In this document: piece by piece, positions 1 to 64,000 of the stretch
How the letters are laid out: every line of letters begins with the position of its first letter
Numbering within the stretch: position 1 is the first letter of the stretch
Source of the DNA: a virus
Reading direction: 5' to 3' (one strand)
DNA length: 64,000 nucleotides
Virus record (IMG/VR): IMGVR_UViG_3300031111_000008
Coordinates: 28,112-92,111 of that record
Translations under genes and position numbers: made by a program
The notes under the pieces: generated by a model
What the model saw: only the letters and a program-made list of their open reading frames with translations
Database searches by the model: none
What the model was told of the DNA's origin: nothing

Positions 1-2
1 GG

Positions 3-65
3 AAGATTGCCGAAGCTGCTCGTAAAGTTGAGCAAATAACGACGGCCGACATGGGAAATACATAA
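3..65 (+). CDS. 3' end of tail assembly chaperone (gpG-like), truncated by window start
   Basis: Open frame ...KIAEAARKVEQITTADMGNT* ends at TAA 63-65 and contains slippery G GGA AAT (53-59); lies two ORFs upstream of tape measure gene. Confidence 0.7.
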   Translation, partial: KIAEAARKVEQITTADMGNT

Positions 66-481
66 GCGCCGCTGCCCTCAGAAACGTCGACGAGAAGGAA
101 GTCGTCGATGGCGGCGGATTGTTAGGACAATTGACGAGCTACCATCTCCGAATCCTTTGCGAGTGTCCAATGAACGGTGGGGGAGGATACACACCGGATG
201 AGGTTGGCATGATGTCTTTGGATCAGATTTGGTTTCGATTGGTGGATATGGACATCCTGAAAAACAAATCTGGAGGTAAGCCCAAGAAGGTTAGCCGATT
301 GGAAGCTGTGGGTAGTTTATCTCCCGACGAGAATGGTCTAGTAAAAGGGCGAGCGGCAGATGGAACTCCTTTCAAAGCTAGACTTGGAGGGAAATCCGTA
401 GCCAGACAATTGATGGAAAGAGAAGCTGCTAAGAGGGCAGCGGAATTGGCGGGCAAGAAGAAGAGAAGAAGAATGGGGTAA
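53..481 (+). CDS. tail assembly chaperone -1 frameshift extension (gpGT-like)
   Basis: -1 frame is open from GGGAAAT at 53 through ORF 119..481; GC-rich hairpin at ~68-118 just downstream of slippery site. Confidence 0.7.
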   Translation, partial: GKYISAAALRNVDEKEVVDGGGLLGQLTSYHLRILCECPMNGGGGYTPDEVGMMSLDQIWFRLVDMDILKNKSGGKPKKVSRLEAVGSLSPDENGLVKGRAADGTPFKARLGGKSVARQLMEREAAKRAAELAGKKKRRRMG

Positions 482-485
482 TTCC

Positions 486-3035
486 ATGAGTTTTGATCTG
501 GCTCAGGCGTATATCATGATCCGTGCCGACGGGTCTATGATGGTTCATGATTTCAATAAGGCCAAACCCGCCGCCGTTCGGAGTTCCAAAAAACTTGGAA
601 CCACGATGGGTCAGGTAATGAGCCGCGCCTTCGGGGCGGCTGGGGCGTTGGGTGTGGCATTGGCTTACATGAAGATAGCCAGCATGGGCGAGCAGTTTAA
701 CCGCAAAATGCGGAACTCTCTTGCCATTATGGGAGATGTCTCGTCTGCTTTGCGTGGAGACATGGCAAACGCGGCGATGGAAGCTGCCAACGTTACTCAA
801 TTCTCCACTGCCGAAACTGCAAAATCATATTTCTATTTGGCATCTGCGGGTTTGTCTGCTGCCCAATCCGTAAAAGCCATGCCTGCGGTTGCTCAGTTTG
901 CGCAGGCGGGCCTGTTTGATCTTTCGGAGGCCACTACCCTAGCGGCGGATGCGCAGGCTGCTTTGGGAATGAAGTCTAAGGATCCCCAGAAAAATATGGG
1001 AAACATGGTGAGAATTACGGACGTTCTTACCAAAGCTAATACCTTGGCCAACGCTTCTGTTCGTCAGTTTTCTCAATCTCTGACCACCAAAGCCGGTGCC
1101 GCCGCTAAGGTTGCTGGCATGCCTTTGGAAGAGGTCGTGGCTCTCCTGGCGGCCATGGCCGATCAGGGAATCAAAGCCCACGATGCCGGTACTGCCGTAA
1201 ACATTGTCTTGAGAGATTTGAAAACGAAGGCGGTTGAGAATGCAGCGGCGTTCAAGGAATTGAATGTGGCTGTGTACAATTCGGATGGTTCCTTGAGGAA
1301 CATTGCAGATATTATTGGAGACATCGAAAAAGCGATGGAAGGAGCGTCTGCTAGGGAGAAGAATTTGATTTTGAGCCATCTTGGATTTATCGACAAGTCC
1401 AAGATTTTCATTCAATCCATCATCGGCACGTCTGAGAAGATTAGGGATTTTGAAAAAGCGTTGTATGATGCTGGGGGGACGACTAGAGAAGTAGCGGATA
1501 AGCAGTTGACTCCTTTGCAAAAATCAATGGCAAAAATAGGAGTTGCGTTTACACAGGTTGGCCAAGTACTCATGCGAATTGTTGAACCAATGGCCACTGT
1601 ATTAGGTGATAATATCCAAATGATGATAAAGTTGATGGTGGCTTTGAGAGCAGCAACCATGGCTTACAAGTTGGTTGGTCTAGCTATCAAGTATGCCAAG
1701 TTTGAACAGATCGCTTTTATGGCCGTCGAGGCGGCGACAACAGTTTATGCGTCTATTGCTTCTGGAAACATTCTATTGATGAGAAAAGCTCTCTTGCAGG
1801 TTGGAGCAGCCATCGCAGTGGGTACAACTGCCTACTTGGCTATGAACAAAGCTTTTGGAGAAGGCAATACGCAAATAAAAAAGGCAGGCGAAGCTTTTGA
1901 AGAAGGCAGTACGCAAATAGAAAAGGCAGGCTCGGCAGTAAACATGCTTACTGGAGAATATGAAGATCTAAACAAACAGATGAAAAGAAACATCGAGTTG
2001 TCTAAAGAGAAGGCTTCCCTCGATAAAAATTTTAGGGCGTACCTTTTTGGACCTCGTCCAGACACTACTCCACGAGGTCTTGTTTCTCCTAAAGTTTTGC
2101 CAGAGGAAATCAAAGAATCGATGCGACGGGGCAGGGGACGGCGAAGAGAAGCCTTTAGCGATGATCGATCAAGATTGCCTGGTAGGGGTGGATTTATACC
2201 AAAAGGGGAAACTGGACCCGTAGGAAGACTCCCTTGGGAACTGGATCCCAAAACAATGGAAGCTGCTTACAAGGATCTAAAAGGAGTCATGGAGGATATG
2301 AAGACGCCAACCCAAACTTTTTTGGAGTTACAGCAAAAGCTCAACGGCATCATACAAAGAAATCCAGGATTGGTGCAGAATGTCATCAAAGTTTGGAATC
2401 AAGCTAGATCTGAGTTGACGGGCTATAAGGATATGATGCAGGGCATGTCCCATGAGTACATCAAGATGTCAACAGGTATGGGGGATTATGAATTTGAAGC
2501 TCGTCGGTTGATTGGTACATGGGGACATTTGCTTTCAGTGGGAGAAAAGTGGAGATTGTTACAAAGGGCTATCGCGCAAGATGCTTTCTTGGAAAAGAGG
2601 GAGGAAGAGGACGAAGCTGAGAGGGAAGCGGAGCAGAAGAAGAAGCAAGCGGAATCGGAAGCAGAAGCACTGGCTTCCAGGAAGGAGCAGTTTGCAAACA
2701 CATTGAAGTCGGAAAGGGATCTTGTCATGGAGGATTTTGAAAAGATCAAGTATCTGCTGAGAGAGGGAATGATCTCCCCCGAGATGGCTCAACGGGGAGT
2801 TCAGGGTCTTGCAGAAAGAATGAAATCACAAGGCCCCCAAACAACAGAAATTTCTGGCAGGATGGGATATGCGGCTTTCGCAAATTCAATCCAAGACGCC
2901 ATTCTAAAAGACGATACGCCGAAAATGACGCTTGCAGAAGCTCGAAAACACACGACCACTCTTGGTAATTTAGAAACCTTAAATACTAGGATGTTGGAAG
3001 CATTGAATAATAGAGGCGGACTGCGTGAAGAATAA
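486..3035 (+). CDS. phage tail tape measure protein
   Basis: 849 aa, Ala-rich helical; TP901-type core (FSTAETAKSYFYLASAGL, DVLTKANTLAN, DQGIKAHDAGTAV). Confidence 0.92.
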   Translation: MSFDLAQAYIMIRADGSMMVHDFNKAKPAAVRSSKKLGTTMGQVMSRAFGAAGALGVALAYMKIASMGEQFNRKMRNSLAIMGDVSSALRGDMANAAMEAANVTQFSTAETAKSYFYLASAGLSAAQSVKAMPAVAQFAQAGLFDLSEATTLAADAQAALGMKSKDPQKNMGNMVRITDVLTKANTLANASVRQFSQSLTTKAGAAAKVAGMPLEEVVALLAAMADQGIKAHDAGTAVNIVLRDLKTKAVENAAAFKELNVAVYNSDGSLRNIADIIGDIEKAMEGASAREKNLILSHLGFIDKSKIFIQSIIGTSEKIRDFEKALYDAGGTTREVADKQLTPLQKSMAKIGVAFTQVGQVLMRIVEPMATVLGDNIQMMIKLMVALRAATMAYKLVGLAIKYAKFEQIAFMAVEAATTVYASIASGNILLMRKALLQVGAAIAVGTTAYLAMNKAFGEGNTQIKKAGEAFEEGSTQIEKAGSAVNMLTGEYEDLNKQMKRNIELSKEKASLDKNFRAYLFGPRPDTTPRGLVSPKVLPEEIKESMRRGRGRRREAFSDDRSRLPGRGGFIPKGETGPVGRLPWELDPKTMEAAYKDLKGVMEDMKTPTQTFLELQQKLNGIIQRNPGLVQNVIKVWNQARSELTGYKDMMQGMSHEYIKMSTGMGDYEFEARRLIGTWGHLLSVGEKWRLLQRAIAQDAFLEKREEEDEAEREAEQKKKQAESEAEALASRKEQFANTLKSERDLVMEDFEKIKYLLREGMISPEMAQRGVQGLAERMKSQGPQTTEISGRMGYAAFANSIQDAILKDDTPKMTLAEARKHTTTLGNLETLNTRMLEALNNRGGLREE

Positions 3036-3050
3036 CAAGAAGGTACGATC

Positions 3051-4034
3051 ATGAGCGTAAATGAAGATCCAGCTTCGTGGAGACTCAAAACTCCTGGGGG
3101 CATTCCTTTCAAACTCGTGAAGCAGAACGGCGAGTTCGGAGAAGAGGATTCCCAAGCCTCCATGGAAGTGATCATCGAGGCCCGAAGGCTTAGCGATTTT
3201 ATCAATGAGGGATTTCCTTCTCCCTGTGTGATCGGATCGACCATTTACTACCCTCAGAGAAATTATTTTCCAGGCGCGCCGAGCTTGACAGTTCGGAAAA
3301 TCGCATGGGAGAATTTAACGGAAGGCAAGCCTTGCGATCCTTTCGACGCGGATTCGGAAGCTCCTGAAGGTACATACGGACAATTTTTGAAATGCACCGT
3401 TTCTTTTGGCACTTCTCCCTGGAACGATTCCGAGCCAGATTCTTCTGATCCGCTCACCTATCTGGAAGTAAGCTCCGTGGCTAGTGGGGAGTTTTTGGTT
3501 AGCGCCATTCGGGGAAGGCAGGATGCAACAATCAAACTTATTCCAGAATGGATTTTTCCTGCCCCCATTTCTGCTAGGTTGGAAAACAAGGATGTCGATA
3601 TAGGACAGCCGATAAACCAGTCGATGGTTGAGCACAATCTTCGTTGGAGCCAAATTCCGTATAGCTATTTTAATGGTGTTCTTGCTACCATTTTAAGGGA
3701 GTCAATGGGCAAGGTGAATTCTGATCCGATGTCCATTTTTAACGATGCTCCTGCTGAAACCATTATGTTTCTTGGCTACTCCCGAACAAACCAGTATACT
3801 TGGAGAAGCGGACATTCGGGAACTTCTCCAATTGCTCTCGATCTGAAGTTCTTGGAAAAGAATTTTGAAGTCGACGATCCGATTGCCACGGAAACCAGCA
3901 TTCAAGTGACTCACAACCACGTGTATCGTCCGGGCGATTCGTGGAGAAGGTTGACCATAAGGAAGGAAGGGACTGCTGTGTATAATCCTTTGTACGTTTC
4001 TTACGACCTTAACACAATTTTTGAACTTGGATAA
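3051..4034 (+). CDS. putative minor tail/distal tail protein
   Basis: 327 aa ORF directly after tape measure gene; function inferred from position only. Confidence 0.5.
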   Translation: MSVNEDPASWRLKTPGGIPFKLVKQNGEFGEEDSQASMEVIIEARRLSDFINEGFPSPCVIGSTIYYPQRNYFPGAPSLTVRKIAWENLTEGKPCDPFDADSEAPEGTYGQFLKCTVSFGTSPWNDSEPDSSDPLTYLEVSSVASGEFLVSAIRGRQDATIKLIPEWIFPAPISARLENKDVDIGQPINQSMVEHNLRWSQIPYSYFNGVLATILRESMGKVNSDPMSIFNDAPAETIMFLGYSRTNQYTWRSGHSGTSPIALDLKFLEKNFEVDDPIATETSIQVTHNHVYRPGDSWRRLTIRKEGTAVYNPLYVSYDLNTIFELG

Positions 4035-4627
4035 TGAGCAGTAAATTCCCAGAACTCCGAAAAGGGCAGATGCCGTCTAGGCAGCATTTCAACCGAATCA
4101 ATAATGCTGCCCAGCGGTTTACCAACATTTTTGACAGGAATGGAGATCTTGTTGGATATAGACTACCTCCATGGCATCAGCTTGTGTTGGAGGTTACTGA
4201 GGAGGGTGTTAATGGAGAAGACGATTGGTACTATGGAAAGATCATTTTGTATTCGTTTACGGATGACGAGTGGAAGGATGAGGAAACCCAAGAATGGTTG
4301 ATTGATGTAGGAGCATTTGGAGATAACGAGGTTCTCATCACGGGGGATCGAGTAACTTGTTTTTGGGATAGGCAGAGGGGGGCTTTCATACCAACATATT
4401 GTCCTGATATTCGATGGGCAAAGCTGAATGAAGATCTTGTTGTAGGAGGTTCTGCTGGGGTTTCTATTTATAATGGTGGTCCCACCGTTTCAGATTTGAC
4501 GGATACTGGTAGAGACATTACAGTAGGGGCTCCTCCTTTGCAAGACGATACGATAAGCAGTGGAGAGTGGGTGCTCATAGAAAAAATTGGCGGCTATTGG
4601 TGGGTAACGGGGGCACCTTGCGCATGA
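4034..4627 (+). CDS. putative tail-tip protein
   Basis: 197 aa, stop/start overlap with previous gene; positional call. Confidence 0.45.
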   Translation: MSSKFPELRKGQMPSRQHFNRINNAAQRFTNIFDRNGDLVGYRLPPWHQLVLEVTEEGVNGEDDWYYGKIILYSFTDDEWKDEETQEWLIDVGAFGDNEVLITGDRVTCFWDRQRGAFIPTYCPDIRWAKLNEDLVVGGSAGVSIYNGGPTVSDLTDTGRDITVGAPPLQDDTISSGEWVLIEKIGGYWWVTGAPCA

Positions 4628-5160
4628 GCGTTGAATCGTGGGCCAGACGTACGAGCGGGCTGTTGGTTCCGGCGATGGGATTTGCCACGGCCCGCTGGCG
4701 GTGGCAGTGTTGGGGGTGCGGGTGTTCGTCCTACAAAGATTGCAACGACTGCTACACGGGCGGGGCGTGGCCCAGTACCCTCTGGCTCGATGTTCCGGCC
4801 CCATCCAACGGCACGTGTAGCAACTGTTCATGGTACGGCCAGACATACGCGTTGTCCAAGATGTTTGACTGCTTCTACCAATTCCAGGCGTCTGGCAGCG
4901 GAGCCGGACCGTGTGGGCCTCTCTTGACCTACACGCCGACCTTGTCGATCTTCGGCGGGATGCAGATAGATGCCGGGCAATGCCAATTGGCGGTGATCAT
5001 AGGCCTCGACGACGGCGTCATAGGAGGGCCAGGCTTTGAGGCCGAGTGGCGATTGAATCTAGATGGTCCCGTCTCGCAAATTAATCACACCCTAACACTC
5101 TATGCCGCCAGCGGTGCTATTTGCGATTTCGTCGGCAGCACGGTGGACCTCTATGAGTGA
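4624..5160 (+). CDS. Cys-rich putative virion protein
   Basis: ATGA overlap at 4624; CWGCGCSSYKDCNDC, CSNC motifs. Confidence 0.45.
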   Translation: MSVESWARRTSGLLVPAMGFATARWRWQCWGCGCSSYKDCNDCYTGGAWPSTLWLDVPAPSNGTCSNCSWYGQTYALSKMFDCFYQFQASGSGAGPCGPLLTYTPTLSIFGGMQIDAGQCQLAVIIGLDDGVIGGPGFEAEWRLNLDGPVSQINHTLTLYAASGAICDFVGSTVDLYE

Positions 5161-5449
5161 CTGCCAGCCACAACCGACCGGCACGCCAGGTATCTTCCGC
5201 TGTCCAGTCTGCGGACTCCAGAATCCACGCCCGATCAAAAAACCGTTCGTTCATCAGTGCAAAAAATCTGAGCTGTTCTCAGAGCCGTGGTCCGACGAGG
5301 ATGTTACATTCATTTTAGAAGTAGTATGCCCCTCTTGTCCTGAACAGAGGTATTCCAATAAACGCTGCCATTACAGATGCAAGAAGGGAATTGAAATCAC
5401 TTTGCTTGTAGGATCGATGCAAGGAGCTTGTCCGATTTATTGTTGGTAA
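5153..5449 (+). CDS. small Cys-rich protein
   Basis: ATG 5153 overlapping previous stop; CPVC, CPSC and C-terminal ACPIYCW. Confidence 0.45.
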   Translation: MSDCQPQPTGTPGIFRCPVCGLQNPRPIKKPFVHQCKKSELFSEPWSDEDVTFILEVVCPSCPEQRYSNKRCHYRCKKGIEITLLVGSMQGACPIYCW

Positions 5450-5466
5450 AACCAAGGGAAAGCAAG

Positions 5467-6474
5467 ATGAGATCGTGCATTTATTTTGAAGAGATCCCAA
5501 ATTCTGAAATTCATACCTGCTTCAAGTTCGATAGATGTAAGCTAAAGGACGGAGATGCAGATATTCCAAGCTGTAACAAATGTAAGCAAAAGCTTCTTCT
5601 GGACGATAAAGACTTTCTGAGCAAATGGGAAGATCCCGTCCGAATTCTGGATAGGAAGAAGAACCCTACGGACAGTCTCAGAAATCTACTTGCTGGAACC
5701 CCCGCATTTCTGATTGGAGGTGGTCCTTCCTCCAACGATCTTCCTCTTGAAGAACTATCCCGGCGGGGTGTCTGGTCGATGGGGATCAACAATGTGGCAG
5801 CCCATCCCAGAATCCGTCCACAGGCTTTTGTCTGCTCGGACCCGCCGATGAAGTTCTCCCATAGCATTTGGCTAGATCCCGGCATCATGAAGTTCGTTCC
5901 CATCCCTAAGCTAAGCCGGGGGTATCGAGGGAAGGTTCGCCAAAAGACAGAAGATGGCAGTTTTGTAACTCTCGACCAGAGAACCGAGGATTGTCCCAAT
6001 GTTTGGGCTTTCAAGCGGGAGAGCTGGTTTACTCCTACCAACGATTTCTTCCTCACAGACGGCGTGTGTTGGGGAAATCACAAATCTGGGGTTGCAAAAA
6101 CGGGTAGGGAGAAGGTAGTATGTACGATGTTTCTGGGGATGAGGCTGTTGCGTTATTTGGGGTGCTCAAAGCTTTTTCTGTTGGGAGTGGATTTCCTAAT
6201 GGCTGACGGCTATGGGTATTCCTTCAATCAGGCTAGGGATGCGGACGCTTGCAATTCCAACAACGAACACTATTTGGTAGTAAACAAATGGCTTTGTGAG
6301 ATGCAGGCGGCGGGAGTCTTTGAACGGTTTGGAATGCCCGTTTATAACTGCTTTGAGAGATCGGGACTGAGGGCTTTTCCGTACGTACCTTTCGATGAGG
6401 CCGTCGATGAGTGTTGCGGAATCGTGGAAAGGGAACCCAACATTTCCCGATTTTACGAGAAAGTGGACAAATGA
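5467..6474 (+). CDS. Maf/DUF115-like (sialyltransferase-like fold) glycosyltransferase-related protein
   Basis: AFLIGGGPS, MGINN and YLGCSKLFLLGVDF motifs. Confidence 0.65.
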   Translation: MRSCIYFEEIPNSEIHTCFKFDRCKLKDGDADIPSCNKCKQKLLLDDKDFLSKWEDPVRILDRKKNPTDSLRNLLAGTPAFLIGGGPSSNDLPLEELSRRGVWSMGINNVAAHPRIRPQAFVCSDPPMKFSHSIWLDPGIMKFVPIPKLSRGYRGKVRQKTEDGSFVTLDQRTEDCPNVWAFKRESWFTPTNDFFLTDGVCWGNHKSGVAKTGREKVVCTMFLGMRLLRYLGCSKLFLLGVDFLMADGYGYSFNQARDADACNSNNEHYLVVNKWLCEMQAAGVFERFGMPVYNCFERSGLRAFPYVPFDEAVDECCGIVEREPNISRFYEKVDK

Positions 6475-6486
6475 GGAGAGTCCGAA

Positions 6487-6876
6487 ATGAAAACCGCCAA
6501 GTGGGAAGATAAGGTTTGGGGACGTGTTATGCACGTCTTTTCTTTTTGTAATGCTGCTGTCAGCTATTTGGAAGTGAAGAAGGGTTATGAGTGCAGCATT
6601 CATTATCACAAAAAGCGGGTAAACCATTTTGCTGTCATCAAGGGGAAGATTCGGATAGAAGAGTGGTTGTCAGAAGATCTTCTAGGAAAAGCAGATTGCA
6701 TAACAGAGTTGAATGAAGGAGATACCTACTCAGTTCCAATCTGCGTGAAACACCGATTTCAAGTATTGGAAAGTGGCATTGTCGTTGAGTATTACGGTCC
6801 ACACCATCCTAGCTATGATGTAAGTTTAGACGACATTGTTCGGCAGGATGAAGGTGGGAAGATGGAGGGGTTTTGA
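6487..6876 (+). CDS. cupin (sugar isomerase-like) protein
   Basis: KVWG, CSIHYHKKR and KHRF cupin motifs; GAGGAG RBS. Confidence 0.75.
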   Translation: MKTAKWEDKVWGRVMHVFSFCNAAVSYLEVKKGYECSIHYHKKRVNHFAVIKGKIRIEEWLSEDLLGKADCITELNEGDTYSVPICVKHRFQVLESGIVVEYYGPHHPSYDVSLDDIVRQDEGGKMEGF

Positions 6877-7421
6877 TGCGTCGACATACTCGCAGATTGG
6901 TTAAAATATTGACTCACTGTGGAATTGTTCCTTCCAAAGGCGCAGAGATTGGTGTTTTTATGGGGAATAATGCGGTCGGTTTGTTGGATACTTTTCCAGA
7001 TTTGCATTTAGTTCTCGTCGACAGCTACGAACTTGAGCAGCGCGGGGCTACTGTCGAAGATGTTCAGATAGTTCGCCGGATGAAACGGGTGCAGAAGAAA
7101 GCCAAAGTTCGTTTTATCGAATATGAGGACAGGATTCTTTGGAAGTACAAGCCCAGCGTAGAAGCTGCTAAGGAGATCGAGAACGAGTCGCTTGACTACG
7201 TCTTTATCGATGCTGAGCATACCTATGAAGCCGTCTCAGCAGACATCGAAGCTTGGTTGCCGAAGATCAGAAAGGATGGTAGAGGATTGATCTCGGGGCA
7301 CGATTACGTTCTTCCGAAGTACCAGGGGTTAGTCCGAGCCGTCCACGAAAGGTTTGGTGAACGAGTGAAAAACATCCGAGATGTTTGGTACATCAATCTG
7401 GACGAGTTTGACAAATGCTAA
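6876..7421 (+). CDS. class I SAM methyltransferase (Methyltransf_24-like)
   Basis: GAEIGVFMG, DYVFIDAEHTYE, GHDY. Confidence 0.85.
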   Translation: MRRHTRRLVKILTHCGIVPSKGAEIGVFMGNNAVGLLDTFPDLHLVLVDSYELEQRGATVEDVQIVRRMKRVQKKAKVRFIEYEDRILWKYKPSVEAAKEIENESLDYVFIDAEHTYEAVSADIEAWLPKIRKDGRGLISGHDYVLPKYQGLVRAVHERFGERVKNIRDVWYINLDEFDKC

Positions 7422-7558
7422 AGGTGAGATCGGGAGGTTTGATTATTGGGTATGACTACACCCCTACCTACCGTGGGCTCAAACGCGCTGTGAGAGAAGA
7501 ATTCGGAATTGTCAACGCCAATGGGGATGTTTGGTTTACGCAGAAATTAGGAAACTGA
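7415..7558 (+). pseudogene. C-terminal relic of a Methyltransf_24-like gene
   Basis: 47-aa MLKVRSGGLIIGYDY..RGLKRAVREEFG..DVWF resembles only the C-termini of ORFs 6876 and 9035. Confidence 0.7.
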
Positions 7559-7559
7559 A

Positions 7560-8351
7560 ATGAACTTTACAACAGTCTGCGGTTTGGATCGTAGACATCT
7601 GGAACAGCTTAGTCTAGTCTGGCCGACATGGAAGAAGAACAAGCCAGACATTCTCAAGAACCCAATGCTTGTTTTCTATGATTATGAACAAGTGAGCCAT
7701 GAGCAAGTTCAAGAGGTTTTGGATCATCCAAATCTGGAGATCCGTTACTGGCCAAGATGGAAAATTTTTTACGGTATAGGTGACGGCAGTAAGTGGGCAG
7801 AACCTCAGCGAGTGAAGATGCTAACGGGTTTTGTCTACATCTCAGGGCTGTTTGTAAAAACCAAATACTGGTTGAAGCTGGATACAGACGTAATCGCCCG
7901 TGATCAGCCAGATTGGATAAATCCAGACTGGTTCAAGAACGATCCTGCTATTGTTTGTCCTCCGTGGGGTTTTACTCGTCCTCCTGAGCAAATGCTTTTC
8001 ATGGACGATTGGGTAGAGCAGAACAAGAACAGGTTTCCTTTCCAAGAGATTGCTGGAAAGCCGCCTCTGGATCTTCATCCAGACCAAGGTGAGGATCGTG
8101 TGAAGCATAAGAGGATTTGCAGTTGGTGTGGCTTCTTCAAATCTTCTTTGTCTAGGACATGCTTTCAGCTGGCGCAGGCTGGGTGTGGGCCAGGATTCCT
8201 ACCGATCAATTCTCAGGATGGGTATATGTGGTATGTAGCGAAGAGGCTTGGTTTGGGAATCGAGCGTGTCAGGATGAAGAATTTGGGTTGGGAGACTTGG
8301 AGTAATAGGGGGAATCTCGTGAAAAATACAATGGAGATTATGAATGCCTAG
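7560..8351 (+). CDS. putative GT-A glycosyltransferase
   Basis: YWLKLDTDV DxD motif, late SQDG motif, cluster context. Confidence 0.6.
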   Translation: MNFTTVCGLDRRHLEQLSLVWPTWKKNKPDILKNPMLVFYDYEQVSHEQVQEVLDHPNLEIRYWPRWKIFYGIGDGSKWAEPQRVKMLTGFVYISGLFVKTKYWLKLDTDVIARDQPDWINPDWFKNDPAIVCPPWGFTRPPEQMLFMDDWVEQNKNRFPFQEIAGKPPLDLHPDQGEDRVKHKRICSWCGFFKSSLSRTCFQLAQAGCGPGFLPINSQDGYMWYVAKRLGLGIERVRMKNLGWETWSNRGNLVKNTMEIMNA

Positions 8352-9033
8352 CAGATTGATGAGAAGATCTGGTACTTCTGCCGTCCACATGAGCAAGCTG
8401 ATTGGTTGGAGACCAAAGACGGTGATTCAAGCTGGTATTGGTTTGAATTGGGAAGAGGTTGATTGTTTTATGGAGCAATGGCCCGACATCCATTTTGAAG
8501 GATTTGAACCCAATCCGTTGTTGATTCGGAAATTGAAGAAGGCTAACTATCCAGGCAACTACTATCCCTACGCCATTGGGGATGCTAAAGGGATTGGAGA
8601 ACTGCGGTATCGACGGAGACACAAAGATGGTTCGTCCCTGAACGATATTGGAGACAAGGAGGATGAACCCACCAAAACTGCTTCGGTGGAAATCGTGACC
8701 TTGGACGAGTTCTTTGCGGGCACAGTTTTTGAGCAGCCAATTCTTCTATGGTTGGATTGCGAAGGGTATGAACTGAAAGCTTTGCGCGGAGCCGAAGCTT
8801 TTCTTGAAGGCGTGGGCATGATCAATGTTGAGATGACAGGAAATCCCAATGGGGAGGGTTGGTGCAAACCTTGGGAAGTGCATCGGTTCATTGTCGATCA
8901 CGGTTTTGTTCTCCAATACATCCACACGTTTCGTAACCACCAAGGGCAGTACGACGGGCTGTACGTACGTCCTTGCATGTTCCATCTCGAATACAGCTGT
9001 TCTCCTTGCAGATGCAAAGATTGTGGGAGCTAG
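8344..9033 (+). CDS. FkbM-family methyltransferase
   Basis: GFEPNP, VTLD, LLWLDCEGYELKALRGA. Confidence 0.85.
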   Translation: MPSRLMRRSGTSAVHMSKLIGWRPKTVIQAGIGLNWEEVDCFMEQWPDIHFEGFEPNPLLIRKLKKANYPGNYYPYAIGDAKGIGELRYRRRHKDGSSLNDIGDKEDEPTKTASVEIVTLDEFFAGTVFEQPILLWLDCEGYELKALRGAEAFLEGVGMINVEMTGNPNGEGWCKPWEVHRFIVDHGFVLQYIHTFRNHQGQYDGLYVRPCMFHLEYSCSPCRCKDCGS

Positions 9034-9034
9034 A

Positions 9035-9607
9035 ATGAGAAAAAAGAAAAAGAAGATTCTTCACCATGAAGTAATCATCAAGTTCCTTCAGCGGGAAGGT
9101 TTTAAGGATGGAGACTTTGTGGGTTGTGAGGTTGGAGTGTTTACATCCAGAACTTCTGTAAATCTACTGGAAGCTTTTCCCAAACTGTTTCTGTACATGG
9201 TAGATCCTTGGGATTCTAATAATACCGAAGGATCTTTGAAAGTTCACCGCACCAAAAGGTTTATGGATACTATTTGCGAAGAGGCTTACCAAAAGACCAA
9301 GTTTGCAAGAAGCAGGCGAGAGATTATGAGGATGGTAAGTGTAGCAGCTTCGCGGGTTGTTGACGACGAATCTTTGGATTTTGTCTTCGTGGATGCTGGA
9401 CATTTTTACAAGCAGACAAAGTCCGACTTGGAAGCTTGGTGGCCAAAAGTAAAGAGTGGTGGTTTTCTCATAGGGCATGATTACAACGGACGCATGGAGA
9501 AGAATGGAATCTGGGGAGTGAAGAAGGCTGCTGATGAGTTCGCTAAGAAAAATGGAGTGGAGATAGAACTGCACGAAGCGTTGATCTTTACCACCAAGAA
9601 ACCATAA
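9035..9607 (+). CDS. class I SAM methyltransferase (Methyltransf_24-like)
   Basis: GCEVGVF, VDPW, DFVFVDAGH, KSGGFLIGHDY. Confidence 0.85.
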   Translation: MRKKKKKILHHEVIIKFLQREGFKDGDFVGCEVGVFTSRTSVNLLEAFPKLFLYMVDPWDSNNTEGSLKVHRTKRFMDTICEEAYQKTKFARSRREIMRMVSVAASRVVDDESLDFVFVDAGHFYKQTKSDLEAWWPKVKSGGFLIGHDYNGRMEKNGIWGVKKAADEFAKKNGVEIELHEALIFTTKKP

Positions 9608-9609
9608 TT

Positions 9610-10524
9610 TTGAGTGTTCCAATGAGATCCCGAGTAGTTTATCTGATGAGCGGTAGTCCGCACTTGCCCTATCTTGTCTGTTCCCTTTGGACGCTGAGAA
9701 AACATTGGGAGGGTAAGCTGACTATCTGTGCTTGGCCCGAGGCTTATGATCTGACGTTACGAATTGCCCAAGACGAAAGACTAGCGGTCTCGGACGTGCG
9801 GGAGAGGGATCCGCAGTTTACAGAACGGAACGGTAGTTGTGTAAATCATTCTCTTGATAAGATCAGGATGATTCAAGAGATGAAGGACAAAACGGATGTT
9901 GTGATGTACATCGATGCTGATACTACAATCCATTACACCATTCAACCCCTGCTGGACATTGGTTTTCAGTATGGTTTTGTGGCTACTCAGTTCAATGATT
10001 GGTTATCCACGGGAAACAAAGCCAGAGGACGCCTGAAGAAGTTTCTAGGCATAGAGGGCATAGATCAGTCAATCGTGCAGTTGATGATGAGGGAACCTTG
10101 GCCTAGCGTCAACAGTGGTGTGTTTGTTGCCCGTCCAGGCTCTCCCGTGCTGGAAACCTACTACAACTATACATACGCAGCCAGGAAGGTTTTCATTGCT
10201 GACGAGACGGCTTTGAATCTCATGCAACCGTTGTACCGTCCTCTGCGGCAATTGGTTACAGTAGGGGATAATGGCAAATGGAACTGCTCTCCGAAGTTCC
10301 AATCCAAAAAGCTTGCCGATGAAGACATTGCAGTACTCCACTTCCACGGCGATTCCTGCGTTCGTCCAGAAAAGAAGAGTCAGAGAGGTTTTGATTTGTG
10401 GTGGCCGATCTATCAAGAGTGCCTCCGAGAAAATGTGGGAGGGATGGCAGAATGGAAAGACTCGATCAGAACCAAATATCTAGGTCCGCTTGAAAAGCAG
10501 TTGGCGGAAGAAGCTTCTGAGTAG
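9610..10524 (+). CDS. GT8-like glycosyltransferase
   Basis: MYIDAD, VNSGVFV, ADETALN, WN, VLHFHG. Confidence 0.75.
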   Translation: MSVPMRSRVVYLMSGSPHLPYLVCSLWTLRKHWEGKLTICAWPEAYDLTLRIAQDERLAVSDVRERDPQFTERNGSCVNHSLDKIRMIQEMKDKTDVVMYIDADTTIHYTIQPLLDIGFQYGFVATQFNDWLSTGNKARGRLKKFLGIEGIDQSIVQLMMREPWPSVNSGVFVARPGSPVLETYYNYTYAARKVFIADETALNLMQPLYRPLRQLVTVGDNGKWNCSPKFQSKKLADEDIAVLHFHGDSCVRPEKKSQRGFDLWWPIYQECLRENVGGMAEWKDSIRTKYLGPLEKQLAEEASE

Positions 10525-10531
10525 AATTTAT

Positions 10532-10869
10532 ATGCCCAAGCCGACGATTGATCAGAGTGAGCACGATTTCCAGTTCACCAAACGCTGGTTTCGTACGTCG
10601 CAAGAGAAAATCGTTTTGGTGTGGGTAGAGGTTCTGTTGATCTGATCATGGTGGATGGACATCACAAAAGCTTTGCTGTCGCTGAGGATGCTAGGATTAG
10701 TTTACGGCTGCTGCGGCAGGGAGGATGGTTGCTGTTTGACGATGTTGAAAACATGCGAAAAAAGAAGGATCATGTAAAGCAAGGAATAGAATTGTTTTTG
10801 TCCAAACATAGTTGCAGGGTAAAACTACTCTGGAAACATCATTTTATGGAGGCATATCAAAAGCTATGA
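10532..10869 (+). pseudogene. methyltransferase with internal deletion and frameshift
   Basis: ATG 10532 gives MPKP..FQFTKRWF; C-terminal DLIMVDGHH..LLRQGGWLLFDD is in a different frame; SAM-binding middle absent. Confidence 0.65.
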
Positions 10870-11648
10870 AAGGAAATCCTGCCGACGTTCCCAAGGAAGC
10901 TGCTTTAGCTCCAGCAGAGATTCCGCCTGATGTGACTACTGCCAGGTTCATGCTCCATATCACGTATGATTGCAATCTCTCATGCAAAATGTGTGACAGG
11001 TTTACAGATGTGTCGAGATGGGAACATGCAAGCATGACTATAGAGGACATCATCCGTGGTTCGGAGATGTGTCTCAAGAGTTATGTCAACGCTGTTTGGG
11101 TCAAGGTGGCTGGTGGAGAACCTATGGTTCATCCTCAGTTCTACGAGTTGTGTGAAGCTATTAAAAAGAATTGGATGCACACTCGCATAACTAGATTCAC
11201 AATAGCTTCAAATGGAACAATTCCTCTCAAGGAAAATCACAATCTCCGAGTACGGGTGTCTACTCCTGATGAAAAATATCATCAGCCTTGCATGATTTCT
11301 CCAAAGGATCTTGGAGAGAATCCTATTATGGGCTACACAAGGATTTGTAAATCCATCATGCGTTGTGGCAGAATGTTCGACACCTTTGGCTTCACGTCAT
11401 GCGCCTACGCTGGCGTAATCGGGAGGATGATAAACTACGATCCTTACCGAGAACGTCCCGTGTTGTTTGGAGATATTCGGATTTGCGAACATTGTCCAAT
11501 GTCACTTTCTCACAGGCGCAGAACTCAATTGCGGAAGCAGGTGGCGGAAGGGAAAATCGAATACCCCACAAAGACGTACAGGGAAGGAATCGAGAGACTT
11601 CGAGATGAACCTGTCACCTTTCCCAAATTTCAAGAGCGTTTGCAGTGA
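10866..11648 (+). CDS. radical SAM protein
   Basis: CNLSCKMC (CxxxCxxC), GGEP, SNG. Confidence 0.85.
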   Translation: MKGNPADVPKEAALAPAEIPPDVTTARFMLHITYDCNLSCKMCDRFTDVSRWEHASMTIEDIIRGSEMCLKSYVNAVWVKVAGGEPMVHPQFYELCEAIKKNWMHTRITRFTIASNGTIPLKENHNLRVRVSTPDEKYHQPCMISPKDLGENPIMGYTRICKSIMRCGRMFDTFGFTSCAYAGVIGRMINYDPYRERPVLFGDIRICEHCPMSLSHRRRTQLRKQVAEGKIEYPTKTYREGIERLRDEPVTFPKFQERLQ

Positions 11649-12433
11649 AGACGATTGAGATAGTTTCCCATTGCCAAGCAGTTCAAAATCCTTGGTATGC
11701 CTCTCTGCTGAATTACCAACTGAGCAGTTTGTTTTTGTATCCGTCTAAGAACTGTAAGATTCTTGTCACAATTTGTTGCAACCGAGAGGACGTCAGAACA
11801 AATCGAGTCTTGAATTTTTACAAGCCAAAATTGGATTTGAACATCATTTATCAACCTTTTCCTGAATTGGGTAGAAGATCCATCGGCAGAGATTTGGTAG
11901 CACGTAGGACGGAAGCGGATATCGTTTGGTTTACCGATGTGGATTTCCTGTTTCGTGACAGTTGTTTGCAAACGCTAGTTGAACACCCCTGGAGTGGTTG
12001 TGTGGAAGGACTTCCACACAAAGACTCTCCTGCAATAGTCTATCCTTCAGTGATTCAAGCGCAGCGATTGGAACAAGGACTAAAGCTATCTCCAGACAAA
12101 CTTTTGATAGGGTTAGTAGACATCGACGAGAAAGAGTTTGAACCTTTGGAATTTGATCGTCCGACAGGGGCTTTGCAGATCATTAAGGGGCCATTAGTTA
12201 GAGAGTGGGGATACTGCCGCGACAACCACCACGAACTCCCAGAAGATGGTAGCTTTGATAGATGCCTTGGGGATCCTACTTTCCGAAGAATGTACAGGAA
12301 CAAAGGGCATTGGAAACCCATAGATTTGCAAGGAGTGTACCGATTACGACATCCTCTGCGCGAAGGGCATAGACTCAAGAAGATAGAAGAGAAAAGGCTG
12401 AGACGCCAGAAATTACGGGAGAATAATGGCTAG
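11645..12433 (+). CDS. GT2-like glycosyltransferase, paralog 1
   Basis: GRRSIGR..ADIVWFTDVD. Confidence 0.7.
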   Translation: MKTIEIVSHCQAVQNPWYASLLNYQLSSLFLYPSKNCKILVTICCNREDVRTNRVLNFYKPKLDLNIIYQPFPELGRRSIGRDLVARRTEADIVWFTDVDFLFRDSCLQTLVEHPWSGCVEGLPHKDSPAIVYPSVIQAQRLEQGLKLSPDKLLIGLVDIDEKEFEPLEFDRPTGALQIIKGPLVREWGYCRDNHHELPEDGSFDRCLGDPTFRRMYRNKGHWKPIDLQGVYRLRHPLREGHRLKKIEEKRLRRQKLRENNG

Positions 12434-13115
12434 GTTTCTTGGTGACACAAATGACTTTTTTCTGCACATACCTCGGACAGGAGGTTCTTGGATCCAAAAA
12501 GCTTTGGACGCGAGTAAGATCAGAACCTTTCTGTGGAATTCTAGAAGACCTTCCCAGATAGCCATGAAGCATTTTCTGCTGGGACATATTGAGTACGACA
12601 GTCTCGCAAAGTTGAATCGAGTATTTACTTTCGTACGGCACCCAATTTCATACTATGAGTCTGTCTGGGGTTGGATGATGGAATCGAAAGGCAGTAGAAA
12701 CAATTGGAGAATACTCAAGCGGTACGATTGGCATCCACATTTGGCAGCAATAAATAGTTTCCATCCTGATTTCAATGCTTGGTTACAGTCGTTGTTAGAC
12801 AAGGAGCCTTGCTGGTACACTCGCTTAGTGGAGCAGTACGTTGGTCCTCAAGGAGGAGAGTTTTGTGATTATATAGGACGTACTGAAACACTGACGTCTG
12901 ATTTCTTTAGAATATTGGAATGGTTGGGTTACAGTGAGCAGGTTGTGAAACACAGGGACGAGGTTGAGAAGCTGGGACGAATCAATCCATCTATACGGAA
13001 ACCGGAATGGGAAACTTCTTTGGTGGAGCGGGTAGTACACGAAGAACGGCGAGTGGTTAAAAGATTTTATGGTGCTGATGAGCACCGTAGATTTTATGGT
13101 TCTCGTACTCTGTGA
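12426..13115 (+). CDS. sulfotransferase-family protein
   Basis: FLHIPRTGGS and FVRHPISYYES (PAPS-binding-type motifs), IGRTETL. Confidence 0.75.
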   Translation: MARFLGDTNDFFLHIPRTGGSWIQKALDASKIRTFLWNSRRPSQIAMKHFLLGHIEYDSLAKLNRVFTFVRHPISYYESVWGWMMESKGSRNNWRILKRYDWHPHLAAINSFHPDFNAWLQSLLDKEPCWYTRLVEQYVGPQGGEFCDYIGRTETLTSDFFRILEWLGYSEQVVKHRDEVEKLGRINPSIRKPEWETSLVERVVHEERRVVKRFYGADEHRRFYGSRTL

Positions 13116-13867
13116 AAGGTTTTGTGGTGGATGTTGAAATTGTTTCTCACTGCTATTCGGAAAGTGATCCTTGCTACGCCGTCTTTTTGGATTTTCAACT
13201 TAGTTCGATTCTGCTCAACCCTTCCAGTTGCAAAGTGCAGATGACCGTTTGCTGTACTCCTTCTGACGAGCGTACTCAAAAGGTTTTGGAGTTCTTCAAA
13301 AACAAACTGAATCTGAAGATTATCGAGTTGTCAGTAGAGAAACTGGGCAGAAGAAGCGTTGGTAGAAATATGGCTGCTAAGCAGACAGAAGCGAATTTTG
13401 TTTGGTTTGCAGATACCGATTATCTCTTTGGAGACAACTGCCTAGATACGCTGGTAGAGTATGAATGGGAAAAGAAGAGAGTGTTGGTTTATCCAAGGAA
13501 GGTTCGTTTTCATAAGAGACACGAATTGGGTGATTCTTTAGTAAAACAACATGACGGAACGGTTGGAATTTTTGGTGTCAACGAAGATGAATTCGTAACC
13601 AAAACCAACAAGATGGCTTGGGGAGGAATACAGATAGCCCGTGGAGATCACGTTCGTAAGCACGGTTACTTGGATGGATTTCAGAAGTTTATGAAGGGGG
13701 CCGAAAAACCGTTTGCTGATTTTCGGGATGACGTGCGTTTCCGAAAGTGTTGTGAGAAGAAAGGCATTACTTTACCTCTTAGAATCCCAAATCTTTATCG
13801 GCTTAGACATTCCTACATTTCGTGCCGCAGACGGCCTGGGCATGTTCCACTAAACATCCGAGATTAG
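13112..13867 (+). CDS. GT2-like glycosyltransferase, paralog 2
   Basis: GRRSVGRN..ANFVWFADTD. Confidence 0.7.
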   Translation: MKGFVVDVEIVSHCYSESDPCYAVFLDFQLSSILLNPSSCKVQMTVCCTPSDERTQKVLEFFKNKLNLKIIELSVEKLGRRSVGRNMAAKQTEANFVWFADTDYLFGDNCLDTLVEYEWEKKRVLVYPRKVRFHKRHELGDSLVKQHDGTVGIFGVNEDEFVTKTNKMAWGGIQIARGDHVRKHGYLDGFQKFMKGAEKPFADFRDDVRFRKCCEKKGITLPLRIPNLYRLRHSYISCRRRPGHVPLNIRD

Positions 13868-13886
13868 TTTTGCTGAGGAGATTCAC

Positions 13887-14600
13887 ATAAAGATCATCGA
13901 GATAGTTACGCATTGCCAATCCATAAGACGGGACTTTTACGCCGCTCTTTTGAACTACCAACTCAGCAGCTTGGTTATTTATCCCCCAACGAAATGTCAT
14001 GCTAGAGTTACTGTTTTCTCCAGCCGTGAAGATGAACGCACCCAGAAGGTTCTTGAGCATTTTTTGGGTCTAGACAAACTAGATTTGAATTGTGTGTATC
14101 AGCCTTTGGAGGAATTGGGAAGAAGATCTATCGGGAGAGACTTGGCGGCAAAGAAAACAAAAGCGGACATTGTCTGGTTTACCGATGCGGATTTTTTATT
14201 TCGAGATGGGTGCCTGGATTCTTTGGCAACCAAGCAATGGAGGGATGGTACTGCTGCTGTAATCCCCAAGAAATTTAGGGTGAGCAGAAGCGAGCAGTTT
14301 GGGATGAAAGCCATTAAGAGGGTGGATCGTCCCAGGGTTCTGGACATAAAAGAGGATGAATTCGGAAATTCTATCTGTACTCGCATGTTGGGAGCTTTGC
14401 AAATAGTCAGAGGACCAGAAGTAAAATCTTGGGGTTATTGTCGGGGTCATAGATACCACCAATTACCTACAGATGGAACATTTGAAAGATGTCGTAGCGA
14501 TACCGAGTTTCGACGGTTCTGGGGGACGAGGGGCGATGTGCAGAGAATCGCTATACCCAATCTGTATAGGATATTACATCCCCATCCTCCCCGAAGGTGA
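13887..14600 (+). CDS. GT2-like glycosyltransferase, paralog 3 (apparent ATA start)
   Basis: GAGGAG 13875-80 then ATA-AAG-ATC-ATC-GAG-ATA-GTT-ACG-CAT-TGC in frame with ORF 13950; ADIVWFTDAD. Confidence 0.65.
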   Translation: MKIIEIVTHCQSIRRDFYAALLNYQLSSLVIYPPTKCHARVTVFSSREDERTQKVLEHFLGLDKLDLNCVYQPLEELGRRSIGRDLAAKKTKADIVWFTDADFLFRDGCLDSLATKQWRDGTAAVIPKKFRVSRSEQFGMKAIKRVDRPRVLDIKEDEFGNSICTRMLGALQIVRGPEVKSWGYCRGHRYHQLPTDGTFERCRSDTEFRRFWGTRGDVQRIAIPNLYRILHPHPPRR

Positions 14601-14660
14601 GAGAGAAAACTAATTAACCAACCAGAAGAAGTTCTCGTGACAGAATAATAGTATTGAAAA

Positions 14661-15188
14661 ATGATTGAATTTACAAACTTTCAGTTAGCCAGTCCTCCAC
14701 TGGTTGGAGGAGGTTGGTTGCTTGAAGTTCTTTTGCGGCAGAAGGTGTGTCCAACGGAAAGAGTTTCTTGTACGCGGGAACTGCTTCAGCCTTTCCCAAA
14801 CGGAAAAACCAATGATCGTTTAAGAATTTCTTTTGTCAGACATCCTTGCGACTGGTTGTGTGATGTGTTCAGTCGGGAAGTTTTGTTGGATAATGACATA
14901 GACCTTCTACCCCGAACTAGCCTGGATGATTTTGTCAAAGCTTATCTGGATCGGTTTCCTGGTTTGATTTCTAAAATCTTCCTTTCGTACAAAGCAGGTT
15001 CTTTTCTGCGTGCCGAAGACCTGCCAGGGTGTGCTTACGAACTGCTGGAAATGCTTGGGATACCAAGACCGGAAACAGTGCCTCAGCTAACCCATTTGAG
15101 ACTTGCTCCCAAATTGAGTAGTAAGAACCTACGTCGAGAACTCAGAAAAGCCGAAGAGGAGATATTTGATGCCTTCGACTACTACTAA
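14661..15188 (+). CDS. degenerate sulfotransferase-like protein
   Basis: FVRHPCDWL and RAEDL resemble ORF 12426; N-terminal motif eroded. Confidence 0.5.
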   Translation: MIEFTNFQLASPPLVGGGWLLEVLLRQKVCPTERVSCTRELLQPFPNGKTNDRLRISFVRHPCDWLCDVFSREVLLDNDIDLLPRTSLDDFVKAYLDRFPGLISKIFLSYKAGSFLRAEDLPGCAYELLEMLGIPRPETVPQLTHLRLAPKLSSKNLRRELRKAEEEIFDAFDYY

Positions 15189-15915
15189 GGGGAAAGTTGC
15201 AATCGTCATTCCTGCCCGCATGGAAAGCAGTAGGTTGCCTAACAAACCATTGCTGCCCATCCAAGGCAGACCAATGCTCTGGCATACGTATGATAGAGCT
15301 AGGCAATCCAAAGCGGATCATATTATAGTCACTACTCCAAACAAAGAGATTGCTGAGTATTGCCAAACAATGAATATGATATGGATGGGATCCTCTACAG
15401 AAAACCAGAACGGGACTCAGAGGGTTGCTGAGATTGCCGAGAAGCTGAGGACCGAAGCGGGAATTGAAACTATCATCAATTTGCAGTGCGATGAGTATTG
15501 CATTAAACCAGAAGATTTGGATTGTTTTATCGACTTCTCCATCGACTCCTTTTACGACAAGCTTTGCTTTGATGTCTGCACGATAGCTGCTCGGAGATGT
15601 TCCTGGGGGAGTCTTGACGATTTCAGCATAACCAAGGTAGTTGTTTCGGTGAGTAATCGAGCCCACTGGTTCAGCCGAGCCCCTATGGGAGGATCTCTTT
15701 TTCATTGTGGTATCTATTCTTACCCTCTACGTGAACTGATCTCGCTAGGGCAGCTTCCTCCTTCGAGTCTCAGCAAATGCGAAAGCTTGGAGCAGCTGAC
15801 TTTTCTCGAAGACGGTCGTTTGGTAGGTGCTCTTGTTGTGGATGAGCTTCCCAGATCTCTCAACACAAAAGAAGAGTATGATGAAATCAGACGACAAGAA
15901 TTGGAAGTCAATTGA
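15169..15915 (+). CDS. kdsB: CMP-KDO synthetase-like cytidylyltransferase
   Basis: IVIPARMESSRLPNKPL, GTQRVAE, INLQCDE, FSRAP, GIYSY, ESLEQL. Confidence 0.85.
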   Translation: MPSTTTKGKVAIVIPARMESSRLPNKPLLPIQGRPMLWHTYDRARQSKADHIIVTTPNKEIAEYCQTMNMIWMGSSTENQNGTQRVAEIAEKLRTEAGIETIINLQCDEYCIKPEDLDCFIDFSIDSFYDKLCFDVCTIAARRCSWGSLDDFSITKVVVSVSNRAHWFSRAPMGGSLFHCGIYSYPLRELISLGQLPPSSLSKCESLEQLTFLEDGRLVGALVVDELPRSLNTKEEYDEIRRQELEVN

Positions 15916-16681
15916 AATTGTTGTTCATTGTTATGCGAAAGAACGTCCTTGGTATGCTGCTCTGTTTTGTTACCAGTTTTCTTCTTTAGTTCTATTTCCT
16001 CCCTCCTGCAATGTGCGGCTAACTCTCTTCTGCGATCCAAAAGATGAGGTGCTTGGAAAGTTTCTGGATTTCTTTTGCAAGCACTATTTATTTGGAGTCG
16101 ACTTGAATGTTATCCATAAGGATGTTTCCAAGCTCGGACGGCGGGCGATAGGAAGAAATGAAGCGTCGAAGAGTACCAATGCCGATATTGTCTGGTACAC
16201 GGATCCCGACTATGTTTTCGAGCAAGGATGTTTGGATGCTTTGTCAAACACTACTTGGCCCGACAACGCAGTGCTGCTATTTCCCCATTCAGTCTTCGAG
16301 CAGTACCCAAAGCGAATAGACGTTCCCGAATTGAGAGATCTTGTAGAGAGACCTCGGCTGGCGCGTCTAGCTCCTCACGAGAAGTGTATCAGCTTTTATA
16401 GTCATGCGTTCTTCAGGGCGATGGGATCGATTCAAATCGTTCAAGGCGACTTTGCCAGAAAGTATGGATATTGTCCCCATCATGATAAATTCCAATCTCC
16501 AACAGACAGTCCTTTTGATGGTTACTCTTCACAGTCGGATCTGTCTTTTCGACTCGGCTGCAAACGGATTGCTAGAAACGCTGACTTCCAGCAGCCGGTA
16601 GACATTCCTAACATTTACCGCATGTCTCATCCGTCGCGACGGCATTCGGCGGAGAAGGCAAAACTAAAATGTGGGTGGTAG
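15881..16681 (+). CDS. GT2-like glycosyltransferase, paralog 4
   Basis: IEIVVHC, GRRAIGRN, ADIVWYTDPD. Confidence 0.7.
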   Translation: MKSDDKNWKSIEIVVHCYAKERPWYAALFCYQFSSLVLFPPSCNVRLTLFCDPKDEVLGKFLDFFCKHYLFGVDLNVIHKDVSKLGRRAIGRNEASKSTNADIVWYTDPDYVFEQGCLDALSNTTWPDNAVLLFPHSVFEQYPKRIDVPELRDLVERPRLARLAPHEKCISFYSHAFFRAMGSIQIVQGDFARKYGYCPHHDKFQSPTDSPFDGYSSQSDLSFRLGCKRIARNADFQQPVDIPNIYRMSHPSRRHSAEKAKLKCGW

Positions 16682-16682
16682 C

Positions 16683-16958
16683 ATGTTCACTTGGTTGAGA
16701 AACAAACTAAGGAATTGGCTTCTCGAAGCGGGGGAGGAAAAACCTCCGAAGTTGACTCTCGATTGTCTAGAGAACAACAAGCCTGCAACGTATCTCATCA
16801 CAGGAACAGTAGGACTCTATTTGATTGCGCAGGGCAGAGGATTAGTGGGAGAGGGAATTGCTGTGGATCGGGAACACTACCACCAGATCTGGCGGCACTT
16901 CAACAGACACGTCAAATTGGAGTGGGTAGGAGACATCCCTCCAAACGAGAAGTCTTGA
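16683..16958 (+). CDS. hypothetical protein
   Basis: ORF directly after previous stop. Confidence 0.4.
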   Translation: MFTWLRNKLRNWLLEAGEEKPPKLTLDCLENNKPATYLITGTVGLYLIAQGRGLVGEGIAVDREHYHQIWRHFNRHVKLEWVGDIPPNEKS

Positions 16959-17026
16959 CTACACCTTTCTGGTGTGGTATACTAGTTGTTGCTTTTGGAC
17001 AAGCTGGCCGTCTCTATCCGTGTGGA

Positions 17027-18394
17027 ATGATGACTCTCAAACCATTCAAATACCAACGGGAAACCCTGGATGAGATCGACGAGTTCGGAGGGAGATCCCT
17101 CGTCGGGCATCAAATGGGGCTTGGTAAGACTCTTATCACTCTCTGGTGGATGAAGCGGCATCGGAAGGAAGCCTTCCCTGCTCTTGTCGTCTGCCCAGCA
17201 AGTTTGAAACTGATGTGGGCTCATGAGGCTCGGAGTATTTTGGGAATTGAACCGTTGGTGCTGCAAGGAAGAAAAGCCCATGAGGATAAGATTGGCTGGA
17301 GTGAAAAGTTTGTCGTCATCAATTATGAGGTTTTGCAAAATTGGAAAGAGGTTTTAGACGATTACCAGTTTCAAACATTGGTACTCGAAGAATGCCAGTA
17401 TTGCAAATCGCACACAACAAAGAGGACAAAAGCTGCAAAGTATTTAGCTAGGCATATTCCATACGTACTAGCACTCAGCGGGACACCAATGTTGAATCGT
17501 CCCATTGAATTGCATCCTGTATTGGACATGATTTCTCCAAAAACTTTTGGCACCAGGTTCAATTTTGGAAAGAAGTTTTGTGCAGGAAGACTTGGTCCTT
17601 GGGGTTGGGAATTCAAAGGAGCGACACACACCGATGAGCTTCATGCCCTCCTCAAGAAAACTTGCATGACGCGAAGGCTGAAGTCAGAAGTTCTCAAGGA
17701 TCTTCCCCCAAAGAATCGATTTGTTGTTCCCGTCCCGATGCGCAATCCGGAGGAGTACGAGGAGGCTCAGGATAACTTTCTGGAGTGGTTGGAAAAAAAG
17801 GATTCTACGAAGGCTGCTCTCGCCAAAGAGGCTGAGGCAGTTGTACAACTTGGCTACTTGAAAAGGCTGGCAGCGCGACTCAAAGCCAAGTATGTGGTTC
17901 GTTGGATCAACAAATGGCTAAAGGACAGTAATGGGGACAAGCTGGTTTTGTTTGCAGAACACCGAGGAATGCTTGGTGTATTGGAAAAGCGTTGTAAGGC
18001 AAAATCGGTTGTTCTCGAAGGTCGAACTTCAATGAAGCGGCGGAACGAACGGGTTGAGCAATTCCAGAATGACCCCGAAACGAGATTATTCATTGCAAAT
18101 AGACAGGTGGGAGGGACGGGATTCACTCTCACAGCTGCTTCCACTGTCGTTTTCACCGAGTTCGACTGGGTTCCTGCTAATCTCATTCAGGCTGAAGATC
18201 GGATCCATCGAATAGGACAAACCAGAAAAGCTTTGATTTACTACTTCGTCGCGATGGGGACAATTGAAGAATCTTTGTGTGGCATCATCCAGTCTAAACA
18301 GAGGACTTTCGACGCCGTTCTCGACGGCGGGAAAATGGATGACAGCATGGACATTTATAACCAACTTTTGGAGGAGTACAAAAATGGATCTTGA
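17027..18394 (+). CDS. SNF2/HARP-like helicase
   Basis: MGLGKT, VVCPAS, LEECQ, LSGTP, GFTLTAA, QAEDRIHRIGQ. Confidence 0.92.
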   Translation: MMTLKPFKYQRETLDEIDEFGGRSLVGHQMGLGKTLITLWWMKRHRKEAFPALVVCPASLKLMWAHEARSILGIEPLVLQGRKAHEDKIGWSEKFVVINYEVLQNWKEVLDDYQFQTLVLEECQYCKSHTTKRTKAAKYLARHIPYVLALSGTPMLNRPIELHPVLDMISPKTFGTRFNFGKKFCAGRLGPWGWEFKGATHTDELHALLKKTCMTRRLKSEVLKDLPPKNRFVVPVPMRNPEEYEEAQDNFLEWLEKKDSTKAALAKEAEAVVQLGYLKRLAARLKAKYVVRWINKWLKDSNGDKLVLFAEHRGMLGVLEKRCKAKSVVLEGRTSMKRRNERVEQFQNDPETRLFIANRQVGGTGFTLTAASTVVFTEFDWVPANLIQAEDRIHRIGQTRKALIYYFVAMGTIEESLCGIIQSKQRTFDAVLDGGKMDDSMDIYNQLLEEYKNGS

Positions 18395-18480
18395 ATATTT
18401 GAAGTTGGTTGCCGCCCTCCTCGTTTCTGTTGTTTTCATTTTCACAATTTTCTATCTGACGACGAGAAAGGATTTTTAGC

Positions 18481-19356
18481 GTGCTTTCCATCACTGATGT
18501 TTTGCGAGAACACGGTGTCGACTTTCGTGAATTTTCTGACCACAAAAATGTCCGCGAAGGTTGGATTGGAGTCTGCTGTCCATACTGCGGAGATTTGGAA
18601 GGCAAGTTCCATCTCGGCATCGAAGTTGATGCTTCCAGAGCCACTTGCTGGGTTTGTGGTTGGCATCCTTTAGCTGATGTTCTGAAAGAACTCACAGGAG
18701 AGCCCTACAGTGCGTGTCAGACGCTTTCCGAGACTCTGCACGAACCAACAGCCGCCAAGGACAGATTGCCCAGAGGAGGCAAGCTGAGGCTTCCTGCGGG
18801 CATTGGCAAATTTGAGGAAGCCCATCGCCGGTATCTTGAGGGACGGCAGTTTGATCTGGATGAGTTATCTGAAAAGTGGGGAGTGGCTGGGATAGGAATC
18901 GCTGCCCGCCTAGCTTGGAGAATATTTGTTCCAATAACCCACGAAGGGGAAACGGTTTCGTGGACGACTCGAAGTCTGTCGAAACGTGGTAGGTACATCA
19001 ACGCAAGTGCTGAAGAGGAGATAGTGAATCCAAAATCCTTCCTTTTTGGCGAAGAACATTGCATCCACACGATCATCATCGTCGAAGGTCCATTTGATCT
19101 TTTCAAAGTAGGTTATGGTGCAGTTGCTACGATGGGAGTCGGGTATTCTCCCGAGCAATTTGCAAGAATGACGAAGTACCCAAATCGAATAGTCTGTTTT
19201 GACAACGAGCCGATCGCGCAAAGGAGAGCGTTGACACTTTGCAACGATCTCGAAGAGTATCCTGGAGAAACTACAAATGTGGTTTTGAAAGCTAAAGATC
19301 CGGGAAGTGCCTTTCCTTTTGAAATCTCACAGTTAAGGAAGAAATTTCTGGTTTAG
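18481..19356 (+). CDS. DNA primase (Zn finger + TOPRIM)
   Basis: CPYC..CWVC, IIVEGPFD, CFDNE, KDPG. Confidence 0.85.
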   Translation: MLSITDVLREHGVDFREFSDHKNVREGWIGVCCPYCGDLEGKFHLGIEVDASRATCWVCGWHPLADVLKELTGEPYSACQTLSETLHEPTAAKDRLPRGGKLRLPAGIGKFEEAHRRYLEGRQFDLDELSEKWGVAGIGIAARLAWRIFVPITHEGETVSWTTRSLSKRGRYINASAEEEIVNPKSFLFGEEHCIHTIIIVEGPFDLFKVGYGAVATMGVGYSPEQFARMTKYPNRIVCFDNEPIAQRRALTLCNDLEEYPGETTNVVLKAKDPGSAFPFEISQLRKKFLV

Positions 19357-19365
19357 GAGAACCCA

Positions 19366-20247
19366 ATGCCTAAGATTTGTTACATCGAAAAGAAATTCAC
19401 TACCGCCAGTCGCAGCCTAATAACAAAAGCAAATGAAATCATTCGGGAGTACTCCCTGCAAGGATTTCGGCTGACGCTACGACAACTTTACTACCAATTC
19501 GTAGCCAGGGATTGGATAGAAAACAGCCAGAGAAGTTACAAGCGACTAGGTTCTGTAATTGGAGATGCGAGGAATGCTGGCCTGGTCGATTGGTACGCCA
19601 TCGAGGACAGGACTCGCAATGTGCGTGCTCTGAATCATTGGGATCATCCTAGCGACATTCTTCGGGCTTGTGCCGGACAGTTTCAATTAGATTTGTGGAA
19701 AGGGCAGGCGTACCGTCCAGAAGTTTGGATTGAAAAGGATGCTCTCGTCGGCGTCTTTGAGCCCATTTGCCAAGAATTGGATGTTTCTTTGTTTTCTTGT
19801 CGAGGTTACACCAGCCAGTCTGAAATGTGGACGGCTGCGCAACGAGTCAAGTCCAACCGTACAGAAGATCAGAGATCTGTTATTCTTCATTTTGGAGATT
19901 ACGATCCCAGTGGCATTGACATGTCCCGAGACATTTGTGACAGGCTGGAACTGTATTCTGGTGAGGCGGTCCATTTCGAGCGATTAGCGTTAAACAGAGA
20001 TCAGGTTGATCGATATGGACCTCCTCCAAATCCTGCGAAGGTGACTGACAGCAGGTTTGCGAATTACGTGAGAATTCATGGAGGAGAGAGTTGGGAACTT
20101 GATGCTTTGGAACCGGCTGTTCTTGCAGATTTGGTTCGGGAAAACGTGCTAGACTATCGAGCGGATGGACTTTGGAATGAAGCTGTGGAACGACAACAAG
20201 CAGCAAGAAATCGGTTGCAGGTTCTTGCCGACGAGTGGGAGGATTAA
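19366..20247 (+). CDS. topoisomerase VI A-like/TOPRIM-domain protein
   Basis: TLRQLYYQ, EVWIEKDAL, HFGDYDPSGIDM, WELDAL. Confidence 0.75.
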   Translation: MPKICYIEKKFTTASRSLITKANEIIREYSLQGFRLTLRQLYYQFVARDWIENSQRSYKRLGSVIGDARNAGLVDWYAIEDRTRNVRALNHWDHPSDILRACAGQFQLDLWKGQAYRPEVWIEKDALVGVFEPICQELDVSLFSCRGYTSQSEMWTAAQRVKSNRTEDQRSVILHFGDYDPSGIDMSRDICDRLELYSGEAVHFERLALNRDQVDRYGPPPNPAKVTDSRFANYVRIHGGESWELDALEPAVLADLVRENVLDYRADGLWNEAVERQQAARNRLQVLADEWED

Positions 20248-20249
20248 GG

Positions 20250-20333
20250 ATGAGTAACATTTGGCTTACTGCCGATACCCACTTCGGACATGAAGCAATA
20301 CTGAAACACATGCCTGAAATCCAATGTACTTGA
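20250..20333 (+). pseudogene. N-terminal relic of metallophosphoesterase
   Basis: MSNIWLTADTHFGHEAILKH (DxH motif I) then stop after 27 aa. Confidence 0.7.
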
Positions 20334-20356
20334 GCACTGCAAACGGGGAATAGCAA

Positions 20357-20821
20357 ATGGCTGTTGATGACAAAATCCCTTTCAACACAAAAGTTCCCAT
20401 TGTACTCTGTACTGAAACGTACAAGTTGTCAATTTGGCTGCGGGAAAAGATGGATTTGAGTAAGTACCGCTTCAACAAAAAGGTTGGTTTGACGAACGGC
20501 GCTTTAGATCCTTACGAGAAAAAGGAAAAACCTTTATCAGTTCCAATTTTGCAGAAGATTTCCAAGAGTTGTAAATGCTCTTTTTGGATTAGTGGGAAGT
20601 TGGTAGTGCTGGTCAGTCCTCCCAAAACTCAGAAGTTTTTGCAGAAATATTCAGAATGTTTTATTCTGGCATACAAACACTCCCACTTCCTCTACGAGCA
20701 TCTTACCGAAGTGGCAAATTGCTCAAACATATCCTTCTGGGTTGTGGCGGGACAGGTTGGAGTTTTGGGAGAAAAAGCTACCAGAGAATTTCGAGAGAAG
20801 TACATTGCCAAAAAAACCTAA
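20357..20821 (+). CDS. hypothetical protein (possible HTH)
   Basis: 154 aa ORF with RBS. Confidence 0.45.
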   Translation: MAVDDKIPFNTKVPIVLCTETYKLSIWLREKMDLSKYRFNKKVGLTNGALDPYEKKEKPLSVPILQKISKSCKCSFWISGKLVVLVSPPKTQKFLQKYSECFILAYKHSHFLYEHLTEVANCSNISFWVVAGQVGVLGEKATREFREKYIAKKT

Positions 20822-21617
20822 AGTCGAGATTGTACACGGCGATTGTTTGCGAGAGCTTCTGAAAATTCCTACGGGTTCCGTGGATTTGATTTTTGCAGAT
20901 CCTCCTTACAACATCGGCGTCGACTACGGGAAAGGCTGTTCGGCGGACAATCTACCTCTTCATTTATACCTTCGGTGGTGCGGAAGATGGATGCGACTAT
21001 GCCGTGACGTTCTGAAGCCGTCTGGGACGTTTTGGGTAATGATCAATGATGAACACGCTGACTACTTTGGTATCATGCTTAGAAAGTTTGGATTCCATCG
21101 CAGATCTTGGGTGAAGTGGTATGAGACTTTTGGTGTAAACTGTACGAAGAAATTCAACAGGACGAGCAGACATCTTTTCTACTGCGTTAAGAATCCGAAA
21201 GCATTCACGTTCAACGCCGACGCTATTCGAGTTCCTTCGGCGCGACTAAAGAAATACAAAGACGCAAGAGCTAATCCAAAGGGCAAGCTACCCGACGACG
21301 TGTGGGCAATCCCCCGCGTTGCCGGGACATTCAAGGAACGAGTAAAAGGAGCCAAAAACCAATTGCCTTTGGAGCTGTTGGAGAGGATTGTGGCTTGTTC
21401 TTCAAATCCCGGAGATTTAGTTCTCGATCCTTTTTTGGGGACGGGCACGACTGGAGTAGCAGCAATGGAGTATGGGAGAAAGTTTGTAGGGATCGATAGT
21501 AGTAAAGAGTTTGTCGAAATCGCTAAAGGAAGAATTTTAGAATGGGGACTGGAAACATTTGCGACTAAGGGCGGCTGGTTTCCGTGCGAGGAGATTACCC
21601 CCGGTGGAAGTGCTTGA
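20805..21617 (+). CDS. DNA N4-C/N6-A methyltransferase (beta class)
   Basis: GDCL, FADPPYN before DPFLGTGTT; start position approximate. Confidence 0.9.
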   Translation: MPKKPKVEIVHGDCLRELLKIPTGSVDLIFADPPYNIGVDYGKGCSADNLPLHLYLRWCGRWMRLCRDVLKPSGTFWVMINDEHADYFGIMLRKFGFHRRSWVKWYETFGVNCTKKFNRTSRHLFYCVKNPKAFTFNADAIRVPSARLKKYKDARANPKGKLPDDVWAIPRVAGTFKERVKGAKNQLPLELLERIVACSSNPGDLVLDPFLGTGTTGVAAMEYGRKFVGIDSSKEFVEIAKGRILEWGLETFATKGGWFPCEEITPGGSA

Positions 21618-21706
21618 AGAACTGGCGAACTGGCCGGAAGGCCAAGCGGATATTGCTGGCGTGCTAAACCGTCATCTAGTAATAGAAAAGGAAGGGAGTT
21701 GCCAAG

Positions 21707-22036
21707 ATGAGAAGACCAAGCATCACTAAACCGCAAGCTGACAAAATCTGGAATCTTTGGCAGCAAGGAATTCCCATTAGAAAGATCTCCAGGGATCTGG
21801 ATCTTTGCCGGAGATCGGTTCAAAGGTTTATAAATGAGAGATGTTTTCCAGAAGGAAAGAAGTCCAAAAATAAAGTTGCGAATAAACCACCAACAAAAAA
21901 GGAGAAGCACGTTCTGCCACCAGACAGAAGTGCTGAGGTTGTGTGGTGCAAAGCCTGTAGCGCTTACGTCTACCCTCCTTGCCTCGCTTGTCAAATACGA
22001 TCAATAAAAGAGAGGAACAACCGTGAAAAATTTTGA
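21707..22036 (+). CDS. HTH + Zn-finger protein
   Basis: GIPIRKISRDLDLCRRSVQRF; CKAC..CLAC. Confidence 0.65.
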   Translation: MRRPSITKPQADKIWNLWQQGIPIRKISRDLDLCRRSVQRFINERCFPEGKKSKNKVANKPPTKKEKHVLPPDRSAEVVWCKACSAYVYPPCLACQIRSIKERNNREKF

Positions 22037-22322
22037 ACTGGTAGGAGTAAGGTTCAATTGTTTGACGGGAAAACCCAGTGTCGTGGTGTGTGGGGTTACT
22101 TTGGAGAAGAGCATTCTTTTAGGACCGTGGATCCGAGTTCACGGCGGAGTGACTGGACACGAATCGTTTTGTTTGGGAGGCAAATCCGCAGCGGACCTCA
22201 AAAGTATGACAACCTTTGGTTGGCACGCTTGCGCAGGAACTCCCGGAAGATGGGATGCGCTATTTTTTCACGGGTTACAAATGGCAAAACTTTTCAAGGA
22301 TATGGGGATAGATGATGATTGA
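22023..22322 (+). CDS. hypothetical protein
   Basis: GAGG RBS, overlaps neighbours. Confidence 0.4.
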   Translation: MKNFELVGVRFNCLTGKPSVVVCGVTLEKSILLGPWIRVHGGVTGHESFCLGGKSAADLKSMTTFGWHACAGTPGRWDALFFHGLQMAKLFKDMGIDDD

Positions 22323-22899
22323 GAAATCTCATTGTTATGGAGATGAACATTGGATACAAACTTTCACGGGCAGAAAGTTCTGGCCATTGGATCCAAAACC
22401 TGAAGATGTTTTTATCGAAGACATTGCACATTCCCTCTCGTTGACTTGCAGGTTTGGTGGGCACGTTAAGGAATTCTATTCCGTTGCCCAGCATTCCGTT
22501 CTCGTTTCCGAGTGCTGCATGTCCCAGAAAAAGTGGGGGTTGCTGCACGACGCGGCGGAAGCGTACCTAGCAGATATTTGTAAACCAATCAAACCCTACA
22601 TGAACGGCTTTGCGGATTTTGAGGAAGATGTGCTAATAGCTGTTTCGGAAAGGTTTGGGTTGACATATCCCATTCCCACTTCCGTCCATCTTCGGGATTT
22701 GCAAATGTTAGCCACGGAGCAAGCCCATCTGATGGATGCCGGATTGGATTGGGTAGGTTTGGGTTCGGTATGTCCTATTGAGAATTTGAATATCGAACCT
22801 TGGCATTCTAGTTCTGCTGAGATGAGTTTTCTGTCTGCGTTCGAGCGTTTGTTTGGGCGCGCGGAAGATGTTGAAAACTGTTTAAGTGACGTTCTTTAA
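22312..22899 (+). CDS. HD-domain (YfbR-like) phosphohydrolase
   Basis: DIAHSLS..CRFGGH..YSVAQHS..LLHDAAEAYLAD. Confidence 0.88.
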   Translation: MMIEKSHCYGDEHWIQTFTGRKFWPLDPKPEDVFIEDIAHSLSLTCRFGGHVKEFYSVAQHSVLVSECCMSQKKWGLLHDAAEAYLADICKPIKPYMNGFADFEEDVLIAVSERFGLTYPIPTSVHLRDLQMLATEQAHLMDAGLDWVGLGSVCPIENLNIEPWHSSSAEMSFLSAFERLFGRAEDVENCLSDVL

Positions 22900-23128
22900 G
22901 GAGATAGGCGTGAAAGTCTCAACTCTTTTTTGGTTTTTTCTGGGCGGTATTTTTTTCTTGGCGGCTACGGCGATTCCGTTATTTGCTCAATATATGTATG
23001 TTTGTGGACCCGAATGGCTGCGGCATGGGGAGCCTGTTGGACTTGCTATTTCCAGCTTGTTGGGATTCGCACTGACTGTGGTGTGTGGAGGAATTTGCAT
23101 TTCTTTGGGTGATAAGTCGATAAAATGA
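22886..23128 (+). CDS. small membrane protein
   Basis: two hydrophobic segments. Confidence 0.5.
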   Translation: MTFFKEIGVKVSTLFWFFLGGIFFLAATAIPLFAQYMYVCGPEWLRHGEPVGLAISSLLGFALTVVCGGICISLGDKSIK

Positions 23129-23197
23129 TGGTTATCCGAGTGTGCAGAAGTTTGAAGCTAGCATTTTGATTCTAAAGATGGTAAGATGAACCATACG

Positions 23198-23271
23198 CCC
23201 CCGGCGCGGAAAACTCTTGGCTGTTCTTTCAGCCGCTAGCTTTGTCCAACCGCGCCGGGGGTTTTCTTTTT
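23198..23271 (+). promoter_or_regulatory. 12-bp stem structured element followed by T-run
   Basis: CCCCCGGCGCGG 23198-209 pairs with CCGCGCCGGGGG 23250-261; inner GGCTG/CAGCC hairpin. Confidence 0.6.
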
Positions 23272-23282
23272 GGGATGAAGCT

Positions 23283-23528
23283 ATGATGACCCGAGTAGAA
23301 TGTTTGAAAAGAGAGTTAGCAGCGTTACAGGAGCTTGGGATAGAGACTCCCGAGGAGGAGAAGGAATTCCGCAAGCTGATGGACGAACACAACCAGCTAA
23401 CGGGACGGCGGGATGTGCGGCAGAATATGATCAGGCAGAAACATTCAGAATCGCCTAGCGCAAGTGGGAGGTATCGCTACGAACATTTGAAGGATAAAGG
23501 AATGCATAAAACTTTTGGCGATCATTGA
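23283..23528 (+). CDS. hypothetical protein
   Basis: ORF after structured element. Confidence 0.4.
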   Translation: MMTRVECLKRELAALQELGIETPEEEKEFRKLMDEHNQLTGRRDVRQNMIRQKHSESPSASGRYRYEHLKDKGMHKTFGDH

Positions 23529-23552
23529 TCTCGTAGAGTGGGAGAGTTGATT

Positions 23553-23990
23553 ATGTCTCGTGAAAGCAACCATCTACAACGATACATTGCGGAGAGTTTG
23601 GCCGAACGGGAAGCTTGCCGAAAGTGGATTCGAGAAGCGGAAGCACGTTCGCCGTGGATCACCGTGACCGAACGTGATTGGGAACAGTTTGGTCACATGC
23701 CGGTAGGAGAATGGTTGATGGATAACCCGACCGACGACGAAGATCCTCGTGATGACTGGGAGGATTCTTGGGACGAGGAAATCTACGACTATTGTTCCCA
23801 CTGCGGAAGGATGTTCGACATCATTGGAGGATGCTCTTGTAACAACGAAGAGTTTGAAGAAGCATGTCTTCTTGACGATTGGTATGAAGAAACCATCGAA
23901 GAGTATGGAGACAGGAGGTATCCAATGGCACATGTACGGGCGGCTAGGGAATACTTAGAAAGAAAAGGAGATTACAAATGTATCCCATAG
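23553..23990 (+). CDS. hypothetical acidic protein
   Basis: GGAG RBS; CSHC. Confidence 0.45.
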   Translation: MSRESNHLQRYIAESLAEREACRKWIREAEARSPWITVTERDWEQFGHMPVGEWLMDNPTDDEDPRDDWEDSWDEEIYDYCSHCGRMFDIIGGCSCNNEEFEEACLLDDWYEETIEEYGDRRYPMAHVRAAREYLERKGDYKCIP

Positions 23991-24223
23991 AATTTCCAGA
24001 ACAGAATTGTGTGTATGCGGAGAACCAGAATAAGTATTTTAGTCTTCCTTCCCACGAGACAGAGGAAGGCGAAGTGATCTCGTGCTGGAAATTTTCATGG
24101 AAGGAACGCTTGCGGGTGTTGTTTAGTGGAAAACTGTGGCTGCATCAGCTTTCCTTCGGCTCGCCGTTGCAGCCGCAGCTGCCGGAAGTCGTTAGCCCGT
24201 TTGAGAAGGGAGAACCAAAATGA
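23978..24223 (+). CDS. conserved phage hypothetical protein
   Basis: MYPIEFPEQN..SCWKFSWKERLRVLFSGKLWL..QP pattern. Confidence 0.55.
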   Translation: MYPIEFPEQNCVYAENQNKYFSLPSHETEEGEVISCWKFSWKERLRVLFSGKLWLHQLSFGSPLQPQLPEVVSPFEKGEPK

Positions 24224-24439
24224 CCGTTAGAAAACTGGCTTCAGTATTTGGGGTTTTGTTTGGACTCTGGGTGTCGAGCATCGGAATCGGCTACGTGCTA
24301 GCCTCATTCACATTCTGGATGTGGCCAGAGTTGCTCTATCCAGCAGCCATGATGTGCATGAAGTATTGGTGTTGACAACGAGCAGCGGGATAGAGTTGGA
24401 CGAGGAGTATTTCCAGATAGCCAAAGAGAGGTTGGAGAA

Positions 24440-24850
24440 ATGTTCAGAACAAAATGCTTGATCGTCTTGCTGCTCGTCTCGTTTATCGGGTGTGGGGATA
24501 GCAAGCAGACCATCATCACCGTCTACGAATCCGAGATGCAAGAATTGACAAGACTGTGTTTGCATCAGTCTGCTATCGAGATCGAGGCGGATGATGAGAT
24601 CCGTCAGATTGCCCGAGAGGTGGATGAGATCAACGATCAGTTTAGAGTTTTTAGTATTAACATGTCCAAAGGTGAGTTTGCTTCATTCAAAGAGAGAGCC
24701 TTTCCCGAGCGGGAGAAGCTGCAGGCTGAAATGTACACACTCGAAATCCGTAAGCGGGCGCAGATGAAGAAGTCCCAAGCCGCCATCGACAAGCAGGCGG
24801 AACGGGTGGCTGTGGCCAAGGCAAAGAGGGATAAGGTTTTGGGATATTGA
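24440..24850 (+). CDS. putative lipoprotein
   Basis: signal peptide with lipobox-like FIGC, coiled coil. Confidence 0.55.
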   Translation: MFRTKCLIVLLLVSFIGCGDSKQTIITVYESEMQELTRLCLHQSAIEIEADDEIRQIAREVDEINDQFRVFSINMSKGEFASFKERAFPEREKLQAEMYTLEIRKRAQMKKSQAAIDKQAERVAVAKAKRDKVLGY

Positions 24851-24918
24851 TCTTGACAGGGTGCTGGCATAGAAGTAGGGTGGCGGGCGGAACCAAGGAG
24901 TGATCGATGAAAAATATT

Positions 24919-24990
24919 CCCCCAACCCAGCAAAGTCTCAGTCTCTCTGGCTGGCTCCTTTGGTTCCACTGGGTTGGGGGTTTTTCTATT
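24919..24990 (+). promoter_or_regulatory. 12-bp stem structured element followed by T-run
   Basis: CCCCCAACCCAG 24919-930 pairs with CTGGGTTGGGGG 24969-980. Confidence 0.6.
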
Positions 24991-25003
24991 TGTGGGGTGA
25001 GAG

Positions 25004-25606
25004 ATGATTGCAAAGAAACCATCTTCCAAATCATCATTTTCGTGCTGGATCATTCCGAAAAAGGTAATTGTTGCATATCAGAAGGAGAAGTTGATATACA
25101 AAGACGTTTTGGTTTACGCTGCTTTTGAAAATCGTGTAGACGAAGAAATTCCGATGTGGGATTTAGCAGTAGCCATAACGAATGACGTGCGGCTAGATTT
25201 CAATGATGTTTGTTTATCCATAGAAGATTTGTGCGACCAAGGTTTTATAGATGACTTGTATTTCAACAATCTGGTTGACAGTTTTGGAAATGAGCCTCTT
25301 CTTAATCCTGATTTTAGGCAGCTCATTGTGGCAAGAAACATCCGAGAGATGGAAGAGAAAGAACGGCTTCATCCTAGTCCTGTCCCACCGCCGAGAAAAT
25401 CTCTTTCTCCAGGAGAACGAACAGTAGTTTTTGAAAGGGATAAATATCGTTGTGTGAGGTGTGGTACTTGGAAAGATCTCGCAGTGGATCATGTTGTCCC
25501 AAGAATCAAAGGCGGCACAAACGATCTAGATAATTTGCAAACCCTGTGCAAATCTTGCAATTCAAAAAAGGGTACGAAGACAAAACTTTATCGGAAAGGT
25601 TCCTAA
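25004..25606 (+). CDS. HNH endonuclease
   Basis: RDKYRCVRC..VDHVVP..GGTNDLDNLQTLCKSCNSKK. Confidence 0.88.
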   Translation: MIAKKPSSKSSFSCWIIPKKVIVAYQKEKLIYKDVLVYAAFENRVDEEIPMWDLAVAITNDVRLDFNDVCLSIEDLCDQGFIDDLYFNNLVDSFGNEPLLNPDFRQLIVARNIREMEEKERLHPSPVPPPRKSLSPGERTVVFERDKYRCVRCGTWKDLAVDHVVPRIKGGTNDLDNLQTLCKSCNSKKGTKTKLYRKGS

Positions 25607-25607
25607 A

Positions 25608-26729
25608 ATGTCCGAAGAAAATGGGAATGGAACCGAGGGGGTTTTTCAAGGTTTCGAGAAACCAAAAAGCAACTATTCAAAACTTCCACACGATTGGTTT
25701 CCGTACATCGCAAAAATGCAGCTTTCTGAATTGAAAGTAATGCTGTACATCCTTCGGCATACTTGGGGATTCAGCGAGTATGGAAAACCAAAACGGATTT
25801 CCTTGGATGAATTTGCCAACGGAAGATGGAAGAAAGACAGCACCAGAATGGATTGTGGTACTGGAATGTCGAAGTCGTCGGTGCGGGAAGGACTCCAAAA
25901 AGCAGTGGAGCACGGGTTCCTAGTCGTGGTGAAAAAGAGAGGTAAGAACAATTCTCCAGAGCATTCTTACTGTCTAAATGTGCTGGGAACAAACCCCCCA
26001 TCCACTGTAGTAGAATTCGGCACAGGTGTACTGAATTCCGATACACCGAAAACTGAATTCCGATACACCTCAGTACTAGAAAGAAACTTAGGAAAGAAAC
26101 TTGGCAGAAAGTCGGACCCTGAAGGAACCGACAGCATGTGTGTTTCTGGCGATTCTCCCAACAAGTCTTCTGGAAATTTTAGAGAAGGTAAATTTTCTGG
26201 TAATTCTAATAATGGATCTTCTGGAAAAGGAAATAAGAAGGTTCCTACTTCTTGGGATTTGAAAGTAGCTAAGAAACTTCATAGTATTGTTTCTTCTCAT
26301 ATCAAAGTAAATGCAAAATCAAATATTCGGGAATGGGCAAACCACATCCGAATTTTGCGTGAGCATTACGAGGTAGACAAAGAAGACATCATCACAGCAT
26401 TGAAATGGTATTCTAGAAATATTGGAAAAGAGTATGTTGTTGAAGCGTTTTCTGGAAAAGCGTTCAAAGAGAAGTTTGTGAACGGACAATTCAAACGAGC
26501 CTTCAACGAGGATGGTGGAGATGTCGAAGAACATCACAACCCCGAAATCGAAATTCAAGATCCGAAAACGGGAAAATGGCACAAGCGAGAAAAGCTCGAT
26601 AAGTACAGAAGTGAATTTTTGAGAACTCATGGTCCCAGAATGATGAACCAAAAAGAGCTAAACGAGATTTTGGAAAAACACGGAATGGAACCAGACAGCA
26701 TTTCCTACAAAGCTGTGAATCAGGCGTAA
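25608..26729 (+). CDS. replication initiator-like wHTH protein
   Basis: ELKVMLYILRHTWGF, GMSKSSVREGL; directly upstream of helicase. Confidence 0.65.
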   Translation: MSEENGNGTEGVFQGFEKPKSNYSKLPHDWFPYIAKMQLSELKVMLYILRHTWGFSEYGKPKRISLDEFANGRWKKDSTRMDCGTGMSKSSVREGLQKAVEHGFLVVVKKRGKNNSPEHSYCLNVLGTNPPSTVVEFGTGVLNSDTPKTEFRYTSVLERNLGKKLGRKSDPEGTDSMCVSGDSPNKSSGNFREGKFSGNSNNGSSGKGNKKVPTSWDLKVAKKLHSIVSSHIKVNAKSNIREWANHIRILREHYEVDKEDIITALKWYSRNIGKEYVVEAFSGKAFKEKFVNGQFKRAFNEDGGDVEEHHNPEIEIQDPKTGKWHKREKLDKYRSEFLRTHGPRMMNQKELNEILEKHGMEPDSISYKAVNQA

Positions 26730-26747
26730 TCATGGAAATACCAAAAC

Positions 26748-28118
26748 ATGAAAATCAAAAAGTTCAATCTTCAAAAAGCAAACTATGTGCTTGCTGGAAT
26801 GATTTTGGATCCCACGGTTTGCGCCAGGATTTCTTCAAAATGGAAAATCGAAGGTTTGTTCGGTGGCAGATGGCAAAATATCGTAGCCGGATGGGCAGTC
26901 AAGCATTTCAAGGAATATGGGGAAGTTCTTGGCCAGGAAAGTGTGGAAGTCAGATTCTCCGAATGGGCTGCGAAGTCGAAAAGCGAAGCCGCAATAAATT
27001 CGATGGAGGAATTTTTCTACCAGTTCGACCAGAACTACGTCGAAAAAGTCCAGGGGATGTCGTCAGAGTACCTCTTGGATTTGGCCGGTCAGATCTTCGA
27101 GCGAGTCCGAATTAGGAACACAATTGAGCAAACTCAGTTCGATCTCGATGAGGATAACGTCGAGAAGGCGTCCAGGAGGCTCGCTGAGAGCCTCAAAGTG
27201 GAATTAGGTGCTGGGAGTCTCTTCAAGCCTGCAAGCGACTACGAGCGATGGCAGGCGGCTTTTGACGCAGATCAGTCAGAACCGTTAATTACGTATCCTG
27301 GGGCAATTGGGAAACATTTCGGGAGCGACTTCTCCCGTGATTCGTTCGTCTCGTTCATCGGCATCACGGGAATCGGGAAATCTTTCTTCCTCCTGGATGC
27401 CGCCTATAGGGCAGTGAGACAGCTAAGAAGGGTGGCTTTCTTCGAGTGCGGGGACATGTCCGAAAGCCAGCTGACGCGGCGGATGGGGCAGCGGGCATTG
27501 CGCCGTCCGAAGAAAAGTTGCGAAGTCAAACGTCCGCTTGGGTGGGACGGCGATGGTATTCTCGAAACTGAGGAAATGAGGTTGGAAGGAATTTCTCCTC
27601 AAGAGTCGTATCGTGAGTGGCGAAAGATTTCGAGGAAGAGGGATCTGTTGAGAGTTTCTTGCCATTCAAACATCTCAATAAATGCGGAAGGGATTAGTTC
27701 GATTGTCGAGGATTGGGCGAGGGAAGGTTGGTTGCCAGACTGCGTGATTTGCGACTACGCCGACATCCTTGCTCCTCCTCCAGGAATTCGAGAATATAGA
27801 GATCAGATAAACGCGACGTGGCAGAGGTTGAGGAGGCTGAGCCAGGATTTTCACTGTTTGGTTCTGACGGCTACGCAGGCCGACGCGGAGAGTTATGAGA
27901 AGGGGTTGTTGACATTGCGAAGTTTTACCAACGACAGAAGGAAGAACGATCACGTCACGGCGATGATAGGTTTGAATTCCAACGTCGAGGAAAAGGAGGA
28001 AGGAACTTATCGGATCAACTTCATCAAGCGGCGTGAGGACGAGTTTAGCGTAAAGCGGGTTTGCAAAGTGGCGGGATCGTTGGCGATGGGTTGTCCGATT
28101 TTGGTTTCGAGTTTTTGA
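26748..28118 (+). CDS. DnaB-like replicative helicase
   Basis: GITGIGKS Walker A, DYAD, ATQA. Confidence 0.8.
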   Translation: MKIKKFNLQKANYVLAGMILDPTVCARISSKWKIEGLFGGRWQNIVAGWAVKHFKEYGEVLGQESVEVRFSEWAAKSKSEAAINSMEEFFYQFDQNYVEKVQGMSSEYLLDLAGQIFERVRIRNTIEQTQFDLDEDNVEKASRRLAESLKVELGAGSLFKPASDYERWQAAFDADQSEPLITYPGAIGKHFGSDFSRDSFVSFIGITGIGKSFFLLDAAYRAVRQLRRVAFFECGDMSESQLTRRMGQRALRRPKKSCEVKRPLGWDGDGILETEEMRLEGISPQESYREWRKISRKRDLLRVSCHSNISINAEGISSIVEDWAREGWLPDCVICDYADILAPPPGIREYRDQINATWQRLRRLSQDFHCLVLTATQADAESYEKGLLTLRSFTNDRRKNDHVTAMIGLNSNVEEKEEGTYRINFIKRREDEFSVKRVCKVAGSLAMGCPILVSSF

Positions 28119-28306
28119 AGGAGAAAATGATGGGTCAGGAGTGGGAGATAAGCAATGTAAAAAAGGATGAGGATGGTTTGTATTTTGTTTTCAATTCAGC
28201 TAGAGGGAGATTTGTGGAGTGCATGGTGGAGTATGATGAAGAAATGGACGAGTTGATTGTGCGGGGAAATGATCACATCGTTGGAAAAATTTAGAGAGGA
28301 GGATTT

Positions 28307-28642
28307 GTGAATCTAAAAGAATTGAGCGACTACCAGAAGGAAGTGATCGTAGTAGTGGCGGCTTTTCAGGAATTGTTGGATATGGGAATCGTGGCTGGAT
28401 GTTGTGCAGCATATCCCAAAGGGATGGCGTTGAGCGATCAGATTCGAGCGTCTGGATTTGAAGTTCCGGATGAAAACATCCCGGATATTCTCTACACGTT
28501 TTTTGGAGAAAGTCATGGGGGTTTTAGTCCCAAGGATTTCAACCATGTTTGTTTATTTACAAGATTAGTGATGAATGGAAAGCTGGATCGGGAGAAAGTG
28601 GAAGGTTTCAAAAAGGAATTTGGAAACGACTTTTTGCGTTGA
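28307..28642 (+). CDS. hypothetical protein
   Basis: GGAGG RBS, GTG start. Confidence 0.45.
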   Translation: MNLKELSDYQKEVIVVVAAFQELLDMGIVAGCCAAYPKGMALSDQIRASGFEVPDENIPDILYTFFGESHGGFSPKDFNHVCLFTRLVMNGKLDREKVEGFKKEFGNDFLR

Positions 28643-28667
28643 CGCGGCAAAGAATTTGTGGTAAGAT
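28639..28667 (+). promoter_or_regulatory. sigma70-like promoter
   Basis: TTGACG-17-TAAGAT followed by AGTTGGT, same flanks as minus-strand promoters. Confidence 0.65.
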
Positions 28668-28730
28668 AGTTGGTGTGGATGAAAGCTGGAAATGAGTTTG
28701 TTACTCTGACATAACCAAGGGAGATCTGAA

Positions 28731-29606
28731 ATGGGTGTAGAGGTTTTGCTGGACGATGCTGTCGACATTTTGAAAGTCATGGGGAACGAGCAGGCGGGTA
28801 GGTGGAAGAAGGAGAGGGTTTGCAAGGAGTTTGACAAGCAGGTTTTGTTTGAGGAGTGGGACGACGAGCTGTTCAAGATGTATAAGTTCAACCGCCGACT
28901 CAAGCGGTTGCTCGTCAAGATTGCGGGGTTGGACGATGCTGATGAAGTTGAGATTATTGACAACACTGAGGATGCCGAGGACGACGTTAGTGAGCAGGAA
29001 GAGTTTGAGGATGGAACCGATGCGGAAGAGGAGGATGACGACGATTCCCTCGAAGACGATGATGAGGAGGATGACGATGAGAGCGAGGTCGGGTCGGACG
29101 TTGTGGATGATGGCGCTGAGGATGCTGATATCGATGGTGACAAAGATGATGAAGGGGAAGTAGAGGGAGCTACAGAAGGAGTCACCATTGGGGAGCATGT
29201 GATTTCGGTGGGCGATTGGGTGGAAGTGAACGATCCCGCCTATCCGGTGCCGTACAAGGGGCAGCTGAAGGAAATTCAGAATGAGAAGTACGGCCTCGTC
29301 GTTACGGTGCATGACAAGGAGTGGGAGCAGGCGTTCGAGCACATGACTCCTTGTGCTGCTCCCAAGCGAGCCAAGAGCAAGCCGAAGCTCAATCGGCAGC
29401 AGTGCGTGATGAAGGTTTTGAAGGGACTGAAGAAACCTACGCCGATGGGTACGGTGCTGAAACTTTCTGACGAGGCTTTCGTCGATCAGGGAGGAAAGCG
29501 CAAGGGGAATGCGGATCAGGTGAAGAAGTACCTCGATACGATTTTGGAGGTTCTTGTTTACTTTGGGAAGGCAAAGGTTGAAGGGAAGATGGTTTCCGTG
29601 AAGTGA
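28731..29606 (+). CDS. hypothetical protein with long acidic tract
   Basis: 291 aa, D/E-rich centre, basic C-terminus. Confidence 0.6.
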   Translation: MGVEVLLDDAVDILKVMGNEQAGRWKKERVCKEFDKQVLFEEWDDELFKMYKFNRRLKRLLVKIAGLDDADEVEIIDNTEDAEDDVSEQEEFEDGTDAEEEDDDDSLEDDDEEDDDESEVGSDVVDDGAEDADIDGDKDDEGEVEGATEGVTIGEHVISVGDWVEVNDPAYPVPYKGQLKEIQNEKYGLVVTVHDKEWEQAFEHMTPCAAPKRAKSKPKLNRQQCVMKVLKGLKKPTPMGTVLKLSDEAFVDQGGKRKGNADQVKKYLDTILEVLVYFGKAKVEGKMVSVK

Positions 29607-29612
29607 TTGGTG

Positions 29613-29750
29613 GCAATCCCGTAGCAGAATTGGTAAATGCACACTAACAGGTGGAGAAGACCAGTGGCCCGACGTGGCCATCTCCAGAGCTACGCTGATT
29701 AAATATCGGGAGAAACTTCTCATTGCTGGTTCAAGTCCAGTCGGGGTTGC
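29613..29750 (+). ncRNA. tRNA-like RNA with expanded central region
   Basis: acceptor GCAATCCCG/CGGGGTTGC, D-arm GCAGAATTGGTAAATGC, T-arm GCTGGTTCAAGTCCAGT, 84 nt between arms. Confidence 0.6.
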
Positions 29751-29850
29751 TTGAGTTTGTGGGGTTGTTTGTTGCGCGAGCCGGTTCCCGGTGTTTTGGC
29801 TCGATGGCATTCGCCGGGGGCCGGTTTTTAATCGAAAGGAGTCTGAAGAA

Positions 29851-30057
29851 ATGTTGGTTTTGTCTCGCAAGAAAAACGAGAGTATCATCATCAACGATGA
29901 CATAACAATTGTTGTTGTTGAGATACGTGGTGATAAATGCAGGCTCGGAATCGAATGTGACAAGTCCATTCCAGTACATAGAAAGGAAGTCTACGATGCC
30001 ATTCAAAGGCAGGAACAGAAAAGTTCCACTGCCCCAAAAGCATCCGACGGTACATAA
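29851..30057 (+). CDS. csrA: carbon storage regulator CsrA/RsmA
   Basis: MLVLSRKKNESIIINDDITIVVVEIRGDKCRLGIE..IPVHRKEVY. Confidence 0.93.
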   Translation: MLVLSRKKNESIIINDDITIVVVEIRGDKCRLGIECDKSIPVHRKEVYDAIQRQEQKSSTAPKASDGT

Positions 30058-30178
30058 CTTTTTGGATTTAACCGGGCAGACTTTCGGCAGACTAGTTGTA
30101 GATTACTACGGAGGGCGGGTGGAAGACAAGCCTTCGTGGATTTGTACTTGCGTGTGTGGAAATACTAATGAGGGTTGA
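29996..30178 (+). pseudogene. N-terminal relic of HNH-type homing endonuclease
   Basis: DLTGQTFGRLVV..WICTCVCGN then stop; same N-terminal motif as ORF 52018..52716. Confidence 0.65.
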
Positions 30179-30196
30179 GTTTTTTCAGTTGTGGTG

Positions 30197-30300
30197 GTAG
30201 CCCCGTGGCGGAATTGGTATACGCCTGCTCGCAAAGGAAGAGGATCCAGTCAGTTAGAACGGGCCTGGACATTTGCTGGTTCGACTCCAGCCGGGGCTAC
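30197..30300 (+). ncRNA. tRNA-like RNA lacking a canonical anticodon arm
   Basis: GTAGCCCCG/CGGGGCTAC, D-arm GGCGGAATTGGTATACGC, T-arm GCTGGTTCGACTCCAGC, 50-nt middle. Confidence 0.6.
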
Positions 30301-30348
30301 TTTTATTTGGCAGTGGAAATTGGTTGACTTAGAAAAGGAGAATTCAGA

Positions 30349-31092
30349 GTGGCAAGACTCAATCAGATTATTGCGTTGGTGAAGGGCAGGAAGGCAGAGG
30401 TTCAGTCGGCTTTGACTCTGATCTACCATCAATGCCAGAAGACGGATCTCTTCGCGGGACTGGTGAAGACTTACGAACCCAGCGACGAGGAAGGGGAACG
30501 CTACCCTGGTGACGAGAAGCGGCTTCAGCTTCGCGTCGAGGAGCTTCTGCAACAGGTGGGTAAGGAGAGCAGCAAGCTGTTCGACGTGGTCGAGTTGCAG
30601 GATAGGATGAACTGCGAGACGAAAGCCAATGTGGTAGTCGACGGCGCGGTGGTTCTCAATGACGTTCCGCCTACTCATTTGCTCTTTCTGGAGCATAAGC
30701 TGGTGGATTTCATTACTCTGCTCGAAAAGATTCCCGTCCTGGATCCCGCCAAGAATTGGTCTTATTCGGACGAGGGCCGCTGTTTCCGTTCCGACCCGAT
30801 TCGGAGAACCAAAACGAAGAAGGTTCCCCGGTTCAAGTCAGTGGCGGAAGCTACCGTACAGCATCCCGAGCAGGTTGTTCAGATCACGGAGGACATTGTG
30901 GAGGGAACTTGGACGACTGTGGAGTTCTCTGGGGCGGTTAGCGAGGAAAGGAAGCATCAGCTAATCAGCCGGGCGAGGAAGCTTAAGGATGCCGTGATCG
31001 CAGCCAGGGAGGAGGCCAATTCGGCAAAGGTGGGCTTGAAGCCTTCCGTTGGAAAATCAGTGTTTGACTTCTTATTGAAGGAGGATGCTTAA
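30349..31092 (+). CDS. conserved hypothetical protein
   Basis: AAGGAG RBS; RLNQIIA..F.GL.KTYEP..EEGE..EAT.QHP.QV..FSGA..AREEAN pattern. Confidence 0.7.
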   Translation: MARLNQIIALVKGRKAEVQSALTLIYHQCQKTDLFAGLVKTYEPSDEEGERYPGDEKRLQLRVEELLQQVGKESSKLFDVVELQDRMNCETKANVVVDGAVVLNDVPPTHLLFLEHKLVDFITLLEKIPVLDPAKNWSYSDEGRCFRSDPIRRTKTKKVPRFKSVAEATVQHPEQVVQITEDIVEGTWTTVEFSGAVSEERKHQLISRARKLKDAVIAAREEANSAKVGLKPSVGKSVFDFLLKEDA

Positions 31093-31111
31093 CAAAATAG
31101 GATGAAAGTTT

Positions 31112-31430
31112 TAGTCTCAGATTCTTCTTGATCTAGCAGCGTGGATAAATGAAGCGCGGCGAATCAGAATTAGACTATCATCCTAGCATCAGAATTGCAC
31201 CAAAAGGTCACATCAAGTCCCGATGTCAATATTGTCATGATGACGGTTCAATCCCGTCCTTCCGCTCTTGGGCAGAAACAACTAAGCGGAAGTAGCTCAA
31301 TGGCCAGAGCAATGGCATTTAAGAATGAACGGAGGGTTTAGCGGAGAACGGTGGCCTGTGATTGTTGGTGAAAAATCATGTTAAAATGATGCACAAGCTC
31401 CTCGGGGGACGGATAATGCCTCCGGGGAGC
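31112..31430 (+). ncRNA. large structured RNA with circularly permuted tRNA-like (YrlA-like) module
   Basis: T-arm 31242-58 precedes closed acceptor-like stem 31259-92 and D-arm 31295-310; nested long-range pairings. Confidence 0.65.
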
Positions 31431-31436
31431 GTTTTA

Positions 31437-31509
31437 ACCGGGGAGGTTGCTGGTTTACCCGCCCAGCCTCATAAGTTGGGTTACGACGGTTCGATTCCGT
31501 CCCCCGGAA
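31437..31509 (+). tRNA. tRNA with CAT anticodon (Met/Ile2), non-canonical D-arm
   Basis: ACCGGGG/CCCCGGA acceptor, CCAGC-CTCATAA-GTTGG, GACGGTTCGATTCCGTC; no encoded CCA. Confidence 0.65.
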
Positions 31510-31715
31510 CTTTGGTAGTAAAGCAAACCCCAGAAGGAGGAACCCCAGGGCACATTTGCGAGATTTTTCACTATCAATTTCCTGGTCCTGATTTGGACGT
31601 GGGTTTCCCAAGGTTAGCCAAGGGAAGGTAGTCGGAATCGCACGTCTCGTAGTGTCATTTCCAGTTTGATGACGGCTGGATGGGGTTCCTCCTCTTCTTG
31701 CAGGAAGGATGGCAA

Positions 31716-32735
31716 ATGGTAAAGATCGTGAGGGAGGATCTGATCAAAGTTCTCGATTTCCTCCAACCAGGACTTTTGGAAGCGACCAAGGATCGGCCTG
31801 GTTTCTATTGCTTTTCTATAGGCAAAGTATTTTCTTGGAACGATAACGTTGCATGCGAAGTGGCGTTCAGAAATGGAGGCGCAAACTTCAAAGTACCAGC
31901 CGATCCTCTAAGGACTCTTCTTGGCAAACTCTCAGATCAGGAGATTAGTTTTTGCGTCGAGGAGAATCAGCTACGGATACGAGGAATCAACAAGCGGGCC
32001 AAGATCAACCTGCTGGAGTTGGAGAATGAAGTTATTCCCAGAAAATCTGTAAAAACCAAGTGGGAGGAGCTGCCGGAAGGATTTGAGGAGGCTTTGAAAG
32101 TAGTGATGCCCAGCGCTGCCAGGAAGCAGGAAGGTATAGAGAGATACATTCATTTTCATCCTGGATGGGTAGAGGCTTGCGATAATTTTCAAGCGGTTCG
32201 TTGTGATCTGGTTGGTTGGGACGATTCGATTCTGATACACGCGGCATGGGCAAAGCACCTGGTTGGTGCAGGATTGACTCGTTTTGTAATTGAACAAGGT
32301 TGGATCCATTTCAAAAGTTCTGTGGGACGAATCAGTCTGCGGAGGTACGATGACGATTATCCAGACTACTACTCGGCAGCGTTTGCAGGGGATGGCAGGG
32401 TAATGAAAATGCCGAAGGGGCTTGAGGGCATTATCAATCGGGCCGTCGTGATGAGTAAGGACGAGAAAGTTGGTGAAGAGCTTGGGGACGATGTCGAGAT
32501 TAGTTTCAGAGACGGGCGGGTAACTGTACGGTCCAAAGGCAAGTACGGATCTTATCAGGAGTTTGTGAATGAGGATTACAACAGCTACGTGGAGGACGAG
32601 AACGTTTCGTTCATTGTTTCTGCTAGCATGTTCAAACGAATGTTGGATATGCCAGGAAAGTGCGAAGTGACGGACAGGACGTTGAGGAAGATTACGGGTT
32701 CCTGTTCGTTTGCTGTTCGGTTGAATTCTAATTGA
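31716..32735 (+). CDS. DNA polymerase sliding clamp (beta-like)
   Basis: ~340 aa, ACDNFQA and YPDY motifs; next to polymerase and clamp loader. Confidence 0.65.
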   Translation: MVKIVREDLIKVLDFLQPGLLEATKDRPGFYCFSIGKVFSWNDNVACEVAFRNGGANFKVPADPLRTLLGKLSDQEISFCVEENQLRIRGINKRAKINLLELENEVIPRKSVKTKWEELPEGFEEALKVVMPSAARKQEGIERYIHFHPGWVEACDNFQAVRCDLVGWDDSILIHAAWAKHLVGAGLTRFVIEQGWIHFKSSVGRISLRRYDDDYPDYYSAAFAGDGRVMKMPKGLEGIINRAVVMSKDEKVGEELGDDVEISFRDGRVTVRSKGKYGSYQEFVNEDYNSYVEDENVSFIVSASMFKRMLDMPGKCEVTDRTLRKITGSCSFAVRLNSN

Positions 32736-32753
32736 TCCAGTCAAGGGGTTGTG

Positions 32754-33941
32754 ATGGAAGGTTTTCTCTCGCCTTCTGTTCTGAATACGTACGACAAACC
32801 CACGAATCCGAAGTGTGGGAAATGCGGTTTGTTTCGTAAGTGCAACTCTCCGAAGATGCCGATGACGGGAGAAGGTGGGGAGAAAATACTAGTTGTTGCG
32901 GAAGCGCCCGGAAAAAATGAAGATGAAGAAAACACTCAGCTGATAGGTAAGTCTGGACAACTCCTCCGAAAACATCTCCGAGAATGCGGGATTGATCTCG
33001 ATAGAGATTGTTGGAAAACTAATGCGGTTATTTGCTATCCAGGCGATACTCCTACTCCGAAGCAGGTGGAGTATTGCTTTGCCAATCTAAGGGCTACTAT
33101 CAAGGAAACTAATCCCGAGATCATCATTGTCCTTGGTGGCACAGCTGTCTCTTCTCTCATAGGCTGGTTGTGGAAAAGCAGTACGGGAAAGTTGTCTCGT
33201 TGGGTGGGTTGGCAAATTCCAGATCAGAAATTGAATGCTTGGATTTGTCCTACGTACCATCCGTCTTATATTCTTCGTAAGGATGAGTCTATTTACGAAG
33301 AACATTTTCATGATCACCTAGAAGCCGCCGTCAGTCTGAGAGGCAGACCCCATCCCAAGGAGCCTCGGCGATGGCATCGGGATGTACGGATCATTACGAA
33401 TACGGGCGAAGCTGCCGATGCCATCAAGAAGATTGTGGCGTGGGGAGAGGGACTAGCTGCTTTCGACTTCGAGACGGATCGACTGAAGCCCGACTCCGAG
33501 GACGCGAAGATCGTTTGTTGTTCTATAAGCCATGACGGGAAGACGATTGCTTTTCCCTGGTATGGATGCGTTCCTTCCGTAATGAAGAGGTTTATGGAAT
33601 CGGAGAGAATTGGAAAGATTGCAGCAAACATCAAATTCGAGCATCGATGGGTGAAGGCGAAGCTGGGAATCGATGTTGCGAATTGGGCTTTTGATACGAT
33701 GCAGGCGGCGCACCAGTTGGACAATCGAAAAGGAGTGACGGGGTTGAAGTTTCAATCCTACGTACGGTTGGGGCAACCTTCTTATGACGAGCACATCGCG
33801 CCGTGGCTAAAGGCCAAGTTGGGAAATGAGCAGAACCGCATAAGTAAGATTTCGACGCGGGAGCTGCTTTTGTATTGTGGTATGGATTCATTGTTGGAGT
33901 ACAAATTGGCTCTGATGCAAATGGAGGAGTTGGGAGTATGA
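32754..33941 (+). CDS. uracil-DNA glycosylase (family 4) fused to PolA 3'-5' exonuclease
   Basis: CGKCGL, AEAPG..E, TNAVICYP, YHPSYILR; then DFET, NIKFE, DTM, YCGMD. Confidence 0.88.
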   Translation: MEGFLSPSVLNTYDKPTNPKCGKCGLFRKCNSPKMPMTGEGGEKILVVAEAPGKNEDEENTQLIGKSGQLLRKHLRECGIDLDRDCWKTNAVICYPGDTPTPKQVEYCFANLRATIKETNPEIIIVLGGTAVSSLIGWLWKSSTGKLSRWVGWQIPDQKLNAWICPTYHPSYILRKDESIYEEHFHDHLEAAVSLRGRPHPKEPRRWHRDVRIITNTGEAADAIKKIVAWGEGLAAFDFETDRLKPDSEDAKIVCCSISHDGKTIAFPWYGCVPSVMKRFMESERIGKIAANIKFEHRWVKAKLGIDVANWAFDTMQAAHQLDNRKGVTGLKFQSYVRLGQPSYDEHIAPWLKAKLGNEQNRISKISTRELLLYCGMDSLLEYKLALMQMEELGV

Positions 33942-34264
33942 GCTTTCTTGATGGTTCGTGGCAAGTTGCTGGTGAAAAAACTTGCAAAGCCCCGTGGAAT
34001 GGGGGAAAGAATGGAAAGTATTTCCGTTGTGCTTACTGCGGGAAGAAGTTTGCGGTTGGTGATATATGGAGATGTATCTACACGAACGACATAAAGTATG
34101 GAGGTGGGAATCCTCTTTGCTGCGGGAAGTGCAGTGAGAAGGCGGGAAACTCGAAGGACGAGTTACGGAGGATCTGGTTGGAGAGAAGTATTACATGGAG
34201 GGAAATGCACTCTCCGAGTGGAATGTGGTGGTGGTTTGCTAGAAATTGTGAGGATCATGGATAG
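33938..34264 (+). CDS. Zn-finger hypothetical protein
   Basis: CAYC..CGKC; ATGA overlap. Confidence 0.5.
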   Translation: MSFLDGSWQVAGEKTCKAPWNGGKNGKYFRCAYCGKKFAVGDIWRCIYTNDIKYGGGNPLCCGKCSEKAGNSKDELRRIWLERSITWREMHSPSGMWWWFARNCEDHG

Positions 34265-34571
34265 TTTTCAGGGGATGGAGAGAAAATTCTCTACGGTCTA
34301 TGCAGATCCTCCTTGGAGGTTTCGCAATCGGACTGTTAGGGGTGCTCCCGAAGGATACAACGCACATCATTATTCTACTATGAGCTTGGAAGAAATAATG
34401 GATCTTCCAGTAGGTGATTTGGTTTACATGTCTCAAAGGAGGGATCATTCACGAAAGCCCGACGAATTGCGTTCGATAATAAGATTTTGTAGTCCCGGTC
34501 CTTACTTGGAACTGTTTGCCCGCGAGAGGGTGAAAGGTTGGACGTGCTGGGGGGATGGAATAGATGGCTGA
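34257..34571 (+). pseudogene. MT-A70-family methyltransferase with in-frame internal deletion
   Basis: ADPPW..HYSTMSLEEI joined directly to HSRKPDE..YLELFARE..GW..WG; only ~104 aa. Confidence 0.7.
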
Positions 34572-35955
34572 ACTCACTCCTAAAGATGCCTACCAACTAT
34601 TTCACGAGGGGACGTTAGCCCTTGCGGACGTAGAGGCTAATGGCATACGGGTTGATGTAGCCAAGCTTGACAAGAACATTAAGAGGGTTGAGAGAAGGAT
34701 AGAAGACAACCTGAAGAAACTGAAGCGGGATGAAGTTTGGGAGAAGTGGAAGGGAGTCTATGGGGAAAAAGCAAATATTGGCAGCCGTACTCAATTGGGC
34801 AAGATCATATTCGAGCATTTGGGTTATGAATGTACCCAAAGAACGGAGAAGACTGGCAGAGCGAAAGTCAGCGAGGAAACTCTTCAAGATGTAAACATAC
34901 CCTTCACGCGGGCTTGGTTGAAGATCGAGCATTTCAGAAAATTCCTATCGACTAGCCTAAAGGGAATTCGGAACGAGTTAGTTGGTGATAGGGTCCATGC
35001 GATCTACGATTTGCATTTGGCGATTTCATTCCGTTCCCGGTGCGAACGTCCCAACATGCAGAACCAGCCGATCAGGGAACCAGTTACAGGCAAGCTGATT
35101 CGAGAGTGTTTCATTGCCAGCCCGAACCACCACATCATGGAAGCGGATTTCGGAAGCTTGGAGTTTCTCATAGCGTGCTGTTTTTGGTGTGATGACACTA
35201 TGATCGAGTACGCCAACGATGAGACAAGGGATATTCATCGGGACATGGCGACTGAGTGTTACCACCTTCCTGAGAACGCGGTCCCGAAAGATTGTAGATT
35301 CTATACGAAGAACCAATTCGTATTTCCCCAGCTGTACGGCAGCGATTACGTAGCCTGTTCGAGAAATCTGTGGCACGCAATCGAAACCGCTAAGCTGAAG
35401 ACGGCGGATGGAATTCCTCTCAGGAGACATTTACGTAGAGAACTGGGGATTAAAAAGCTAGGTAGGTGCAGCCACAAATTTGATCCGTTTCCGGGAACGT
35501 ATGAGTACTACATTCGCCGTGTTCAGAACAACTTCAACAAACGCTTCTCTCAATACGCTGCCCGAAAGGAAGTCTGGTGGGAAAAGTACAAGGAGACGCG
35601 GCAGTTTCGGCTAATGACTGGTTTTGATGTTCGTGGGGTGTATCGGAAAAACCAGGTTTACAACATACCGATCCAGGGACCAGCCTTCCACTGTTTGCTT
35701 TGGAGTTTGATTCGTATGAACAACTGGTTGAAAGAGAACAACATGCGAACAAAGATCGTGGGGACGGTCCACGATTCAATCGTCTTCGATGTTCACAAGG
35801 ATGAGTTGGGAATAGTCATGAGGAAGTGCAAGGAAGTCATGACAAAGGACATACGGAAAGTTTGGGATTGGATTATCGTGCCTCTGAAAGTCGAGTTTGA
35901 GGCTTCGCCTGTGAACGGTTCTTGGTGGGAAAAGAAGGAGATTGATGATGCCTAG
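34564..35955 (+). CDS. polA: family A DNA polymerase, polymerase domain
   Basis: PNMQNQP, ADFGSLE, DIH, R..TK..VFPQLYG, NIPIQG, VHDS. Confidence 0.92.
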   Translation: MAELTPKDAYQLFHEGTLALADVEANGIRVDVAKLDKNIKRVERRIEDNLKKLKRDEVWEKWKGVYGEKANIGSRTQLGKIIFEHLGYECTQRTEKTGRAKVSEETLQDVNIPFTRAWLKIEHFRKFLSTSLKGIRNELVGDRVHAIYDLHLAISFRSRCERPNMQNQPIREPVTGKLIRECFIASPNHHIMEADFGSLEFLIACCFWCDDTMIEYANDETRDIHRDMATECYHLPENAVPKDCRFYTKNQFVFPQLYGSDYVACSRNLWHAIETAKLKTADGIPLRRHLRRELGIKKLGRCSHKFDPFPGTYEYYIRRVQNNFNKRFSQYAARKEVWWEKYKETRQFRLMTGFDVRGVYRKNQVYNIPIQGPAFHCLLWSLIRMNNWLKENNMRTKIVGTVHDSIVFDVHKDELGIVMRKCKEVMTKDIRKVWDWIIVPLKVEFEASPVNGSWWEKKEIDDA

Positions 35956-36157
35956 ACGATTAAGACAGTCAGCCAGCGATGCCAGCAATGCGATAGACGC
36001 GGCGGCGAACGCTGTACGGGAAGCTGCCGTGACAATAGATTCTCTTGTTGAGGACATTTCGGAGCAAGGGATAGAGATAGGGGTGAAGAAAGTGGAAGCG
36101 GAGGATTTCATTTCGAGGTATCGTCTTTGCATCAAGCTAGGAACCGTCGAGAAGTAA
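35942..36157 (+). CDS. hypothetical protein
   Basis: AAGGAG RBS, packed between polA and clamp loader. Confidence 0.45.
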   Translation: MMMPRRLRQSASDASNAIDAAANAVREAAVTIDSLVEDISEQGIEIGVKKVEAEDFISRYRLCIKLGTVEK

Positions 36158-36160
36158 CAG

Positions 36161-37078
36161 ATGGAACTCTACAAGAAATACCGGCCACAAGAACTGAGGG
36201 GTGTGGTAGGGCAAAAGAACGCTCTGCTACCGATAGTGGAGTTGGGCAAGAAGAAGAAGCTTCCACACACCATTCTCTTTTCGGGGCCGAGCGGAGTAGG
36301 GAAGACGACGACGGCAAGGATATTGGCGAAGAAGGTTAAGTGCAAGAAACCGGACTTGCATGAGATGGACGCCGCGCAGGTTCGAGGAATCGATGCCATT
36401 CGGGAAATAGCGGACAGAATTCGCCAACTTCCTATTGCAGGGGAATCCTCAGTATGGATAATAGATGAAGTGCATCAGTTGACGGGTGCGGCAGTAGATT
36501 CCTTCCTGAAGATCCTTGAGGATACTCCTTCTTATATCTACTTTTTTCTCTGCACGACGAACCCAGAGAAACTGAAGAGAACCATTCTTACGCGGTGCCA
36601 TCAGGTCAAGATGGTTCCTATCAATGATTTGCAGATGCGCAGGTTGTTGGTTCTAACTGCCAAAGCGGAAGGATTCAAGCTCAATGTTGAGGTTGTTGAT
36701 AAGATTACTGAGAATTCAGGAGGAAGTGCTCGGCAAGCTCTGGTTTACCTCAACGCGGTTTTGCTCATCCCGGAACCAGAGGATCAACTCAATGCAATTG
36801 GGAGCGTTGTAGCAGAAGCTAGTGGGATCGACTTGGCTAGATTGTTGGTGAAGAATCAATGCTCCTGGCGACAGCTTACGGACATTCTGGGGAAGTTGAA
36901 GCCTGATGATGTTGAGACGGTTCGTTGGACAGTGATGGGCTACTGCCGAAGCATTTTGTTGAAAGAGAAAAACCCTTTGGCAGCGAGAGTTTTGGATTTG
37001 TTTTTGGAACCTTTTTACGAAAGCAAGATGAATGGTTTGGTAGCCGCTTGCTGGCGAGCCAGGATGGAGGAAGGTTAG
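36161..37078 (+). CDS. clamp loader (DnaX/RFC-like AAA+)
   Basis: LYKKYRP, GPSGVGKTT, IIDEVHQL, TILTRC. Confidence 0.9.
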   Translation: MELYKKYRPQELRGVVGQKNALLPIVELGKKKKLPHTILFSGPSGVGKTTTARILAKKVKCKKPDLHEMDAAQVRGIDAIREIADRIRQLPIAGESSVWIIDEVHQLTGAAVDSFLKILEDTPSYIYFFLCTTNPEKLKRTILTRCHQVKMVPINDLQMRRLLVLTAKAEGFKLNVEVVDKITENSGGSARQALVYLNAVLLIPEPEDQLNAIGSVVAEASGIDLARLLVKNQCSWRQLTDILGKLKPDDVETVRWTVMGYCRSILLKEKNPLAARVLDLFLEPFYESKMNGLVAACWRARMEEG

Positions 37079-37282
37079 ATGAATCAGGAAGAAAAGGCTG
37101 CGTTTGATCAAGCTTTGGCCTTGTTTCGGGACACGATCCCAATAGCTTGGTATTCGATGTATCAAGGTTGTCGGCAGGCCGGTTTCACGAAAGCGGAATC
37201 TATGTCGTTGTTGAAGACTTATATTTTGGGTTTTGCTTCTAATGGGATAAACCCTCCCCCGACTGAGCAAGGAGAGAAATAG
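37079..37282 (+). CDS. hypothetical protein
   Basis: abuts both neighbours. Confidence 0.5.
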   Translation: MNQEEKAAFDQALALFRDTIPIAWYSMYQGCRQAGFTKAESMSLLKTYILGFASNGINPPPTEQGEK

Positions 37283-37786
37283 ATGAAAACAAAATGCCCA
37301 CATGAGGAAGGCGAAGACATTCTCGCCGTCGATCAGTATAGGCTAGATAGCGAATGGGTACGCCAGTCCCGTATTTACAACTACTACGCGGAACGAGCAG
37401 CGGACGCGAAACGGGAAGCGGACGAAGCCAAATCGAAGCTGGCTCTCATCGAAGCAAAGTTGCGTCTAGCTATCGTGTCCTCTCCCGACGAGTATGGGTT
37501 GGCTAAGACGACGGAGAAGGTTGTGGATGCGGCTATCGTGGTTCAGCCCGAGTGCATCGATGCTGCCAGGGACATGCGGGATGCCAGGTACAACGCGGAC
37601 TGCATAGCTAGTTTGCTAACAGCGTTGGATCATAAGAAGAAAGCGCTGGAGAACCTCGTCAGTCTGCAAGCCAGGGATTACTTCAGCGAACCCAAAGCGA
37701 GAGGTGAGGCGAGGGATGTTGCCGAAAGCGCCAAGCGGGATACTCCTGCAAGCCGTCTGAAAAAGAGAACGCGGAAATTGTCGTAA
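37283..37786 (+). CDS. UvsY-like recombination mediator (putative)
   Basis: helical, KTTEKVVDAAI..ALDHKKKALENLV; upstream of SSB and recA. Confidence 0.55.
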   Translation: MKTKCPHEEGEDILAVDQYRLDSEWVRQSRIYNYYAERAADAKREADEAKSKLALIEAKLRLAIVSSPDEYGLAKTTEKVVDAAIVVQPECIDAARDMRDARYNADCIASLLTALDHKKKALENLVSLQARDYFSEPKARGEARDVAESAKRDTPASRLKKRTRKLS

Positions 37787-37824
37787 CCAGAAGGAAGAAG
37801 AACTTTTCAACGAGGGAAATCAAG

Positions 37825-39198
37825 ATGTCGAAAAAGAAGCGTAAGCCGATCAGTGCTAGGGGAGCAGTAGCGGACGCCGCGTCGGGCCGAGGTTCCAGTT
37901 ACCTAAAGCTGCCGAAGGGAGTCGAGCAGTTTGAACCCGACAAAAAGGTGTACAGGTTGGATTTCATGCCGTTCATTGCTGGGGATGAGAATCCGTCCAA
38001 GGAAGCCGTTCCTGGAGAGCCCTACACCGAGCGTCGGTTCTCTGTTCACAAGAACGTGGGGCCGGATGGTGATTGGGTAGTTTGCCCCGCCAAGAGTCTG
38101 CGGCACAAGCGTCCTTGTCCGATTTGTGAGTATTTGAAGAAGAAGTCCGTCGATCCGGACATCGATGCAGATGAGTTGAAGGAACTGAAGAAGAATATTG
38201 GGGCGAAGGAACGTCGTCTCTACCTCGTTAGGGATTTGGACGAGGATGGAACCGAGGGCAGGCTTCTCGTGTACGATGCTTCGTACTACACGTTCGGGGA
38301 GGTCATTGTCAACAAGATCCGCAGCGCCGACGAGGAAGATGGCTACGACTTCTTTGCGGATCCCGAGCAAGGTCTTGTTGTTCGAGTCTCTTTCAAGCGG
38401 GCGTCGGGAGGGAGTTGGTTGGAGGTGGCAGACCTGGAGTTCCGTCCTCGGAAGCATTCGTATCCCGAGGACGTTGCGGATGACATGCCCAGTCTGGACG
38501 ACATGATCCAACCAATGTCTTATAAGGAGATTCGGAACCTGTTTCTGGCTGTCGACAGCACCGATGCGGATGACGACGACAACGACGACGAACCCGCCCC
38601 CAGGAAGTCAAGGTCGAGGCTCGATGACGATGACGACGAACCCGCCCCGAGGAAAAGGAAGCCGCGTCGGGTGGTCGAAGACGATGACGACGACGATGAA
38701 CCCGCTCCGAGACGTTCAAGGAGAAAGTCTGTCGAAGACGACGACGACGACGAACCCGCATCGAGGAAACGGAAGCCGCGTCGGGTGGTCGAAGACGATG
38801 ACGACGAAGAGGAAGATCCTCCGAAGAAGAGTAAGCCGAAGAAAGCTCCTACGAGTGCTCACGATGTGAAATTGAAGAAGGGAGCCTTGGTACGGTTTGC
38901 CCGTGAGGATTGTACTGTTTTGAAGATCAGTCCCGATGGTACGAGCCTGATTTTGGAAGGGAACGAATCTGAGGAAATCTACAAGTCGATTGGGGTCGAC
39001 GACGTGGAGATTCTTGCGGTTGGAGAGGTTGATCCTGAGCCCGAGCCCGAACCCGAGGAGGAGAAGCCGAAGAGGAGAGCCAAGCCCGCTCCCGAACCGG
39101 ACGACGATGAAGGGGACGATGACGATGAAGGGGACGACGACGGCAGCGGTGACGACGGCGAGTGGGATTTTGGCGAGGATGAGGAGGAGGACGAGTAG
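37825..39198 (+). CDS. gp32-like single-stranded DNA-binding protein with acidic/basic repeats
   Basis: VH..VVCP..CPICE, DPEQG; DDDDEPAPRK repeats; acidic tail. Confidence 0.7.
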   Translation: MSKKKRKPISARGAVADAASGRGSSYLKLPKGVEQFEPDKKVYRLDFMPFIAGDENPSKEAVPGEPYTERRFSVHKNVGPDGDWVVCPAKSLRHKRPCPICEYLKKKSVDPDIDADELKELKKNIGAKERRLYLVRDLDEDGTEGRLLVYDASYYTFGEVIVNKIRSADEEDGYDFFADPEQGLVVRVSFKRASGGSWLEVADLEFRPRKHSYPEDVADDMPSLDDMIQPMSYKEIRNLFLAVDSTDADDDDNDDEPAPRKSRSRLDDDDDEPAPRKRKPRRVVEDDDDDDEPAPRRSRRKSVEDDDDDEPASRKRKPRRVVEDDDDEEEDPPKKSKPKKAPTSAHDVKLKKGALVRFAREDCTVLKISPDGTSLILEGNESEEIYKSIGVDDVEILAVGEVDPEPEPEPEEEKPKRRAKPAPEPDDDEGDDDDEGDDDGSGDDGEWDFGEDEEEDE

Positions 39199-39216
39199 GG
39201 AGAGGGTTTGTTGCTA

Positions 39217-39248
39217 GGCAGAGGAAGGGATTCCTCTGCCGCCTTTTT
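39217..39248 (+). terminator. intrinsic terminator-like hairpin
   Basis: GGCAGAGGAA-GGGA-TTCCTCTGCC then T-run. Confidence 0.6.
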
Positions 39249-39263
39249 CACCGAGATTGAAAC

Positions 39264-40361
39264 ATGCCAAAGAAAAAAGAAGTCGAGTACGTCGAGTCGC
39301 TGCTGAAGAAAGAAAGAAGCATGATGTTTGAGTCTCCAGGATTTCTGTCGTCGGGTAGCACGCTTTTGAATCTGGCTTGCACGGGGACGGTGGATGGGGC
39401 GTGGCCAATAGGGGCATATAGCTTGTTCATCGGAGATTCTTCGTCGGGGAAAACATGGGTTGGTTTATCGAGTCTTGCTGAAGCTTCTATCGATTCGAGG
39501 TTTGATTCTTATCGTCTGATTTATGACGGCGGCGAGTTCGGCGCTATGATGTCAATTCAGGATTACTTTGGCAAAAAGTTAGCAGAGAGGATTGAACCTC
39601 CCGCCTATGAGGATGGGATTCCTGTAGCTTCCCGTACGGTAGAAGAGATGTATGTCAGGATAGACGACGCGCTGGAAGATAGTCGTCCGTTTATTTGGAT
39701 TGAAGATTCGATGGATTGTCTCTCGTCGCTGGCGGAAATTGGTAAATTCAAGGACGTTCGGGATGCCGTGAAGAAGGATCGGGAAGTTTCTGGTTCGTAC
39801 GGAGATGGAAAAGCAAAAGTAAATTCTTCCAATCTCCGCAGGCTTATGACTCCTTTGCGGGAAAGTGGAAGTATCTTATTGATCCTGAACCAAACCCGTG
39901 ATTCGTTTGATCAATTTACCGCCAAAACTCGCAGTGGTGGTAGGGCTTTAGGTTTCTACGCCCAGGTCGAAGTTTGGTCTTCCATTAAGGAGCGGCTGAA
40001 GCGGACAGTAAACAAAAAGAAAAGGCAGTATGGAATTGTTAGCAAAATGGACGTGAAGCGGTCTCGGGTTACGGGTAAGGAGAGGACGGCGTTCGTACCC
40101 ATTTTGAATTCATCAGGGATAGACGAGTACGGATCGTTAGTAGACTTCCTCGTCGATGAGGGGGTTTGGAAGAAGGCTCGGGGGAAGCAGTCGTTGTTGG
40201 TTGATAATGCTTTCTCGATGAAGGAAGTTACTCGGGGAAAGCTAATCAAGATGGCCGAGGAGGATCCCGACGTTGCGGAGACCATGCGGGATTTGGTGCT
40301 AGAGACGTGGGATGGCATCGAAGAAGCTTTGAAGCCATTGAGGAAGAAACGGTATGGTTAA
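39264..40361 (+). CDS. recA: RecA/UvsX-like recombinase
   Basis: SSGSTLLNLA, GDSSSGKT, DS, NQTRD, SGGRALGFYA. Confidence 0.9.
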   Translation: MPKKKEVEYVESLLKKERSMMFESPGFLSSGSTLLNLACTGTVDGAWPIGAYSLFIGDSSSGKTWVGLSSLAEASIDSRFDSYRLIYDGGEFGAMMSIQDYFGKKLAERIEPPAYEDGIPVASRTVEEMYVRIDDALEDSRPFIWIEDSMDCLSSLAEIGKFKDVRDAVKKDREVSGSYGDGKAKVNSSNLRRLMTPLRESGSILLILNQTRDSFDQFTAKTRSGGRALGFYAQVEVWSSIKERLKRTVNKKKRQYGIVSKMDVKRSRVTGKERTAFVPILNSSGIDEYGSLVDFLVDEGVWKKARGKQSLLVDNAFSMKEVTRGKLIKMAEEDPDVAETMRDLVLETWDGIEEALKPLRKKRYG

Positions 40362-41525
40362 GGAGGGGCTCGGTTGGGTTCGTTCTGTCATGTTGTGTTG
40401 GGGTGAGTTTCGGCCTTCAGCGGCGGGGCAAGTTACGTTTGGTTATGGTAAGGATTTTTAACTTCCAAGCAAACAAATGAGGTAAGTTAAGGCAAGATTC
40501 TTCCAGGTTGATTCCCGTCAAGTTTAGGTCGGTTGTGTTTGGTTCGTGTTGGGTATGTTGTGGTTTGTTGCGATCAGGTAAGGACTTTTTAACTTCCAAG
40601 CAAACAAATGAGGTGATGTCAGGCAAGCCGCGTTATGGTGAGGCGAAATGAGGCACGGCTTGGCGAGTTGGGTTATGTTCAGGCGTGTTTCTACAGGGTT
40701 GGTTCTGTTCAGTTTAGTCATGGCAAGGCAAGGACTTTTCAATTTCCAAGCAAACAACTCTGGTAGGTTTAGTTTTGGTAGTGTAAGGCATAGGTATGGT
40801 GTAGCAGGTTATGTTTGTGTTTGGTTTGTCAAGGTTTGGATGTCGGAATGGGGATTTGAGAATACAAATGAGGCATGGTATGTCGGGTCTGGTTGCGTTG
40901 CGGAATGTTCGGGCTTGTTGCGGCATGTTGGGTTCGGGTATGTTGCGGCGCGGCAAGTTACGGTCAGTCTTGCTTTGCTTAAGGTTGGGTTTGTTAGGGT
41001 AAGGGTTTTAACTTCTAAGCAAACAAACGAGTTAAGTTACGTTGTGTCGTGTTTCGGTTTGGTGTGACATGTTAAGTTACGGTACGTCTTGGTAGATTTC
41101 GGTCTGTTCGGTTCGGTTTAGGCTGGGTTTGGTTCTTTCATGTTCTGTCAAGTTGAGGCAAGGACTTTTTCATTTTCAAGCAGACAAATGAGATTCGGCA
41201 AGGCGGGTTGGGGTTAGTTGGGGCGGTGTTCATTCGGTTACGACAAGGTCGGTTCCGTTGGGTTATGGTAAGGATTTTTAACTTTCAAGAAAACAAATAA
41301 GGCATGTTAGGATTTGTTGGGGAATGTCGTGTCGCGGTGGGTTTTGTTACGGAGTGTCATGTCGCGGTGGGTTTTGTTACGGAGCGTTATGGCAAGGACT
41401 TTTTGAGCAGACAAGCGTGGTGAGGCTAGGAGGGGACGGGCGAGGTAGGATATTTTTTGGCTAGTTTCGGCTCGGCTGGTTGTTTCATGTTCCGTCAAGT
41501 TATGGTAAGGACTTTTTCAAAAATG
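40362..41525 (+). repeat. array of nine units of phased G[G/T][C/T]NN pentamers, each closed by a conserved ~35-nt motif (candidate guide-RNA array)
   Basis: motif GGYAAGGAYTTTT..AYTTCCAAGCAAACAAATGAGG at 40447, 40577, 40727, 40845 (degenerate), 40998, 41157, 41267, 41391, 41504; 5-nt phase in between. Confidence 0.85.
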
Positions 41526-42023
41526 AAATATACAGGAAGACCTTTTGGACTTCATCCTCATCCAGCTCATTGGGAAAAGATCAGGAAACAAGCTCTGAAG
41601 CGGGATGGTTATCAATGCAGACTTTGCAACCATTCTCAGAAGGATGGATACAGGCTTGAATGTCATCATCGGCATTATGAAAATTGGGGCGAAGAGAACC
41701 TTGAAGACGTGACGATGCTTTGTATCGAATGTCACGATCTGATTACAAATTACAATCGAGAGTCTAGGTATGCAGAACGGGAATACTCTATGACTCCTTA
41801 TGTTTCTCCCGTTCATTTACAAGGGGATGAAGATGCGAAAGACGATGAAGATGAAGTGGATCGGACAGTCACCGTTGATTTGCCACAATGGGCAACTAGC
41901 AGACCCGTTAAACGTGTGGTCCCAAAGGATCAAGAAGATCTCGTCAAAATCGAAAAAAACGGAAGCCGATCTGATGGAAATGGGCCATTTGGAGTTTTTA
42001 GGGGGCCTTTACCTGGACAATGA
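41523..42023 (+). CDS. HNH endonuclease
   Basis: RDGYQCRLC..LECHHRHY..EDVTMLCIECH; ATG lies inside the last array motif. Confidence 0.8.
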   Translation: MKYTGRPFGLHPHPAHWEKIRKQALKRDGYQCRLCNHSQKDGYRLECHHRHYENWGEENLEDVTMLCIECHDLITNYNRESRYAEREYSMTPYVSPVHLQGDEDAKDDEDEVDRTVTVDLPQWATSRPVKRVVPKDQEDLVKIEKNGSRSDGNGPFGVFRGPLPGQ

Positions 42024-42465
42024 TGAGGAACCCTGTATTCCAGAATTGTTGATCGAAGCAACTCTTCTAGGAGGAGCAAAAAAATTCAAGGAAGGTCCGA
42101 AAGCAAAAGCTGGAATTTTTGTCATTGCCCCTGCGAAAATCAAGTATGACGGTCCAAAGGACGCGGAAGAACTCTGGGAATCTCCCGATTTCCGTTCCCG
42201 TACTCCGGCCAAGATTGGGCAGAGCAAGGTGATGAGAACTCGCCCAATTTTCCACGAATGGGAAATTGAATTCGAGATAAACTTTGACGATGAGATGCTC
42301 GATGAGGAAAGATTGTTGGAGTGGGCCAAGGCGGCTGGTGCCCAGGTAGGACTTGGTGATTGGCGTCCACGGCATGGAAGATTTTTGGTTAAGGTGGTCG
42401 AAGGAAAGAACGGGAAGTCTGTGATGAGCAAAAAGAAGCGGAGGATGGTAGCGGCGGAAAGCTAG
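41833..42465 (+). CDS. stand-alone RAMP/Cas7-like protein (putative)
   Basis: N-terminal strand + SPLICHN, PCIP..IEATL, RTRP.F.EW, C-terminal Gly-rich loop AGAQVGLGDWRPRHGRF; start approximate (AAGGGG RBS 41821). Confidence 0.6.
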   Translation: MRKTMKMKWIGQSPLICHNGQLADPLNVWSQRIKKISSKSKKTEADLMEMGHLEFLGGLYLDNDEEPCIPELLIEATLLGGAKKFKEGPKAKAGIFVIAPAKIKYDGPKDAEELWESPDFRSRTPAKIGQSKVMRTRPIFHEWEIEFEINFDDEMLDEERLLEWAKAAGAQVGLGDWRPRHGRFLVKVVEGKNGKSVMSKKKRRMVAAES

Positions 42466-42475
42466 GAAATCATTC

Positions 42476-42516
42476 AGGGACGGGGGAATGATTTCGTTCC
42501 CCTGATCCCTCCTTTT
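42476..42516 (+). terminator. terminator-like hairpin after RAMP-like gene
   Basis: AGGGA..GGGGAATG/CGTTCCCC..TCCCT then CCTTTT. Confidence 0.55.
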
Positions 42517-42518
42517 GT

Positions 42519-42590
42519 TAGGAAGCAAAAATGAGAACCCTCCTTATCGTCGATTGTTCCGCAGTTTGTCACAAAGCATTCTCCGGATTC
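42519..42590 (+). repeat. left copy of ~72-bp direct repeat (exonuclease gene start)
   Basis: near-identical to 44972-45044. Confidence 0.9.
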
Positions 42591-42725
42591 GACGGTTCGA
42601 TGGGTACTTTGGTGAAGACTATCGAGGAGGAGGGCAAGGAGAAAGAGTTGCGGGAGATCGTCGGGGATGTCTGGCAGGAGATCGAGAGGTCTTTGCGGGT
42701 GAAGAGGAAAAAGAGGTACGAGTGA
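42531..42725 (+). pseudogene. chimeric ORF beginning with duplicated exonuclease N-terminus
   Basis: MRTLLIVDCSAVC identical to ORF 44985, then unrelated sequence. Confidence 0.7.
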
Positions 42726-42818
42726 TGCCATGCACTCTCTCAGCCTTGTTCGTCGCGATTATCGAGCTGGTGATATTCTTGTTCATGCTTTTGGAGACGG
42801 TTGGGAGGAAGTAAAAAC

Positions 42819-44246
42819 ATGGGGAAGGAAAAACGAGATAGACCGAAACGGAATATAGGGGTAATAAAATTTGAGATTTTGAAGCCTTTGGGAGGGATGA
42901 CCTGGAAGGAATTGTCGAACATCCTTCGCGACGTTCGTTATAGAACTCAGCGTCTTGCCAACAAGTTTATGAGTGAGAGGTTTTTGGAGGCTAAGCTGCG
43001 CCAGAGTAATCCAGGAAAGGAAATTCCGAAAACGTCCATTGGGGAATTAAACAGAGTTCTTTTGGAGGAATTGATTAAAGAAAAGAAAAAGAAGAGGGAG
43101 GAAGTAAAGGAGTTTTCTAGAGTGGGGGCGTTGTGTTCCACAGTGTATGACGCTCTCCATCAGTATAATTTGTACGCGCTAACTACCAAATCTGCTTGGA
43201 CAAAGGTTTTGCGAGGAGAATCTTCCTTACCAACTTTCAAAAATAACATACCGATACCCATTCGATGTGATGGGGATGGGCGCAAGAGGTTGGCGAGAAG
43301 TTGGCGGGGAGGTGTCGTGCTTCGGTTGATGGTTTGTTTACGTCCATATCCCCGAGTGCTTTTGAAAACAAAGAGATTGAGTGATGGGGCTAAGACTGTT
43401 TTGGAAAGATTGTTGGATAATCCCGACCAGCTGGAAAGTGGTTATCGGCAGCGGGCTTTCGAGGTCAAGTATGACGAGAAGAAGAAAAAGTGGTGGTTGT
43501 ATGTTACTTACGACTTTCCTCCCGAGAAAGTGGAAGTTTCTAAAGACATCGTTGTGGGAGTTGATCTAGGATATGCTTGTCCTGCGTATGCAGCTCTGAG
43601 CAATGGTGAAGCTCGTTTGGGATGGAAAGTTTTTGCGGGGATTGCAGCAAGAGTAAAGCGGATACAAATAATGACTTTTGCCACAAGACGGAACATGTTG
43701 AGGGGAGGAAGATCAAGTTTGTGTGAGGACACGGCCAGAAGTGGGCATGGAAGGAAGAGAAAGTTGAAATGTACAGAAGCTCAGCAAGGAAAGATAAATG
43801 ATGCTTATACAACAATGAACCATCAGATTTCGAGGGCGGTAGTAGATTTTGCTGAGAGAAATCATGCAGGCATAATCCAAGTCGAGGATCTGTCGGGTCT
43901 AGATGATTATCTATCTGGAACATTCTTGGGGGAGAGATGGCGATACTACCAGCTGCAACAATACATCGAATATAAGGCAGAGCAGTGTGGGATTGGGTTT
44001 CGGAAGGTTAATCCTAGGTACACGAGCCGCCGCTGTAGCAAGTGCGGTTATATCAACAATGGGTTTACTAGAAAGTCCAGAGATTCAAATAAAGAGAAGG
44101 GAGGAAAGACTGTCAAGTTCGAGTGTCCCGAGTGTGGACACAAGAGCGATCCAGATTACAATGCCGCTAAGAATTTAACGGTGTTGGGTGTGGATGCTTT
44201 GATTGAGAACCAATGTAAAAAACAAGGAATAGAATTGAGTGTTTGA
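42819..44246 (+). CDS. cas12f: type V-F Cas12f1-like RNA-guided nuclease (475 aa)
   Basis: GGAGG RBS; RuvC-I VGVDLG, RuvC-II IQVEDL, CSKC/CPEC, RuvC-III DPDYNAAKNL; KFEILKPL..WKEL, LRGESSLPTFK, ARSGHGRKRK; adjacent CRISPR array. Confidence 0.85.
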   Translation: MGKEKRDRPKRNIGVIKFEILKPLGGMTWKELSNILRDVRYRTQRLANKFMSERFLEAKLRQSNPGKEIPKTSIGELNRVLLEELIKEKKKKREEVKEFSRVGALCSTVYDALHQYNLYALTTKSAWTKVLRGESSLPTFKNNIPIPIRCDGDGRKRLARSWRGGVVLRLMVCLRPYPRVLLKTKRLSDGAKTVLERLLDNPDQLESGYRQRAFEVKYDEKKKKWWLYVTYDFPPEKVEVSKDIVVGVDLGYACPAYAALSNGEARLGWKVFAGIAARVKRIQIMTFATRRNMLRGGRSSLCEDTARSGHGRKRKLKCTEAQQGKINDAYTTMNHQISRAVVDFAERNHAGIIQVEDLSGLDDYLSGTFLGERWRYYQLQQYIEYKAEQCGIGFRKVNPRYTSRRCSKCGYINNGFTRKSRDSNKEKGGKTVKFECPECGHKSDPDYNAAKNLTVLGVDALIENQCKKQGIELSV

Positions 44247-44454
44247 TATGAGGTCATCAACAATGTCTTTTGTAGTCTACGGACAATCCAAAAGCAGATG
44301 GCTGAAGGCGATCCTGAATCGCCTCAAGGTTGAGAAGGGTTTGGGTAACATGGCAAAAATTGCCTTCCAGATACCGCTCACCAAACAGTTTTCTCATTTT
44401 TTGCCTCAAAAATTTCACCTAAAGACAGCGGGGGGCTTGGTTTGCAGCAAACCT
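44247..44454 (+). ncRNA. tracrRNA candidate / leader
   Basis: CCTAAAGACAG 44418-28 complementary to repeat 3' end CTGTCTTCAGG (1 mismatch); hairpins ~44303-26 and ~44352-64. Confidence 0.6.
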
Positions 44455-44940
44455 GGTGGAGATACCAGTGAAATGAGGACTGTCTTCAGGGATAGGGAAC
44501 GAATACGGGCGGAGGGTGCGGGTGGAGATACCAGTGAAATGAGGACTGTCTTCAGGGTATCGAAAGCCATGGCGGACATCTCCAAGGTGGAGATACCAGT
44601 GAAATGAGGACTGTCTTCAGGGGAAAGCCGTCGATGGTAATTGAAAGCTCTGGTGGAGATACCAGTGAAATGAGGACTGTCTTCAGGACATAGCGTAAAC
44701 CTACGTGCATGATGCGGGGTGGAGATACCAGTGAAATGAGGACTGTCTTCAGGGTTCGTCGGTAACTGTCTGACGGTAAATACGGTGGAGATACCAGTGA
44801 AATGAGGACTGTCTTCAGGGCAAAAGCAACGTGCTGACTATGCGTTGGGGTGGAGATACCAGTGAAATGAGGACTGTCTTTAGGGACTTCAGCGCGTCGA
44901 CTGCGGTGGAGATACCAGTGAAATGAGGACTGTCTTCAGG
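44455..44940 (+). CRISPR. CRISPR array, 8 x 36-nt repeats, 7 spacers
   Basis: GGTGGAGATACCAGTGAAATGAGGACTGTCTTCAGG at 44455, 44521, 44586, 44652, 44718, 44784, 44849 (one C>T), 44905; spacers 30,29,30,30,30,29,20 nt. Confidence 0.97.
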
Positions 44941-44971
44941 AATGGGTGCAAATGTGAACAGAGAGATCTAG

Positions 44972-45044
44972 TAGGAAGCAAAAAATGAGAACCCTCCTTA
45001 TCGTCGATTGTTCCGCAGTTTGTTACAGAGCATTCTTCGGAATC
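44972..45044 (+). repeat. right copy of ~72-bp direct repeat
   Basis: near-identical to 42519-42590. Confidence 0.9.
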
Positions 45045-45827
45045 AAAAATCAGCTCTCACATGAAGACGAGCCAACCGCTGTCATCTACGGCTTCTTGAC
45101 TCAGCTTCTAGCCATCAAGGAAGATTTCTACGCGGACGGAGTCGTATTCACGTTCGACTACGGCAGAAGCCTGCGCCGGGAAGTCTATCCTAACTACAAA
45201 TCCTCTCGCAGGACAAAGAGGAAAGAGCAATCTATAGAGGACAAGATCCTCTTCAGCCAGCTTCAAGCCCAGATGTACCAACTCAGGACGGAGATCCTTC
45301 CTGAAATGGGGTACAAGAACGTCTTCTTCCAGAAAGGCTACGAAGCTGATGATGTCATAGCCTCTCTCTGCCATAATTCTTTGGCGAAGGACGAGTACGC
45401 AATCGTCGTCTCGAACGACGAGGACTTGTTCCAGCTACTCACAAAACGGATTTCGATTTGGAATCCCTCTTCCCACAAACGCATTACCCTGAAGTCCTTT
45501 CAAAAGCAGTATCGAATCTCAGCGCCGCAGTGGGCGGACGTGAAAGCGATTGCTGGTTGTGATACGGATGACGTGGCAGGTGTGGCAGGCGTCGGCAACA
45601 TCACGGCCTGCAAGTTCCTCGGCGGGATTCTTAAGCCGACGACAAAAGCCCACAAGAAGATCGTCGAAAGTAGAAACCTTTGGGACAGGAACCTCCCATT
45701 AGTGAAGCTTCCTTACGAGGGAACGGAGACGTTCGTGATCCAAGAGGACAAGATCAAACAGAAGAAGTGGGATCAGATGATGGAGAAGTACGGCATGGAG
45801 AGCTTGAAGGGCGAAACCCCGTTGTGA
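44985..45827 (+). CDS. 5'-3' exonuclease/flap endonuclease (T4 RNase H-like)
   Basis: LLIVD, YPNYK, GYEADDVI, SNDEDLFQL, GCDTDDVAGV.GVG. Confidence 0.92.
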   Translation: MRTLLIVDCSAVCYRAFFGIKNQLSHEDEPTAVIYGFLTQLLAIKEDFYADGVVFTFDYGRSLRREVYPNYKSSRRTKRKEQSIEDKILFSQLQAQMYQLRTEILPEMGYKNVFFQKGYEADDVIASLCHNSLAKDEYAIVVSNDEDLFQLLTKRISIWNPSSHKRITLKSFQKQYRISAPQWADVKAIAGCDTDDVAGVAGVGNITACKFLGGILKPTTKAHKKIVESRNLWDRNLPLVKLPYEGTETFVIQEDKIKQKKWDQMMEKYGMESLKGETPL

Positions 45828-45834
45828 GTGAGAA

Positions 45835-46326
45835 ATGAAAATGAAATGTTACATAGGAATCGATCCAGGGAAGAAAGGCGGCATCGCATGGATTTTGGGA
45901 CAGAGGATTTTCTACGAACCGATGCCCGAGACGGAAACGGATTTGAAAACATTGTTCTCAAATGAGCTGAGTGGGTTGGACGCCTTTGCATTCATTGAGA
46001 AAGTTCACGCGATGCCAGAGCAAGGACGGAGTTCGATCTGGACTTTTGCTGAGGGTTTTGGTGGTTTACGGATGTGCCTAGTTTGGGCGGGTATCCCGTT
46101 TGAAACTGTTACTCCGATGACCTGGCAGAAATCTTTGCGAATACCAAAGAAGGGGAAGAACGAGAGCAAGAACCAGCACAAGGAGAAGCTTCGGGCGAAA
46201 GCGCAGGAGTTGTATCCTAAGCTGAAGATTTGGAGCAAGCCGAAAACAAAAGGGAAGCAGTTGGCGATTTGTGACTCTTTGCTGATTGCTACTTACTGCA
46301 AAAGGAATTTTGAGGGGTGGAAGTGA
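45835..46326 (+). CDS. RuvC-like Holliday junction resolvase
   Basis: IGIDPGKKGG, IEKV, VTP.TWQK, DSLLIA. Confidence 0.82.
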   Translation: MKMKCYIGIDPGKKGGIAWILGQRIFYEPMPETETDLKTLFSNELSGLDAFAFIEKVHAMPEQGRSSIWTFAEGFGGLRMCLVWAGIPFETVTPMTWQKSLRIPKKGKNESKNQHKEKLRAKAQELYPKLKIWSKPKTKGKQLAICDSLLIATYCKRNFEGWK

Positions 46327-46470
46327 TGGATTCATTTACTCGTAGCTGGTTGGAAGATTTGGAAAGAACCTTGAACAAGTTGCAAAACGAGGTTCGGGAG
46401 TTGGCGGAAGCCGTTGGACGGATCGAGGAAAATAGGAAAAGGGCTGCCGAGATGTTGGAAGGAAAAAAGG

Positions 46471-47643
46471 ATGCTTGAAAAACTTCGCTTGCGAAACTTT
46501 CAAATCCACGAAGATCGAGAGATCATCTTCGACGAGAAAGTGACTACAATCATTGGTCCCACCGACGCGGGCAAATCCGCGATTATGCGATCTCTCAAAT
46601 GGTTGGTTGAGAACAAGCCAGCAGGAGACGCCTTTCGTCGGGATGGTTCTAAGGTAGTCAAGGTAGGTCTGAAGTTCGACGGCAGGATGTTGATGAGGAC
46701 CAAGAGCGCTTCCGTCAACAAGATGACTTTGGACAAGGAACCGTTCGAGGCTTTTGGTAAATGCGACGTGCCTGATGAAATTTCCCAAGCTTTGAATATT
46801 CATCCTCTGTCCTTCCAGGATCAGCACGATTCTCCATACTGGTTGTCAGACACGGCGGGGCAGGTTTCCCGGCAGCTGAACGCCATTGTGAATCTCGATG
46901 TGATTGATGTGACTATGAAAAATATCACGTCAATGCTGCGAAAGGCGAAGGGGGAGGAAGCAGCTTCGGTCAGTAGGAAGAAGCAGGCTGTCGAGGAGGT
47001 TGAGAAGTATGGGTTTGTTGAGGATCTCCAAGAGGACTTCGAGGAAGTAACCACCCTGGAGGAGGGGATAGCTGAGAAAGCTGCCAGATTGGCCCGTATT
47101 GAGAAGCTTTTGGAAAAGGCTTCGCAGTACCTAAAGGCTGCCAAGACGGCGTCAGAGGCTCTCCGGGACGCTTCTCGGACGATTATCAAGGGAGAGACGG
47201 CTGCCAGGAAGATTGAGCAGCTACAAAAGTTGGAAAAGTTGGTTTTGGAGGCAGAGGAGGCTTCTGTTCTGGCTGGGATGGAACTCCCCACTAAGGGGGA
47301 GATGGCAAAGGTTGAAGATCTGCATGGAGAGTTCTGGGAAAGCCGTGCTGCCCAGACTCGTTTGGAGGAGTTCATCGAGCAGGCAGAGAAGAAGCAGGAA
47401 TGGGTAGACTCTCTAGCTTTCCCCAGCGTGGCCGAGATCGAATCTGTACAGGTCTGGGGCAGGGAGTACGAGTCGGAACGGAAATTCGCGGAAGGGCTGG
47501 AAGAAGCCGCGATGAAGGCCGAAGCGATGAGATCCTTTTGGGTGGAGAAGGACCAGGCTGTGATCGTGGCCAAACGTGAGTTGGAAGAAAAGTTGGAAGG
47601 GCAATGTCCTTTATGTGGAGGAGAGTGGAATGCTGCCGAATGA
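46471..47643 (+). CDS. SbcC/Rad50-like ATPase, N-terminal half
   Basis: LRNFQIH, GPTDAGKS, Q-loop QDQHD, coiled coil, terminal CPLCG hook. Confidence 0.85.
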   Translation: MLEKLRLRNFQIHEDREIIFDEKVTTIIGPTDAGKSAIMRSLKWLVENKPAGDAFRRDGSKVVKVGLKFDGRMLMRTKSASVNKMTLDKEPFEAFGKCDVPDEISQALNIHPLSFQDQHDSPYWLSDTAGQVSRQLNAIVNLDVIDVTMKNITSMLRKAKGEEAASVSRKKQAVEEVEKYGFVEDLQEDFEEVTTLEEGIAEKAARLARIEKLLEKASQYLKAAKTASEALRDASRTIIKGETAARKIEQLQKLEKLVLEAEEASVLAGMELPTKGEMAKVEDLHGEFWESRAAQTRLEEFIEQAEKKQEWVDSLAFPSVAEIESVQVWGREYESERKFAEGLEEAAMKAEAMRSFWVEKDQAVIVAKRELEEKLEGQCPLCGGEWNAAE

Positions 47644-48043
47644 ATATCAAAGATTGGCCCACCGCACCGAAACTGATGCGAAGTCACCGTTCGATGAGAG
47701 TGTCTACGGTCCAGAGATAGCAAAAATGCTCTGGCGATTGATGCATGCCCAGCAAGGACTAGCCGACGAGGTTGGCGAGTTCACGAAACAGATCAAGGCT
47801 CATTTGTATTACAGTTCAGAGCTGAACTGCAACAATTTGGTAGAGGAATTGGGCGATGCCTTGTGGTATATCGCTTTAGCCTGCAATGCTATGGATGCGG
47901 ACCTGGAGTATGTTATGGAGAAGAATATCGAGAAGCTGAGAAAACGATTCCCCAACAAGTTCACTGCCGAGGCTGCACAAGAGGAGAACAGAGATCGGGA
48001 GGCCGAAGCTGAGGTTTTTGGTGAGGAGAATCAAAATGGATAG
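47630..48043 (+). CDS. MazG-like NTP pyrophosphohydrolase
   Basis: GLADEVGE, EELGDALWY, NIEKLRKRFP. Confidence 0.88.
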   Translation: MLPNEYQRLAHRTETDAKSPFDESVYGPEIAKMLWRLMHAQQGLADEVGEFTKQIKAHLYYSSELNCNNLVEELGDALWYIALACNAMDADLEYVMEKNIEKLRKRFPNKFTAEAAQEENRDREAEAEVFGEENQNG

Positions 48044-48500
48044 GCGACAAATGCTATTTGGAATCCCCGCGTTCGTTGGGGGATTCTTTGTTCGGAGGAG
48101 GGATCCGAAGATAGAAGAGAACTGTAGTGAGGATGGGATTGACATTCTTGATCTTATAGATTCTCGAATGCGGGAACTAGATAGGGCGATTCTTGCTATA
48201 GCAAAGAGCAAGTGTAGACACGTTCCTTATTGTGGTGGCAGGTTGGAAGGATTGGTCTTAGCAAGAAGTATTTTACTTGGAAAAAAAGAGGATGAGGATT
48301 GGATCAGTTACGGAGTGGAAACCGAAGCAATTGTACAAGCATCATCCAGAACGCAACGTCTTCCATCTTCGCCATGAAACGAAAACGACGAGTAAAAGGA
48401 CATCGTCAGGCGGGTAGGAAACACAACAAAAGCAGAAAGAAATTGGCTAAAGAACGAAAAAGGAAACTTTCACGCCGCGAGGGTAGTAGCAGGTGAAAAT

Positions 48501-48938
48501 GTGAATAGGAGGACTGAAATGATGTGGGATACTGCAAAGCTGAGATGTTATGACGAGATGTGTGAGAGGGTAGAGGAGCAGATTTTACGCATTCGTCAGT
48601 TGGAAAGGCAGGTGGATCATCAAAGTGTGGTTATTGGCAACCAAAAGGCGACGATTGAGGAGTACATTCACAACGAACGTGCAATTGAAAATGCGCTCGC
48701 ACCAGTGTTTGGTCGGTACGGTGGAGAGGGAGAGGAGGAACAAGACTACCCGGCGATGATCAAGAAGATTGTTCACGATTTGGTGGAAGGGAAGAAAGTA
48801 CCGGATATGCACGGTAGTTTGCGTTGTGAGTGTTGCGAGCCAATGGGTGGTTATGACCAGTTGACATGGCTGTCTGATGGCATTTATTTTGACAAGTCGG
48901 CGTTGATGGGCGAAGTCATCGTCGGTGTCGATTTGTAG
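48501..48938 (+). CDS. hypothetical coiled-coil protein
   Basis: 145 aa ORF. Confidence 0.45.
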   Translation: MNRRTEMMWDTAKLRCYDEMCERVEEQILRIRQLERQVDHQSVVIGNQKATIEEYIHNERAIENALAPVFGRYGGEGEEEQDYPAMIKKIVHDLVEGKKVPDMHGSLRCECCEPMGGYDQLTWLSDGIYFDKSALMGEVIVGVDL

Positions 48939-48980
48939 TCAGCTAGGGCAATGAAACACAACTGAAAGAGGAGAATTAGT

Positions 48981-49670
48981 ATGTACTTGGTTTATCCTAG
49001 TTACAGGATCATGCCGATGTTCGGGCTGCCGTGGAATCGTTCGTATGGATTGTGGCTGATGCAGCATATCGAAAAGATAGGCCGGACGTGCTACAAGTCG
49101 GAGGACAAGATTACTGACGAATCAGCCGGGCCGTTTTGTGAGATGCTGACGAAACGGGGTCACACCGCAATGATCGAGCACGCAACGGTGAGTGTTCGGT
49201 TTATCGTGACGAGAGGATTCACCCACGAATTAGTCCGGCACCGGATTGCCAGCTACGCTCAAGAGAGTACGAGGTTCTGCGATTACAAGGATGGTCATGT
49301 GATGTTTATCATCACACCGAAAGTCGAAGAGCGGTTGAAGGAGTTTGCGTATTCGAGAATGGCCGAAGGCATCTGGGAGAGTCTCGATACGCGGGGTTGG
49401 CCTTCGGATGTTAGGCGATGGTACGATTACCGACTGGATGTTGAGAAACAGTACAAGTATCTCCGATCCCAAGGATGGAAACCAGAAGAGGCAAGGGATG
49501 AGTTGCCAATCGGGCTGAAGACGGAGATCGTAATTACAGCCAATCTGACGGAGTGGCTTCATATATTCAGTCTGAGGTGTAGCAAGGCCGCACACCCGCA
49601 AATGCGACAATTGATGCCTTTGGTGGAGAAGGATTTTCAAGAGGTTTTACCGGAAGTATTTGCTGGTTGA
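48981..49670 (+). CDS. thyX: flavin-dependent thymidylate synthase
   Basis: GHTAMIEH, THELVRHRIASYAQESTR, EEARDELP, LRCSKAAHPQMR. Confidence 0.93.
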   Translation: MYLVYPSYRIMPMFGLPWNRSYGLWLMQHIEKIGRTCYKSEDKITDESAGPFCEMLTKRGHTAMIEHATVSVRFIVTRGFTHELVRHRIASYAQESTRFCDYKDGHVMFIITPKVEERLKEFAYSRMAEGIWESLDTRGWPSDVRRWYDYRLDVEKQYKYLRSQGWKPEEARDELPIGLKTEIVITANLTEWLHIFSLRCSKAAHPQMRQLMPLVEKDFQEVLPEVFAG

Positions 49671-49681
49671 AGGAGAATTCG

Positions 49682-50602
49682 ATGTCAAGCGTAATAGCAA
49701 TTCTAGTTTCTGACATCCACTTGTCTGAGAAACCTCCCATCGCCAGATCGGATGAACCGGATTGGTTTGCAGCGATGGCTCGGCAATTAAACGAGCTGGA
49801 GGATCTGTCAGAGGGATATGATGTTCCAATCATCTGCGCTGGGGATGTGTTCGACAGAGCAAAGCCTTCACCTTGGTTGATAAATTTTGCTTTGGATAAA
49901 CTTCCTGGAATGTACTCCGTAGCAGGGCAGCACGATTTGCCCAACCACCGCATGGAGGACATGGGTAAAAGCGCTTTCTGTACGATGGAGAAATCTCGAA
50001 AGATAAGATTTCTCAAAGGAGTAGATTTTGCCGAGGAGTTTAAGAAGAATGTCTATCTGTATGGATATTCTTGGGGAGAGAATCCACGGCCTTGTGTGAT
50101 GGGAACTAGTCTAAACATATTGGTAATGCACAAATATGTTTGGCATGGGGAATCTCACTATCCAGGCGCGCCAAAAACAGCGAATGTGAGTGTCTGCAAA
50201 GATTTTTTCAAAGGCTATGATGCAGCTCTCGTGGGAGATAATCATCAGTCTTGGAAAACAAAGGTAGGTAACTGCACCGTCTACAATCCGGGTTCTTTCT
50301 TCCGCCGACGAACGACGGACATCGACCACCGGCCCCAGGTGGGATTGCTAAAAAGCGATGGGAAAGTGGAGATCCATTATCTGGACGTGTCTCAGGATAT
50401 TCTCACGGTTACGGATACCGCTGCCCGGCAGGAGGAAGTAGAAACTCTGAAGATGGAGATGGGAAAGTTTATGGAAGGGCTGAAAGGACTCGGGGAAGCC
50501 GGGTTGGATTTTGTGGATGCCGTTGCGGATTACTGCGGACAGAAGGGAGTGAGAAGAGAAATTCGTTCTTTACTAGTCCAAGCAATGGAGGATAAAGGGT
50601 GA
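49682..50602 (+). CDS. SbcD/Mre11-like nuclease
   Basis: SDIH, AGDVFD, GQHD, GDNH, NPGS. Confidence 0.88.
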   Translation: MSSVIAILVSDIHLSEKPPIARSDEPDWFAAMARQLNELEDLSEGYDVPIICAGDVFDRAKPSPWLINFALDKLPGMYSVAGQHDLPNHRMEDMGKSAFCTMEKSRKIRFLKGVDFAEEFKKNVYLYGYSWGENPRPCVMGTSLNILVMHKYVWHGESHYPGAPKTANVSVCKDFFKGYDAALVGDNHQSWKTKVGNCTVYNPGSFFRRRTTDIDHRPQVGLLKSDGKVEIHYLDVSQDILTVTDTAARQEEVETLKMEMGKFMEGLKGLGEAGLDFVDAVADYCGQKGVRREIRSLLVQAMEDKG

Positions 50603-50766
50603 CTATCAAACTTAATGATGACGATGTCATGCCGTTTGGGAAATACAAAGGACAGAGACTTGGAGAAATTGAGGATAGCTACTTTTTGTGGTTCTTAAAG
50701 CAAGAATGGAGTAGCAAGTTTCCTGATTTGGTTGAATACGCTCAATTAGTAGAGGAGGATGAGTGA
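50599..50766 (+). CDS. small MPFGKYKG-motif (DUF3820-like) protein
   Basis: MPFGKYKGQRLGEIEDSYFLW, 55 aa. Confidence 0.65.
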   Translation: MTIKLNDDDVMPFGKYKGQRLGEIEDSYFLWFLKQEWSSKFPDLVEYAQLVEEDE

Positions 50767-50934
50767 TGAGATATTGGGTTTTGATCTCCAGAAAGAAGGG
50801 CGGCAACTATAGGATTGGTCCGTTCAAAACCAGGGAGGAAGCTACTCGCATAATGTTCAACAATTCCAAACGTCCGAGTGTGCAGGAAGTTGAACTAATC
50901 GAGGAGGTTGTTGAGGAATTGAAGGAGGACCAGA

Positions 50935-51195
50935 ATGACGCTTGAACTAAAAGAATTTGATCGTCTGAAAAAGGAAGCCGAGAACCTTCGTCGGCAAGCG
51001 GACAAGGCCCAAGGAGCTTTGGAACAGACTATGGCCATACTCAAGGAAGAGTACGAGTGCGATACCATAGAAGAAGCCAAAGAGTTGGCTGAACAGTATA
51101 GCGAGGAAGCCGACAAGCTCAAAGCCCGTTTCGAGAAAGCGGAGAAGGCTTTCAGGGAGAAGTGGGAAGATGTGCTAGATGGGAATTGGGAATAA
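50935..51195 (+). CDS. short coiled-coil protein
   Basis: GGAGG RBS; heptad-like. Confidence 0.6.
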   Translation: MTLELKEFDRLKKEAENLRRQADKAQGALEQTMAILKEEYECDTIEEAKELAEQYSEEADKLKARFEKAEKAFREKWEDVLDGNWE

Positions 51196-51243
51196 GGAGG
51201 ACGATGAGAATTTTTGCATCTGCCCGACGAGGAAGGGGAAAGA

Positions 51244-51825
51244 ATGATAAGCGATTGGAAAACTGAAGTAGACCGTCTAGCTTTTCAGAGGGGGGTGGCT
51301 GAAGAGACTCTGAAGAGGGAAGAGGAGAATCTGAAGCGAGCCGCTGAATATCGGGAGGATGTCGAGGAGACTCAAATCATCGTCCAGACGGTTGCTCAGG
51401 CAGTTCAACAGCAGATCCATAATCGTGTAGCTGGTGTAGTCTCTCAGTGCTTAGAAGCTGTTTTCGACGATCCTTACGAATTTCAGATTGTTTTTGAACA
51501 GAAGCGGGGCAAGACCGAAGCCCGGTTAGTGTTCGTACGGGATGGTTTGGAAGTAGATCCCATGACGGCATCGGGTGGTGGGGTTGTTGACGTTGCGGCT
51601 TTCGCTCTCAGGCTCTCCTCGTTGCTTCTCCTGCGTCCCGCCGTAAGACGAGTGATTGTAGCGGACGAGCCTTTCCGCTTCGTCTCAGCCCAATACAGGG
51701 GCAGAATACGGGCAATGCTGGAAGGGCTCGCAGAAGACATGGGAATTCAATTCATAATCGTGACCCACATCGATGATCTCAAGATGGGGACGATTGTGGA
51801 TTTGAGTCGGGCGGTGCCAGAATGA
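51244..51825 (+). CDS. SbcC/Rad50-like ATPase, C-terminal half
   Basis: signature ASGGG, Walker B IVADEPF, IIVTH. Confidence 0.85.
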   Translation: MISDWKTEVDRLAFQRGVAEETLKREEENLKRAAEYREDVEETQIIVQTVAQAVQQQIHNRVAGVVSQCLEAVFDDPYEFQIVFEQKRGKTEARLVFVRDGLEVDPMTASGGGVVDVAAFALRLSSLLLLRPAVRRVIVADEPFRFVSAQYRGRIRAMLEGLAEDMGIQFIIVTHIDDLKMGTIVDLSRAVPE

Positions 51826-52021
51826 CGAAGGAGTCGGCGCTGTCGTCTCTTCGTTTTCTCGTGGTGCTCACGGTCGTGCCGTCAGTGAATCGGGTAAGCC
51901 AGCAATAATGCTTACGTCCAGCCGATTCGGAAACCAGCCCTCCATCTACGACTAGCAAAGCTCTGTCCATAGCTTGGGCGGCGGTGATCTTTTCGTCGTA
52001 TCTGATGATGATGGTTTTCAT
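51779..52021 (-). CDS. hypothetical protein
   Basis: last gene of minus-strand block, converges on SbcC-C. Confidence 0.45.
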   Translation of the reverse strand: MKTIIIRYDEKITAAQAMDRALLVVDGGLVSESAGRKHYCWLTRFTDGTTVSTTRKRRDDSADSFVILAPPDSNPQSSPS

Positions 52022-52716
52022 TGGTTTTTATTTCTCCACTTCTCGGCTTTTGATTTGAAGTTTTTTGACAAGGCGATTTCCGGTGGGTATCTCTTTAGCC
52101 GTTGCCGAACTCTTTCCCGACTAATTCCAAGCCACCGAGCCCAATCTGATATGCAACCGGATTTCTTGTTGAAAGTGTACCAAATTCCTGCTCGCCTAGC
52201 TTGCAGTTCTTGGAAAGTTATCCACTGAAAGTTTTCTGGCCCGTACTTTCGACTCTCATCGATTCTCGCGAGTACCTTATTTTCGGGAGGATGTCCTACG
52301 TCAGCGGCGAAGTTCAAATACGAATTTTTCCACCTCTTGCAAAGCTCATTGGGGTAGCGGAATTTCAATCCAGCCCACCTATAGTAAAACAGTGTTTTTG
52401 ATTGTCCTCCACTTTTTCCCGGTTTCTTATATTTGTGAGCACACTCTTGGCAGTGGGTGCTTATTCCTCCTCGCAGATTTCCAGTGGTGTAGAGATTGTA
52501 CGATCCGCAATCGCACAAACCAACCCACTTGGATTGGATTGAAGTACATGGTTGAGACTTTTTGGATCTCTTCCTGCCCGCGTAAGCTACGATTTTGAGA
52601 TGCCCAAAAGTTTCTCCAATCAGGTTTTTGAAAACGGCGTGTGAGTTGAGGGGTTGGGCTTTTACAATTTTTCCCGTTAGCAGATTGTATTTACGAGGCA
52701 TTTTTCTCTCTTTCAC
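52018..52716 (-). CDS. HNH-like homing endonuclease (possibly degenerate)
   Basis: NLIGETFGHL..W..LCDCG..NLRGG..HCQEC; RIDESRKYGPENFQW. Confidence 0.65.
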   Translation of the reverse strand: MKERKMPRKYNLLTGKIVKAQPLNSHAVFKNLIGETFGHLKIVAYAGRKRSKKSQPCTSIQSKWVGLCDCGSYNLYTTGNLRGGISTHCQECAHKYKKPGKSGGQSKTLFYYRWAGLKFRYPNELCKRWKNSYLNFAADVGHPPENKVLARIDESRKYGPENFQWITFQELQARRAGIWYTFNKKSGCISDWARWLGISRERVRQRLKRYPPEIALSKNFKSKAEKWRNKNQ

Positions 52717-53362
52717 TATTGTTGATCACTTCTCCAAGATGGATTCGATTTGCTGGGACGGAAGGATTCTCGGGCTGACATTTTTCAACATATCTTGCAG
52801 CCGTACGGCGAGATAAGCCGGTTTTTTCCATGATTCTCTTGTAGGTCAGTCCCGATTTTCTCATGCGATAGACTACACGAGGATCCATTTTGGTTGTCCC
52901 AGGCTTTCTTCCTTTGTACTTTCCCTTCTTTTTGGCGATGGCGATTCCGGCAGCTTGTCGTTCTCTTCTGGTTTCCTGCTCCATTTCGGCGACGGCGAAT
53001 AGCACGGAGGCGATGAGTTTCCCGCCCGCTCCTGAAAAATCCAGCTGTTGGGTGACGGAGACTACACGGATATTTTTTTCACACCAGTCACATAGGGTAT
53101 TGATGCCGTCTTTCAGCGAACGTGAAAGACGATCCAACTTCCAGACGACGACTGTTTTGATCTGCCCGTTGAAGATCATTTGTTGCAATTTTTTCAGTTC
53201 AGGACGGTCGAGGTTGTCGCCCGTCTGCTTGTCGACGAAGAAGATCACATCCTTCCTCTTGTAGCAATTGCCTTTCAGCCACTTGACGATCTCGGAACGC
53301 TGCCCAGCAGCATTTTGAGAGCAAGTGCTGACGCGAATGTACACTGCTGTTGATGGGTTCAT
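52691..53362 (-). CDS. serine recombinase (resolvase/invertase)
   Basis: YIRVST, DRPEL, KLDRLSRS, AEME..RERQAAGI, KGRK, C-terminal HTH. Confidence 0.93.
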   Translation of the reverse strand: MNPSTAVYIRVSTCSQNAAGQRSEIVKWLKGNCYKRKDVIFFVDKQTGDNLDRPELKKLQQMIFNGQIKTVVVWKLDRLSRSLKDGINTLCDWCEKNIRVVSVTQQLDFSGAGGKLIASVLFAVAEMEQETRRERQAAGIAIAKKKGKYKGRKPGTTKMDPRVVYRMRKSGLTYKRIMEKTGLSRRTAARYVEKCQPENPSVPANRIHLGEVINNSEREKNAS

Positions 53363-54432
53363 TTTAACTCCAGAGTCGTTTTTCTTTCTGCGCTGGTTAG
53401 TATGGTGGAAGATTTTTCAATACGCACTATGACAATAGAATCATCTTGTGGCATTGGTGGTTCTGCGAAACTCTTGAAGATGATTACAGATTGATCTTTG
53501 CATTCTTTCACGGTGGCCGAATCGAAAGCCCACACGGTAGCCGAGTTGTAAGCCTCTACGGTAGCCGAGTTGTAAGCCGTCACGGTAGCCGAGTTGTAAG
53601 CCCTTACGGTAGCCGAGTTGTAAGCCTCTACGGTAGCCGAGTTGTAAGCCTCTACGGTAGCCGAGTTGTAAGCCTCTACGGTAGCCGAGTTGTAAGCCTC
53701 TACGGTAGCCGAGCCGGAAGCCGTCACGGTAGCCGAATCAAAAGCCCACACGGTAGCCGAGCCGTAAGCCTCTACGGTAGCCGAGCCGCAAGCCGTCACG
53801 GTGGCCGAATCGCGAGCCCTCACGGTAGCCGAGCCGTAAGCCTTTACGGTAGCCGAGTTGCAAGCCGTCACGGTGGCCGAATCGCGAGCCCTCACGGTAG
53901 CCGAGCCGCAAGCCTCTACGGTAGCCGAGCCGCAAGCCCTCACGGTAGCCGAATCGTAAGCCGTCACGATGGTCGAGCCGGAAGCGTGTACGGTAGCCGA
54001 GTCGGAAGCCCATACGGTAGCCGAATCGTAAGCCGTCACGGTAGCCGAGCCGGAAGCGTGTACGGTAGCCGAGTCGGAAGCCGTCACGGTGACCGAGCCT
54101 ACAGCGTATACCTCTCCTTCCTTAACCTCTCTTTTTCCTTCTCTGATGATTTTCTTCTCGGCCCAATCGACCAGCCCCAACCTGGTGCGGCGTTCGATGT
54201 CTCGTACGCCCGCCCAGTCTGGGAGGATGTCTTGATCGAGTTGAAAGTTCCACTCGTCAAGAGGTTTTGAGAAGTCTTTTTCGGGCGGCGTAATCTCCAC
54301 GCGGACGATATTCGGACCCCGAACTCCGTCTGCGTTTAGAGAATGCTCGTCGATGATGTCTTCGTGAGAATCTGTTTTGACCGACCAAAAGATCTTATCT
54401 TTTGTCAGAACGAAAGAGGCTGGTTGACACAT
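53359..54432 (-). CDS. 8-aa repeat (A-x-x-SATV-x) solenoid protein, copy A
   Basis: ~24 tandem 24-nt repeats; N-terminus shared with copy B. Confidence 0.8.
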   Translation of the reverse strand: MCQPASFVLTKDKIFWSVKTDSHEDIIDEHSLNADGVRGPNIVRVEITPPEKDFSKPLDEWNFQLDQDILPDWAGVRDIERRTRLGLVDWAEKKIIREGKREVKEGEVYAVGSVTVTASDSATVHASGSATVTAYDSATVWASDSATVHASGSTIVTAYDSATVRACGSATVEACGSATVRARDSATVTACNSATVKAYGSATVRARDSATVTACGSATVEAYGSATVWAFDSATVTASGSATVEAYNSATVEAYNSATVEAYNSATVEAYNSATVRAYNSATVTAYNSATVEAYNSATVWAFDSATVKECKDQSVIIFKSFAEPPMPQDDSIVIVRIEKSSTILTSAERKTTLELK

Positions 54433-54600
54433 GTTCGGGGTTCTTTCTTTTTACTTTTGAAATTGAATTGGAGAGGGCTGATTCCAAAACGCACGATTGT
54501 TATCTGTAGATATTCCACGAGGAATGTAAAAGGTGCCCCGTTTGTATAGGTCCGGGGCACGACCTTAAAACCAAAATTCCGCGACGATTGGTTAATCATT

Positions 54601-55344
54601 CTATGCCGAAACAGCAATTCCCGCGAAGCTGTCGAGTAGTCCGTGCAACGCCATCGTTCGACGAGGCAGGTTTTCGGGCTTGACGACTTTCAGGGCTTCT
54701 GTGCAGGCATTGAAGTACCGCCAGAGGGTCTTGTCTCCGAACTCCTCGTGATCGGGTTCCCGCCACTGCTCGATGACCTTGGGCAAGTTCCGAGTGGAGA
54801 TTGCTCGTACGTCGAGAGCTTGGATAGTCAGATCGTGGGCTTCTGCGTCAGTCAGTTCGTATTGCTTATACGCGGCGAACCTCATGTCTTGCCCTCTTCG
54901 GGCATCTCCGATTTTTCCTACGGCAGTAGCAATCAGTTGGGGCAAATCCCTTCCGATCCAACGAGTGTGCTTCCTGGCAATGACAATCTCGCCGCTGAAG
55001 CTCATGTTGTCACAAACGAAAACATGAGCACCAACCGACAAACCGGCGGGGAATACTTTGTCGTGGGAATTTCTTAGCCCCATCAGAGTACCGTAGTCGT
55101 CATGGTCATCACCATTTTCAAGCCGCATCAGCCCGAAGTAGCGAGCGCCATCGTAGGCTAGCCCGTGCTGCTCTTGGGTGACCTTGAGCCCAGTCTGAGT
55201 GATCGTATCCCGAACTCGATTCACGAGGTCGGCGTGCGGAATAGGGGTCCAAGACTTGGTAGATTCGGGGGTGGGAACCATTTCGATTTCCTCGAAGCTG
55301 GTTTCCTCGCCGCCACAGTGCAACAAAAGTCCTTCAAGAGCCAT
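54601..55344 (-). CDS. DUF932-family protein
   Basis: PIPH, GLRNSHDK, VFVCDNM, RKHT, TLWRYFNACTE. Confidence 0.8.
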   Translation of the reverse strand: MALEGLLLHCGGEETSFEEIEMVPTPESTKSWTPIPHADLVNRVRDTITQTGLKVTQEQHGLAYDGARYFGLMRLENGDDHDDYGTLMGLRNSHDKVFPAGLSVGAHVFVCDNMSFSGEIVIARKHTRWIGRDLPQLIATAVGKIGDARRGQDMRFAAYKQYELTDAEAHDLTIQALDVRAISTRNLPKVIEQWREPDHEEFGDKTLWRYFNACTEALKVVKPENLPRRTMALHGLLDSFAGIAVSA

Positions 55345-55402
55345 TGTGGATTCTCCTTAAAAAGGGAGGTTGGTTTGTGTTTCCTTGCCTTTGACACCAA
55401 CT

Positions 55403-55431
55403 ATTTTACCAAAAGTAAGATGGCTTGTCAA
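55403..55431 (-). promoter_or_regulatory. sigma70-like promoter
   Basis: TTGACA-17-TAAAAT on minus strand. Confidence 0.8.
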
Positions 55432-55449
55432 CAGCACTTGAGAAAATTT

Positions 55450-55893
55450 TCAGTTGTTACGATTCTTGCTTGTGGAGACTACTGAAAGAATACTGCTTAC
55501 TGATCCCTCGTAGTCTGAATGCACAGAAACCACGAGGGCTTCTCCTTCGTCACGGAACCAGTTTGATGGTACTATTACGACATCACCAACTTTTACGTCG
55601 TATTCACAGTGATAGGCATACGCATTACCACTTCCAGCAAACTTGACTTCGATCAATCCTGGTATTGCATTGGCAATTTTTTTGGCGGTTCTTTCTGCTT
55701 CTGCTTTTTCTTTGGCTGCTTTCTCGCAGGCTTTGCAACAATTTCCTACGCCCCGTACAAACCCTTCCAGATCTTCCCACAATGGGAATTGTTTTTTGCA
55801 GAAGGGGCATTCGTATCCTTCCTTCTCAGCATTGCGTCCGGCTAGGCACACGGATTTCTCCTCCCTAATGATAAGTGATTTCAAATCTGACAA
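55450..55893 (-). CDS. Zn-finger hypothetical protein
   Basis: CPFC..CKAC. Confidence 0.5.
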   Translation of the reverse strand: MSDLKSLIIREEKSVCLAGRNAEKEGYECPFCKKQFPLWEDLEGFVRGVGNCCKACEKAAKEKAEAERTAKKIANAIPGLIEVKFAGSGNAYAYHCEYDVKVGDVVIVPSNWFRDEGEALVVSVHSDYEGSVSSILSVVSTSKNRNN

Positions 55894-56780
55894 GAGCCGT
55901 CTACAGAATTCTCCCTACCCGTGGGGATCCGCTCGACGGTTTCCCGGTGGACAATGCTGCCCTTCCGCATGACGATTTTGCAAAGGGATTTCTTCGGCCC
56001 ATACCAGACTAGAGCCGGATGCGGTCTTCTGATGTGGGGTATTACCTCCATTCCTGCTCCAATGTTCCAACCCTTTTTACCTCGACGATGTGCCTTCTTC
56101 ACGAACTTTGGATCCAGAGTCTTTTCAAACTTCTCCCGATCCTTCACCAACACGTCTGGGGAAATTAACTCGGCATCGTTTCCAATCAGGCAGAGGGTGC
56201 AGACAAGCCGCAGACAATCCATTTCTACGTCGGTAGGTAATTGCAAACCCACTGCCAGGGATTCCATGTCGGCTTCCAGGTCCAAGGTGCTTTCTACGCT
56301 TACTCCTTTTGCAGTGGGAAAGTTCCGGTAGGTATAAACCGGCAAACTTATGGTGGGTATATCAATGGGTTTCTGCCGTTCCCCCAGGTCCATCCAAATA
56401 GTGATCCCGCCTTGTCCCTGGAGGTTGCATCCAGAAATCAACAGACAACGAATCGATTCTTCCTTACCGTCTTGTTCCCAAGTGAATACGTTTTTGTTGG
56501 TGGGCAGGCGGATTTCCAGAACTTCCATAGGCAGCTTGATTAGCGCCGAGTCGATGTCCAATTTCAACCGAGTAAGCATCGGCACGATGGATGGGTAGAC
56601 GTTGTAGTATGGACACCGATCCTGTATCCAAAGCTTCTCCGCAGTGCAACGGTTTGCCAAAGTGGGATCGTCCTTGGCGGCGGCGATGTTCCAAGCTTCG
56701 TCATAAAAACCCTCGGCGGTTTGGTGGGTTCCCAGCTTTTTGAAGATCGGGAACAACGGCTGGAATTTGTGGAAGTTCAT
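55881..56780 (-). CDS. hypothetical protein (C-terminal PHIRRPH motif)
   Basis: 299 aa ORF. Confidence 0.6.
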   Translation of the reverse strand: MNFHKFQPLFPIFKKLGTHQTAEGFYDEAWNIAAAKDDPTLANRCTAEKLWIQDRCPYYNVYPSIVPMLTRLKLDIDSALIKLPMEVLEIRLPTNKNVFTWEQDGKEESIRCLLISGCNLQGQGGITIWMDLGERQKPIDIPTISLPVYTYRNFPTAKGVSVESTLDLEADMESLAVGLQLPTDVEMDCLRLVCTLCLIGNDAELISPDVLVKDREKFEKTLDPKFVKKAHRRGKKGWNIGAGMEVIPHIRRPHPALVWYGPKKSLCKIVMRKGSIVHRETVERIPTGRENSVDGSCQI

Positions 56781-56786
56781 TGGGTT

Positions 56787-57095
56787 CTACGATTTGTTTG
56801 AAGATAAATCAATAGAGGAAATCAGTAGGATTTCGATGGCTTCAAGATCCAAGCTGTTGATTAGAAAGGCTTGCAGATCCTTATTCCAACGAGTCTTTGT
56901 TTGCATAACTTCGAGCATGAACTTCAGTCGGTCCCGCACTAGCTCCAACCGCCTCTCGATGCTGGAGTTTTCGGCGGCGGCGACTTGTCCCTCCTCGTAC
57001 GCGATTTGGATCAGTGGATTTTTGTTCAAAGCTTCTGGAATTTCCTTGGGGTCTTTGGGAATTTTGTATTGGAACGTGCTTTTCTTTTTGCCCAT
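56787..57095 (-). CDS. hypothetical protein
   Basis: AAGGA RBS. Confidence 0.45.
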   Translation of the reverse strand: MGKKKSTFQYKIPKDPKEIPEALNKNPLIQIAYEEGQVAAAENSSIERRLELVRDRLKFMLEVMQTKTRWNKDLQAFLINSLDLEAIEILLISSIDLSSNKS

Positions 57096-57177
57096 TGTTG
57101 GTACTTCCTTGTAGAGAATGATAAGGGACTCAGAAATTGAAGTAGAAGGGTTTTCAGTTTCAGGGGGACTCCCCCAG

Positions 57178-57555
57178 TTAGGCGTCGACGCCGAGCACTC
57201 TGATTGTCTCCGCTATGCCGTTCTGCTGCGCGTAGATTATCCACTCGTTCCACTCGGGCGATCCGTAGTCCAGTGCTTCCCAATACTCCTGGCCCGGCAT
57301 GTCGCTAATACCGTTGGTGATTGCGTCATGAATGTCTTTAATTTTCAGGTCGCTCATAGTCTCGGTTCCTTTCCATTTCAGTTTACGGTTTTCGGTTGGG
57401 CACTTCCCCTCATGGTGTACGAGGTTGTCGTCCCACTCGCAATAGCCGTGCTTGATCAGCTTCAGGCAAATGACGTGCTCGGCTTGCGTGAGGTCTTCCC
57501 AACGAATTCCCGAGAGTTCATTTGCGATACTTTCCAGCAGTTCAAGAGGGGTCAT
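57178..57555 (-). CDS. hypothetical protein
   Basis: ORF on the dominant strand. Confidence 0.4.
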   Translation of the reverse strand: MTPLELLESIANELSGIRWEDLTQAEHVICLKLIKHGYCEWDDNLVHHEGKCPTENRKLKWKGTETMSDLKIKDIHDAITNGISDMPGQEYWEALDYGSPEWNEWIIYAQQNGIAETIRVLGVDA

Positions 57556-57924
57556 CTGTTATGCCTTCCATGAAAAACGATCAGGTGGTATAAGTAGGCA
57601 GCAGATAGCACCATGATAGCCAGGCTGTTAAGTATTGAAGCAACATCCATTATTCGGTTTCCTTTTCACATCGAGCAGTAGAGTATCCACACCACGATTC
57701 CGATAGCGCACATCAGGACGGCCAGGTCCAGGGCGAGCTTCCAGCGGGGGTACGGGGGGCGATTCCGCCAGCGATCTTGGTTCTCTTCCCAGTCGAGTCT
57801 ATCCTCTAATTCGTGCAGGTTCACGGCTTCTCCTTTCCGACATGGGCGCATACCGTGACAACGATCACGGCGACCACAATGGCGAGAACAATTTGTAGGT
57901 CTATGTTTTGTGTCTCCTTCGTGG

Positions 57925-58476
57925 TTACCAAGATGATCTGTAATAGAATTCGCCGGTCTCTTCGTCAAGCAACGGTTCCAGCATCTCGACGGTCTCGGTC
58001 AAATCTTGAAGGTAGTGTTCATCGTAATCCGTGCCGCCAAAGAAAAACCCTCCTTGCGTTGGCATGAGTTTGGCAGCAAGTCCCCCCTGAGCTACGACAG
58101 GCCCAGGGTGTGTATGCTGTTCAACGCGACCATCGGGGTGATAAGTCGCACCGTCCGCCACATCGCCCGTGACACATTCAACGCTGCGGATTACCTGTTT
58201 GCACAAATCTACCAATTCCCGTAATTGGTCTTGGTCTACATAGTATTCGCGGCAGTCGTCATTTCCAGATTGGACGTGATCTACAAACCATTTGTGGATG
58301 GCATTGGCCTTACGCCAGTAGGCCACTTCTTCGATGACGTGAGACACACGTTCTGGCTTGAATTCCGGGTGTGGCTTGCCACCCTTGGTTACGGTGACAG
58401 AGTGTGTCACCGCTTCCGATTGGTGGTCCCACCGTTTCACGTAAGTACGTTTCGAGAGGTACATATCAAGTCCCAT
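57925..58476 (-). CDS. conserved phage protein
   Basis: MGLDMYL..YWRKANAIHKWF..GFFFGGTDYD..YYRSSW; AAGGAG RBS. Confidence 0.75.
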   Translation of the reverse strand: MGLDMYLSKRTYVKRWDHQSEAVTHSVTVTKGGKPHPEFKPERVSHVIEEVAYWRKANAIHKWFVDHVQSGNDDCREYYVDQDQLRELVDLCKQVIRSVECVTGDVADGATYHPDGRVEQHTHPGPVVAQGGLAAKLMPTQGGFFFGGTDYDEHYLQDLTETVEMLEPLLDEETGEFYYRSSW

Positions 58477-58755
58477 GCCGTGTCTCCTTCGTGGTTAGTT
58501 AGTGAATCACTTTCCGCCCATTGTGAATCGTATCGAATAGTTCGGTGGTGCGGGCGGTTTCAGTCGTCGGAATTCAACTCGCCCGCATGTCTCACGGCCT
58601 CGTCACGGCGGCGTACTCCGTTCGCACGGTTCCGGTTTTGCCGCTCACGATAGCCCGCCCGGCGTCGTTGGTTAGGGGGGGTGGACTTCGTATTTTCTGC
58701 CACAGTCAATTATTTCGCTCATCGTTTCGTTTCTCCTAAATAAATGATAAGGGAC

Positions 58756-58962
58756 TCACGAATTGAAGGGGGTAAACATATTTTCCAGGGAACTCCATCG
58801 GATGAGGGGTCCGCACTCGACGCGCCAATCGTCCTTCTCGCTCGCCCGAAGTATCCCGACTGAGCCAAGGTAGTGTTTCAGGATCGTTTCACTATCGATG
58901 CCAAGAGGTTTTTCGATGATGGCACAGATACGATTCCCGTTGAAGATCAGGGCAACTTCCAT
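58756..58962 (-). CDS. hypothetical protein
   Basis: stop/start overlap with upstream ORF. Confidence 0.4.
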   Translation of the reverse strand: MEVALIFNGNRICAIIEKPLGIDSETILKHYLGSVGILRASEKDDWRVECGPLIRWSSLENMFTPFNS

Positions 58963-59279
58963 TATTCGGTTTCCTTCTCTAGTCGAGAGCGGTTGAAGAT
59001 TACATCATCGTGGAATGGGGGCCAAGGCAAGACTCTTGTTGTTCCATCGACTAGCTTGAAGACGATCAGTCGAGAGAACTTCCTACGGTTGTACCTCTTC
59101 CGGATCTCCATCGGGATCTTGGCCCAATTGTAAGTGAATTGGTTGCCCGCCTCACGAACTTCTCGGATCATGTTCCAAGAAAGTCCATGTTCTTCCAACC
59201 ACTCGTAGTAGGCGAGTATGGAAGTGAGACGGTTCATTTCTGAAAGCTTGCTTTGCAAGTTAGCTAGTTTGGAGTTCAT
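58962..59279 (-). CDS. hypothetical protein
   Basis: 105 aa ORF. Confidence 0.45.
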   Translation of the reverse strand: MNSKLANLQSKLSEMNRLTSILAYYEWLEEHGLSWNMIREVREAGNQFTYNWAKIPMEIRKRYNRRKFSRLIVFKLVDGTTRVLPWPPFHDDVIFNRSRLEKETE

Positions 59280-59437
59280 TGCTGCTTTACAATTCTAGTC
59301 TTTGTGTTTACGTCAGCGCAGTAAACGTAGGGCATATTATCGTCTCCGCCTTCGTCTTGGAAATGGGAAAGAGTGTGCGAAATCGTAAGCGACACACACA
59401 GCCGCTACGATCACGGCGGCGATTTCTACTTGGTCCA

Positions 59438-60370
59438 TCAATCGATCTCCTGATAGGGTCCGGGTTCCTCCGTTTCAGGCAGGCTGGCCCATTCTTTGGT
59501 GTGGTAGCTCAACCCACCATCCTTGATGAATTCTTCGGCACTTCCGTAGCCGTAATACTCGGCCATTCTATCAATTTCCCACCACTCGTCGCGGGTATAC
59601 TCGGAAAGCTTCTTTTCCTCCTGCGCAGTACCCTTATCATCCAGCCACCAATCGTTGTAGGTGTCCACGTACTTGGCGGGCTTTTCCACAATGGGCATTG
59701 GGATGTCTTTGTAATCGTTCCAGAATTCTGCGAAAATCCTAGCTTGCCGTCGGGTGTCGTTGAGATTAGCCCAACAATGCTTGCTGTGCTCCTGGTAGTA
59801 GCCCGTGCCGATGTTGAAACCTACTACACCCAGGTGCTCCAGGTAGCAAATATCGGAGAAGGATCCCCAGCCAGCGTAGATCCCATAACGCTCTAGGGCG
59901 TCGATGTATTCGTGGTGTTCATAATCGTACATCACGAAGTCGGTCCCCTTGCGGTCAAATTCCACCATCCAATTGTAGTCTTTGACTTTGGGGAAATGCT
60001 GGGCGGTAGACTGCCCTACCTCTTCGCAGTCGGTGAGCAATACATCGACGTTGACGCCGATTTTGGGCAGCATGTAGAGAAGCACCCACACGCCCAGCCG
60101 GTCATCCAGCTGAGGGCAGAAGACGTAGGGGCCTTCCTTGGTGGGCTTGGATACCATCACGGCGTCGAGATGGGCAACGGCCAGCACGTCCGCACCGTTG
60201 TCTCGGTAGTACAAAGCGCCGGTTGGGTTCTGTAGTTCGCCCCCCCACTTGTTGGATTTGATAGGTTCTGTAAGACAGTCGTGTAGTTTCACGTTGGTAG
60301 TCCTTTGGTTTTGCAGGTGGTTGGCAATTTCCCCCAATGGGAGGAAATGATAAGGGGTGGTTGAATTCAA
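59438..60370 (-). CDS. M28/M20-like metallopeptidase
   Basis: AHLD, LDDRLG, EEVG, FDRKG, SFSDI, GYYQEH. Confidence 0.8.
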   Translation of the reverse strand: MNSTTPYHFLPLGEIANHLQNQRTTNVKLHDCLTEPIKSNKWGGELQNPTGALYYRDNGADVLAVAHLDAVMVSKPTKEGPYVFCPQLDDRLGVWVLLYMLPKIGVNVDVLLTDCEEVGQSTAQHFPKVKDYNWMVEFDRKGTDFVMYDYEHHEYIDALERYGIYAGWGSFSDICYLEHLGVVGFNIGTGYYQEHSKHCWANLNDTRRQARIFAEFWNDYKDIPMPIVEKPAKYVDTYNDWWLDDKGTAQEEKKLSEYTRDEWWEIDRMAEYYGYGSAEEFIKDGGLSYHTKEWASLPETEEPGPYQEID

Positions 60371-61422
60371 TCAACCATTGTCAATTTTGCCGATAGCCCC
60401 TGTGTGCTACGGAAAATTTCAACTTCGTTTGTTCGATAGACAAGAACGTTTGAATCATCTTGTGGCTTTGGTGGTTTTGTTGAACTCTTGAAGACAATTA
60501 CAGATTGATCTTTGCACTCTTTTACGGTAGCCGAGCCGCAAGCCGTCACGGTGGCCGAATCGCGAGCCCTCACGGTAGCCGAGCCGTAAGCCTGCACGGT
60601 AGCCGAATCGCGAGCCCTTACGGTAGCCGAGTCGAAAGCCCGCACGGTAGCCGAGTCGAAAGCCTTTACGGTAGCCGAGTCGAAAGCCCGCACGGTAGCC
60701 GAATCAAAAGCCCACACGGTAGCCGAGCCGTAAGCCCTCACGGTAGCCGAGCCGTAAGCCCGCACGGTAGCCGAGTCGAAAGCCCGCACGGTAGCCGAAT
60801 CGCGAGCCCTCACGGTAGCCGAGCCGGAAGCCGTCACGGTAGCCGAGTTGCAAGCCCGCACGGTAGCCGAATCGCGAGCCGTCACGGTGGCCGAGCCGGA
60901 AGCCCTCACGGTAGCCGAGTTGCAAGCCGTCACGGTGGCCGAATCGCAAGCCGTCACGGTGGCCGAGTTGTGAGCCCGCACGATGGCCAAATCGCGAGCC
61001 CATACGGTAGCCGAATCGTAAGCCGTCACGGTAGCCGAGCCGGAAGCGTGTACGGTAGCCGAGTCGGAAGCCGTCACGGTGACCGAGCCTACAGCGTATA
61101 CCTCTCCTTCCTTAACCTCTCTTTTTCCTTCTCTGATGATTTTCTTCTCGGCCCAATCGACCAGCCCCAACCTGGTGCGGCGTTCGATGTCTCGTACGCC
61201 CGCCCAGTCTGGGAGGATGTCTTGATCGAGTTGAAAGTTCCACTCGTCAAGAGGTTTTGAGAAGTCTTTTTCGGGCGGCGTAATCTCCACGCGGACGATA
61301 TTCGGACCCCGAACTCCGTCTGCGTTCAGAGAATGCTCGTCGATGATGTCTTCGTGAGAATCTGTTTTGACCGACCAAAAGATCTTATCTTTTGTCAGAA
61401 CGAAAGAGGCTGGTTGACACAT
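60367..61422 (-). CDS. 8-aa repeat solenoid protein, copy B
   Basis: starts MCQPASF as copy A; ~24 repeats. Confidence 0.8.
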   Translation of the reverse strand: MCQPASFVLTKDKIFWSVKTDSHEDIIDEHSLNADGVRGPNIVRVEITPPEKDFSKPLDEWNFQLDQDILPDWAGVRDIERRTRLGLVDWAEKKIIREGKREVKEGEVYAVGSVTVTASDSATVHASGSATVTAYDSATVWARDLAIVRAHNSATVTACDSATVTACNSATVRASGSATVTARDSATVRACNSATVTASGSATVRARDSATVRAFDSATVRAYGSATVRAYGSATVWAFDSATVRAFDSATVKAFDSATVRAFDSATVRARDSATVQAYGSATVRARDSATVTACGSATVKECKDQSVIVFKSSTKPPKPQDDSNVLVYRTNEVEIFRSTQGLSAKLTMVD

Positions 61423-61465
61423 TTTTTGGGTTCTCTCTTTTTTGGAGAAATGATAAGCGATTGAC

Positions 61466-61717
61466 TCACCGGCGGCGGATGAAGCCGTCACGGCAGATCA
61501 CCAGCATATCGACCAGCTTATCACCTTCTGCTCTGGGGAAGTTGGTAACCAGTTCACCAGAAGCCAAAGGGGGTCGGGATAGGTCTAGGTAGTGCTCCCA
61601 AACTCTGGCGGTGTCCCGTTCGCGCGTTGATGCTATCGGGCCGTCGTTGTCGGCCAGGGTCCAGATAGAGCCGTATTCGCCATCGATACGGGAAACGGCT
61701 AGGGTTGCGTATTGCAT
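61466..61717 (-). CDS. hypothetical protein
   Basis: GAGG RBS before MQYATL. Confidence 0.4.
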   Translation of the reverse strand: MQYATLAVSRIDGEYGSIWTLADNDGPIASTRERDTARVWEHYLDLSRPPLASGELVTNFPRAEGDKLVDMLVICRDGFIRRR

Positions 61718-61758
61718 CTTGAAGCCTCTTAGGGTTGGTTCTGGCGGACGTGTGGGGC

Positions 61759-62055
61759 TCAGGCGTCGAGGGCGGTGGCGAAGTTCCGTTCCGGTTCGCA
61801 CTTCGGGTACGGCTTGCCCTCGATCACGATTGTTTGGTAGGCCCTCTCCCAAGCTTCTTGGCGGTGGAACCGTCCCCAGCCGACTACTTTAGGACGTGGA
61901 CCCATCTTGTACCTTTGCTCGATGCTGAAGGCGTGGGGGCTTTCGTGGCGGGTGAAGTTTACCATGCAATTCCGATAGTTCCCATCATTGAAAACGTGTT
62001 CCGTGAATTGCCAGCCTTTCGCGAGAATGGCGTTTTGCATTTCGGTAATGGTCAT
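61759..62055 (-). CDS. hypothetical protein
   Basis: GGAG RBS. Confidence 0.45.
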   Translation of the reverse strand: MTITEMQNAILAKGWQFTEHVFNDGNYRNCMVNFTRHESPHAFSIEQRYKMGPRPKVVGWGRFHRQEAWERAYQTIVIEGKPYPKCEPERNFATALDA

Positions 62056-62097
62056 TTGTTGGGATTCTCCAGAAATGATAAGGGATACACAAAACGG

Positions 62098-62331
62098 TCA
62101 GCGGGTAGTCTTGACGACGATGTCTTCTTGTCCGTTGTCGGGGCTAATCCGTAGGGTTAGGTTTCCCTCCGTGTCAGCGGTTCCAGAAATTAGAACGACG
62201 CCCCGCCGGGTGCCGTCGTCCCGCATCATGATGGACATGTCGAATCCGCCGTCTTTCCGCCGGGGTCCGCCGGAAAGCATAGTTGAGCGCCCATCGATTT
62301 GACAGTTGATGTAAAAGTTGCGAGTAGCCAT
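62098..62331 (-). CDS. hypothetical protein
   Basis: RNFYI..IDGR..GGP..KDGG. Confidence 0.5.
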   Translation of the reverse strand: MATRNFYINCQIDGRSTMLSGGPRRKDGGFDMSIMMRDDGTRRGVVLISGTADTEGNLTLRISPDNGQEDIVVKTTR

Positions 62332-62602
62332 AGTTTTGAGTTCTCTCGTTTTGAAGGGTGTTTAGGTTCACGCCCTACCCTCGGGGTGCTGGGCGGACAA
62401 TCGTTACTTCGGTAAAGCACGCAAATTTGTTGAATTGTTCCGTGAACATCGGTCTAGCTCCTCAATTCAGGTTAGGTGATTGTTGGTCCGGACGGTTCGG
62501 GGTCGTCGTCTTCGTCTTCGTAGAAATCTTCGGGATCGTTCACGTCGAATCCCCGACTTCTCAACTCGTTTGTTGTTCGCTTTGTCCCTTGCGATACCAA
62601 CT

Positions 62603-62631
62603 ATTTTACCATAGGTTGGGAAGCTTGTCAA
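62603..62631 (-). promoter_or_regulatory. sigma70-like promoter
   Basis: TTGACA-17-TAAAAT. Confidence 0.8.
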
Positions 62632-62660
62632 CAGCATTTGAAAAATTTTACTGCGAATAA

Positions 62661-63164
62661 TTAGATCGACCAGACTTCGCGGAGGTCGTTCCTAGCAACA
62701 CGGAAACCGGGCCGAGGAACGGCAGGGATTTCCACTTCGTACAACGTGGCGCTGCCGTGGGAGCCCTCTAGAAGCACGTAACCCGTTGCATCATCGGGAA
62801 CCTCTTCCAGATCCGAGACTCGTAAAACTTCACCATCATAATAATCATCGTCGTAGAAAAGTTCTTCGGTTACCCAGAAACCGTAGTCGGCACCGTCGCC
62901 GGGATGGGAACCGAAGTAGCAGAAGGGCGGAGCGTGTTCGTTCAGCATGTCGAATAGATCTTCGTTTAGATCGTACATTGCATCGTCGGAATTGTAATAG
63001 CTTTCGGGTTCCGTTTCGATACGCCGCTCGATGTCGTCCAGCTTACCGTCTTCGTGTCCCAGCGACCGCAAAACGCAGACGAATCGGGGGATTAGATCCT
63101 CTACCTGCATCGTGGCGCTAGAAACCGATCCGAGTTCAGCCGTTTTGAATTTGTTGTCTGACAT
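62661..63164 (-). CDS. conserved phage hypothetical protein
   Basis: YFGSHPGDGADYGFW; GGAG RBS. Confidence 0.65.
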   Translation of the reverse strand: MSDNKFKTAELGSVSSATMQVEDLIPRFVCVLRSLGHEDGKLDDIERRIETEPESYYNSDDAMYDLNEDLFDMLNEHAPPFCYFGSHPGDGADYGFWVTEELFYDDDYYDGEVLRVSDLEEVPDDATGYVLLEGSHGSATLYEVEIPAVPRPGFRVARNDLREVWSI

Positions 63165-63188
63165 ATTAGGTTCTCCGTGAGTGTTGGA

Positions 63189-63458
63189 TTATCTATAATT
63201 TTCATCTTTGATGTTTCCGGCGGCGATCCAGACGATTCGCTCCCAGTTGTCCGAGTCGTTGGCTAGTTGATCGTCATCCCAAGCCCCATATTCTGCTAGC
63301 TCATCCCGCAAAGCTTCCGGGGTGCAATCGTCGGGACGGTCAATTTTCGGCGCCCATGCTTCCACATCGGGCCCGCAATCTCCCTGATGTGAGCAATCGT
63401 CAACGGCTTCTCGGGGCATTGTGATTTCAAATCTTTCAAACATTGAAGACAAATTCAT
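63189..63458 (-). CDS. hypothetical protein
   Basis: GAGGG RBS; EYGAWD..RIVWIAAG. Confidence 0.55.
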   Translation of the reverse strand: MNLSSMFERFEITMPREAVDDCSHQGDCGPDVEAWAPKIDRPDDCTPEALRDELAEYGAWDDDQLANDSDNWERIVWIAAGNIKDENYR

Positions 63459-63504
63459 GGTTTGTGTCCCTCGGTCAATTGTTTTGTTGTTTGTGATGGG
63501 TACT

Positions 63505-63533
63505 ATTTTATACTTTTTCGGTTTGCTTGTCAA
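63505..63533 (-). promoter_or_regulatory. sigma70-like promoter
   Basis: TTGACA-17-TAAAAT. Confidence 0.75.
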
Positions 63534-63550
63534 CACTAGTTTTGCATGTT

Positions 63551-63710
63551 AATGATAAGTGATCGACAAAATGAAGTAGAGGGGTGCGCAAAATCGAGGG
63601 GACTCCCCCGCCCCGCACCGTCCCGGCGTCGGGTTGGGTTTCCTGGAAAAAATGATAAGTGACTAACAAAATGAAGTAGAGGGGTGCGCAGTTTCGAGGG
63701 GACTATACGT
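63551..63710. repeat. two copies of ~55-60-bp dispersed element beginning AATGATAAG
   Basis: 63551 and 63651; related copies at 57117 and 58743. Confidence 0.7.
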
Positions 63711-63824
63711 CCCCCTCCTGAGGTGGCAGACCCAATTCAGGGGGGCCTGGTCTAGGGGGAGGGGTGTTTGCTCACCCCCCGTGGGGTGTTTGCCCTATGC
63801 CCGTCAATTGGGCATAGTTGCGCT

Positions 63825-64000
63825 GTCGACCTTCGAGTGGCTCATCGTGGCCCAGGTCGCTGCCGAGAGGCCCGTCGACCTTCGAGTGGCTCATCGTGGC
63901 CCAGGTCGCTGCCGAGAGGCCCGTCGACCTTCGAGTGGCTCATCGTGGCCCAGGTCGCTGCCGAGAGGCCCGTCGACCTTCGAGTGGCTCATCGTGGCCC
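63825..64000. repeat. perfect 49-bp tandem repeat, 3.6 copies, runs off window
   Basis: GTCGACCTTCGAGTGGCTCATCGTGGCCCAGGTCGCTGCCGAGAGGCCC at 63825, 63874, 63923, 63972. Confidence 0.95.

Follow-up and report, generated by a model that had tools for sequence, protein, structure and literature searches.

The 64,000 nt stretch of viral DNA analysed here (the window) carries a compact cluster of repeats and genes directly downstream of a gene for a RecA-like recombinase. The contig is that of a tailed phage (92 kb) encoding a tape measure protein, helicases, a clamp and a polymerase. The sole sequencing run that contains the sequence is a DNA metagenome from marine sediment; no RNA run contains it. 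An array of pentamers, an HNH gene, a second protein-coding gene (vipr) and a hairpin follow one another on the plus strand (Table 1), forming a minimal locus with one accessory gene. The HNH gene, the 210-aa open reading frame with a glycine-rich loop and the downstream hairpin had all been pointed out in a first-pass annotation of the sequence, and each is present.

Table 1. Positions, within the window, of the features of the locus.
Feature	Positions	Strand	Basis or detail
RecA-like recombinase gene, directly upstream of the array	39264..40361	+	Pfam RecA 7.4e-10
vrRNA array, nine G-K-Y-N-N pentamer units, each with a conserved tail	40362..41522	+	Period-5 statistics, parse
Guide 1, 17 pentamers	40362..40446	+	NN spells a RecA-type Walker A box (one-base-skip rule)
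Tail of unit 1 (GGTAAGGATTTTTAACTTCCAAGCAAACAAATGA)	40447..40485	+	Reference copy of the conserved motif
Unit 2	40486..40616	+	Guide 40486-40576 (possibly from 40481), tail from 40577
Unit 3	40617..40761	+	Guide 40617-40726 (possibly from 40612), tail from 40727
Unit 4	40762..40871	+	Guide to ~40844, degenerate tail from 40845; several phase slips
Unit 5	40872..41030	+	Guide 40872-40997 (25 pentamers), tail from 40998
Unit 6	41031..41191	+	Guide ~41031-41156, tail from 41157
Unit 7	41192..41300	+	Guide 41192-41266, tail from 41267
Unit 8	41301..41418	+	Guide 41301-41390, shortened tail from 41391
Unit 9	41419..41522	+	Guide 41419-41503, tail from 41504, truncated at the HNH start
HNH accessory gene (vap-like), 166 aa	41523..42023	+	
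Out-of-frame overlap of HNH 3′ end with vipr 5′ end, 191 nt	41833..42023	+	
vipr, 210 aa, RAMP/Cas7-like, basic C-terminal extension	41833..42465	+	G-loop GLGDWRPRHGRF
Hairpin with a T-rich stretch after it (likely terminator)	42476..42510	+	-27.7 kcal/mol, z = -3.1

The array is distinguished by a period of five nucleotides. Specifically, autocorrelation over positions 40362-41522 reaches 0.426 at lag 5 and stays at 0.36-0.39 at lags 10, 15, 20, 25 and 30, compared with approximately 0.25 in the flanking genes. Dinucleotide-preserving shuffles (n = 500) gave 0.280 ± 0.013 at lag 5 with a maximum of 0.315, which places the array at z = 11.4. The value at lag 3 is 0.248, and therefore the array has no coding periodicity. 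A cyclic five-state Viterbi parse yields exact 5-mers for 218 of 229 segments, with a phase that spans nearly the whole 1.16 kb. The period-5 array proposed in the first-pass annotation for positions 40362-41525 is confirmed by this statistic and by the parse into nine runs.

The nine tracts hold 168 pentamers in total, in runs of 15-25 per guide. Position 1 is G in 90% of these pentamers, position 2 is G or T in 93%, and position 3 is C or T in 95%; the full GKY consensus is found in 81%, the strict form GGY in only 35%. Position 2 is split equally between G and T, and positions 4 and 5 (NN) are close to uniform. When units are aligned on their tails, identity between them is 0.29 at the NN positions versus 0.60 at the scaffold positions, in keeping with the earlier remark that the NN strings vary among units. 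Runs of GKYNN are absent elsewhere in the 92-kb genome, and those of the array occur on the plus strand only.

The product of the vipr gene identifies the system. A phmmer comparison with the Vipr protein of phage SUSP1 (PDB 36pp_D) gave E = 3e-30, aligning residues 3-193 with residues 2-194, and the glycine-rich loop GLGDWRPRHGRF aligns with GVGDWRPRFGRF of the SUSP1 protein. An AF2 model of the phage protein (pLDDT 91.3) retrieves Csm3/Cas7 structures from the PDB as its top Foldseek matches (E ~1e-5, probability 1.0), so that structure prediction agrees with the RAMP/Cas7 fold that had been suggested for this gene. In the model the protein appears as a minimal RAMP, with a predicted RRM core, glycine-rich loop and thumb. 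The start codon is backed by the family alignment and by the sequence AAGGGGA 7 nt upstream. According to the preprint, SUSP1 Vipr contacts G1 through H17 and D177, G2 through R138 and W178, Y3 through R179, and the skipped base through K33. Residues H17, K33, R138, D177, W178 and R179 correspond to H18, K34, R137, D176, W177 and R178 in the phage Vipr, and all of these except K34 are invariant or nearly so in 36 aligned sequences. We collected 723 homologues of the protein. It had been asked whether homologues sit beside pentamer arrays, and of 80 related viral loci, 79 indeed have a same-strand array next to vipr.

[quoted passage not shown] The first-pass annotation had likened the locus to such systems. 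They are documented in these preprints, and homology to SUSP1 Vipr, the Csm3/Cas7-like model and the linked arrays place the locus among them. We conclude that the locus is a genuine VIPR system, that is, a phage-borne, CRISPR-like system for RNA-guided DNA recognition. The runs of tandem pentamers, with three conserved and two hypervariable positions, exceed the minimum of four units that defines a vrRNA, and GKY counts as a consensus related to GGY. The suggestion that the locus is a distinct variant was borne out only in part, as relaxed repeat consensus sequences, multi-unit arrays and HNH accessory proteins are already mentioned in the preprints. VIPR is a known kind of system, and this locus is a well-supported further example of it rather than a new kind.

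Every run of pentamers is closed by a conserved motif beginning GGYAAGGAYTTTT, and the nine starts previously listed for this motif are all correct. The tail is present in all nine units; seven copies are strongly conserved, and the remaining two are the degenerate copy at 40845 and the truncated copy at 41504. In unit 9 the sequence TAAGGA lies 10 nt ahead of the HNH ATG, and the guide of unit 8 contains an internal 30-nt tandem duplication (41326-41355 and 41356-41385). The motif corresponds to the published invariable 3′ tail and may act as a handle or processing signal. Its predicted folding is weak (z from -1.2 to +1.5) and no more stable than that of shuffled sequences. A possible tail hairpin (GG-AAG/CUUCC) displays only one-sided C/U changes among the copies. 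The tail of SUSP1 is a pseudoknot, whereas the tails of this phage differ in sequence and give a pseudoknot no support. Rfam identified no ribozyme or known RNA within positions 39500-45500, and promoter and terminator scans around the locus returned matches at chance level only. The hairpin downstream of vipr was missed by the simple terminator scan.

The protein encoded between the array and vipr matches the Pfam HNH family weakly (E 0.037, 14.6 bits, under the cut-off), the NCBIfam IscB HNH region at 4e-7 and the PADLOC ZorE profile at 1.6e-6. Residues C32, C35, H48, H49, Y52, C67 and H71 are invariant in 35 homologues. The AF2 model has a folded core at approximately residues 8-90, followed by a C-terminal tail that is predicted to be disordered and is encoded within vipr. 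This core superposes best on the HNH domains of Cas5-HNH and type I-E HNH Cascade (RMSD 1.3-1.5 Å over 66-68 columns), at 27-29% identity and with E values of only 0.05-0.1. The same HNH gene lies just upstream of vipr in 73 of the 80 related viral loci, and in 72 of these 73 the HNH frame enters vipr by 35-290 nt (median 140), always in one fixed relative frame. The HNH frame stays open within vipr for a median of ~45 codons, far longer than expected; over the remainder of vipr this frame has 0.054 stops per codon, and the third frame of vipr closes after a median of 5 codons. Conservation of the overlap argues that the nuclease belongs to the VIPR system. No mention of the overlap was found in the available text of the VIPR preprints. 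In a quick, weakly supported tree, the HNH-linked Viprs make up the large group and are separated from the SUSP1-like Viprs, which have no HNH; the Vipr of this phage falls in the HNH-linked group rather than with those of phages wV8 and MakoManhole.

We also considered that a programmed frameshift might join HNH and Vipr in one protein. This was discarded as the principal reading, since it leaves unexplained why the HNH frame remains open for some 45 codons into vipr. A search for fused HNH-Vipr proteins of 369-2000 aa found none, which is weak evidence.

Taken in codon register under the one-base-skip rule of the preprints, the NN positions of guide 1 decode sensibly, as judged from the sequence. 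In the best RecA-like relative, 13 of 17 codon boxes are matched by the guide where the Walker A motif lies, a correspondence at the level of protein and codon boxes only. These boxes would allow up to 30 of 34 NN matches in the DNA, and the searches yielded no DNA-level target with a match of at least 80%. Shuffled versions of the guide reach a maximum of 9 codon boxes against RecA-like relatives (0 of 200 reach 13), and in 120 of 120 RecA-like relatives the best match of guide 1 falls at this same Walker A site. In the recA gene of the phage itself, 10 of 17 codon boxes match in frame, with none of 100 shuffles as good; at the nucleotide level, 23 of 34 NN positions match its Walker A codons (39411-39461). 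Among the nine guides, guide 1 is the only one with a significant match in the proteome of the phage.

Searches for other targets gave negative results. Under the one-base-skip rule, the best scores of all nine guides against the phage genome are inside the shuffle range, and neither whole guides nor 10-pentamer sub-guides found targets above shuffles in the 80 related VIPR loci. Vipr homologues were matched by no guide. For units 1, 3, 5, 6, 7 and 8 (six of the nine guides), exact seeds spanning 9-11 pentamers were compared with IMG/VR, metagenome and genome collections, where matches were limited to the seed and the remainder of the guide was at chance level. Across the genome and proteome of the phage, the 80 loci, the RecA-like relatives and these collections, the eight guides other than guide 1 produced no target. 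Furthermore, no close RecA-like gene is present in 43 VIPR-bearing viral records, GenBank phages offer RecA-like relatives of only ~28% identity, and a short-peptide tblastn search for DNA counterparts of the best RecA-like relatives (P0154, encoded on a 106-kb contig, and P0128) returned no match.

Type II VIPR systems, those of Escherichia phage SUSP1 (Felixounavirus) and of a prophage in Pseudomonas fulva (bioRxiv 10.64898/2026.04.26.720920,.720927), are among the nearest known counterparts of the locus. The systems share a homologous Vipr (37.6% identity to Felixounavirus vipr genes of the phage collection) with conserved G1, G2 and Y3 contacts, tandem pentamers with two free positions, an invariable tail, a phage context and, for guide 1 at the level of codon boxes, one-base-skip decoding in codon register. 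In type II the accessory gene is vap1, which encodes a predicted DNA-binding protein and lies downstream of vipr in the two phage records examined (wV8 and MakoManhole); here the accessory gene is an upstream HNH gene that overlaps vipr, and no vap1-like gene comes after vipr. All nine of the guides are upstream, whereas SUSP1-type II systems have one upstream and three downstream, and guides comprise 15-25 pentamers rather than 9-16. The equal use of G and T at position 2, the different tail and the basic C-terminal extension of Vipr are further differences.

The nuclease-bearing VIPR types (III-V) resemble the locus in that a predicted HNH accessory adjoins vipr. In the legend of fig. S21, HNH appears as one of the Vap domains for types II, III and VII, while the preprint text places predicted nucleases in types III and V only and assigns nuclease-bearing types mainly to host defence islands. 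The present system resides in a tailed phage, a point against the main explanation given below, and it carries nine guides; the preprint text seems to count type III among single-vrRNA systems. The predicted RRM core, glycine-rich loop and thumb of Vipr also recall Cas7/Csm3 of class 1 CRISPR-Cas systems in the model, and the HNH core recalls HNH-fused Cascade variants (Cas5-HNH, type I-E and I-F HNH). These differ in having a step of 6 nt rather than 5, whereas the VIPR locus has a gapped code and lacks a repeat-spacer array for Vipr. No genes for Cas5, Cas6, Cas8, Cas10, Cas11 or adaptation were seen, and on these features the locus is not a class 1 effector.

These features suggest how the system would operate, with filament assembly, the skip rule and silencing carried over from the VIPR preprints. 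The 1.16-kb region after recA would encode nine vrRNAs, each made of 15-25 pentamers plus the conserved tail, and recA, array, HNH and vipr are probably carried on one transcript, with the hairpin downstream of vipr as its end. As homology with SUSP1 Vipr suggests, protomers would polymerise along the RNA in 5-nt steps, with positions 1-3 (G, G/U, Y) held by the protein and positions 4-5 presented. That one subunit advances per pentamer, holding the constant trinucleotide and presenting NN, had been anticipated in the first-pass annotation and agrees with the published cryo-EM description. The presented dinucleotides would pair with DNA in the reading NNxNNx, one base being skipped per step. 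What guide 1 spells is the Walker A box found in RecA-like recombinase genes of related phages, and recA of the phage itself, mismatched at 11 of 34 read positions, would be spared. Because guide 1 fits the recombinase genes of related phages and the phage's own copy is mismatched, the system most likely serves to attack competing phages. The conserved HNH nuclease is most likely the effector partner and would cut DNA marked by the Vipr-vrRNA filament. Taken as a whole, a VIPR system that sits among the replication and recombination genes of a tailed phage, directed at rivals and with HNH as the likely effector, is very probably the best explanation of the locus.

Other explanations have been weighed against this one. 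If the array were a G/T-rich satellite or a translated low-complexity gene, its open reading frames would be the natural evidence, and several of 57-139 aa are indeed open within it, the longest being the 139-aa frame at 40648-41067. Such frames stay open because G/T-rich DNA is poor in stop codons. The period is five and not three, positions 1-3 are fixed and positions 4-5 free, NN differs between units that have their tails in common, the same architecture accompanies Vipr homologues in 79 of the 80 related loci, and a Walker A box emerges from guide 1 on decoding. Within the reach of sequence analysis this reading is refuted, and we give it practically no credence.

It could also be proposed that the VIPR system only silences transcription, as the type II system of SUSP1 does, and that the HNH gene is a homing- or packaging-type passenger. 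Free-standing HNH genes are common in phages, and Gordonia phage MakoManhole and Escherichia phage wV8 carry vipr without HNH, with an accessory gene downstream instead. We nevertheless consider a passenger unlikely: the same HNH family lies directly upstream of vipr in 73 of 80 diverse loci (43-55% Vipr identity), a mobile passenger would not keep both position and frame, the catalytic and zinc residues of HNH are invariant, and the HNH-linked Viprs group separately from SUSP1-like ones, with the weak support of the quick tree. Still less probable, to the point of being improbable, is that HNH matures the array transcript or aids vrRNA loading and does not cut target DNA. The array has no ribozyme or known processing element, its last tail abuts the HNH start, and the VIPR preprints, in their available text, leave the cutting of contiguous arrays unexplained, all of which would suit a maturation factor. 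Against this role, SUSP1-type systems process vrRNAs without such a gene, and the nearest relatives of the protein are DNA nucleases (IscB HNH, ZorE, Cas5-HNH, type I-E HNH Cascade and T4 endonuclease VII).

A more far-reaching proposal, which we regard as tentative and rather doubtful, is that in this large phage-borne clade HNH is an obligate, co-evolved partner whose tail (~45-60 residues) is overprinted on the codons of the Vipr N-terminus, that the pair would act as a phage cutter, and that U is tolerated at repeat position 2. If this were true, the overlap would couple synthesis of HNH and Vipr or supply a docking tail, and the VIPR filament would have been turned from a silencer into a cutter that is used by phage against rival phage and not by hosts only. 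Tolerance of U at position 2 in this clade would likewise relax the published GGY rule. The low share of canonical GGY pentamers (35%) also counts against the main explanation: in GFP repression assays described in the preprint, silencing was abolished when GGY motifs were perturbed, with GGY>GAY among the substitutions. A long nine-guide array with a G-K-Y scaffold in place of GGY is relevant to the stringency with which Vipr reads position 2 and to the design of array searches.

Few natural VIPR loci have been dissected since the 2026 description, and the known principle is unchanged by the new one. A guide that spells the P-loop of a recombinase of rival phages, with the phage's own copy mismatched, would aim at codons that are hard to change.

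The only CRISPR array of the phage (44455-44946) belongs to a neighbouring Cas12f-like gene in a separately duplicated cassette. Its spacers have no self match, and two spacers have no match in IMG/VR. A VIPR system and a miniature Cas12f-type CRISPR system lie side by side in one phage.

The 210-aa ORF downstream of the pentamer array matches PDB 36pp chain D, the 'SUSP1 Vipr protein', over residues 3-193 of 210 (E = 3e-30), so the comparison with VIPR in the first-pass annotation was apt. As described in the VIPR preprints (bioRxiv 10.64898/2026.04.26.720920,.720927 and 10.64898/2026.10.15.759431), VIPR comprises a minimal RAMP protein (Vipr), vrRNAs in which GGY/NN pentamers precede an invariable tail and, in most cases, a single accessory gene (vap); pairing with DNA is through the NN dinucleotides, each repeat skipping one base of the target. 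The cryo-EM preprint assigns SUSP1 Vipr contacts to H17 and D177 (G1), R138 and W178 (G2) and R179 (Y3), with K33 touching the backbone at the skipped base. By pairwise alignment, H17, D177, R138, W178, R179 and K33 correspond to H18, D176, R137, W177, R178 and K34 of the window protein, and all of these except K34 are invariant or nearly so in 36 aligned sequences. An AlphaFold model built on the family alignment (mean pLDDT 91.3) finds its best solved-structure matches in Csm3, the type III-A Cas7 subunit (E ~1e-5, probability 1.0, TM 0.45-0.5), in agreement with the earlier RAMP/Cas7-like reading of this ORF. The vipr start agrees with homologue N-termini and lies seven bases downstream of AAGGGGA. 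The basic C-terminal extension (~residues 190-210) is modelled with low confidence and is common to only a subset of relatives, for example the related loci L004-L007, L013 and L064.

Directly 3′ of the recA-like gene, whose stop is at 40361, the lag-5 autocorrelation reaches 0.426 and remains at 0.36-0.39 for its multiples from 10 to 30, compared with ~0.25 in neighbouring genes; at lag 3 the value equals background. Dinucleotide-preserving shuffles of the array gave 0.280 +/- 0.013, and hence z = 11.4 for lag 5. The first pass had thus read the period-5 order correctly, and its nine conserved motif starts are all exact. A cyclic five-state parse yields exact 5-mers in 218 of 229 segments. 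Across the 168 pentamers of the nine tracts, G occupies position 1 in 90%, G or T (about as often one as the other) position 2 in 93%, and C or T position 3 in 95%; positions 4-5 are near-uniform. This G-K-Y scaffold fits 81% of the pentamers, and strict GGY only 35%. Between units, the NN strings are unrelated (identity 0.29) and the scaffold is shared (0.60). Such pentamer runs are absent from the rest of the 92,111-base genome and from the opposite strand. A tandem duplication of six pentamers within guide 8 indicates that guides can grow by internal duplication.

Detectable Vipr homologues of similar length number 723, and 80 loci from IMG/VR with 43-52% Vipr identity were compared. On the first-pass question of whether homologues sit next to such arrays, a period-5, G-phased array adjoins vipr on the same strand in 79 of them; the remaining locus ends at vipr. 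Arrays lie mostly downstream of vipr, some on both sides; the window array is upstream only. Most relatives carry a GGY scaffold, and a few (L005, L013) show a position-2 relaxation like that of the window. The scaffold is G-[C/T]-T-NN in L076 (4291-4690) and GGA-NN, with A at position 3, in L049 (2001-2392) and L033 (5567-5890); all three share the HNH-vipr arrangement. Because the VIPR preprints already contain related consensus repeats, and a later one further non-canonical motifs, the G-K-Y scaffold lies at the relaxed extreme of a range already known. Of the possible 'distinct variant' raised in the first pass, the GKY consensus is real, but it is no new code.

Coordinates of features in and around the locus (window positions)
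Feature	Position	Remarks
DNA polymerase, two ORFs	32751-33941; 34564-35955	~620 nt apart; match phrog_17 positions 478-828 and 834-1238
Guide 1 match in own recA	39411-39461	23/34 read positions match
Around the stop of the recA-like gene	40340-40366	GGTATGGTTAAGGAGG
Guide 1	40362-40446
Pentamer array (+)	40362-41522	nine guide units
Duplication in guide 8	41326-41385	30 nt, two differences
HNH ORF	41523-42023	core 41523-41790
vipr	41833-42465	C-terminal extension 42400-42465
Direct repeat	42527-42590; 44981-45044	64 nt, 94% identical; brackets 2.45-kb Cas12-CRISPR cassette
Miniature type V CRISPR-Cas, phage-borne	42801-44946	Cas12f-like gene, 208-nt gap, eight 36-nt repeats, 20-30-nt spacers
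Flap endonuclease gene	44985-45827

The tail consensus of the nine units, GGTAAGGACTTTTTAA-TT-CAAGCAAACAAATGAGG, is also in pentamer phase; its fold is no more stable than those of shuffles, and it has no Rfam match. The final tail stops at the HNH start codon, and its TAAGGA could serve as a ribosome-binding site for the HNH gene. Nothing resembling a terminator was found on scanning from recA to the array, and a strong hairpin lies 3′ of vipr, which makes co-transcription and processing of the array plausible. The final codons of the recA-like gene, stop included, resemble the start of a vrRNA tail (GTTATGGTAAGGA), and guide 1 begins directly afterwards. In Escherichia phage wV8 (2300-2345, 3585-3610 and 3690-3725 of its locus), inter-vrRNA segments read AAGGTCTTT...GGGTCTTTTAATGAGG directly 5′ of each repeat tract, resembling AAGGACTTTTT...AAATGAGG of the window tails. 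A boundary element may be common to the window and this distant SUSP1-like system.

The ORF upstream of vipr scores weakly against Pfam HNH and matches the HNH regions of IscB (4e-7) and ZorE (1.6e-6); 73 of the 80 loci have a homologue of it immediately upstream of vipr. C32, C35, H48, H49, Y52, C67 and H71 are invariant in 35 aligned homologues, which is the zinc-bound HNH active-site pattern CxxC...HH...CxxCH. In the model, a core of ~residues 8-90 is confident (pLDDT above 90), the rest being disordered. The best superpositions of this core are with the HNH domains of Cas5-HNH and type I-E HNH Cascade (RMSD 1.3-1.5 Å, 27-29% identity, Foldseek E 0.05-0.1). The closest solved structures are thus HNH domains fused to RAMP-based Cascades (Cas5-HNH, type I-E and I-F HNH), with weak E-values; the resemblance may be a trace of an ancient pairing of RAMP and HNH proteins, or a coincidence between small HNH folds.

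The HNH frame reaches 191 nt into vipr in the window and enters it in 72 of 73 related loci, by 35-290 nt (median 140 over the whole set), with vipr always one base ahead. Inside vipr it stays open for a median of ~45 codons across diverged loci, whereas over the rest of vipr stops in the same frame average one per 18 codons (0.054 per codon), and the third frame is open for a median of only 5. The open frame is thus maintained rather than accidental. Some of the amino-acid conservation across the overlap must be a by-product of the near-invariant Vipr motif HNGQLADP in the other frame. A frameshift fusion of HNH and Vipr would leave the length of the open frame unexplained, and a search for fused proteins found none, although the latter is weak evidence. 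No mention of the overlap was found in the text of the discovery preprint.

The locus has the VIPR-defining features that are open to in silico testing. It does not fit type II, because there the accessory gene encodes a predicted DNA-binding protein and, in the two records inspected, follows vipr, whereas here an HNH gene lies upstream, and because a quick tree places the window, with weak support, in a large HNH-linked group apart from SUSP1-like sequences. Its HNH accessory gene suggests one of the nuclease-bearing types, which the VIPR preprint describes as enriched in host defence islands; in contrast, the window, like many relatives, comes from a viral record, and several of these records have terminal repeats. 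The locus is one more VIPR system, not a new kind of system.

No guide matched its own genome or the 80 related loci above shuffled guides, and searches of large collections with exact seeds, taken from six of the nine, gave only chance hits. Read as NNx codons (two read bases and one skipped), the 17 pentamers of guide 1 spell G-S-[C/W]-S-L-[I/M]-V-G-[D/E]-S-L-A-G-[K/N]-T-[C/W]-[I/M]. The best position was the Walker A site in all 120 listed RecA-like relatives, with scores of 7-13 of 17 codon boxes. The top score, 13/17 in the relative P0154 (GACSLIIGDSRAGKTWL), compares with a maximum of 9 for 200 shuffled guides. In the phage's own proteome, guide 1 matches recA at residue 50, in frame (10/17, reached by no shuffle); no other of the 18 guide orientations stands out. 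At the DNA level this site falls under the 80% natural-target threshold given in the VIPR preprint. That guide 1 encodes a RecA-type Walker A box had been proposed in another first-pass note on the window; as a target, the box has codon-level support only. The codon fit also fixes the unit boundaries: guide 1 is exactly the pentamers from the recA stop to the tail, one degenerate pentamer included.

The contig, which comes from a marine sediment metagenome, is that of a tailed phage, with genes for a tape measure protein, helicases, a DnaB-like helicase, clamp, DNA polymerase (two ORFs), RecA-like protein, flap endonuclease and exonuclease. The polymerase is split, its ORFs matching consecutive parts of one family. 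A 481-aa Cas12f/Cas12u3-like gene (PADLOC 7e-79; NCBIfam TnpB family 4.9e-38) begins ~340 nt downstream of vipr. Its miniature type V locus has no adaptation genes; none of its spacers matches the phage itself, and two lack an IMG/VR match. The bracketing 64-nt repeat duplicates the 5′ end of the flap endonuclease gene, and its left copy opens a 64-aa chimeric ORF.

Follow-up and report, generated by a model that had tools for sequence, protein, structure and literature searches.

A compact CRISPR-Cas locus was found within the 64,000-nt window (the whole stretch of DNA analysed) of a tailed phage from marine sediment, whose virus record comprises 92,111 bp and was estimated to be 97% complete. 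It possessed a cas12f gene, a putative tracrRNA, a leader and a CRISPR array, flanked by the two copies of a 64-nt duplication (Table 1). The cassette occupied a variable slot at the junction of the recombinase and exonuclease genes, adjoining a VIPR-like array. The gene context of the phage was assigned from PHROG matches, and its host is probably a member of the Planctomycetota.

Table 1. Features of the cas12f cassette and its borders (positions in the window).
Feature	Position	Strand	Basis
Left copy of the 64-nt duplication (exonuclease gene start)	42527..42590	+	Repeat search
Chimeric 64-aa ORF	42531..42725	+	BLASTP against exonuclease N-terminus and recombinase
cas12f, predicted type V-F1 (AsCas12f-like) RNA-guided nuclease, 475 aa	42819..44246	+	Pfam, NCBIfam, phmmer, AF2/Foldseek
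Predicted tracrRNA, ~153 nt, five stems, T-run at end	44250..44402	+	Covariance-model match 44237-44404
Putative hairpin-loop anti-repeat CCTGAA, complement of the repeat's 3'-terminal 6 nt (TTCAGG)	44313..44318	+	Cognate test, covariation
Putative 3'-tail anti-repeat ACAG-TTTT-CTCATTT, to repeat positions ~17-29 (AAATGAG-GA-CTGT)	44385..44399	+	Duplex energy
Leader, tracrRNA to array	44403..44454	+	Poorly conserved in the alignment
CRISPR array of eight 36-nt repeats with seven spacers	44455..44940	+	Repeat search
Spacer 1, leader-adjacent	44491..44520	+	30/30 match to a contig of a foreign phage
Right copy of the 64-nt duplication, marking the genuine start of the FEN-type exonuclease gene (44985-45827)	44981..45044	+	Repeat search, PHROG

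The cas12f ORF, with its stop codon at 44244-44246, encoded 481 aa from a TTG at 42801; translation from the ATG at 42819, which a GGAGG precedes by about 9 nt, gives 475 aa. A preliminary description of this DNA had reported a 475-aa RuvC protein with three intact acidic motifs and a Zn finger, and both were confirmed. The protein contained the motifs VGVDLG (D249), QVEDLS (E356) and DPDYNAAKN (D446), with the triad intact in a split RuvC domain that aligned to the AsCas12f motifs, together with CSKCG/CPECG, GHGRKRK and EILKPL..WKEL. The triad was kept in 24-25 of 25 homologues, its three residues and four cysteines being (near-)invariant, and the CCCC zinc ribbon (C406/C409/C436/C439) was intact and invariant.

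The Pfam domain Cas12f1-like_TNB matched the protein (1e-21; PF07282, 77 bits, cut-off 26), which also passed the NCBIfam guided_TnpB superfamily model (131 bits over cut-off). In a phmmer search of the PDB, residues 13-465 matched AsCas12f entries (8j1j, 8j12, 8dzj and 7wju) with E between 1e-52 and 6e-51. The best Foldseek hits of the AF2 model (pLDDT 82.9) were 8dzj, 8j12 and 7wju, with AsCas12f ranked first (2.6e-32), followed by Sp, Os, Un1, Al3 and CnCas12f, and ISDra2 TnpB reaching only 3.4e-14. These results and the shared N-terminal segments bear out the earlier assignment to Cas12f1-like effectors; judged from sequence and modelled fold, the protein is homologous to AsCas12f over its full length and belongs to type V-F1. 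Assignment to Cas12f2 (NCBIfam NF049972) was rejected, as that model gave 86.8 bits against a 450-bit cut-off over the C-terminal half only. An IS-borne TnpB was likewise ruled out: the IS200_TnpB model scored 51 against a cut-off of 425, the Foldseek value was 1e-14 compared to 1e-32 for AsCas12f, and the single-copy gene was flanked by a scar ORF and the exonuclease, neither a transposase nor IS ends lying next to it.

Overall, 769 homologues of the phage Cas12f were retrieved at E<1e-10. The phylogeny, proposed earlier as a check, placed the protein within a CRISPR-associated clade of 24 members (SH-aLRT 100), most of them from Planctomycetota; the AsCas12f-like proteins of Bacillota formed a different clade. 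Nearly all clade members had the same layout, consisting of the gene, about 200 nt and then an array of 36-nt repeats; in about 19 of the clade loci, a same-strand array of ~36-nt repeats lay 120-250 nt downstream of cas12f. The gene was single-copy in the phage, and five host genomes likewise had one each.

The array began 208 nt after the cas12f stop codon (first repeat at 44455), and the coordinates and spacers agreed with the preliminary description of eight 36-nt repeats with unique spacers. Seven of the eight copies of the repeat, GGTGGAGATACCAGTGAAATGAGGACTGTCTTCAGG, were exact, while the seventh had one C>T change (44881); comparable repeats were found in none of 100 shuffled sequences. 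The seven spacers (30, 29, 30, 30, 30, 29 and 20 nt) all differed from each other. The changed seventh repeat and the short 20-nt seventh spacer mark the old end of the array. The repeat was absent from the other IMG/VR contigs and from the JGI metagenome contigs searched.

The 208-nt distance given previously was correct, but the gap is not plain spacing, and covariation and cognate tests indicate that it encodes a tracrRNA. The gap RNA was conserved over 20 loci, with 37 pairs in RNAalifold, 26 of them showing compensatory changes, and the single-sequence fold gave the same stems (z -2.05). The covariance model recovered an RNA directly after cas12f in nine clade loci outside the training set (87-150 bits), and also detected weak tracrRNA homologues beside Bacillota Cas12f genes. 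Because its hairpin loop and 3' tail complement the repeat and change in step with it from locus to locus, the gap RNA is predicted to be a tracrRNA with anti-repeats fitting the local repeat. The loop would make a pseudoknot-type repeat:anti-repeat contact: cognate loop/repeat pairings averaged 5.8 bp compared to 4.1 bp for non-cognate ones (permutation p<1e-4), and the corresponding columns were 77% paired compared to 66% after shuffling (0/500), two pairs having 10 and 6 double changes. For the tail/repeat duplex, the cognate mean was -15.1 kcal/mol and the non-cognate mean -9.8 kcal/mol (permutation p<1e-4). When the whole-gap RNA was paired with the repeat, duplex energies failed to tell the strands apart; the loop- and tail-specific tests succeeded. 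The repeat alone had no notable structure, which fits a dependence on the tracrRNA.

A single omega RNA with a fused 3' guide was ruled out, as a T-run closes the scaffold RNA and a 52-nt leader separates it from the seven-spacer array. Neither the gap nor the array matched an Rfam family. Scans for consensus motifs detected no promoter and no intrinsic terminator around the tracrRNA and array; the one sigma-70-like site returned (44135-44162) was located inside the 3' end of cas12f and is uninformative. The leader also held a second short anti-repeat-like element (44418-44428).

HMMs for Cas1, Cas2 and Cas4 had no match in the window, in agreement with the preliminary description, or in the whole 92,111-bp record. 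The bacterial relatives examined also lacked adjacent adaptation genes, as does the greater Cas12f branch (PMC10691335). The system is thus minimal in having no adaptation genes, as had been claimed, but their lack is shared by these relatives and is therefore not a phage-specific streamlining. In three host genomes, Cas1-linked arrays had 36-nt repeats with a sequence unrelated to the phage repeat; no route for spacer gain was found, these arrays matching in repeat length but not in sequence. New spacers might be gained via the host Cas1-Cas2 in trans or via recombination.

Concerning the targets, spacer 1 matched 30 of 30 nt in metagenome contig Ga0272444_10127115 (L177, positions 1242-1271, minus strand). 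The protospacer lay beside a portal gene (phrog_2662, 2.7e-40) whose product was only 29% identical to the portal of the phage itself, and its flanks recurred as contig ends in the one sequencing run that holds the phage. This co-occurring foreign target lends weight to the earlier proposal of an anti-competitor system. The 5' flank of the protospacer was ...TTGCCCGA, the PAM evidence consisting of this one flank. Beyond this target and flank, the spacer search proposed earlier yielded no credible match in cultured phages, plasmids or Planctomycetota genomes. The array gave only chance-level matches to INPHARED phages (E >= 0.5) and to 401 sampled Planctomycetota genomes (BLAST, best per-genome E 0.003), and none to PLSDB plasmids. 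A scan of IMG/VR with 22-nt seeds of spacers 1-5 had no match, and comparisons of 446 spacers from the relatives' arrays with the phage, and of the phage spacers with all fetched loci, returned only chance matches of 13-17 nt. No spacer matched the phage's own genome (longest exact match, 13 nt). The array is accordingly described as probably aimed at other mobile elements, through the one spacer of seven with a known target.

The slot itself varies among related phages: in one, the recombinase and exonuclease genes abut with nothing between them, and in another they are split by 1.4 kb of other cargo. The left copy of the duplication was 94% identical to the right copy, the first 43 nt being identical. 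It overlapped the start of the 64-aa ORF, the N-terminus of which is a copy of the exonuclease start (BLASTP, 16/24 identical), while the remainder resembles the C-terminal ~47 aa of the UvsX-like recombinase (38% identity, E 4e-8, recombinase residues 310-364). This chimeric ORF is probably a recombination scar brought in with the cassette. Since a diverged recombinase 3' end came along, the cassette appears to have arrived from another phage by recombination.

The 43-nt exact repeats on both sides of the cassette could also have fused a bacterial V-F locus into the phage contig during assembly. As they exceed typical assembly k-mers, the placement of the cassette hangs on the original assembly having resolved the duplication, and Logan contigs end at these repeats, no single one covering the cassette and both flanks. 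Such a chimera is nevertheless barely credible, as the contig carrying the cassette has a depth of 120, near the 137-160 of the phage contigs on either side, and both flanks are phage-derived (recombinase-tail remnant and exonuclease start), which would be hard to explain for an insert from a bacterial chromosome. The bracketing duplication and scar ORF, along with the truncated last spacer and the mutated seventh repeat, would equally suit an inert passenger or decaying relic, acquired by recombination and no longer used. However, the reading frame is intact with all conserved residues kept, the family model gives the tracrRNA 121.7 bits, the C>T in the seventh repeat leaves a G-U pairing to the tracrRNA loop possible, and the perfect match of the leader-adjacent spacer to a same-sample phage implies recent gain or selection; a relic is therefore very unlikely.

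With six of the seven spacers lacking an identified target, the main aim might instead be counter-defence against host defence genes or the host chromosome (cf. Vibrio phage ICP1). This was judged improbable, as the sole identified target is on a phage contig, the 401 Planctomycetota genomes gave the chance-level result reported above, and cutting of the host chromosome by a nuclease with an intact triad would kill the host. The triad also bears on whether Cas12f would only bind its target and silence transcription or replication. Nuclease-dead relatives are known (PDB 9n9c dCas12f; PMC10691335), but D249, E356, D446 and the zinc ribbon are present and clade-conserved here and the nearest solved relatives are active nucleases, making binding without cutting highly doubtful.

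The locus is most likely a complete type V-F1 CRISPR-Cas module of a tailed phage, probably active and directed against rival phages. By homology to AsCas12f and Un1Cas12f, cas12f would yield the 475-aa nuclease, and the 153-nt tracrRNA would pair with the 3' ~20 nt of the repeat by two contacts (loop, CCUGAA:UUCAGG; tail, ACAG..CUCAUUU:AAAUGAG..CUGU). Cas12f, probably as a dimer, would be loaded with the tracrRNA:crRNA duplex, and the loaded complex would cut dsDNA matching the spacer beside a 5' PAM. The homodimer on one guide RNA and the PAM-dependent dsDNA cleavage are extrapolated from solved structures of AsCas12f and Un1Cas12f complexes, and RNA expression and processing, cleavage and the PAM are likewise predicted by analogy. 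The purpose would be to shut out rival phages during co-infection. CRISPR of phage against phage is an idea already known, which has a real target here since spacer 1, the newest, exactly matches a phage in the same sample.

The module adds a member to a system type already known. Its protein is homologous to AsCas12f1 (Acidibacillus/Sulfoacidibacillus sulfuroxidans; V-F1, formerly V-U3; PDB 7WJU, 8DZJ, 8J12) along the whole length (E 1e-52), with the domains in the same order. In both proteins the RuvC triad is D-E-D, the TNB zinc ribbon is of the CCCC type, and the N-terminal part contains the segments EI.KPL..WKE and GHGR.KR. Also shared are the arrangement of effector, tracrRNA and downstream array without cas1/2/4, and a tracrRNA with loop and 3'-tail contacts to the repeat. 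In contrast to AsCas12f1, the module is phage-borne, its protein is ~27-35% identical, ~50 aa longer and in a separate mostly-Planctomycetota clade, and its repeats are 36 nt (G[GCT]TG...CAGG form) instead of ~29 nt. The single protospacer flank (CCCGA) also looks unlike the NTTR PAM of AsCas12f. Un1Cas12f1/Cas14a1 (PDB 7C7L, 7L48) is likewise a miniature, tracrRNA-dependent Cas12f, and its published sgRNA follows the same scaffold logic, with a hairpin loop to the last repeat bases and a tail anti-repeat. It is more distant (E 1e-25, C-terminal half only) and comes from archaea (DPANN), and Cas14a loci, unlike the phage module, have cas1, cas2 and cas4. The ancestral fold, the non-coding RNA gene directly downstream and the passed guided_TnpB model are common to IS200/IS605 TnpB with omega RNA (ISDra2 TnpB, PDB 8H1J), whereas the phage guides would derive from a multi-spacer array via a separate tracrRNA.

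Virus-encoded CRISPR systems and mini-arrays in inter-virus competition have been reviewed (PMC11656645), and Cas12f-clade proteins occur in huge phages (PMC11748809). According to the review, phages smaller than 200 kb seldom carry CRISPR (PMC11656645). Like these systems, the present module is phage-borne, has no adaptation module and carries a spacer against another virus. It differs from them in belonging to a 92-kb phage, in having its own effector and tracrRNA instead of relying on host Cas proteins, and in the second RNA-guided, VIPR-like system adjacent to it.

A bolder reading, to which only a rather low probability is given, is that the 4.6-kb recombinase-exonuclease interval is a mobile "RNA-guided anti-rival island". 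It would combine two unrelated programmable systems, the VIPR-like array with its HNH and Cas12f with its tracrRNA and array, and would be passed from phage to phage in the form of cassettes through recombination at the gene junction. The Cas12f array would still be gaining spacers without its own Cas1-Cas2, as suggested by the perfect match to a co-occurring phage, via a host adaptation complex for 36-nt repeats or a recombination-based route.

The phage is of ordinary size, and its sequence allows each part of the mini-CRISPR system to be named, from the nuclease and helper RNA to the guides and a natural target. The Cas12f nucleases of ~450-510 aa, mostly from Planctomycetota, form a large uncharacterised clade, the predicted tracrRNA of which is defined well enough for single-guide RNA design. 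With a defined protospacer and flank, CRISPR of phage against phage becomes directly testable, and, judging by the VIPR-like neighbour, phages may collect more than one programmable weapon against rivals in a single exchangeable slot.

The preliminary description had reported a 475-aa open reading frame (ORF), a 208-nt gap and eight 36-nt repeats with unique spacers, all of which proved accurate in the ORF and repeat analyses (see Table). An alternative TTG start codon, six codons upstream, would give a protein of 481 aa. Seven of the repeats were exact and the 7th carried a single C>T at 44881; no repeat copies were found in 100 shuffles. The seven spacers, every one different, measured 30, 29, 30, 30, 30, 29 and 20 nt, with no match longer than 13 nt to the phage's own genome. 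The window covers bases 28112-92111 of a 92,111-bp IMG/VR record with an estimated completeness of 97%. The TNB domain of cas12f occurred once in the whole record, and HMMs for Cas1, Cas2 and Cas4 had no match anywhere in it, bearing out the lack of these genes noted in the window and extending it to the full record.

Table. Features of the cas12f cassette and its upstream region (window positions).
Feature	Position	Strand	Remarks
Phased G[GT][CT]NN pentamers	40362-42516		directly upstream of cassette; 14 runs of 5-13 units
HNH-like motif ORF	41457-42023		after pentamer array
phrog_4652 gene	41800-42465		after pentamer array
64-nt duplication of exonuclease start	42527-42590 and 44981-45044		brackets cassette
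cas12f ORF	42819-44246	+	475 aa from ATG; GGAGG ~9 nt before ATG
cas12f stop codon	44244-44246	+	followed by 208-nt gap to array
tracrRNA loop anti-repeat CCTGAA, stem 3	44313-44318	+	pairs with final 6 nt of repeat
tracrRNA 3' tail anti-repeat ACAG-TTTT-CTCATTT	44385-44399	+	pairs with repeat positions ~17-29
CRISPR array	44455-44940	+	8 copies of 36-nt repeat

The encoded protein matched the Pfam domain Cas12f1-like_TNB at 1e-21. Only the superfamily model guided_TnpB passed among the NCBIfam models (131 bits vs a cut-off of 100); assignments to Cas12f2 and IS200_TnpB were rejected, as these specific models scored far under their cut-offs. Based on phmmer against the PDB, residues 13-465 aligned to AsCas12f (8j1j, 8j12, 8dzj, 7wju; E-values 1e-52 to 6e-51), and this alignment includes both the N-terminal and the GHGR segments previously proposed as Cas12f hallmarks. 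AsCas12f was also the top Foldseek match (2.6e-32) of an AlphaFold2 model built from 25 homologues (mean pLDDT 82.9), followed by Sp, Os, Un1, Al3 and CnCas12f, with ISDra2 TnpB ranking after the Cas12f structures (3.4e-14). Global TM-scores between the model and the matched structures were modest (0.41-0.48), which we attribute to domains being arranged differently in the unbound model than in structures with RNA/DNA bound. D249, E356 and D446, as well as C406/C409/C436/C439, were invariant or nearly so across homologues.

The protein database held 769 homologues at E<1e-10 (~450-510 aa among the matches listed), the best being 58% identical and the few named ones belonging to Planctomycetia, Phycisphaerae and Pirellulales MAGs. 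Among one-genome-per-species contigs, ~30 loci showed 44-56% identity, nearly all of them Planctomycetota, and Bacillota Cas12f genes, including one Sulfoacidibacillus, were 25-31% identical to the phage protein. The nearest other viral copy in IMG/VR was just 31% identical, so no other virus in that database carries a member of the clade. With haloarchaeal TnpB-like proteins as the root, a 63-row maximum-likelihood tree placed the phage protein inside a 24-row clade (SH-aLRT 100) distinct from the Bacillota AsCas12f-like clade. Inside the 24-row clade it belonged to a subclade of 15 rows (97), with a Phycisphaeraceae sequence as its weakly supported sister (86). It did not group with IS-borne TnpB, the alternative raised in the preliminary description. 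Judging only by the habitat and by the clade of its Cas12f, the phage probably has a host among the Planctomycetota.

In approximately 19 clade loci, ~36-nt repeats formed an array on the strand of the gene, 120-250 nt past it (repeat finder), and clade repeats were shaped G[GCT]TG...CAGG, as in the phage. In five of five host genomes, cas12f was single-copy and the Cas1 genes were located on other contigs. This layout agrees with that of the greater Cas12f branch, in which arrays are present downstream of the gene and association with Cas1/2/4 is absent (PMC10691335). Since the relatives likewise lack adjacent adaptation genes, their absence is a clade trait, and phage streamlining was rejected as its cause. 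Three Planctomycetota genomes also bearing the Cas12f module (G005, G001 and G003) contained Cas1-linked arrays (loci L181, L182 and L183, respectively), with repeats of the V-F length (36 nt) and sequences unrelated to V-F repeats.

The 208-nt gap encodes a predicted tracrRNA. Alignment of the gene-to-array gaps from 20 loci revealed a conserved element of ~153 nt with a T-run at its end; the leader beyond it was not conserved. RNAalifold gave 37 pairs in five stems, with compensatory changes at 26 pairs, and the phage copy alone folded into the same five-stem set (z -2.05); the repeat by itself had no notable structure (z -0.35). Two tracrRNA segments were complementary to the local repeat and varied along with it. 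For the loop, the loop/repeat pairs at other loci were CTCGAA/TTCGAG, CTGTTT/AAACAG, CCTGCT/AGCAGG and CCTGCGT/ACGCAGG; mean pairing was 5.8 bp for cognate vs 4.1 bp for non-cognate combinations (permutation p<1e-4), and in column counts 77% were paired vs 66% when shuffled (0/500), two positions showing 10 and 6 double changes. The C>T of the 7th repeat sits at a loop-pairing position, where a G-U pair is still possible. For the tail, the mean duplex energy was -15.1 kcal/mol for cognate repeats vs -9.8 kcal/mol (p<1e-4). A covariance model built from the 20 loci had a single match in the window (44237-44404; 121.7 bits), scored 87-150 bits right behind the gene in nine clade loci outside the training set, and gave weaker matches (14-30 bits) at the same position by Bacillota and some viral Cas12f genes. 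The published single-guide RNAs of Un1Cas12f and AsCas12f contact the repeat through a loop and a tail, a layout that the phage tracrRNA appears to resemble.

Within the leader, positions 44418-44428 (CCTAAAGACAG) are complementary without mismatch to the final 11 nt of the variant 7th repeat (CTGTCTTTAGG); against the canonical repeat, 10/11 positions match. No equivalent was seen in the relatives' leaders, and the element may represent a second anti-repeat or a remnant, or be due to chance (rough chance estimate under 1e-3). Just 5' of tracrRNA stem 1, a motif (G)CTCTTTGACAAT was conserved in many clade members (for example at the relatives' loci L009:10167-10180, L014:2720-2732 and L028:11394-11406), and the window has a weaker form of it at 44238-44249. 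The motif resembles a -35 box, but at this spacing transcription would begin inside stem 1.

When a 22-nt seed of spacer 1 was searched against JGI metagenome contigs, one contig was found (Ga0272444_10127115; 1,944 bp), on which the match extended to 30/30 bases (chance expectation for the full 30-mer estimated at about 1e-6) and no repeats lay beside the protospacer. The protospacer, flanked on the spacer-sense strand by ...GTCGTTGCCCGA (5') and GCATACGC (3'), fell within an ORF of 79 aa, and immediately downstream of this ORF lies a portal gene (phrog_2662; 2.7e-40). As this portal was only 29% identical to the CRISPR phage's own, the target is a different tailed phage. The only public run containing the CRISPR phage was a marine sediment metagenome. 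At 44491 and 44521, contigs of this run had loose ends with exactly the two protospacer flanks, so the target phage and the CRISPR phage occur together. This run may be the source sample of both contigs, which would make this co-occurrence and not independent replication. The anti-competitor role proposed earlier fits such a target, and spacer searches found none for the remaining spacers.

PHROG matches (tape measure, helicases, DnaB, DNA polymerase, UvsX-like recombinase, FEN-type exonuclease, RuvC-like resolvase) confirmed a tailed phage. Related phages vary in the cargo at their recombinase-exonuclease junction: the two genes abut without cargo in a distantly related phage (L174; 8879-9973 and 9974-10864), L175 (7502-10849) and L176 have ~1.4 kb of different cargo there, with a VWA-domain protein and a PDDEXK endonuclease among its products, and 4.6 kb separates the genes in the cassette phage. 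A 64-aa ORF starts in the left copy of the duplication; over its first ~20 residues it duplicates the exonuclease, and the remainder is similar to the final ~47 residues of the recombinase (38% identity, E 4e-8). On the simplest reading, the cassette would come from another phage, where it already lay between these genes, and would have carried the donor's recombinase tail. A 43-nt exact repeat at both cassette ends could mislead an assembler; however, contig depth in the cassette (120) was near that in the flanks (137-160), both of which are phage-derived.

Tandem repeats of 24 nt formed two long arrays (53507-54097 and 60524-61087; ~24 copies each, ~80% matches) that shared a similar unit sequence and probably code for repeats inside genes on the minus strand. 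The window ends, as does the contig, in a perfect 49-nt tandem repeat (63825-64000; 3.6 copies), which may reflect a terminal repeat or the assembly. Only two phased pentamer runs occurred in the 64-kb window outside the array upstream of the cassette. A 2026 VIPR preprint proposes action against competing phages; if that array were a VIPR-like system, the phage would have two RNA-guided systems next to each other in a single slot.

Phage-encoded CRISPR systems, Cas12f-clade ones included, have been described (PMC11656645, PMC11748809) and other IMG/VR contigs bear more distant Cas12f genes with arrays, so phage-borne Cas12f is already a known type of system. Overall, as read from sequence, the cassette is a real and complete phage-borne type V-F1 system, with a predicted tracrRNA and a single natural target, located in a competing phage, and is probably active.
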